Notes: generated by a model from the sequence alone, not told the origin. A stretch of 64,000 bases of DNA from an uncultured Candidatus Babeliaceae bacterium (GCA_963704655.1 OY969927.1:608001-672000); one strand, 5' to 3'. Counted from the stretch's first letter, positions 1 through 64,000 are shown. Numbers and translations: made by a program.

Positions 1-620
1 TTACCAATCGAAATATTTTTTTGATCAGCATTGCCAAGAACACCGATGGTTGCCCAACAATCGAGATGAATCATACGAATTTCACCAGATGGCATTTTTA
101 CGGTTGCATAATCATCCGCTTTAGCCATAAGTTGACATGATGTTCCAGCGCTTCGAGCAAGTTTTCCACCTGTACCAGGAGTCATTTCAATATTGTGAAC
201 CATAAAACCAACAGGGATAGAACGCAATGGTAAAGCATTTCCTACTTTAGCCTCAACTTCTTTTCCTGATATAACCGTTGAACCAACCGTTACATTTTGT
301 GGTAAAAGCATGTAGCTTTTTGAGCCATTAGCATAGACCACAAGTCCGATTCTTACGTTACGATTTGGATCATATTCAATAGTAGTAACTTTACCAGGAA
401 TATCATATTGATCTCTTTTGAAATCAATTAAACGATATTTCTGAAGAGCACCACCACCACGATGTCTAACCGTGATTCTTCCATAAGCATTACGACCACC
501 GTGCTTACGCAATCCTATAACCAGAGATTTTTCTGGTGTAGATGTCGTAATATCACTTGAGTCTAAATACGTTTGGAAACGTAATGAAGCATTTCTAGGT
601 TTACGTGTAACAATAGCCAT
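1..620 (-). CDS. rplB: 50S ribosomal protein L2 (5' part; runs off window edge)
   Basis: Reverse strand from ATG at 620 reads [16 protein letters not shown]...GGRNAYGRITVRHRGGG...IEYDPNRNVRI; position after rplW. Confidence 0.95.
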   Translation of the reverse strand, partial: MAIVTRKPRNASLRFQTYLDSSDITTSTPEKSLVIGLRKHGGRNAYGRITVRHRGGGALQKYRLIDFKRDQYDIPGKVTTIEYDPNRNVRIGLVVYANGSKSYMLLPQNVTVGSTVISGKEVEAKVGNALPLRSIPVGFMVHNIEMTPGTGGKLARSAGTSCQLMAKADDYATVKMPSGEIRMIHLDCWATIGVLGNADQKNISIG

Positions 621-955
621 TATTCACCACCCTTTGCTGATTCAGTCGAACCGGCATCAGAAGATGTCCAATTCATAATATCAATTGACTGGCCTTCTTT
701 AAGAGTTACATACGCTTTTTTTCGTGTCTTGCCTTGAAAAATATGGCGTCCGGAACGTTTGAATTTTCCTTTAGACACAACAATACGAATCTTATCAGCC
801 GTTACGTTAAACAATTCTCTAAGTGCCTGCGCAATCAATGGCTTATTAGCCTGTGGGTGTACTTCAAGAACCAACTGGTTAAATTGTTGGTTAAGACGGT
901 ACACTTTGTTAGATATGCGTGGGCCCTTAATGATGTTATAGATACTTAAGTCCAT
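620..955 (-). CDS. rplW: 50S ribosomal protein L23
   Basis: [28 protein letters not shown] motifs; S10 operon order. Confidence 0.93.
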
Positions 956-1569
956 AAGCCGACCATTTCTTTAAATAAATCGCTATCTTTTGCTAAAAAC
1001 ATCCAATTATCGCCATTCGCTAATGTAAACGCATTTGGCTGATCAAAAAAGATCATTGAAACATTTGGAATATTAGCAAATGATGCTTGTGTTATAAAAT
1101 CATACGTTGAAACAAAAAACACCACTTTTTTATCCGCAAGTCCTGCCTGTTTTAAAGCAGAGTATGCTAAAGCTGTTTTCGGTCTTTCATCAGCAGACCA
1201 ATTCAACGAAATTACATTTTGAGCTTCAAGCTTAGACCACAATAAATCAGTAAAAACTTCTCTTTTGTGATTTTTTGTAACTTTAAGCGTTCTTACACGT
1301 TCCTGTGGACCAAAAGTTACACCACCTTTACGCCAAAGTGGTGAACGAGGACTTCCAGCACGTGCACGACCCGTTCCTTTTTGTTTCCAAGGTTTTTTAT
1401 TGGAAAAAGCAACTTCTGATCGATCTTTACATCCAACGGTACCTTGACGCCAATTTTGCATCAATGCACGAATATATTGTGCAAGGGCTTTAGTATTGGT
1501 TGTAGTCTCTGTACGCGCAGAAAGTTCTAAATCTGCCGGTGTAAGTACTGTTTTAATTACCTGCGTCAT
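946..1569 (-). CDS. rplD: 50S ribosomal protein L4
   Basis: [31 protein letters not shown] signature. Confidence 0.96.
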
Positions 1570-2202
1570 TAATTACCCCCACGTTTTTTTAGATAAACGA
1601 GTGACCCGGATTTTCCTGGAATTGAGCCCTTAACAAGAACAATACGTGCTTGTGGTTCAATTTGCACAACTTCAAGATTTTTAATCATGCAGCGGTCTAC
1701 GCCCATATGTCCTGGCATACGTTTATTTTTCATAACACGACCCTGGCTTCTCATAAAACCGAGAGATCCACCTTTACGGCCAAGCTTGCTACCATGAGTA
1801 GCAACACCACCCGTAAAACCATGTCGTTTCACGCCGCCTTGAAAGCCACGTCCAATGGAGACACCAACAACATCAACATTATCACCTTTAGTAATAAATT
1901 CGTTGAATGTTAAAAGCGCTACCAACCTGAAGATCTTGTGTAAGATCTTCAACTAAACGTACTTCTCTGCGCACGCTAAAATATTTTTGTGGTTCTTCCA
2001 TCCATGAGGATGAGAACTCACTCGCTTCAAATCGCTTTTTCACGCATCCAAGCTGCACAGCGCTGTACCCATCTTTTTGCGTGGTTTTGACTTGCGTCAC
2101 AACCCAACGTGCAAGATCAATAACAGTTACTGGCACCACTTTATGATCATCGGAAAAAACCTGGGTCATTCCAATTTTTTTACCCCAGAAACCATTCATC
2201 AT
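1569..2202 (-). CDS. rplC: 50S ribosomal protein L3, one apparent frameshift near 1912-1915
   Basis: [10 protein letters not shown]...PVTVI in one frame and [13 protein letters not shown]...KRMPGHMG in another; removing one base from the A4 run joins them. Confidence 0.92.
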
Positions 2203-2219
2203 TACATGACCTTTCATAC

Positions 2220-2526
2220 TTATTTAATTTCAACATCAACACCAGATGAAATATTCAATTTCATCAAAGCATCCATCGTTTGATCTGATGGAGAAACAAT
2301 ATCTAAAATTCGTACTATGCGTCGTAATTTCAAATTGCTCACGCGATTTTTTATCAATATGAGGAGAGCGCAAAACAGTAAAAAATTTCCATTGATTTGG
2401 AAGAGGAACAGGCCCCACAACATGTGACCCTGTTCTTTTAACCGTCAAAACAATTTGTCTAACTGCTTTATCAAGCAAATGATGATCGTAAGATTTTAAT
2501 GTTAAACGAATTTTTTGTTTTTTCAT
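2220..2526 (-). CDS. rpsJ: 30S ribosomal protein S10, frameshifted near the 3' end
   Basis: [11 protein letters not shown]...GPVPLP...[14 protein letters not shown], then [17 protein letters not shown] in another frame. Confidence 0.92.
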
Positions 2527-2545
2527 CAATTATCTATCCATTCGA

Positions 2546-3749
<1,204 letters not shown>

Positions 3750-3798
3750 AGTTATCTCCTGACAACCTATATAATTAAATACACTATTCTATAACTTC

Positions 3799-5884
3799 TT
3801 ATATCTTATTCGCACTAAAATTTGTTCTTGAGCATGTTTTAGGAACTTCACGATAGCATTCAAATTCCATGGAATAACTTGCACGACCTTTAGTCATAGA
3901 ACGCAATGTCGTTGCATAACCAAACATCTCTGCCAAAGGAACTTCTGCCATGATAACTTGAGATCCCCCTTTGCTCTCCATTCCCAAAATTCTGCCACGA
4001 CGAGAGTTTAAGATCTCCCATAACATCACCCATATATTCTTCAGGCGTTTCTACTTCAACCTTCATTATAGGTTCAAGAAACATGGATGCAGCTTTCGTC
4101 ATACCATCTTTAAATGCCATAGATGCAGCAATTTTAAATGCAATTTCAGAAGAGTCAACATCATGATATGAACCATCATAAACTGTTACTTTAAAATCAA
4201 CAACAGGATATCCACCTAAAACACCAGAATTTATGGCTTCTCAAAACCTTTTTCAACCCAGGAATAAATTCACTTGGAATCGTTCCACCAACAATTTCAT
4301 TTTCAAATTCAAAACCTTTGCCTCGTTCAAGAGGTTCAAATTTAAACCACACATGACCATATTGACCACGTACCACCAGATTGACTAATGAACTTACCTT
4401 CAGCCTCAACAGGCTTTTGAATCGTTTCTTTATAAGCAACTTGAAGCTTACCTTGAGTCAACTTCAACCTTATGTTCACGCTTCAAACGATCAACAATAA
4501 TTTCTAGATGCAATTCACCCATACCAGTAATAACCGTTTGACCTGTTTCTTCATTATAAGAAAATCTGAAACGATGGATCTTCTTGCATCAATTTACGCA
4601 AGCGCAAGACCCATTTTTTCATAATCAGCTTTATTTTTTGGCTCAACAGATGTAGAAATAACTGGATCTGGAATATCAATATTTTCAAGCAAAATTGGAT
4701 GACTCTTCATCACACAATGTATCACCAGTTATAGCATCTTTAACACCAACAATAGCAGCAATATCACCAGCACGAAGCTCATTTAATTTCTTCTCGTTTA
4801 TTTGCATGCATTTTAACCAAACGACTTACTCGTTCTTTATTACCCTTGGTAGCATTATACACATATGAACCAGATTTAACGTTCCTGAATAAACACGAAC
4901 GAAAGTTAAAACACCCAACAAAAGGATCTGTCATAATTTTAAATGCTAGACGCACAAAATGGCTGCATCAGGATGATGTTTCACGCATTTCAACTAGCAT
5001 CAGTATTTGGATCAATACCTTTAACTGGCGGAACATCTAAAGGAGAAGGTAAATAATCAACAACACCATCAAGCAACAAGCTGAACACCTTTATTTTTAA
5101 ATGCAGTACCACAGAAAGCTGGAACAACTTTACGTTCAATAACACCTTTACGCAAAGCCGCTTTAATTTCTTCAATCGTAATAGGCTTCTTCATTAAAAA
5201 TTTTTCAGCAAGTGCATCATCAAAATCAGCATGCCTTTTCAACAATTTTTGCACATTGCTCTTCGACTTGTTCTTTATATTCTTCAGGAACTTCATGCCA
5301 ATTCAACATTATTTCCCATATTCACCACTCAAATGTGGCCATTTTTCTAGTTAAAACATCAATAATACCAGTAAAATTTTCAGATCCCAACTGGAATTTG
5401 CATAGCAACAGCATTAGCTGCAACTTTATATTAATATCTTTAACAACACGCAAAATAATCAGCCACCAATACGATCCAACTTATTAACAAAAATAATACG
5501 CGGAACCTTATAACGATTTGCTTGGCGCCAAACTGTTTCAGATTGAGGCTGAACACCACCAACACCACAAAAAACAGCAACAACACCATCAAGAACACGC
5601 AATGATCGTCCAACTTCAATGGTAAAATCTACGTGCCAGGAGTATCAATAATATTAATATGATAATTTTTCCAACAACATGTAGTTGCAGCAGAAGTAAT
5701 AGTAATACCACGCTCTCTTTCTTGCTCCATCCAGTCCATGGTCGCTTCACCTTCATGAACTTCACCAATCTTATGAGAAATACCGGTATAAAAAAGAATA
5801 CGCTCAGTAACGGTTGTTTTACCGGCATCGATATGTGCTGCAATACCTATATTTCTATATCTATCTAATGGATACTCATTACAT
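3799..5884 (-). CDS. fusA: Elongation factor G, multiple apparent frameshifts
   Basis: [90 protein letters not shown] in shifting frames; 3' end approximate. Confidence 0.92.
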
Positions 5885-5895
5885 ACTTCCCTTAC

Positions 5896-6380
5896 TTACC
5901 AAGCATAATGTGAAAATGCGCGGTTAGCTTCTGCCATTCTATGCACATCAAGTTTTTTCTTAACGGCATTGCCACGACCTTCATACGCTTCAATAAGTTC
6001 ATGAGCCAAGCGCTCACCCATAGTTTTATCAGAACGACTTGCTGCAGCTGCAATAAGCCAACGCATAAGCCAATGCTCTACCACGATAAGGACTCACTTC
6101 GGTAGGAATTTGATAAACACTACCACCAACACGTCGTGGACGAACTTCAATAGCAGGAATAATTTGTTCAAGAGCACTATGCAAACATATTGAGTGCTTT
6201 ATCTTGATCGCCTGAACTTTTTTTACTAAGAATATCAAATGCATCATAGACAATAGTACGAGCGGCATTTTTCTTACCACGCTCCATAACAATGTTAATA
6301 AATTTTTGAACATCTTCTGAACCATAACGAACGTCTGGCTCAATAGTCTCTTATAAAATTTACGATTTACGCCTTGCCAT
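5896..6380 (-). CDS. rpsG: 30S ribosomal protein S7, frameshifted
   Basis: [18 protein letters not shown] and [27 protein letters not shown] at 6380. Confidence 0.92.
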
Positions 6381-6391
6381 ATTGTATTACC

Positions 6392-6769
<378 letters not shown>

Positions 6770-6998
6770 AGTTCTATATATCCATACGTTTTAACGGTGT
6801 AATTAATAATTTTTCTACTGTAAATTAAGGTAGACGCTTCCTTTAATTGTAGCTTTTTTACTAATTTTTTCAAGTGGTCAATTTTAACAAGCTTATTTAT
6901 TACTTCCCGGACTAACCACGGCAGGGTGTAAAAGTACCATTTTTATGATAGGCTTAATGGCATAAAATATCTTTTTTGTATCTCAATCAGGAGTATTC

Positions 6999-8135
6999 AT
7001 GCAACTTTCTGCACTTATTATGTATCTTCCTTTTATCTTAGCTGGCGCCTTAGGTTTTGGATTTCTTGTTGGCTTTCATGAGCTAGGCCATTTTCTCTTT
7101 TGTAAGCTCTTTGGTGTAAAGACCCCTTCATTTTCTATTGGCTTTGGTCCACAACTTCTTAAAAAGAAGATTGGTGATACCATATTTACCCTTTCCGCTC
7201 TCCCTTTTGGCGGGTATGTTGAAATCGCGGGCTCGGAAGAACCTGGTCAAGGCGAACAAAAAGAAAGCAAAAGTACCGCTCCAGATTCTTTTGCCATTAA
7301 ACCTTATTACCAAAAAATGCTCATTATAGCTGGTGGCATCGTATTTAACTTAATCTTTGCCTATATAGCCGTTACGCTCGCGTTTATTCTTGGGGCGCCA
7401 AAAACACCACTTTTATTCCCCAATAGCGCAACATCCGACATCGAGACACTTGTAGAAGATTCAGCTGCTGCCCATGCAGGACTTGTTGTGGGCGACACTA
7501 TTGAAGGGATCAAAGCTGGAGATGAACTTTATGAGCTTACCAAGCTTCCTTTACCCGTCTTTATGCAAAAGCTCATGCAAACACTCAGCGCACAGCGTGG
7601 CAAAGAGGTTACCTTACGTATTACCCATCACGAAAGTTCCGAAGTTTCTACAACTCGTGACGTTACGGTAACATTAGGCGATAAAGGCCTTGGTGTTTCA
7701 TTCGAATTTCTCCCGGTCAAAGCAAGCAGCTTTATGCAAGCGCTTCAAATGGGTATTAAGCAAACTAATTTCTGGATCTTTTCAACCATAGATGCATTAA
7801 CCAAGCTTTTTAGAGAAAAATCGGTTAAAGGTATCGGCGGGCCGGTTATGGTTATTAGCCACATGGTCAAAGGCGCAGAAAAGGGTTTTGTAGTCTTTCT
7901 GCTCTTTTTAGCATTTATCTCCGTTAACCTTGCCGTTATGAATCTTATCCCATTACCGGTCTTTGATGGTGGTCAAGCACTTTTTTACACTATCGAAGCA
8001 ATAATGGGCAGACCGCTCCATGAAAACATCAGAAATGGCATTGCCTATGCAACGTGGGTGCTCTTATTAGCGCTGATCGTTTGGATTACCATCCAAGACA
8101 TTTTAGTTCTTGCCAAACCCTATTTTGGTTTATAA
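6999..8135 (+). CDS. rseP: Site-2 membrane zinc metalloprotease (M50, RseP-like) with PDZ-like region
   Basis: HELGH zinc motif, FSIGFGP, LPFGGYV, NLIPLPVFDGG. Confidence 0.9.
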   Translation: MQLSALIMYLPFILAGALGFGFLVGFHELGHFLFCKLFGVKTPSFSIGFGPQLLKKKIGDTIFTLSALPFGGYVEIAGSEEPGQGEQKESKSTAPDSFAIKPYYQKMLIIAGGIVFNLIFAYIAVTLAFILGAPKTPLLFPNSATSDIETLVEDSAAAHAGLVVGDTIEGIKAGDELYELTKLPLPVFMQKLMQTLSAQRGKEVTLRITHHESSEVSTTRDVTVTLGDKGLGVSFEFLPVKASSFMQALQMGIKQTNFWIFSTIDALTKLFREKSVKGIGGPVMVISHMVKGAEKGFVVFLLFLAFISVNLAVMNLIPLPVFDGGQALFYTIEAIMGRPLHENIRNGIAYATWVLLLALIVWITIQDILVLAKPYFGL

Positions 8136-8258
8136 AATCTTTAAAAAATCTCTTATTTGGGGGCTTTTCTTGCCCCCTTTTTCTTAAAACTCTTTATTTC
8201 ACACAACCTGATTAAGTATACTTAAAGTAATAAGTTATAATTTAAAAGAGAGTATACT

Positions 8259-9377
8259 ATGATATCAGCAAAAAACATTGCCCTTATTGTTGGGCTATTT
8301 ATAGCTTCAGCGCACCTATACTGCACAGAGAACACAAGAACACCTGAAGAAATACATGGCTATTATCTGAATCTGATCAATGAGGCTCAAGATCAAAACG
8401 ATTTGGGTGAAATTGATAACGCAAGAACACTTTATAACGAAATTATTACTACTCAAGAAGATATCCCCACTCAATTACGAAATTCAGCACGCCTTAAATT
8501 AGCCCAAATGCTGTTATACGGCTCCCCAAAAAGGCCTAATGAGGAAGAAACTGTGTATATTTTGGGACTTTTAAATGATATTGTTGAAAGCCCTCTTAAT
8601 CAAGTGGATATAAATGACTGGGCGCAAGCACATCTTATACTAGCAGACCTTTTATTGGCACACATTGATACATTGAAATTACAATCACCTGAGCATTATC
8701 ATGCAAACCTCGATTCTGCAATGGGGGATTATGTTTCTGTACTCGAACAACGACATAACTTAAAGCCGTGGATTGTTTATACTGCTGCAGTAAGATGCAT
8801 AGAGCTTGTTTATAACCATCCAATATTAACACAAAATATGCGTTCTAAGTTAAACTTTATGCTCGCTTACCGGTATATGGTCGATGCATATAACAATTTG
8901 TCAGATGAAGAAAAAGGAGATAGCACTATCCCTGGTATATTTGAGCTTAATACCATTCGAATTCATTATATACAACAACTTATAAAAGACGCTGACTATA
9001 CTCAGGCCCGTAAAGTATTAAACACTATTATTACAGCTCAAGATCCGAGCGTAGACCAAGCGACTAAAAACAAGGCTCGATTGCTTCTTGCTGAAACATT
9101 CACCATACAATCTAAATATACTCAAGCCCGTCAAATTTTAAACTATATTATTACTACTCAAAATCCAGAGGTAGATCAACCAACTAAAAATCGCGCACGC
9201 GTGATCCTGGCTGACATGAATCTACATGGCGAAGGATTGCCTAACAACGCGCCTGATATACCTGCAGCTAAAGAACTTTATAAAACAGTGGTAGAACAAG
9301 CTGAGATTAATATTATGGAAAATGACAAAAATAAAGCAGAACTTGCATTAAAGTTTATAAATAGGAAGAAGATATGA
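8259..9377 (+). CDS. Secreted TPR/Sel1-like helical repeat protein, paralog 1
   Basis: Signal-peptide-like N-terminus; C-terminal LADMNLHGEGLPNNAPDIPAAKELY Sel1-like motif; internal 40-aa repeat. Confidence 0.7.
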   Translation: MISAKNIALIVGLFIASAHLYCTENTRTPEEIHGYYLNLINEAQDQNDLGEIDNARTLYNEIITTQEDIPTQLRNSARLKLAQMLLYGSPKRPNEEETVYILGLLNDIVESPLNQVDINDWAQAHLILADLLLAHIDTLKLQSPEHYHANLDSAMGDYVSVLEQRHNLKPWIVYTAAVRCIELVYNHPILTQNMRSKLNFMLAYRYMVDAYNNLSDEEKGDSTIPGIFELNTIRIHYIQQLIKDADYTQARKVLNTIITAQDPSVDQATKNKARLLLAETFTIQSKYTQARQILNYIITTQNPEVDQPTKNRARVILADMNLHGEGLPNNAPDIPAAKELYKTVVEQAEINIMENDKNKAELALKFINRKKI

Positions 9378-10393
9378 AATTACTAAAACGCTTACTATCA
9401 TTAATGCTTCTCTTACTTGCTTATGCACCATCTGTTTCTTCCGCAGAAAGAACCATAACGCCACAAGAGCTTTTAGAACATTATAAGACTATGCTTGATG
9501 AAGCAATATGGCTAGATGGTGACAACAAAATCGATAAGGCCCGAGAACTCTATGAACGGATTATTTATAGCCCTTATCCATTGCCAATTTCTTTGCGTAC
9601 AAAAGCGGCTTATAATATGGCAGAGATGTTATACAATCAAAATAAAGTGCTAAAAACACCCTATAACAATATTATATATATTAGTGAACTGTTATCTTTT
9701 GTTACGAATGAACCTATTGAGACAATCGATTCAAACATCTGGGCTGATTCCCATCTTCTATTGGGCCAAATTGCTCTAGAAGGAGTGCTCACACCCGACC
9801 ATCAACCAGATGTTGCTTTTGCACGACAACACTTTTTTAAAATTTTTACCTTTAGAGCCAATCTAGACCCTTTGACTGTCTTTAAAGCTGCAATAACTTT
9901 GGCAGAGTATGTTTATGAAAATCCATCATTATTGGACCTTTATAGAATAAATATGTTGCTCGCTTACCGGTATATGATCGAAGCGTATGGTGCAACGCCT
10001 GACCACTATAAAAATGAAATCGATATGCCCGGTATCAACAAATATCCTATTGCTCGATTTCATTATGCACAGCAGCTTTTACAAGTGACTGGCATTTTTA
10101 ATAAAAGGGATAATTATATGCAAGCTCGCGAAATATTAAGCGATATCATAACCGTTCAAGACCCATATATAGATCAAAAAACTATAAACCGCGCACGGGT
10201 AATGCTTGCTGGCATGAATCTGCGTGGCGAAGGGTTACCTAATAATACGCCTGATATACCTGCGGCCAAAGAACTGTATAAAACCGTGCTCTCTCAGCCG
10301 AAAAATACTGTTATAAAAGAAGATATAACTAAAGCAAAAGTTGCACTGGATCTTATCAATCTGAATAGAAAACGAAAAAGAACAGAAGAATAA
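9374..10393 (+). CDS. Secreted TPR/Sel1-like helical repeat protein, paralog 2
   Basis: Signal peptide; LAGMNLRGEGLPNNTPDIPAAKELY; ends RKRKRTEE. Confidence 0.7.
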   Translation: MKLLKRLLSLMLLLLAYAPSVSSAERTITPQELLEHYKTMLDEAIWLDGDNKIDKARELYERIIYSPYPLPISLRTKAAYNMAEMLYNQNKVLKTPYNNIIYISELLSFVTNEPIETIDSNIWADSHLLLGQIALEGVLTPDHQPDVAFARQHFFKIFTFRANLDPLTVFKAAITLAEYVYENPSLLDLYRINMLLAYRYMIEAYGATPDHYKNEIDMPGINKYPIARFHYAQQLLQVTGIFNKRDNYMQAREILSDIITVQDPYIDQKTINRARVMLAGMNLRGEGLPNNTPDIPAAKELYKTVLSQPKNTVIKEDITKAKVALDLINLNRKRKRTEE

Positions 10394-10406
10394 AAAGGAA
10401 TAACTC

Positions 10407-11453
10407 ATGAAATTTCAAAAAAAATTACTATCGTTAATGCTTCTCTTACTTGCTTATGCACCAAATATATCATCAACAGAAAGAACCCAAACAGAACAAG
10501 AACTTTCAGACTATTATCATAATCTGCTTGAAGAAGCGATACTATTAGAAGAAAATGGAGGTATCGAGCAAGCAGAAGAAATATATAATGAAATCATTAC
10601 GAGTAACCAAGTACCAGAATTTTTACTCATTGAAGCATTAACCCACAAAGCAAAAATGCTCTATAATGCTTATGAGGGAAGCACTAATTATACGGAAAAA
10701 TTACCAAGCATTATTGAGCTTTTAAAAAATGTTGTTAACCACCCTGCAAAAGAAGAATATATACAATTTTGGGCAGAGGCGCATCTTTTATTAGCACAAA
10801 TATATCTTGATCTATTTGCAGAAAATAATGACCTTGCAAATATAAAATCAGCAATTAAACATTACGGTAGTATTTTAACAAGTCCCTTCACGATTGACCC
10901 AAAAATTACCTTTAAAGCAGCCCTTCATTACACTGAACTTGTCAATATATACTCTGATGATTTAGGTCTAAAAATTAATACTAGAATACCTTCAGAAATT
11001 ATGCTGGAAACATACTACAATATGATTCCACAAGAAGAAAGAAATAACGACATACCTTCCCAACTAGACCTTTTGCGTGTTCTGCTTCAAACAAAGCTTC
11101 GTACTGACCTTGCCATGGCCCAGCAACTTATTGTTTTACCACAGGTGAATAGCCCAATATCAAACGCTGTTCAAGCTCGTAAGCTATTAAATAACATTCT
11201 TATTGCTCCTTATAATGATTCATCAATCTTAAAAATCAAAAATCGAGCACGTCTTATTCTTGCCGGTATGAACTTACGCGGGCAAGGGCTGCCTAATAAT
11301 GCGCCTAATGTACCCGCTGCCACTGAGCTCTATCAGCTAGTCGCATCTCAACCAGAAGATTCAGTTATGAAAGGCGATAAAAATAAAGCAGCAGTTGCGC
11401 TGAATCTCATGAACCGCAATCAAAAACGCAAAAGAACAGAGATTGAAGAGTAA
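10407..11453 (+). CDS. Secreted TPR/Sel1-like helical repeat protein, paralog 3
   Basis: Signal peptide nearly identical to paralog 2; LAGMNLRGQGLPNNAPNVPAATELY; ends QKRKRTEIEE. Confidence 0.7.
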   Translation: MKFQKKLLSLMLLLLAYAPNISSTERTQTEQELSDYYHNLLEEAILLEENGGIEQAEEIYNEIITSNQVPEFLLIEALTHKAKMLYNAYEGSTNYTEKLPSIIELLKNVVNHPAKEEYIQFWAEAHLLLAQIYLDLFAENNDLANIKSAIKHYGSILTSPFTIDPKITFKAALHYTELVNIYSDDLGLKINTRIPSEIMLETYYNMIPQEERNNDIPSQLDLLRVLLQTKLRTDLAMAQQLIVLPQVNSPISNAVQARKLLNNILIAPYNDSSILKIKNRARLILAGMNLRGQGLPNNAPNVPAATELYQLVASQPEDSVMKGDKNKAAVALNLMNRNQKRKRTEIEE

Positions 11454-11498
11454 TTCAGGCTCTGTTTTCCAATAAAGAAATACATAATTCAAAGATAT

Positions 11499-11533
11499 AA
11501 AAAAAAGCCCCGATTATCTTCGGGGCTTTTTTT
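11499..11533. terminator. Bidirectional intrinsic terminator, GCCCCGA family
   Basis: A-tract GCCCCGA ttatct TCGGGGC T-tract. Confidence 0.85.
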
Positions 11534-11664
11534 ATAATAAGTGCTCAAAAGAATAATAATTAAAAAACTATATTTTCTTCAATATTTATGGCACTTTTGT
11601 TATAGTTAAATGACCGTTTACCAGTCGCACATAAAATATACACAACCAAAACAAAGGATGATTC

Positions 11665-12165
11665 ATGAAAAAACTTATTATGTTCACAAGCCTTTTATCG
11701 GTAAGTTCATTAATGATAGCAAAATCGACAGTGCCAACACCGCTAAAACCAGCGATAGTAGGTAAAGTTTACAGCACTTGCCAGCTCAAGCAATTGGAAA
11801 ATGCTGATAAACTCTGCGAACAAGGGAAGTTACTCGCCGCAGCGAAAGCGTTAGAAAATTTAAGCGTCGAAAAAAAGCATAAAAATAAGAAATTAAGAGA
11901 AATAGCGTCTGTGAAGTTATATTTGCTACGTAATGATGTTCGATATGTAGAACAAAAAGATTTAGAAAACAAAAAAATTGCTTCTCAGAGCAAGCAACTC
12001 TTGGGAAAATTAAATAAAGCACATGAGCTCGAACTTCAAGGCAAATATTCTAAAGCCGCTACACTTTATAAAGAACTCTCGCATGCGCCAAAACTTCACA
12101 TGGCAATACGAAACTCGGCAAGTCAGTTCCTAAATGAAATGCGCCAATCCGGACAAATTAAGTAA
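11665..12165 (+). CDS. Secreted helical protein (paralog of 13855..14349)
   Basis: Signal peptide; two TPR-like units (AD..C.QGKLLAAA; QGKYSKAATLYKELS). Confidence 0.7.
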   Translation: MKKLIMFTSLLSVSSLMIAKSTVPTPLKPAIVGKVYSTCQLKQLENADKLCEQGKLLAAAKALENLSVEKKHKNKKLREIASVKLYLLRNDVRYVEQKDLENKKIASQSKQLLGKLNKAHELELQGKYSKAATLYKELSHAPKLHMAIRNSASQFLNEMRQSGQIK

Positions 12166-12176
12166 TTTGAAACAAG

Positions 12177-12205
12177 AAAAGCCCCGAGAAATTCGGGGCT
12201 TTTTT
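12177..12205. terminator. Intrinsic terminator, GCCCCGA family
   Basis: AAAA GCCCCGA gaaat TCGGGGC TTTTTT. Confidence 0.85.
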
Positions 12206-12252
12206 ATTATAATAACTACGCCAATACACCTATGAATAAATAAAAAAAGCTA

Positions 12253-12282
12253 TTGCCTCTTTAATATATTTTCACTTATACT
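12253..12282 (+). promoter_or_regulatory. Sigma70-like promoter of the shared leader module (type A)
   Basis: TTGCCT-18 bp-TATACT; near-identical copy at ~14967-14996. Confidence 0.6.
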
Positions 12283-12321
12283 TAAAGTGCTAGGTATAAC
12301 AAATAAATATTAGGTGAATTT

Positions 12322-12702
12322 ATGAAAAACAAATTAATTATTTTAATGGGCCTTTTGAGCCTCAGTGTTCTCAATGCATCACAAGAACCCATTACCGTGG
12401 CATCGATCGCAGCTGCAAATAGACAATTTTTTTTGGGGAATCAACTCAGAAAAGCCGAAAACAGCACAACAAAAAAAGATGCACAAAAAATTGAAAAAAA
12501 AGAAAAACAACAAATAAAAGAAGCAAATCGCTTGACAGAGAGATTAGAGTCGGCAGATGAAAAACGCAAGAAGCATAAATATCCAGAAGCTGCCGCAATA
12601 TACCTAGAACTTAGTAGTAATTCTCAAGCCGCTTTCCATGTCATAACAGGCTTGGCCGCCCTGCACCTAAAAGAGATGCGTGATGCGGAACAAATTAAAT
12701 AA
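12322..12702 (+). CDS. Secreted protein, MKNKL-leader family; C-terminus resembles 11665/13855 family
   Basis: MKNKLIILMGLLSLSVLNA leader; KYPEAAAIYLELS...EMRDAEQIK. Confidence 0.7.
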   Translation: MKNKLIILMGLLSLSVLNASQEPITVASIAAANRQFFLGNQLRKAENSTTKKDAQKIEKKEKQQIKEANRLTERLESADEKRKKHKYPEAAAIYLELSSNSQAAFHVITGLAALHLKEMRDAEQIK

Positions 12703-12734
12703 AAAAAGCCCCGAGAAATTCGGGGATTTTTTTT
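12701..12734. terminator. Bidirectional terminator, GCCCCGA family
   Basis: A7 GCCCCGA gaaat TCGGGGA T-tract between convergent genes. Confidence 0.8.
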
Positions 12735-12751
12735 GCATTGTAAAAACCTGA

Positions 12752-13693
12752 TTATTTCTTCACGCTATTTTTCCAAAAGAAATTACTTGGCTTCTGGTTA
12801 TTTGGCCCCTCAAAATCAACAGGGTACAATATCCCTTTGTTTACGTGGTAATTTGGAGCGCTATTGTCCCATAAATTAGCATAATTTTTTACGATCTCAA
12901 ACTGACGTTTCATTTCAGGATCTTTCATGATCTCAGTATCATAAATGCTCCCTACAGCCCCAGCTATTGCACCACCAATGTTTTCTTCCACAATAACATA
13001 GTTGCCATCGCTTACTTCAGTCGGTCTGCCTGGAATATGAACTACATACATTTTTGGTAATCTAATGCGATCGAGGTTATATTTTTCAATTGCCTCTTTT
13101 ACCATTAACCAATAGGGCATACGGCTAATTGTTTGATACGTTTTCGGACCATAATCTTTAATAAATGCATCTAACTTCGCTTGCGGAAAATAGCGATCCT
13201 GATTGTCTGCGCCCATTTCATGTAATATATTTCCTCGCCTATTCCAATAACCAGCCGATTTTATCAACAAATCATCACCTAAACGTATCGTAAAATTTTG
13301 TATCATTGGATTTATACCCTGTGGCACTGCAGCCACTTGAATCCCCGCACGAGCTAAAGCTTGTCGCATTGCTTCAAAAAATAAGAGGTCCTGCGGCATA
13401 ATTTGATTAAAATTTATAGCATATGGAGCATGATTAGAAAAAGGTATTTTAGTATAATAGCTCTCACCAGAAAAGATGTATGCAAAATCAGGTTTCTGAG
13501 CAAAGAAATTCTGTACTTTTTGCTCGATATCTTGAGGAACCTTCGGGGCCAATTCTAAGATGTTCTCAGGCGTCATTGCCTGCCCATTATAGGTATAACT
13601 ACAATGAATATCGTTTGATTCTGCCGCGGCAAGATAACCAGGCAGCATTGCCGCCACTATTACAAGCAGCTGACTTATAGGTAAAATCTTCAT
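12752..13693 (-). CDS. Secreted protein with putative atypical protein-kinase-like fold
   Basis: Signal peptide; LLIK, YVIVEE, WDNSAPNY (DxxxxN) and VDFE motifs in kinase order. Confidence 0.55.
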   Translation of the reverse strand: MKILPISQLLVIVAAMLPGYLAAAESNDIHCSYTYNGQAMTPENILELAPKVPQDIEQKVQNFFAQKPDFAYIFSGESYYTKIPFSNHAPYAINFNQIMPQDLLFFEAMRQALARAGIQVAAVPQGINPMIQNFTIRLGDDLLIKSAGYWNRRGNILHEMGADNQDRYFPQAKLDAFIKDYGPKTYQTISRMPYWLMVKEAIEKYNLDRIRLPKMYVVHIPGRPTEVSDGNYVIVEENIGGAIAGAVGSIYDTEIMKDPEMKRQFEIVKNYANLWDNSAPNYHVNKGILYPVDFEGPNNQKPSNFFWKNSVKK

Positions 13694-13854
13694 ACACTAT
13701 CTCCATTACTATTAATTATTTAACTTATTATTTTAATTATAATTGACAAATAGAAAATAAGGCAACAGAGTGGATTAAAAATGCAAATTTTGTGATAATT
13801 TTGCTATAATTTAAGGGATCAGAGGCGCATTAACCAAATCAAAACAGGAGATTC

Positions 13855-14349
13855 ATGAAAAAACTTATTCTTATTATGAGCTTATTATCTTTTTGCTCAT
13901 TACTTATAGCCAGAGCACCGGTTACTTTATTACCAAAGCCAACTATAATAGCTAAAAGTTGGAATGATTTATGGCGCAAAGAATTATACAAAGCTGATAA
14001 ATTACGCAAAAATGGAGATTTACTTGCCGCAGCTGAAGCTTATAAAGCATTAAGCGCAAATAGACAGCATAGAGATGAAGAGATAAGTTCTCAAGCGTTA
14101 AAGCGATTAAATCAATTACTTAACAATCCTGATTATTGGGAACAAAAAGAGTTAAAAGACAAAAAACATGCTGAAGAAGGCAAGCGGCTCATGGAAAAAT
14201 TTCAGAGCGCAGATACACTCAGGCAACAAGGCAAATATGCAAAAGCAGCCGCACTGTATGAAGAATTACAAAATGCGCCGTATCCTCACTACTGGGCACA
14301 AAGCTGGGCCTCTCGTCTTTTAGAAGAGATGCGTAAGTCCAAACTATAA
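13855..14349 (+). CDS. Secreted helical protein (paralog of 11665..12165)
   Basis: MKKLILIMSLLS leader; GDLLAAAEAY, EQKEL..KK, QGKYAKAAALYEEL shared with 11665. Confidence 0.7.
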   Translation: MKKLILIMSLLSFCSLLIARAPVTLLPKPTIIAKSWNDLWRKELYKADKLRKNGDLLAAAEAYKALSANRQHRDEEISSQALKRLNQLLNNPDYWEQKELKDKKHAEEGKRLMEKFQSADTLRQQGKYAKAAALYEELQNAPYPHYWAQSWASRLLEEMRKSKL

Positions 14350-14392
14350 TATCCCCACCGACGGCACATCACAAAATAAACACACAAAACTA

Positions 14393-14422
14393 TTGCTTTT
14401 CAAGCATTATTATAACTATACT
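14393..14422 (+). promoter_or_regulatory. Sigma70-like promoter of the shared leader module (type B)
   Basis: TTGCTT-18 bp-TATACT; related copy at ~15518-15547. Confidence 0.55.
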
Positions 14423-14470
14423 TAATGATATAGGTATAATAATAACCAAATAACTGTATTAGGAGAATTA

Positions 14471-14746
14471 ATGAAAAACAAATTAATGATTTTAGCTGGC
14501 CTTTTTAGCTTAAGCGCTCTCAATGCAATGGAACCAGTTGCCCATGAAAGAAAAGCGATGCTAGAAGCAGTTACTTTAGCTAATTTAGAAGACATCATCC
14601 AACAAGCCCAAGCGCTTAAAGAACTTGTAAAGCGTACTGATGAACTTCCTAGGTCAATTGCAGATGAAATAGATGCAGCCAGAAGTATGTTGGAGCGTCA
14701 AGTTGACTTGTTGCAATCAACGGCTAACCGGTATCCAAAGAATTAA
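14471..14746 (+). CDS. Small secreted coiled-coil protein, MKNKL-leader family (paralog of 15596)
   Basis: MKNKLMILAGLFSLSALNAMEP; ends ANRYPKN like 15596; AGGAG RBS. Confidence 0.72.
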   Translation: MKNKLMILAGLFSLSALNAMEPVAHERKAMLEAVTLANLEDIIQQAQALKELVKRTDELPRSIADEIDAARSMLERQVDLLQSTANRYPKN

Positions 14747-14749
14747 GTA

Positions 14750-14793
14750 AAAAGCCCCGACCCTTCGACAAGCTCAGGATGATCGGGGCTTTT
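14750..14793. repeat. GCCCCGA terminator whose loop is replaced by a stem-loop repeat
   Basis: GCCCCGA [CCCTTCGACAAGCTCAGGATGA] TCGGGGC. Confidence 0.85.
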
Positions 14794-14825
14794 CTTTGAA
14801 CTTATTTATTAGATGGATCCTAAAA

Positions 14826-14920
14826 CCGCTAACCCTTCGACCCGTCTTCGCCAAGGCTACGCCGGGCAAGCAAGCCTTTAGTGCTGAGCCTGACGAAGCA
14901 TCAGGATGATCGGGGCTTTT
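14826..14920. repeat. Nested composite of three short palindromic repeats
   Basis: Outer CCGCTAACCCTTCGAC...AAGC...TCAGGATGATCGG interrupted by CCGTCTTCGCCAAGGCTACGCCGGGC and TGCTGAGCCTGACGAAGCA. Confidence 0.75.
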
Positions 14921-15035
14921 TACTATAATATCCGCACCAACACACCTATAAATATAAAAAAAGCTATTGCCTCTTTAATATATTTTAACTTATACTTAAA
15001 GCGCTAAGTATAACAAATAAATAGTAGGTGAATTT

Positions 15036-15431
15036 ATGAAAAATAAATTAATGATTTTAATGGGTATTTTGGGCCTCAGTATCCTTAATGCAATTGAGCA
15101 CCTTGGAACTGTATATGAACCCATGTCAGCAGAGCATAAAGATTTTTTGAAACGGCAAGATTATCGTGAAATATTAAACCCTCATAGTGACACTTATGAA
15201 ATGAGCTTATCTCAGCTTTTAAGAAATGCGGATATGCTATCTGGTCGAAGCACCATGCGAGAAGGCGGAAGAGTCGTGCGTCCTACTTTAACAGCCGAAG
15301 ATCAACAAATTGCTCGAAACATATACGACTTTGTACTTTCTTCGCCTCAAGATACTATAACTTTCCCTACCATACATTGGGCAACAGAAGGGCTTGAGCA
15401 TTTAAATTCACGTACACGTACTTTGAATTAG
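15036..15431 (+). CDS. Secreted protein, MKNKL-leader family, unrelated mature region
   Basis: MKNKLMILMGILGLSILNA; upstream ~115 bp nearly identical to that of 12322. Confidence 0.7.
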   Translation: MKNKLMILMGILGLSILNAIEHLGTVYEPMSAEHKDFLKRQDYREILNPHSDTYEMSLSQLLRNADMLSGRSTMREGGRVVRPTLTAEDQQIARNIYDFVLSSPQDTITFPTIHWATEGLEHLNSRTRTLN

Positions 15432-15595
15432 AAGATTGAGCAACTTAAAGAATTAACCAAATTTACTATAATATCCGCGCTAGCAGCGCACAGATAAAAT
15501 AAACAATACAAAAATCATTGATTTATGATCATTATTTTAACTATACTTAAAGATATAGATGCAATAATAACCAAATAACTGTATTAGGATAACTT

Positions 15596-15883
15596 ATGAA
15601 AAACAAATTAATGATTTTAGCTGGCCTTTTGAGCCTCAGTGTTCTTACTGCAATGGAACCATTACCCGAGCATGAGGCCAAAGTCGATTATGAAAATAGG
15701 GTATTACAAAAAATAGCCGAAATGGAAGACAATGCTCGAACACTTAGAGATCTTGTAAAGATTACTGATCGGCTTCCTAATGAAGTTGAAAATACATTGT
15801 ATACATTAGGGCAAATCAATGAAAAACTTGGATACCACATAAATAGGGTAAAAGAGTCTGCTAACCGATATCCAAAGAACTAA
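15596..15883 (+). CDS. Small secreted coiled-coil protein, MKNKL-leader family (paralog of 14471)
   Basis: MKNKLMILAGLLSLSVLTAMEP...LVK.TD.LP...ANRYPKN. Confidence 0.72.
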   Translation: MKNKLMILAGLLSLSVLTAMEPLPEHEAKVDYENRVLQKIAEMEDNARTLRDLVKITDRLPNEVENTLYTLGQINEKLGYHINRVKESANRYPKN

Positions 15884-15912
15884 AAAAAAGCCCCGAGAAA
15901 TACGGGGCTTTT
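15882..15912. terminator. Bidirectional terminator, GCCCCG family
   Basis: A8 GCCCCG agaaata CGGGGC TTTTT between 15596 and convergent rplM. Confidence 0.82.
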
Positions 15913-15929
15913 CTTTGATATTTGTTAAA

Positions 15930-15972
15930 TCCCTCGATACTTTCCCCTCCGGGGAACACTCGGGATGAGCGG
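15930..15972. repeat. Variant stem-loop repeat with inner hairpin, directly after the rplM stop
   Basis: TCCCTCGATAC [TTTCCCCTCCGGGGAAC] ACTCGGGATGAGCGG. Confidence 0.6.
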
Positions 15973-15973
15973 G

Positions 15974-16405
15974 TTAGGCCGCTTTTGTAACTTGTGCTTG
16001 ATGTGGATGTTCCGCACCAGCATAAACTTTTAATTTTTTGATAACTGCATCAGCAAGTTTAGTTTTAGGAAGCATGCCTTTAACAGCCTTCATAATAATT
16101 TCTTCTGGTTTGCGCGCCATCATCTGTTCAGCAGTAAGGGATTTAAGACCGCCCATATAGCCGGTATACCACTCATAGGTTTTACCTTTTAATTTGTTAC
16201 CGGTAAATACCACTTTATTAGCGTTAACTACAATAACATAGTCGCCTGAATCAGCATGCGGTGTATATTGCGCAGTGTCTTTGCCACGTAAAATATCAGC
16301 AATCTCAGTCGCAAGACGGCCTACAATTTTACCTTTAGCATCAATAACACGCCATTTAGGGGTATGTTTTTCACTACGAAGAAAAAACGTTTTATTCATA
16401 TCCAT
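15974..16405 (-). CDS. rplM: 50S ribosomal protein L13
   Basis: WRVIDAKGKIVGRLA, YTPHADSGDYVIVVNA, AVKGMLPK, LKVYAGAEHPHQAQ; start 16405 or 16399. Confidence 0.96.
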   Translation of the reverse strand: MDMNKTFFLRSEKHTPKWRVIDAKGKIVGRLATEIADILRGKDTAQYTPHADSGDYVIVVNANKVVFTGNKLKGKTYEWYTGYMGGLKSLTAEQMMARKPEEIIMKAVKGMLPKTKLADAVIKKLKVYAGAEHPHQAQVTKAA

Positions 16406-16563
16406 ATTAAGTACCTTAGAAAATAGTGCGCTCAGCGCATTATAGTGTGTTAAAAACACACCGCTTATGTTATACTGCTTAAAAACTTACGTGGGTATTA
16501 CTCACTGTATTAAAAAATAGCCATTCAGTCAACTACAAATAGAACTTTCCCTAAAGGGTTTTT

Positions 16564-18168
16564 ATGTCATATTCTTGGTTAACCGTGCTCCCACCCATAA
16601 TAGTAATTGTGGTAACTATCATAACCCGCAGTGTCATTATATCCCTTGCAAGCGGGGTTTTAACAGCAGCTGCCATAGCAACAAACTTTAACCCCATTGC
16701 AGCAATAAGCTTAGCTGTTCAAAGAATTATAGAAGAAACCCATATCGCCGGAATTTTTACCGGCACCCAGCTTGACCATGTCTATACCTTTAGCTTTTTA
16801 GTATTGCTGGGCGTACTTATTCAGCTCATGAACCACTCAGGCGGCATTCGCGCCTATACCAATTTTTTATTACGGTTTATAAAAAGCCCCCGGGCCGCAC
16901 AGCAAACGTCGCTAGCCCTTTCAAGCACCCTTTTTATCGACGATTATGTCAATAACCTCACCGTTGGTGCTATCATGCGCCCGGTGACCGACCACTTTAA
17001 GATAGCTCGGGCAAAACTTGCCTTCTTGCTGGATTCTATGAGCGGCCCCCTGTGTATGCTTATCCCAGCAAGCAGCTGGGTTGCCTTTATTTTGGCGCAA
17101 ATGCAAGCGTCAGGGATATCGCCCCAAGGAACTGTCGGATCGTTGATTAATGACGATCCTTTATTTGTCTATTTTGCCTGTATCCCCTTTTTACTGTACC
17201 CGATTCTTATCGTTTCAGTTGCATGGCTCACAGTATATTTTGGATTTTCTTATGGTGCCATGGCCGATTTTGAAAAGATGGCCCAACAGACGGGAAATCT
17301 TTATGGCGGAAAAACGCCTCTTCATGCTACCCAAATTACAGAACAATTTAATGGAACCTTATTTGATTTTATATTACCCATTACCACGTTTATTGGCTGC
17401 TTTATTATAGCGGTGCTCTATTCTGGCAAAAGTAAGCTACTTGGTGGAAATGCAAGCTTTATGCAAACACTTCAGCAAGCTGATCCATTTTGGTCACTTT
17501 TTATTGCAAGTGTGATTGCCGTTTGCTTAACTATTGCCCTTTTTATCTATCACAACCCTGCCCAAATACGTTATGTTAATACGGCATTTTTTAATGGCTT
17601 TATGTTCATGAAAAATTCGTTACTTGTTTTATTACTTGCCTGGACGCTGAGCACGTTACTTAAAAGTGATCTTCAAACAGGAACCTATTTGGCATCTCTG
17701 TTGCCAGCCGATCTTTCTGTCTCATACCTACCGGTTATCATCTTTATCTTATGCACGGTAATTGCAGCGTCTACCGGATCGGTATGGGGAACCATTGCGC
17801 TGATGCTGCCAATTACGATTCCACTTTATTACGATATCGCATTTACATCGCCGACGTTTTTAAATAATCTTTACCCACTGCTTGGTGCACTCTTTTCTGG
17901 CTCTGTTGCAGGCAGCCACTTTTCACCGATTAGTGACGCTATGATTATGACGTCATTTTCTGCAGGCTGTTATCATCTGGACCATGTTCGAACGCAGATA
18001 AGCTATGCATCAAATGCATTAATTGGTTCTTTGGCTGGCTTTCTTATTATCAGCATATTACCAACATCGCTCTCTTATGGCCTAACACTTGGTATAAGTC
18101 TATTCACCGCATTTTTTGTAACGATAAGTTTACTCATTATTCGTGCTACATTTACCAAAAAACAATAA
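16564..18168 (+). CDS. Na+/H+ antiporter NhaC-family membrane transporter
   Basis: Polytopic membrane protein; FIDDY, LAFLLDS, ASTGSVWGT, HFSPISD motifs. Confidence 0.82.
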   Translation: MSYSWLTVLPPIIVIVVTIITRSVIISLASGVLTAAAIATNFNPIAAISLAVQRIIEETHIAGIFTGTQLDHVYTFSFLVLLGVLIQLMNHSGGIRAYTNFLLRFIKSPRAAQQTSLALSSTLFIDDYVNNLTVGAIMRPVTDHFKIARAKLAFLLDSMSGPLCMLIPASSWVAFILAQMQASGISPQGTVGSLINDDPLFVYFACIPFLLYPILIVSVAWLTVYFGFSYGAMADFEKMAQQTGNLYGGKTPLHATQITEQFNGTLFDFILPITTFIGCFIIAVLYSGKSKLLGGNASFMQTLQQADPFWSLFIASVIAVCLTIALFIYHNPAQIRYVNTAFFNGFMFMKNSLLVLLLAWTLSTLLKSDLQTGTYLASLLPADLSVSYLPVIIFILCTVIAASTGSVWGTIALMLPITIPLYYDIAFTSPTFLNNLYPLLGALFSGSVAGSHFSPISDAMIMTSFSAGCYHLDHVRTQISYASNALIGSLAGFLIISILPTSLSYGLTLGISLFTAFFVTISLLIIRATFTKKQ

Positions 18169-18238
18169 CCATTGCTTTTAATTATCTTTTTTTATTACGC
18201 TGATAACTATGAAAATAGTTTATTAACGGGGTACAAAG

Positions 18239-18664
18239 ATGATAAAAAAACTAACATTTTTATTATTGTGCATGAATACACAAATCTTTACGTGTGAAAA
18301 AGCAGAGAAAGAAAGAGCTTTAACACTTCAAATTAAAAATCTATTAAGTGCCGGTGAAATGCCTAAAGAACCATTTAAACATTGGTGCAAGTTACACTTG
18401 AATACATTTAAAGAATCTAAGCATGAGCCCTTACAAACAATAGGTTTGACCTTAGAGCAAATACTTGCTGGCAGTATACCTAACCCACTGAGAGTCTTGG
18501 ACGAATTTAAAGAAGCAGCTAAAGTACATCATGATAATGTAGATATAAACACTGAAAAATTACCTTACATGCTCACTGAAGGGACAAAGTGGTATTTTAA
18601 AGATAGTTGGTTTTTTTCTTTATTCACAAGATCAAAAGGAAATGGGGATACGCATGAAAAATAA
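18239..18664 (+). CDS. Secreted hypothetical protein (paralog of 18654)
   Basis: Signal peptide; IKNLLS.G.MP..PF..W and GTKWYF shared with next ORF. Confidence 0.65.
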   Translation: MIKKLTFLLLCMNTQIFTCEKAEKERALTLQIKNLLSAGEMPKEPFKHWCKLHLNTFKESKHEPLQTIGLTLEQILAGSIPNPLRVLDEFKEAAKVHHDNVDINTEKLPYMLTEGTKWYFKDSWFFSLFTRSKGNGDTHEK

Positions 18665-19118
18665 ACTTTTATTATTTTATAGCTTACCAATACTATTTAT
18701 TTCTAATGACCTTAACTGTCCAATCAAATCGAAAAATAGCGTAAGCACTGCAAGCAAAAATACGCAAGCCACGTTACCAAAAAATGCACAAACTAATTCG
18801 CAAGAAGCTGTTATTATCGACGAGATAAAATCGCTTTTAGCCCATGGCAAAGTACCGAGTTTAAGCTTTAATGAATGGGTCGATACGCACACACCCATTT
18901 TATTAAAATCAGATAAGGATGCCGTCAAAAAACTAGGCGAAACCTTACAAGCAATACGCAAAGGGGACACTGCAAAAATAAGCGCCTTTAAAGTTCTTCC
19001 AAATTTTGAAAAAGCCGTACAAGAGTACGACTCAAAATTCCGCATCAGCATGCTTTCAAAGCCGATAATTATCGCAAAAGGGACCTACTGGTATTTCTCT
19101 GCGCCTAAGAAAAAATAG
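18654..19118 (+). CDS. Secreted hypothetical protein (paralog of 18239)
   Basis: Start MKNKLLLFYSLP at 18654 after GGGGA; IKSLLAHGKVP...GTYWYF; ends PKKK. Confidence 0.65.
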   Translation: MKNKLLLFYSLPILFISNDLNCPIKSKNSVSTASKNTQATLPKNAQTNSQEAVIIDEIKSLLAHGKVPSLSFNEWVDTHTPILLKSDKDAVKKLGETLQAIRKGDTAKISAFKVLPNFEKAVQEYDSKFRISMLSKPIIIAKGTYWYFSAPKKK

Positions 19119-19206
19119 TAATAATTATAAAAAAATCTCGACTTACTAAGAGTTGATGTTCTACTTTAAGTATAAATCTTCTAGAACTTTTACGTTAAGG
19201 GCCTTT

Positions 19207-19581
19207 ATGGAACTCAAATATCTTGTTGCCATTGCAGTATTTTTTTTACTAAATAACAATTTACAGGGGATGAACATCCTCCAAACAGCCGGTGCATACG
19301 CTAAAACCCCAGCGGCCATAGCAGGCGCGGTTGGCATAGTCTATGCAACCCCAATAGCTACAAAACTCACTCTTGCTGGACTCCATAAACTGTTTACAAA
19401 AACAAATATGGCTATTCAAACTCAATGTGAAAAGATGGAGATGGGGGATGCCGCAGCGTTTATACAAAACTACCAAAACGTAATAGATGGTATGAATAAT
19501 GATTATTTCACCGTTGGCGCATCGGCTCTTGCTACATATCTTGCTCTTCTTGGCTATATTATTGCAGTATGTCCTCGATAA
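19207..19581 (+). CDS. Secreted/membrane hypothetical protein
   Basis: Start MELKYL after AAGGG; signal peptide and two hydrophobic segments. Confidence 0.6.
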   Translation: MELKYLVAIAVFFLLNNNLQGMNILQTAGAYAKTPAAIAGAVGIVYATPIATKLTLAGLHKLFTKTNMAIQTQCEKMEMGDAAAFIQNYQNVIDGMNNDYFTVGASALATYLALLGYIIAVCPR

Positions 19582-19590
19582 TAAAAAAAT

Positions 19591-19614
19591 AAGGGGCTTT
19601 TTCAAGCCCCTTTT
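19591..19614. terminator. Bidirectional intrinsic terminator
   Basis: AAGGGGCTT tttc AAGCCCCTT. Confidence 0.75.
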
Positions 19615-19647
19615 GTTTCTTATTTATAATGCGCATTGGCGCACTAT

Positions 19648-20115
19648 TTATTCGTACTCTTGATTACTCTCACTGTCCTGATCATCAATAAATGCTTGTT
19701 GTAATGCTTGCTGCGCTTGCGCGTCAGCTTGTCTTTTTAGCCTGCTAACCACTGCAAGTAAGACAATTTCAGCACCTAACGCTACTATAGTCACAGGAAG
19801 AACCAGCTGGCGCATCGTTTCAATATATTGGAAATACCCGGTACGCATAACGCGATTAAAACTAGAGATACCTGACTCACTCACATCCAAGTAGTTTTTA
19901 TATACATTAAGTAGATCCGTAAATAATTTATTAGATTCAGGATTGTTCCAGGTTTGGTAAATCTGATAAATGCCATAGCCAGCTAAACTGACACCGACTA
20001 CCTGCGCTGCTGTTTCTATTTTTTCAACATGCGTTTCAACAGGTTCCTGCTCAACTTCAGCTGCAAAAACTGGTAAAAATACAAGGGAAAAAAATAATAC
20101 TAATTTTTTCATCAT
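19648..20115 (-). CDS. Secreted/membrane hypothetical protein
   Basis: Signal peptide ending VFA; two hydrophobic helices; acidic tail. Confidence 0.62.
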   Translation of the reverse strand: MMKKLVLFFSLVFLPVFAAEVEQEPVETHVEKIETAAQVVGVSLAGYGIYQIYQTWNNPESNKLFTDLLNVYKNYLDVSESGISSFNRVMRTGYFQYIETMRQLVLPVTIVALGAEIVLLAVVSRLKRQADAQAQQALQQAFIDDQDSESNQEYE

Positions 20116-20132
20116 AAACTTTCGTGTTTTAT

Positions 20133-21449
20133 TTAATCTTCTTCTTCATAATCTTCGTCTTCATCTTCCATAGTAGCTCGTGCCATCTCTTGAATCGATT
20201 CAGCATCACGCGGCAGCTCAGCGCTTAAGCACTCAGCGCCATCAGCGACAATCCAGTAATCATCTTCAATACGGATTCCGATATTCTCTTCTGGAATATA
20301 AATACCCGGCTCAATAGTAATAACATTACCCTCTTCAAGTGGTAAAGTATAATCACCAACATCATGCACATCAAGCCCTAAATAGTGGCCAATGCCATGC
20401 TTAAAGTATTTTGCAAAACCTTTTTTCTCTAAATGGGCGACTGCCATATGGTGCAGTGACTGATCAGGTTTATCAGGATTTTTGAGCCACACACCTGGAC
20501 GTGCTTTAGTTGCAATATATTCATGCGTTGCAAGAACCGCTTCATACACTTCACGTTGACGTTTAGTAAATGTCCCCGATGCTGGGTAGGTACGTGTAAT
20601 ATCTGCGCAATAGTAATCATATTCAGCACCTATATCAACAACCACAAGATCATTTGGTTGAATAGCAGCGTTACCATTATGATAGTGCAAAATCGTGGTA
20701 TTTTTACCCGTTGCTACAATAGAAGGAAATGCAACAGAACCCTGAGATTCTGCAAAGATATATTCAATACCAGCTTTTATAACAGACTCTTTTACACCAG
20801 CCTGAATAACGCGCGCTGCTGCTTCTTGAGCAACCATAGTAAGTTCTACAGCTTTAAAAAGTGCTTCAATTTCGAACTTATTTTTTCGTGAGCGCTGTAA
20901 TGCGATCGCATTACTAATATCATGTAGATAATTTTTAAATTCAGGCAATAATGTCTGCATATGCATCACAAAAACAGGATATAAAAGCTGACGCGTATGA
21001 TGCGCATATGGCATACAAATCTTGCCGCCATCAGAAGTAATATTTTTTATATATGCAATAAGATCTTGGTACTGCTCTGCACCTGCGAGTAAGCTTGGCT
21101 CATAACCACGTTGCGGCTTGCCTAAATACTGCACATCGCTCATAGAAAGTTGTTGTGCACATTCACGTGTTGCTACAACTGTTTCAACTAACCAGTCTGA
21201 ACGTGGTGTTGCGTATGATGGGATAAAAAGACGTGATTTGCCCGAAAGTTCGATAATTAAAACTAAACCCGGTTCAGTTAAACCGGTATAGTAATAAAAT
21301 GAGCTATCTTGTCTAAAAGTGTGCTTGCCGTCTTCAAATCCTGCAAGCAACATGATAGCACCAGATTTCATGGTTGGGTTTTGCTTTTTAACAAGATCGA
21401 CTAATTCTTTTCGTCGACGGTCATAAAATGCATATGATGATTGTTTCAA
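20133..21449 (-). CDS. pepP: Xaa-Pro aminopeptidase (M24B)
   Basis: FRQDSSFYY, DIGAEYDYYCADITRT, HGIGHYLGLDVHD, TIEPGIY, GIRIEDD. Confidence 0.92.
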   Translation of the reverse strand: MKQSSYAFYDRRRKELVDLVKKQNPTMKSGAIMLLAGFEDGKHTFRQDSSFYYYTGLTEPGLVLIIELSGKSRLFIPSYATPRSDWLVETVVATRECAQQLSMSDVQYLGKPQRGYEPSLLAGAEQYQDLIAYIKNITSDGGKICMPYAHHTRQLLYPVFVMHMQTLLPEFKNYLHDISNAIALQRSRKNKFEIEALFKAVELTMVAQEAAARVIQAGVKESVIKAGIEYIFAESQGSVAFPSIVATGKNTTILHYHNGNAAIQPNDLVVVDIGAEYDYYCADITRTYPASGTFTKRQREVYEAVLATHEYIATKARPGVWLKNPDKPDQSLHHMAVAHLEKKGFAKYFKHGIGHYLGLDVHDVGDYTLPLEEGNVITIEPGIYIPEENIGIRIEDDYWIVADGAECLSAELPRDAESIQEMARATMEDEDEDYEEED

Positions 21450-22057
21450 AAGAGACGCCTTTCTGCTAAAGCTTTAAATACGGTGACACGGTCAACAGAT
21501 TCTAATGATGAACCAACCGGTACACCTCGTGATAAACAGGTAATTTTAAACGTACGTTCTGGGTACGCCTGATTAATTTTTCGTGCAATATATGATGATG
21601 TTGCCTCGCCTTCTGGCGTTTGATTTAATGCAAATATCAGCTCTGTACACGAAGATGATAAACGATTTACCAGCTGCGGGACTGAAAGATCTTCAGGCGC
21701 AATGCCATCAAGGGGAGAAATCGCGCCACCCAGCACATGATACACACCGGTAAATCCGCCCGTTTTTTCAATTGCATACAAATCATACCACGTTTCAACT
21801 ACACAAATGATACCCTTGTCACGCGCAGGCGATGAACAGTAGGTACAACTACCCTGCTTTTCTTGCCATGCACAACAAACGTCACACTTTTTAAGACCGG
21901 CATGAGCCTCTTGCAAAGTCGCGTTAAATTGCGCAAGCCGCTGCGCATCCATCTGTAAAAAATGGTGCGCAACACGATACAAGTTTTTTGAAGCAAGATA
22001 GGGAACCTGCTGCAACTGTTTTAAAAGCTTTGTGAGTGTTGGTAACTGATCATTCAT
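21446..22057 (-). CDS. recR: Recombination mediator RecR
   Basis: C4 zinc finger, ICVVE, YHVLGGAISPLDG, EGEAT, RGVPVG. Confidence 0.95.
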   Translation of the reverse strand: MNDQLPTLTKLLKQLQQVPYLASKNLYRVAHHFLQMDAQRLAQFNATLQEAHAGLKKCDVCCAWQEKQGSCTYCSSPARDKGIICVVETWYDLYAIEKTGGFTGVYHVLGGAISPLDGIAPEDLSVPQLVNRLSSSCTELIFALNQTPEGEATSSYIARKINQAYPERTFKITCLSRGVPVGSSLESVDRVTVFKALAERRLF

Positions 22058-22078
22058 AATAACTTCATACCCTTAAGT

Positions 22079-22164
22079 GTGTCACCCTGAGCGTGTCTCA
22101 GGGTCTTATTCGCTAACCCTTCGACAAGCTCAGGATGAGCGATTTTTTTAGTCCGGGATGACAC
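22079..22164. repeat. REP-like element (GTGTCACCCTGA...GGGATGACAC) containing a nested stem-loop repeat
   Basis: Terminal inverted repeat GTGTCACCC/GGGATGACAC; inner CGCTAACCCTTCGACAAGCTCAGGATGAGCG at 22111-22141. Confidence 0.75.
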
Positions 22165-22171
22165 GATTTTT

Positions 22172-23740
22172 TTACGCAAACAATTTTTTTGTTTCAGTAA
22201 CTGCAAGTCTGGTTACAATATTAGTTAAAATAAAGAGCACCAAGCCGGCAGAAAAGGTTGTCATAAGCCCACCAATCAATAATGCCATACCAAAGGTAAT
22301 CGCATTTTGGCGTATATCAACTTTACTTCCCGATAATTTTGTAAAGAGCGGGAACACAATGCCAACAAAGACACACAGGGGCAAAATATAATACGGGTCC
22401 TTTGCCGAAAGATCGGTGATCCAGCCATAAAATGGCGCATTATAGAGCTCTACCGATGATGAAAGAACTTTATTTAATCCGATAAAGAAGAACGTTTGCA
22501 GCACAAATGACAAACAGCCCAAGGCATCAAAATTGCCATGTTTTTGGATAAGCTCAGATTTTTCCTGCGCTAAGCGTTCTTTGTCATGCTTATATTTTTG
22601 TTCAATGTATTGCATCTTTTTACTAAAATCAGTTGCTTTTTGAATAGATTTCTCACCACGTGACGTGAACGGCAAAAGAAGAAGATTCATCAAAACAGTA
22701 AGAATAATAATGGCAAGCCCAAAATTATGAACAAAGTCATATAAAAATTTAAGGGCAAACAACAATGGCCGCGCTATAAGAGTAAACCAGCCATAATCAA
22801 GAAGCTCAGTTAAGCGGACATCGCTCTTTTCAAGTGTTTCATACTCTTTCGGGCCACAGTACCATGACAAGGTAAACGTTGTAGGCACAGAGACTTCAGG
22901 TCCTTCAACAATACACTCTAAAAGAGCATGTGTTGAATGTTCTTGTTTTGTTGCAGCAAAATATGATCGCTGCGCAAAAGTAGGGCTAGTTTTAACAAGC
23001 GCATTTACAAAATAGCGGTCTGCAAGGCCTGACAATGTTGGCTGAGCAAATGCTTTATCGGTGATCTCTGATGTTTTAAGACGCTGCAATGAGTCTTTTT
23101 GATTATTTACTAACGCAAGATCATAATAATCTGTCGTTTCTAGACCTGCAAGCTGCGGTGCTGGAAAGATAATGCGCGGGGCAACAGGAGTATATGGATT
23201 AATCGTTAGGGTCATATCGATCACATAACTTGAATCATAGACTTTATACTGCTTTATAACTTTACCAAGCGCGCTTTCTGATTCATAGGTGATAGTGTGT
23301 ACGCCGTCTGTGTAGTCTTGTGCTGTTAATTCGTAGTCCAATGGGGTATCTTTATCAAACGCAACCAAGAACGAACGTTGTGTGCCATTAAGAGTCGGTG
23401 TTATAATCTCAAGAGACTTTTCAACATGGCCGCTTACCTTTTTACACACCACGTGATGTATGGTTGCACCCTGCGATGAGAACGCTATATCGCTATAAGG
23501 CGTTGATATAGATGTAATTTTTGGTTGATTTTTTGAAAAAAGAGCGATATCCTCATCTAAAAAATTAACTTCCGTTGCAAGAGGCTTATTCATTTGCTCT
23601 GGGAGAGTTACATGAAAAGCTTGTCCAGATTTAATCTCTTGAGTATCTTTAATAAAGAAACGATCAATAATAAAATAATTGATCAACATTGTAGTAATGA
23701 CTGCAAATGAAAGAGAAATAAACAATTGTTTTGTATCCAT
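22172..23740 (-). CDS. yidC: Membrane protein insertase YidC
   Basis: N-terminal TM, periplasmic domain, GPK, DYGW, NFGLAIIILT, WITDLSAKDPYYILP. Confidence 0.93.
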   Translation of the reverse strand: MDTKQLFISLSFAVITTMLINYFIIDRFFIKDTQEIKSGQAFHVTLPEQMNKPLATEVNFLDEDIALFSKNQPKITSISTPYSDIAFSSQGATIHHVVCKKVSGHVEKSLEIITPTLNGTQRSFLVAFDKDTPLDYELTAQDYTDGVHTITYESESALGKVIKQYKVYDSSYVIDMTLTINPYTPVAPRIIFPAPQLAGLETTDYYDLALVNNQKDSLQRLKTSEITDKAFAQPTLSGLADRYFVNALVKTSPTFAQRSYFAATKQEHSTHALLECIVEGPEVSVPTTFTLSWYCGPKEYETLEKSDVRLTELLDYGWFTLIARPLLFALKFLYDFVHNFGLAIIILTVLMNLLLLPFTSRGEKSIQKATDFSKKMQYIEQKYKHDKERLAQEKSELIQKHGNFDALGCLSFVLQTFFFIGLNKVLSSSVELYNAPFYGWITDLSAKDPYYILPLCVFVGIVFPLFTKLSGSKVDIRQNAITFGMALLIGGLMTTFSAGLVLFILTNIVTRLAVTETKKLFA

Positions 23741-23862
23741 GAGGTTTTACCGGTAAAAATGATATACGTTATTTATAAATATGATACCATGAAGAACCAC
23801 ATTCTGCTAGCACGTAACGCGCATGAGGCGCATAAGAAGAACACGCTAAAAAGGAGCACTTT

Positions 23863-24291
23863 ATGAAAATTTCAAAGCAAAAATTTCGCATAGGCGAGCT
23901 TGCGACAAAACTCGAAGTAGAACGTTTTGTTATCCGCTTTTGGGAAAAAGAGTTTAGTATAAAAGGCTTTAGATCTGAAGGCGGACAGCGCTTTTATGAT
24001 GATAAAGATCTTAAGAAGTTCGAACTCATTAAAGATCTTTTATACGGCAAAGGCTTTACAATATCCGGCGCTAAAAAATATCTTAAAGAGCATAAAAATA
24101 ATGCTCAAAAGCTTCTTAACGAGGCCCATATTATTGCTTCAAGCATAACAACTATGGATCAAGAGCAAACTTCTGAAAAGCCAGTTGATGGCCGTCGCAA
24201 AAAGCACCAGCAAGTTGAACTCCCAGAAGATATCGCATCACAAATAGTTCAATTACAGAAAAAATTGCTTAAGTTACGCGAACTTCTTTAA
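23863..24291 (+). CDS. MerR-family transcriptional regulator
   Basis: FRIGELA...VIRFWEKEF...GGQRFY...LLY.KGFTISGAK HTH. Confidence 0.85.
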   Translation: MKISKQKFRIGELATKLEVERFVIRFWEKEFSIKGFRSEGGQRFYDDKDLKKFELIKDLLYGKGFTISGAKKYLKEHKNNAQKLLNEAHIIASSITTMDQEQTSEKPVDGRRKKHQQVELPEDIASQIVQLQKKLLKLRELL

Positions 24292-24358
24292 TAGCATCTA
24301 TCGCCTATCTGCATTGCTTGAACACGGCAGATAGGCTCACCCGTAAAAATGTTTAACC

Positions 24359-25768
24359 ATGTATAAGAAAAAAAATCATATTCATTTTATCGGCATTGGC
24401 GGCATCGGCATGAGTGGAATAGCCACGATTTTAAAAAATCAAGGCTATCATATCTCTGGTTGTGACAACGACCTTGAACAAAAAAGTGTTCATGACTTAA
24501 CACTCCTGGGATGCTCCATTTATGCAGGCAACAATAGTACAGCCTGTAACGACCCATCAATCGATATTCTGGTCTACTCTTCTGCCATTAAAGCTGACAA
24601 CCCAGAAATTCTTGCAGCTCAAAAACGTGGAATTCCTACGATATCACGCGCATTAATGCTTGCAGAGCTCATGCGCACCAAATATAGCGTTGCTATTGCC
24701 GGTGCCCATGGAAAGACGACCACGACCTCTATGATTTCACATATTCTTATCGAGGCACAAACTGATCCAACAGTGATTATTGGTGGCCACCTTAAAAATA
24801 TCTCCAGTAACGCGCGTTTTGGTAAAGGTGATTTTTTAGTCGCCGAAGCTGATGAAAGCGATAAATCACTCTTGCGCCTTTACCCCACTATCGCCGTAGT
24901 TACCAATATCGACTTGGAACATATTGACGTCTATAAAGATATTGAAGATATCAAAAATACGTTTAAAAAATTTCTTGAAAATATTCCATTCTATGGAAAA
25001 GCGATACTCTGCGATGATGACCAGAATATTGATGCGATACTGCCGTTAACTACCACTAAAACTATACGTTATGGTTTTAAGCCAACTTCAGACATCTATG
25101 GACAGGATATTACGCTACAAAAAACATTTTCTACCTGCACGGTATGGAAACGTGGCTCATCGCAACCGCTTGGCGCACTCTATTTAACCATGCCAGGCCG
25201 GCATAACTTGTTAAATGCACTTGCTGCGATAACCGTATGCCTTGAGCTAGATATTCCATTTCAAACGATCCTGAGCGCACTTGCAAACTTTAAGGGCATC
25301 GACAGACGCTTTACTCTTAAAGGGACGCATAATGGCGCACTAGTTTTTGATGATTATGGGCATCACCCAACAGAGATTGCACAAACACTTAAAGTTGCCC
25401 GCAAACGAACAGATGGTAAACTTGTTGTTGCTTTCCAGCCACACCGGTATACTCGCACGGCTGGTTTATGGAACGACTTTATTGAACTGTTTTCACAAAA
25501 GGACACGATTGATCACTTGATTATTACGGATATTTATCCTGCAAGTGAGGCGCCTATTGCCGATATCACCAGTGAGCGATTTGTAGCTGAACTTAAGGCA
25601 AAAAACCCTACGCTTTCAATCACCTACTGCCCTTTAGATGACACGTTTACAACTATTAAACAAAATCTTATTGATAAATTAGCGCAAGGCGATTTACTTC
25701 TTTTACAGGGGGCCGGTAAAATTAATAAACTGGTTAATTACTTAGAGATACAAAAAGAAGATAATTAA
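24359..25768 (+). CDS. murC: UDP-N-acetylmuramate--L-alanine ligase
   Basis: HFIGIGGIGMSGIA, GAHGKTTTT, EADESD, DDYGHHPTE, FQPHRYTR. Confidence 0.96.
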   Translation: MYKKKNHIHFIGIGGIGMSGIATILKNQGYHISGCDNDLEQKSVHDLTLLGCSIYAGNNSTACNDPSIDILVYSSAIKADNPEILAAQKRGIPTISRALMLAELMRTKYSVAIAGAHGKTTTTSMISHILIEAQTDPTVIIGGHLKNISSNARFGKGDFLVAEADESDKSLLRLYPTIAVVTNIDLEHIDVYKDIEDIKNTFKKFLENIPFYGKAILCDDDQNIDAILPLTTTKTIRYGFKPTSDIYGQDITLQKTFSTCTVWKRGSSQPLGALYLTMPGRHNLLNALAAITVCLELDIPFQTILSALANFKGIDRRFTLKGTHNGALVFDDYGHHPTEIAQTLKVARKRTDGKLVVAFQPHRYTRTAGLWNDFIELFSQKDTIDHLIITDIYPASEAPIADITSERFVAELKAKNPTLSITYCPLDDTFTTIKQNLIDKLAQGDLLLLQGAGKINKLVNYLEIQKEDN

Positions 25769-25787
25769 GTTCTTAAAAAGGGCACGT

Positions 25788-26078
25788 GTGAAAAAAATTC
25801 TGCTGAGCTTACTACTTTGCTCAATTTCACTTAATGCAGGCAAATTTGATGAATGGATACAAGAATTAGGCCGAAATGAATTTTTAGAACATTATCTTAA
25901 AACAAGAGCTGAGCTGCTCAGCACAATAACTGATTTGCAGAAAGCACTTAACATATTAGGTGACTCAGAGCATAAGAAATTCTTAGAAGATCTTCTGCAA
26001 CGGGAAAGAATTACCCTTAAACGGGCAGAAAGAAAAATTCATTATTACACACCTAAACAACCTGCTGCGAAATACTAA
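25788..26078 (+). CDS. Small secreted hypothetical protein
   Basis: GTG start; signal peptide ending SLNA; helical. Confidence 0.6.
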   Translation: MKKILLSLLLCSISLNAGKFDEWIQELGRNEFLEHYLKTRAELLSTITDLQKALNILGDSEHKKFLEDLLQRERITLKRAERKIHYYTPKQPAAKY

Positions 26079-26151
26079 TTATTGAGTTTCCCCCGTAATT
26101 TTGGCCATACTAACAAGTAGGGATAGAACTTTTTTATAAAAGGGGATTAGT

Positions 26152-26529
26152 ATGAATAGATTCAAAAATGTACTTATGGACGTTTTGCTTATTGTCTCAT
26201 GCGCAACTCTGCACGCAGGTAACGGTAGTGCAGGCTGGGGAGCATTTGGTGGTACACTAGGTGGTAGCATGTTGGGAACAATGGCCGGAAACGCCATTGC
26301 AAATAGACCAGCACGAACAGAAGTTGTGCAAGTGCCCGTGCAACAAGCGCCCGCGCCACGCGATGATTATGACGATTCTGCAGCTGTACGTAAACTTAAA
26401 AGAGAGAATAAAGAACTTGCTGCCGAAGTCGAAGAACTTTCTGATGAAGTTATAGCGCTCAAAAAAGAGATTAAAAAACTTAAAGCAGAAAAAAGTGGTA
26501 AAACTTCCCGCGCTGCAGCAGCTGCATAA
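26152..26529 (+). CDS. Secreted glycine-zipper/coiled-coil protein
   Basis: Signal peptide, GxxxGxxxG segment, C-terminal coiled coil; AGGGG RBS. Confidence 0.68.
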   Translation: MNRFKNVLMDVLLIVSCATLHAGNGSAGWGAFGGTLGGSMLGTMAGNAIANRPARTEVVQVPVQQAPAPRDDYDDSAAVRKLKRENKELAAEVEELSDEVIALKKEIKKLKAEKSGKTSRAAAAA

Positions 26530-26551
26530 GTAAACCAAATTATTAAATTAT

Positions 26552-26586
26552 AAAAAAAAGCCCCGATTTTCTCGAGGGCTTTTTTA
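26552..26586. terminator. Bidirectional terminator, GCCCCGA family
   Basis: A8 GCCCCGA ttttc TCGAGGGC T7. Confidence 0.75.
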
Positions 26587-26655
26587 ACTTACTATAAGAT
26601 TTTATTCCAGAGCCATGACAAATAATTTAATTTTTAGCTTAAACACACTTGATTC

Positions 26656-27090
26656 TTATTTTTCAATTTCGCCATCCTCATCTATGATAATAGAGCGATT
26701 TGCTGATAAATAGCTCAAAACATTTACCTTTTTAAGGTTAGCAAGCTCAAGCCTTTCTTGTATTTTATCGCGCGGGTAGTCATAGAAAGTAAGAGTGAAT
26801 TTTTCAAAATCATTCATGAGATACGTCATATGAATAAGATACAACTTCTTAGCAGTTTGAATTGCCGGAAGTCTTACCTGATTTTCTGCAACGCTCTCTT
26901 CAAATAATTTAGCATACGTAAGCTCATACTTACAATCATGCTCAATCTCAATAGGTTTTCTTTCCTTTTTATTAAAGGGTAAAAACAGTTGTATATTTTT
27001 GTCACTCAAATTTAATATTTTAATTGTTTGATTCGGAGCATAAAGAATAGATACAAAAATACAACTTAAGACTATTACTAACTTCTTCAT
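26656..27090 (-). CDS. Secreted hypothetical protein
   Basis: MKKLVIVLSCIFVSILYA signal peptide; start 27090 or 27096. Confidence 0.6.
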   Translation of the reverse strand: MKKLVIVLSCIFVSILYAPNQTIKILNLSDKNIQLFLPFNKKERKPIEIEHDCKYELTYAKLFEESVAENQVRLPAIQTAKKLYLIHMTYLMNDFEKFTLTFYDYPRDKIQERLELANLKKVNVLSYLSANRSIIIDEDGEIEK

Positions 27091-27143
27091 ATTCATTTTT
27101 TTTTCCAAAAAAAAGCCCTCTGTTTAAGAGGGCTTAAATATCT

Positions 27144-27557
27144 TTATGAACGAGTGCCAAAGAAAATGACCACTCGGTTATCGGGACGAATCGAAACGGT
27201 ACAAAACTTTTGAGGCTTCTCAAAAACGAGTAATACTTCAGATTCAACGCTAAAAAGATGTAACTCTTTCCAGCCTAAGCGCTCCATCTCAAATTGATAG
27301 AACTTAACCAGGTCACCCAGTTCAAAGGTACTTATAAAAGTAAGCCCTGTAGAATCTGCCGTAGAACCACTCAAAGTATGAGGGGCCACCTGTACAGGCA
27401 AGGGTATATCGGTAAGATGCGCTTCGCTTTTTAGAACGGGCTGCTCGTCATAGTAATGATGCGAAACATTGTTACTTAATTTCTTGTAACACGCAGGCAA
27501 AATTAGTATACAACAAAGAACAAACCAATTACTTAGCTGCCGCTGTTTTTTGAGCAT
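27144..27557 (-). CDS. Putative lipoprotein
   Basis: Lipobox-like LILPAC; DIPLP, FYQFEMERLGW; start uncertain, overlaps rplS end. Confidence 0.6.
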   Translation of the reverse strand: MLKKQRQLSNWFVLCCILILPACYKKLSNNVSHHYYDEQPVLKSEAHLTDIPLPVQVAPHTLSGSTADSTGLTFISTFELGDLVKFYQFEMERLGWKELHLFSVESEVLLVFEKPQKFCTVSIRPDNRVVIFFGTRS

Positions 27558-27942
27558 GTGCTGCATTTTTTTGCTCTTTAGTAAGAACTTTTTCTTTAAC
27601 GCGTGCAGCTTTACCAATACGTGTTCTCATATAATATAATTTTGAACGACGCACATCACCTTGATGGACATACTTAATAGAGTCAATCGCAGGTGAGTAG
27701 AATGGTAAGATACGTTCGATAGAGATACCGTTAGCACCGATTCTACGAATGGTAAAGGTTGAAGAAGCGCCGCTTTTATGCATTGCAATAACGTCACCTT
27801 CAAACATTTGAAGACGCTCTTTATCGCCCTCTTTAATCTTTAACGCAACTTCGATACAGTCGCCAACTTGAAACTTTGGAAAGCCACGGTCATATTGGCC
27901 AAGCTCTTTAATTGTTTCTTTGGTATATTTTGGTGATTTCAT
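27529..27942 (-). CDS. rplS: 50S ribosomal protein L19
   Basis: IKEGDKERLQMFEG, GDVRRSKLYYMR. Confidence 0.96.
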   Translation of the reverse strand: MKSPKYTKETIKELGQYDRGFPKFQVGDCIEVALKIKEGDKERLQMFEGDVIAMHKSGASSTFTIRRIGANGISIERILPFYSPAIDSIKYVHQGDVRRSKLYYMRTRIGKAARVKEKVLTKEQKNAAHAQKTAAAK

Positions 27943-27991
27943 AATAATCCTTAATTATAACTTTTTACCTTCTTACTATACTAAAAAAAAT

Positions 27992-29314
27992 TCATACTGT
28001 CTTCTTATTTTTCCCCAACCACCGATCCAGTATCACTGCAGCTGCCGAACGTACCGACAGATGGTTAAATGAAGAGAAACCCTCAAGTGGAACCAAGCGA
28101 TAATCGCATCGTTCCATCAATTCAGGAGTTAATCCCCTACCAGTGCCAAGCACAATCAAGACGGGCCGATCACAAGACCAGACCTTTTCTTGATCAAAAA
28201 AGGTAATCGATCCCGGATGAGTATCTGTTTTTGCCCCCGTAGCGACCAAAACAGGCGCTTTACCCTCACGCTGAGTGATCTGCGCGATAACATTTTCAAG
28301 GTTACTTTCTAATATAACATGGTTAAGTGCTTCATGACGATAGTTATTATAAGAAATTCCCGGACCCTCTTGCCAAAAGCCTAAAAGCGTCTTTACAATC
28401 GCCTGTTGATCAACAAGGGGGGTAACAATAAAATAATTTTTTAAACCGTATGTTATTGCAGAACGAGCAATATCATGAATATCAAGGGAGGTAACCGAAG
28501 TAGTACCAACTTTTGTGTTCACTTTATCTTCTGACACTAAAACTTCACTATGCATGAGTACCACATAATGATGCGGCAGATTTTTTTCCACCAGTCGTTC
28601 TTGCTCACTGGTAAACTCTGGATAACTTCGTACCCAATCAAAATGCTGCAACACCGATTCACGCGCAACCTCTTGCTGGCGCCAATCGGCAATAGCTTTA
28701 TGGTTCCCACTGCGCAGCAACTCAGGGACCTGGTGCCCTTTCCACTCAACAGGGGCAGTGTACTCTGGATAATCGACAAATGGCCCTGAAAAGGAATCCA
28801 ACTCAACCGACTCAGACTTACCAACTATAGCAGGAACAAAACGAAGCAGCCCTTCAAGAAAAACCATTGCCGGCACATCGCCACCCATCAAAACAAAGTC
28901 ACCGATTGAGACTATCTCATCGGCATATTCTGTTTCAATGCGCGCGTCCATGCCCTCATAACGCGCAGGCAGAAGCATCAAATGATCTTTTTCTTGAGCA
29001 TGCATGCGATCATAAATAGCGCGTAATGATTTTTGATTGAGTTTTTTTCCTCGAGGAGAAAAAAAGACCTTATACGCGCAACCATGCTGGGCTTCTATAT
29101 CAGTAACGGCGCGTTCGATAATCTCAGGCTTGATAACCATACCAGCACCATGGCCGAATGTAGGACCATCAATGCGCTGTTTAGGCTCTGCATAAGAAAA
29201 AAGATTATAGACATTCGTGTCAATGATGCGCTTTTCTCGAGCACGTTCCACCAAGCTTGTTGAAAAAAAAGGCTTATAGAGTTCAGGGAAAAGCGTAACA
29301 ACAGAGATTTTCAT
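27992..29314 (-). CDS. trmD: tRNA (guanine-N1)-methyltransferase TrmD fused to a second SPOUT (DUF2168-like) domain
   Basis: RYEGMDAR, SIGDFVLMGG, VPELLRSGNH; C-terminal TSLDIHDIARS...LGTGRGL...FNHLSVRSAAAVILDR. Confidence 0.92.
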   Translation of the reverse strand: MKISVVTLFPELYKPFFSTSLVERAREKRIIDTNVYNLFSYAEPKQRIDGPTFGHGAGMVIKPEIIERAVTDIEAQHGCAYKVFFSPRGKKLNQKSLRAIYDRMHAQEKDHLMLLPARYEGMDARIETEYADEIVSIGDFVLMGGDVPAMVFLEGLLRFVPAIVGKSESVELDSFSGPFVDYPEYTAPVEWKGHQVPELLRSGNHKAIADWRQQEVARESVLQHFDWVRSYPEFTSEQERLVEKNLPHHYVVLMHSEVLVSEDKVNTKVGTTSVTSLDIHDIARSAITYGLKNYFIVTPLVDQQAIVKTLLGFWQEGPGISYNNYRHEALNHVILESNLENVIAQITQREGKAPVLVATGAKTDTHPGSITFFDQEKVWSCDRPVLIVLGTGRGLTPELMERCDYRLVPLEGFSSFNHLSVRSAAAVILDRWLGKNKKTV

Positions 29315-29316
29315 AG

Positions 29317-29556
29317 TTAAGCGGCAACGTCGACGACGATCTCTTTAATCTGACCAGGCGCAAGAAGGTTCGAAGCTGTGCGAAGCGCTCTAAAAACGCG
29401 ACCTTCACTGCCGATAACGCGTGCGATATCGCTTCCTGCAACTTTAATTTGAATTACAACAGCAGGGCTATTATCAACTGGCATCTCCTGCACTGAAACA
29501 GCAGATGGGTTGTCGACAAGCCCTTTAACAACAGACTCAATAAATAAGCGAATCAT
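29317..29556 (-). CDS. khpA: KH-domain RNA-binding protein
   Basis: LVDNP, DIARVIGSEGR; between rpsP and trmD. Confidence 0.85.
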   Translation of the reverse strand: MIRLFIESVVKGLVDNPSAVSVQEMPVDNSPAVVIQIKVAGSDIARVIGSEGRVFRALRTASNLLAPGQIKEIVVDVAA

Positions 29557-29571
29557 GATAACTCTTTACCG

Positions 29572-29844
29572 TTAAGCTGCAGCTACCGGTGCTTTTACTA
29601 CTTCAGCTTGTTTTTTAAACGCTTTGTGTAATTTCTTTACTGCATCTGTTTCTTGTGCGCCAAGACCGATCCAATGCTGAATACGAGCTTCATGAAACTG
29701 AACAAACTCTTTTGAACGAGGATTGTAAGTTCCTAAGATTTCAAGTGATGCGCCATCACGTTTTTTACGTTCATCAATTGCGACGATACGATAAAACGGA
29801 GCATTCTTTTTCCCGATACGGGAAAGTCTAATTTTAACTGCCAT
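29572..29844 (-). CDS. rpsP: 30S ribosomal protein S16
   Basis: MAVKIRLSRIGKK..PFYRIVA...RDG...LGTYNP. Confidence 0.96.
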   Translation of the reverse strand: MAVKIRLSRIGKKNAPFYRIVAIDERKKRDGASLEILGTYNPRSKEFVQFHEARIQHWIGLGAQETDAVKKLHKAFKKQAEVVKAPVAAA

Positions 29845-29872
29845 GTAAACCTTTCAACATAATTACATCCCC

Positions 29873-31192
29873 TTAAAAATGGGGTCTTCTCTTTAAGATT
29901 TTAACAAATTGCTGACTTTGTTCAAATCTTTCTAACAATAACCTAATATCTTGCGACGTTGTACCCGAACCTTCAGCAATCCGTTTAGCACGGGATTCAT
30001 TAACAATACGCGCATTAAGACGCTCTTTCAGTGTCATAGAACTGATGATCGCCTTAAATTTCTTCATTTCCCGCTCGCCTTTTTCAATGTGCGATGGATC
30101 GATCTTCATTCCAGGAATTCCCGGGATATACTTCATAAGTGATGACAAACTCCCTAAGGAACTCATCATATCAAGCTGTTTCGCAAAATCTTGTAATGTA
30201 AGCTTACCAGTATTAAATGCCTTTTGAAGATCTTCCTGGTCTGAGACCTTGATCTTCTCGTGCGCTTTTTCAATAAGAGTATGCATATCCCCTAACCCAA
30301 TAATACGATTAGCGATTCGCTCAGGGTTAAAGTACTCTATATCATCAACTTTTTCACCGGTACCCATAAAGATCACCGGCTTTTTAACCATATAATAGCA
30401 GGCAAATGCCGCGCCGCCACGGGTATCGCCATCCATTTTACTCAAGATAACACCAGTTGCATTAATAATCGCCTCAAATGATTGGGCAACACGTAACGAC
30501 TCCTGACCGATCATGCCGTCAAGCACTAAAAAGGTATAGGTAGGCTTAACACGTTTAATAATGCCAGAAAGTTCTGCTAATAACTCTTGGTCAACATGCA
30601 AACGCCCTGCCGTATCGATAAAACAGTGCTCATAATGGTTTTTCTGGGCATACTGCACCGCTTCAGCAGCTGCAGCTATCGGGTCGGTCGCTTGGGCGGC
30701 ATAATAATCTACACCAATGGCTTTTGCCAAAATTTCAAGTTGTTCACGAGCTGCCGGACGGTAGTAATCTACAGAACAAACCAGTATTCTTCTTTTTTTA
30801 TTTCGTTTTGCAGCATCTTTTTGAATAAGATGAGCCAATTTTGCAAGCGTTGTTGTTTTACCAGAACCCTGGAGCCCTGCCATAACAATGACACTTGGAA
30901 TCTGAAAAGAGAAGGCTGTTGCACTCTGCTTGCCACCTAAAAGTTCAACTATACGGTCGTGCACGGCTTTCATCACCAGCTCGGCGGGCTTTAATGAAGA
31001 AAAAAGCTTTTTACCGGCCAAGTCTGTCTGAACCTTCTGAACAAAATGAGTTACCACGTCATAGGGCACATCAGCTTCAAGCAAGGTGTTTTTTACCATC
31101 TCCATAGCCTGGTCCACTGTTTGCTGTGAAACGTTAGACGAAGAAAAACGTGAGAATAAAGCAGAGAATTTTTCGGTTAATGATCCAAACAT
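29873..31192 (-). CDS. ffh: Signal recognition particle protein Ffh
   Basis: LLEADV, GLQGSGKTTT, DTAGR, SKMDGDTRGGAA, M-domain SMT.KER. Confidence 0.95.
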   Translation of the reverse strand: MFGSLTEKFSALFSRFSSSNVSQQTVDQAMEMVKNTLLEADVPYDVVTHFVQKVQTDLAGKKLFSSLKPAELVMKAVHDRIVELLGGKQSATAFSFQIPSVIVMAGLQGSGKTTTLAKLAHLIQKDAAKRNKKRRILVCSVDYYRPAAREQLEILAKAIGVDYYAAQATDPIAAAAEAVQYAQKNHYEHCFIDTAGRLHVDQELLAELSGIIKRVKPTYTFLVLDGMIGQESLRVAQSFEAIINATGVILSKMDGDTRGGAAFACYYMVKKPVIFMGTGEKVDDIEYFNPERIANRIIGLGDMHTLIEKAHEKIKVSDQEDLQKAFNTGKLTLQDFAKQLDMMSSLGSLSSLMKYIPGIPGMKIDPSHIEKGEREMKKFKAIISSMTLKERLNARIVNESRAKRIAEGSGTTSQDIRLLLERFEQSQQFVKILKRRPHF

Positions 31193-31303
31193 CGGGGTAC
31201 CTCAACGACATTAAACTTCTAATAAAGTTGTAAAACTCGTATATGAACGCTAAACTTATAATATATATTTATAGTATTATACCCTAAAAATGAGTAAACG
31301 GTA

Positions 31304-64000: not shown

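Follow-up and report, generated by a model that had tools for sequence, protein, structure and literature searches.

It is already known from Borrelia, mycoplasmas, and phytoplasmas that genes for variable exported proteins can have a conserved 5′ module in common. The vsp, vpma, and vlp loci of mycoplasmas consist of tandem lipoprotein genes in which a highly conserved block of 5′-UTR and signal peptide is joined to variable bodies, and they rely on promoter switching or on a site-specific recombinase. The skin peptides of frogs likewise pair a hypervariable mature part with a conserved pre-region. A study on mussels describes this arrangement for MgCRP-I, a tandemly expanding family (PMC4558851). 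For Borrelia burgdorferi, the promoter sequences (upstream homology box, UHB) of the OspE paralogs are described as similar to those of OspF and others (PMC7002432); in phytoplasmas, SAP11, SAP54, and other effectors carry the sequence-variable mosaic (SVM) signal motif (PF12113; PMC8026896).

The array described here lies on the chromosome of a member of the Babeliaceae (Dependentiae), an uncultured bacterium of the protist-parasite type with a 1.3-Mb genome, of which a stretch of 64,000 nucleotides (the window) was analyzed. The Dependentiae live as parasites of protists, are uncultured or difficult to culture, and have secreted proteins that are almost wholly uncharacterized. In contrast to the mycoplasma vsp and vpma loci, each gene that carries the common block of the array has its own predicted promoter, and a scan of 62 window ORFs detected no recombinase. 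MgCRP-I and the frog peptides differ from the array in being eukaryotic and cysteine-rich, in their exon structure, and in their export biology. The likeness to the Borrelia UHB/Erp (OspE/F-related) family (PMC7002432) lies in paralogous genes for exported proteins with a common upstream promoter block and differing mature parts, and is one of design only, with homology in sequence not to be expected. Erps are lipoproteins encoded on cp32 prophage plasmids, whereas the signals of the array have no lipobox cysteine (the residue after LNA is S, M, or I); the array is chromosomal, a single tandem array in a Dependentiae genome, and its common block extends through the entire signal peptide as far as the cleavage codon. 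With the SVM proteins, the array has in common that a conserved signal motif heads otherwise unrelated secreted proteins in a reduced-genome, host-dependent bacterium (PMC8026896). However, SVM genes are dispersed in mobile-unit regions, whereas the array has four copies at one locus, and PF12113 (SVM_signal) gave no match to any of the four proteins (A1, A2, B1, and B2) in a Pfam scan with E values up to 1.

Gene order and chromosomal setting

The array sits in a hypervariable interval bounded on the left by a gene for an M50 (RseP-like) protease (6999..8135, plus strand; Pfam PF02163, E = 1.1e-55) and on the right by rplM (15974..16459, minus strand; PF00572, E = 9e-46). Both borders are conserved, the protease with 79–90% amino acid identity in the three congener loci containing it (G004, G003, and G001), rplM with 81–94% across five congeners. 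In one congener, the interval is without any gene, and the others have differing gene sets: ~500 bp separate the M50 gene from rplM in G003, K is the sole gene between them in G001, and in G004 the interval contains a single C-type gene with an MKNKL signal, three genes of the K kind, and one each of the C-like (split) and T-like kinds. The locus thus displays repertoire change among close relatives.

In the genome under study, three tandem paralogs with signal peptides, apparently cotranscribed, lie between the protease gene and the array (T0, T1, and T2; 8259..11453, plus strand; 372, 339, and 348 aa). They are followed by C1 (11665..12165, plus strand; ORF of 166 aa), a secreted protein of helical hairpins whose signal is of the MKKLI type; A1 (12322..12702, plus strand), in which an MKNKL signal (codons 1–19) heads a short C-type body without the first hairpin; K (12752..13693, minus strand; 313 aa), a secreted protein of no known family; and C2 (13855..14349, plus strand; 164 aa), of the C family. 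Three further MKNKL genes complete the array: B1 (14471..14746, plus strand; 91 aa) with an orphan body, A2 (15036..15431, plus strand; 131 aa) with a third body, and B2 (15596..15883, plus strand; 95 aa) with the orphan B body. Every feature named in an earlier interpretation, made from the sequence alone (the sequence-only reading), lies where that reading had put it, with the genes in the order C1-A1-K(minus strand)-C2-B1-A2-B2. The kinase-like lead for K comes solely from a language-model match (Kinase-PolyVal cluster, 0.91); K is present at the interval site in four of the five congeners.

Leaders, signal peptides, and terminators

That the four genes starting at 12322, 14471, 15036, and 15596 have a leader and a signal in common had been proposed before and was borne out by repeats. 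The leader (~115–135 nt) and the 19-residue MKNKL signal occur in two subtypes, A and B, visible as one repeat pair of 139 nt (12240–12378 and 14954–15092, 91% identity) and one of 151 nt (14386–14536 and 15511–15661, 85%); a 24-nt boundary with TATAAT is present in four copies (starting at 12203, 14340, 14919, and 15462). The A-type leader of A1 (12203..12321, plus strand) comprises the TATAAT boundary (12208), a −35-like TTGCCT (12253), TATACTTAA (12277), and the RBS TAGGTG. That of A2 (14919..15035, plus strand) belongs to a module that matches that of A1 with 88% identity over 174 nt (Jukes–Cantor [JC] distance 0.10), and B-type leaders precede B1 (14340..14470, plus strand) and B2 (15462..15595, plus strand). 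Between A- and B-type leaders, the JC distance is 0.26–0.36, and 26 sites divide the (A1,A2) from the (B1,B2) leaders. Each of the four genes has its own predicted −35/−10 elements and RBS, and from these motifs the leaders would function as promoters.

The motif TTG[CA][CT]T-N17-19-TATACTTAA occurs six times in the genome, four times at the array; all four genomic copies of ATGAAAAAYAAATTAAT are at the array, and of 6516 ORFs of at least 40 aa genome-wide, those beginning with MKNK[LIM] are exactly A1, A2, B1, and B2. A search for the leader in the genome and in relatives, suggested by the sequence-only reading, returned no copy of the module elsewhere in the 1.3 Mb and none at the DNA level in the five congeners, an outcome that this reading had listed among those that would speak against it; a similar signal is present on a related metagenome contig, L035.

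By inspection of the translations, the signals read MKNK, then L(I/M)IL(M/A)G(L/I)(L/F)(S/G)LS(V/A/I)L(N/T)A, then S, M, or I. They show the traits of Sec/signal peptidase I substrates, that is, a basic n-region, a hydrophobic h-region, a small residue at −1, and no lipobox cysteine; none of the four proteins has a cysteine at or near the cleavage site. Across 36 pairs of nine proteins (from at least three organisms plus library representatives), mean identity was 75% for the signals versus 31% for the payloads. The window encodes a T2SSE ATPase and signal peptidase I (LepB, PF10502), and two secretins are encoded elsewhere in the genome. Export of the array proteins would, judging from their sequence, proceed via Sec and signal peptidase I, possibly with onward release through secretin-dependent machinery, and the proteins may have a host-directed or envelope role.

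Predicted terminators with a GCCCCG stem, annotated without strand, follow T2 (11500..11533), C1 (GCCCCGAGAAATTCGGGGC, 12177..12203; this exact stem-loop type occurs three times in the genome, always at the locus), A1 (12709..12725, bidirectional with K), and B2 (GCCCCGAGAAATACGGGGC, 15886..15912); as 36-nt copies (n = 4), they start at 11497, 12170, 12697, and 15879. The predicted terminator of B1 (14746..14924, likewise without strand) has its loop widened by a dispersed GC-rich repeat of 149 nt, the 23-nt core of which has >40 copies genome-wide; its arms (14746–14760 and 14910–14924) are 149 nt apart and 100% complementary. The five recurring terminators of the sequence-only reading were all recovered, the fifth (14754) being real but split. 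C1, A1, B1, and B2 have terminators of one type downstream, which presumably end transcription, whereas none follows A2 or C2, whose stop codon falls within the TATAAT boundary of the B1 leader. Within the genome, GCCCCG-stem terminators are confined to the array locus, as are all three copies of GCCCCGAGAAAT[TA]CGGGG; similar terminators flank the genes of G004 and L035.

Payloads

The MKNKL module heads three kinds of payload: a C-type body (A1), an orphan single helix (B1 and B2), and a third body (A2). The mature parts of A1 and A2 are unrelated (Smith–Waterman z = −1.2; 194 of 200 shuffles scored as high), which agrees with the previous description of 12322 and 15036 as genes with near-identical leaders and unrelated mature regions. 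The mature part of A1 matched both C1 (z = 7.7) and C2 (z = 10.3), and in neither comparison did any of 200 shuffles score as high, so that the resemblance of the 12322 C-terminus to the 11665/13855 family, also noted before, holds. Against an HMM of the C family of the genus (C1, C2, a 159-aa protein of G004, and the short forms P0008, P0013, and P0016), A1 aligned with its signal (E = 1.2e-17) and its C-terminal part (E = 3.7e-24), including the family motif A(D/R)xxRxxGKYxxAxxxYxxL ... LxxM(R)xxGQ. This motif is absent from B1, B2, and A2, of which the signal alone aligned. Since the MKNKL signal on a C-type body is widespread (the G004 orthologue and the metagenome proteins P0008, P0013, and P0016), the view of A1 as a recent chimera is not supported; the combination is probably ancestral.

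T0, T1, and T2 are 36–41% identical to one another in amino acid sequence and related to the C family at the N-terminus (hhalign probability 80.5%, E = 1.3e-5); the C-family HMM matched T0 (2.2e-5), T1 (0.0034), and T2 (0.025). The AF2 model of C2 (pLDDT 85.3) has six helices past the signal, arranged as all-helical hairpins, and that of B1 (pLDDT 73.8) a single long helix (26–87). When the C and T payloads were compared with TPR/Sel1-like helical repeat proteins, Pfam TPR_16 scored 18.9 bits for C2 and 16.6 bits for A1, versus a cut-off of 32.7 bits. The PDB list returned by Foldseek for the C2 model was headed by TPR proteins (SycD, PcrH, and AIP; best E = 0.098, TM 0.2–0.36), and long multi-stretch proteins were among the 32 profile hits.

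The 112-codon open frame of A2 has a chance probability of 4.6e-4. Its body weakly but collinearly resembles the C-terminal third of the T paralogs (Smith–Waterman z = 6.3–6.7 for T1) and a T-like protein of L035 (z = 4.7); by profile, the link to T had an hhalign probability of 2–3% and an HMM E value of 7. Comparisons with the C and T profiles, across all forward frames, and at the DNA level detected no relative of the B or A2 payload.

Homology between cassettes

A1 and A2 are 80–100% identical from −119 to about +45, and identity has fallen to background (~45%) by the cleavage codon at +60. The homology breakpoint, which the sequence-only reading had proposed to locate relative to the cleavage site, lies at the signal-cleavage codon, and the drop is abrupt: the leaders have a JC distance of 0.10, whereas synonymous sites in the mature part are saturated. 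For B1 and B2, dS was 0.31 in the signal versus 0.78 in the mature part (dN 0.70); the resulting dN/dS of ~0.9 indicates that the payloads drift fast. The operon paralogs T1 and T2 showed the same pattern (0.31 vs 2.18). Over +28 to +50 (23 nt), B2 is exactly identical to A1; here, B2 has 3–4 clustered states common to A1 and A2, while B1 keeps the state of G004 and L035. This patch conflicts with the leader grouping (A1,A2)(B1,B2) backed by 26 sites, and suggests gene conversion as the copying process between cassettes, the evidence being this one short patch of 3–4 sites.

On L035, the slot after the C2-like gene, which in the array under study contains the orphan body, carries a B-type signal on a C-type body. 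The signals of B1 and of this gene are identical at 59 of 63 nt (94%), as against 72% identity in the intergenic DNA and 70% in the adjacent coding tail of the C2-like gene. As the signal is conserved between organisms, it is evidently under purifying selection. The leader of the T-like gene of L035 is also similar to the array leaders.

Discussion

We consider it rather likely that the array represents a rapidly evolving island, specific to this lineage, whose small helical proteins are exported via Sec and which arose by cassette duplication, conversion, and selection. Whole cassettes, each extending from the TATAAT boundary through a sigma-70–type promoter, a short 5′-UTR, the RBS, the 19-residue MKNKL signal, and the payload to the GCCCCG-stem terminator, would have undergone tandem duplication. 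Purifying selection on the signal and short intragenomic gene-conversion tracts would keep the 5′ module alike, while the payloads would change through internal deletions and fast, nearly neutral divergence and would, in at least one slot, have been replaced. Tandem duplication, short conversion tracts, and strong selection on the signal are the likely causes of the uncoupling of module and payload and account for the data, so that a special mechanism is not needed. Common ancestry of the cassettes is supported by the single terminator type and the N-terminal relatedness of T and C. No relative was detected for the payloads of B and A2, so that for these, divergence from a common cassette and replacement by sequence of foreign or de novo origin are equally possible.

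If instead a portable promoter-RBS-signal block had been recombined, illegitimately or homologously, onto unrelated coding sequences to make new secreted proteins, the sharp A1/A2 breakpoint at the cleavage codon, the three payload kinds under one signal, and the similar leader on the T-like gene of L035 would be readily understood. The exchange of bodies in the slot after C2 under 94% identical signals and the collinear likeness of A2 to the T C-terminal third point the same way. However, the latter fails the profile tests, the module is restricted to one locus, the common form elsewhere is MKNKL with a C-type body, no recombinase was detected in the 62 scanned ORFs, and the 3′ terminators are homologous too, as whole-cassette duplication predicts; such shuffling is rather doubtful. 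Purely vertical divergence, in which one ancestral body diverged past recognition while selection kept the signal, with no recombination between copies, is unlikely. It is consistent with the fast drift of B1 and B2, the homology of both cassette flanks, the remote relatedness of T and C, and the conservation of the signal across organisms, which intragenomic conversion cannot explain. Yet A1 and A2 also agree at 80–90% of the ~50 nt that precede the −35 box, where selection on every base is improbable; the mosaic patch is found in A1, A2, and B2 but not B1; identity falls abruptly, not gradually, at +57; and the B and A2 bodies retain no DNA or protein similarity to C bodies.

Tandem variable genes with a common 5′ block also recall families of surface or secreted proteins that undergo programmed phase or antigenic variation (mycoplasma vsp/vpma-type or pilin-type cassettes), and one low-depth contig of a related strain fuses a B2-like leader to a B1-like body. 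This joint, from a metagenome, has a 52-nt side with 85% likeness and was flagged as unreliable. Moreover, every gene with the module has its own promoter and RBS; no promoterless silent copies were found at the array, nor, in a repeat search, any invertible element or inverted repeats bracketing promoters; and a Pfam scan of 62 window ORFs, which covered ORFs shorter than ~90–130 aa in part, found no recombinase, integrase, or transposase, in line with the sequence-only reading. Programmed variation is thus very improbable. The same features speak against the dedicated diversification locus that this reading had envisaged, although its premise that the module has a history different from those of the payloads stands. 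As a mechanism, the array is of familiar design and nothing mechanistically new.

The locus is of value as an annotation lead, the MKNKL leader and signal being a compact tag by which a genus-specific family of small helical exported proteins can be recognized, and as a possible case in which a payload was replaced, or a gene born, beneath a signal that stayed fixed. It is conceivable, if improbable, that the MKNKL block is a sequence-constrained, genus-specific export and expression tag for proteins directed at the protist host, and that a newborn B replaced the ancestral C-type body after C2. The block would then be functionally comparable to the phytoplasma SVM signal, the single-helix B, once born in the post-C2 slot, would have been duplicated, and the locus would illustrate how new secreted proteins are born in nature under a promoter and signal that already existed. 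In that reading, the KRKR-rich C-terminal tails of the T-type proteins could be host nuclear-targeting signals.

Promoter and signal module of the array

The array lies in a single-contig genome of 1,298,077 bp (38% G+C), of which bases 608001–672000 make up the window. ORF calls and a repeat finder recovered all of the elements that the sequence-only reading had listed. These are C1 (11665–12165) and C2 (13855–14349), which encode secreted helical-hairpin proteins, K (12752–13693, minus strand), and the four genes with a common leader and a 19-residue MKNKL signal peptide, namely A1 (12322–12702), B1 (14471–14746), A2 (15036–15431), and B2 (15596–15883). The leaders match in pairs, 12240–12378 with 14954–15092 (139 nt, 91%) and 14386–14536 with 15511–15661 (151 nt, 85%), and 26 sites set the resulting two subtypes (A1 and A2 versus B1 and B2) apart. 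The TATAAT boundary was found in four 24-nt copies (at 12203, 14340, 14919, and 15462) and the terminator in four 36-nt copies. The recurrent terminators with a GCCCCG stem did include the one noticed at 14754, but as a copy split into two perfectly complementary arms (14746–14760 and 14910–14924) with 149 nt in between. This insert in the loop of the B1 terminator hairpin (14746–14924) is a dispersed GC-rich repeat; its 23-nt core (14760–14782) is present >40 times across the genome, and a 107-nt stretch of it is 86% identical to the genome at ∼1164781–1164887.

When the 151-nt B leader and the 192-nt A leader were used as queries against the whole genome, each matched just the four local copies, the sole further match being 26 nt long (E 0.0075). 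The shorter elements behaved likewise: all four genomic copies of ATGAAAAAYAAATTAAT and all three of GCCCCGAGAAAT[TA]CGGGG lie in the array, as do four of the six occurrences of the −35/−10 pattern TTG[CA][CT]T-N17-19-TATACTTAA, and the four ORFs (of 6516 in the genome) starting with MKNK[LIM] are A1, A2, B1, and B2. Thus, the module is confined to the array within its own genome and is no general feature of it. The leaders had no match in Rfam, the only Rfam matches of the window being two tRNAs. An inverted repeat that covers the −10 box in both A1 and A2 (TTATAC-N12-GTATAA) was considered as an operator or RNA hairpin and dropped because it is not conserved in B2, nor in the related loci of the congener G004 and the metagenome contig L035.

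Homology ends at the signal cleavage codon

In a sliding 30-nt window, A1 and A2 are 80–100% identical from −119 to ∼+45 relative to the ATG, and identity is down to the background of ∼45% by +60. The last codon common to both is that for Ala of LNA, and sites unique to A1 start at +58. When the breakpoint of homology was located relative to the cleavage site, as had been proposed, the likeness of A1 and A2 was therefore found to end at the cleavage codon itself. Divergence (Jukes–Cantor) of the two leaders is 0.10, whereas the mature parts, as far as they can be "aligned," are saturated. For B1 and B2, dS is 0.31 in the signal versus 0.78 in the mature part, where dN is 0.70 (dN/dS ∼0.9). The operon paralogs T1 and T2 upstream of the cassettes (9374–11453) differ in the same manner (signal dS 0.31 versus 2.18 in the body); as their signals are far more alike than their bodies, homogenization of 5′ ends appears to reach paralogs lacking a leader of their own as well. 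C1 and C2 are without such a contrast (1.13 versus 0.90). Across nine MKNKL proteins (36 pairs), mean identity is 75% in the signal versus 31% in the payload.

Two features bear on exchange between the copies. In A1 and A2, conservation at the level of the promoter extends over ∼50 nt upstream of the −35 box. Furthermore, B2 equals A1 over a stretch of 23 nt with clustered states common to A1, A2, and B2, at which B1 retains the state of G004 and L035, in conflict with the grouping by subtype.

Payloads

The mature part of A1 belongs to the C family (Smith–Waterman z 7.7 to C1 and 10.3 to C2, reached in 0 of 200 shuffles each), and a profile of that family matched the C-terminal half of A1 with an E value of 3.7e-24, which bears out the similarity of the A1 C-terminus to C1 and C2 seen earlier. 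A1 is devoid of the first hairpin of the C body. C2 is predicted to form six helices in hairpins (pLDDT 85); Foldseek returned weak matches, chiefly TPR proteins (best E 0.098), and Pfam matches to TPR were below the cut-off. By hhalign, the N-termini of the C and T families are related (probability 80.5%, E 1.3e-5, 81 columns including the signal), and the C HMM matched T0, the other tandem paralog upstream, with an E value of 2.2e-5. Outside the array, a 150-aa ORF (26656–27108, minus strand) matched the C profile over residues 1–98 (E 0.0011 among 6516 ORFs) and may be a distant member of the family.

The bodies of B1 and B2 are related to each other (z 14–17) and have no further relatives; aligning B to C with hhalign paired just the 21 columns of the signal. 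The B body is modeled by AF2 as one long helix with moderate confidence. No match to B2 was present in 40 relatives. In a word-seeded search of 5.8 billion protein clusters, B2 and A2 each retrieved themselves and nothing else, and T1 retrieved T0 alone. A language-model atlas gave no usable match for A2 either. An open frame of 112 codons, as in A2, would arise by chance with a probability of 4.6e-4 at the local composition, and A2 is thus probably a real gene. Locally, it resembles the final third of T1 (z 6.3–6.7) in a collinear manner, as it does a T-like protein of contig L035 (z 4.7). BLASTP found nothing of this link, hhalign gave a probability of 2–3%, and the T HMM reached E = 7 among 6516 ORFs; as profile methods fail to confirm it, the similarity is kept as a weak lead. 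T1 and T2 end in a basic tail of KRKR(T)E type (10370–10393 and 11420–11453), which is also present in a T-like C-terminal ORF of G004 (L030 5518–5540) and in a 108-aa protein of the congener G001 (L039 880–908), and which looks like a putative eukaryotic nuclear-localization signal. The C-terminal end of A2 is a degenerate SRTRT.

That the B and A2 bodies are C-type bodies read out of frame was rejected as unsupported. HMMs built from short and from full C payloads scored at most 2.8 bits against the payload DNA of B1, B2, and A2 in any of the three forward frames, and local alignment of B and A2 with C bodies at the DNA level, using codon shuffles, yielded nothing (z ≤3.4). Frame +1 of B1 reached z 3.6 against a short form from the congener G002, which is inside the noise of multiple testing.

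K (313 aa, secreted) had been described as kinase-like. A Kinase-PolyVal cluster was indeed among the nearest language-model clusters (0.91), behind Chlamydiota hypotheticals (0.95), but neither Pfam nor NCBIfam nor PDB sequences gave a match, which leaves the label as a lead. One distant paralog is encoded in the genome (780040–781170, 29% identity).

The interval in relatives

The array lies in an interval between the genes for an RseP-like M50 protease and rplM (8136–15973 here), which is hypervariable in the genus (compared with loci L030–L034). It comprises ∼500 bp and no gene in G003, contains only a K homolog in G001, and in G002 K is located beside rplM on a short contig. In G004, which is the closest of the congeners in the library (NhaC 82% identical), it spans ∼7.7 kb. 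K occurs there in three tandem copies, and the other genes are one of 201 aa, one of 238 aa, one with the MKNKL signal and a C-type body of full length (159 aa), one that is T-like, and one that is C-like, begins with an MKKII signal, and is split. The promoter region of the MKNKL gene is recognizably homologous, and terminators with a GCCC(C/G)GG stem flank it on both sides. The T-like gene and the MKKII gene are each in two ORFs (L030 5518–6817 and 6949–7426), which could be due to pseudogenization or to errors in assembling the metagenomic genome.

A search with the signal-coding DNA as a degenerate pattern detected one metagenome contig (L035, 1845 nt) beside the G004 contig. L035 begins inside a C2-like gene, of which it has the 3′ end and after which there is no terminator; then follow a leader, MKNKLMILAGLLSLSALNAME with a short C-type body (116 aa), a terminator, and a similar leader preceding MKKQLAILLTTASCLSLNAME with a T-like body. 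Of the 63 signal-coding nt, 4 differ between the 116-aa gene and B1, versus identities of 70% for the C2-like coding tail and 72% for the intergenic DNA. Thus, in L035, the B1 slot holds a C-type body under a nearly identical signal.

Searched by profile, 1.84 billion representatives yielded 32 proteins; the 16 of these that were retrieved include short C-type MKNKL forms (P0008, P0013, P0016, and the more distant P0019), and full-length forms with other signals. When the C profile was run against 41 genomes of the family, six matched, including the genome under study (three congeners, two weak). Contigs from four DNA sequencing runs were short, of low depth, and in many cases identical to the window, and none spans the array. 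One of them (run X4) joins 15567 to 14448, that is, a B2-like leader to a B1-like body; it was set aside as evidence because of its depth (3.3), its 52-nt side, and its likeness of 85%, and may reflect the similarity of leaders in a related strain.

Proposed working and origin

Each gene is predicted to be a self-contained unit of a σ70-type promoter, RBS, Sec signal, small helical body, and rho-independent terminator, with a 5′ UTR of probably ∼30–40 nt and a signal that would be cut after LNA or LTA. As no terminator follows C2 and A2, C2–B1 and A2–B2 may also be read through. The genome encodes two secretins, and the genes for signal peptidase I and a T2SSE ATPase lie in the window, which would make release past the periplasm possible; the lifestyle of the group would suggest a host-directed or envelope role.

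Because both flanks are common to the cassettes, they most simply derive from one ancestral cassette by tandem duplication, after which the 5′ block would have acted as a unit with a history of its own. The signal is presumably under selection, since its conservation between organisms is far above that of its surroundings, and copies would have been exchanged within the array, as suggested by the conserved ∼50 nt upstream of the A1 and A2 promoters and by the A1-like patch in B2. Payloads would evolve almost neutrally and undergo loss of segments (A1 and the short C forms are examples); those of the B1 slot and A2 would have been either replaced or diverged past all recognition. The sequence-only reading had seen a diversification locus, in which an expression and export module is recombined onto new payloads. 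The separate history of the 5′ module supports this in part. Against it stands that, as that reading itself had observed, no recombinase is apparent (zero Pfam matches to recombinase, integrase, or transposase families among 62 scanned ORFs of the window), that the array contains no promoterless cassettes, and that the repeat finder detected no inverted repeats bracketing promoters.

The array is a further case of a familiar design. Mycoplasma vsp/vpma loci are built alike, but no recombinase was found at the array. A similar design is described for the UHB/Erp genes of Borrelia (PMC7002432) and for the SVM signal of phytoplasma SAP11 and SAP54 (PMC8026896). In contrast to the former, the signals of the array have no lipobox, and unlike the latter, its proteins do not match PF12113 at E values up to 1. 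The array belongs to none of these systems. A literature search on signal peptides and paralogs of Dependentiae found nothing relevant.

Beyond rplM, three further small paralogous ORFs (X1–X3, 18239–19581) are located 3′ of NhaC. Their copy number differs among congeners, and variable families of small proteins thus lie on both sides of rplM–nhaC. Elsewhere in the window, a single 440-aa ORF (27992–29314, minus strand) combines a TrmD (tRNA m1G methyltransferase) with a Methyltrn_RNA_4 domain.
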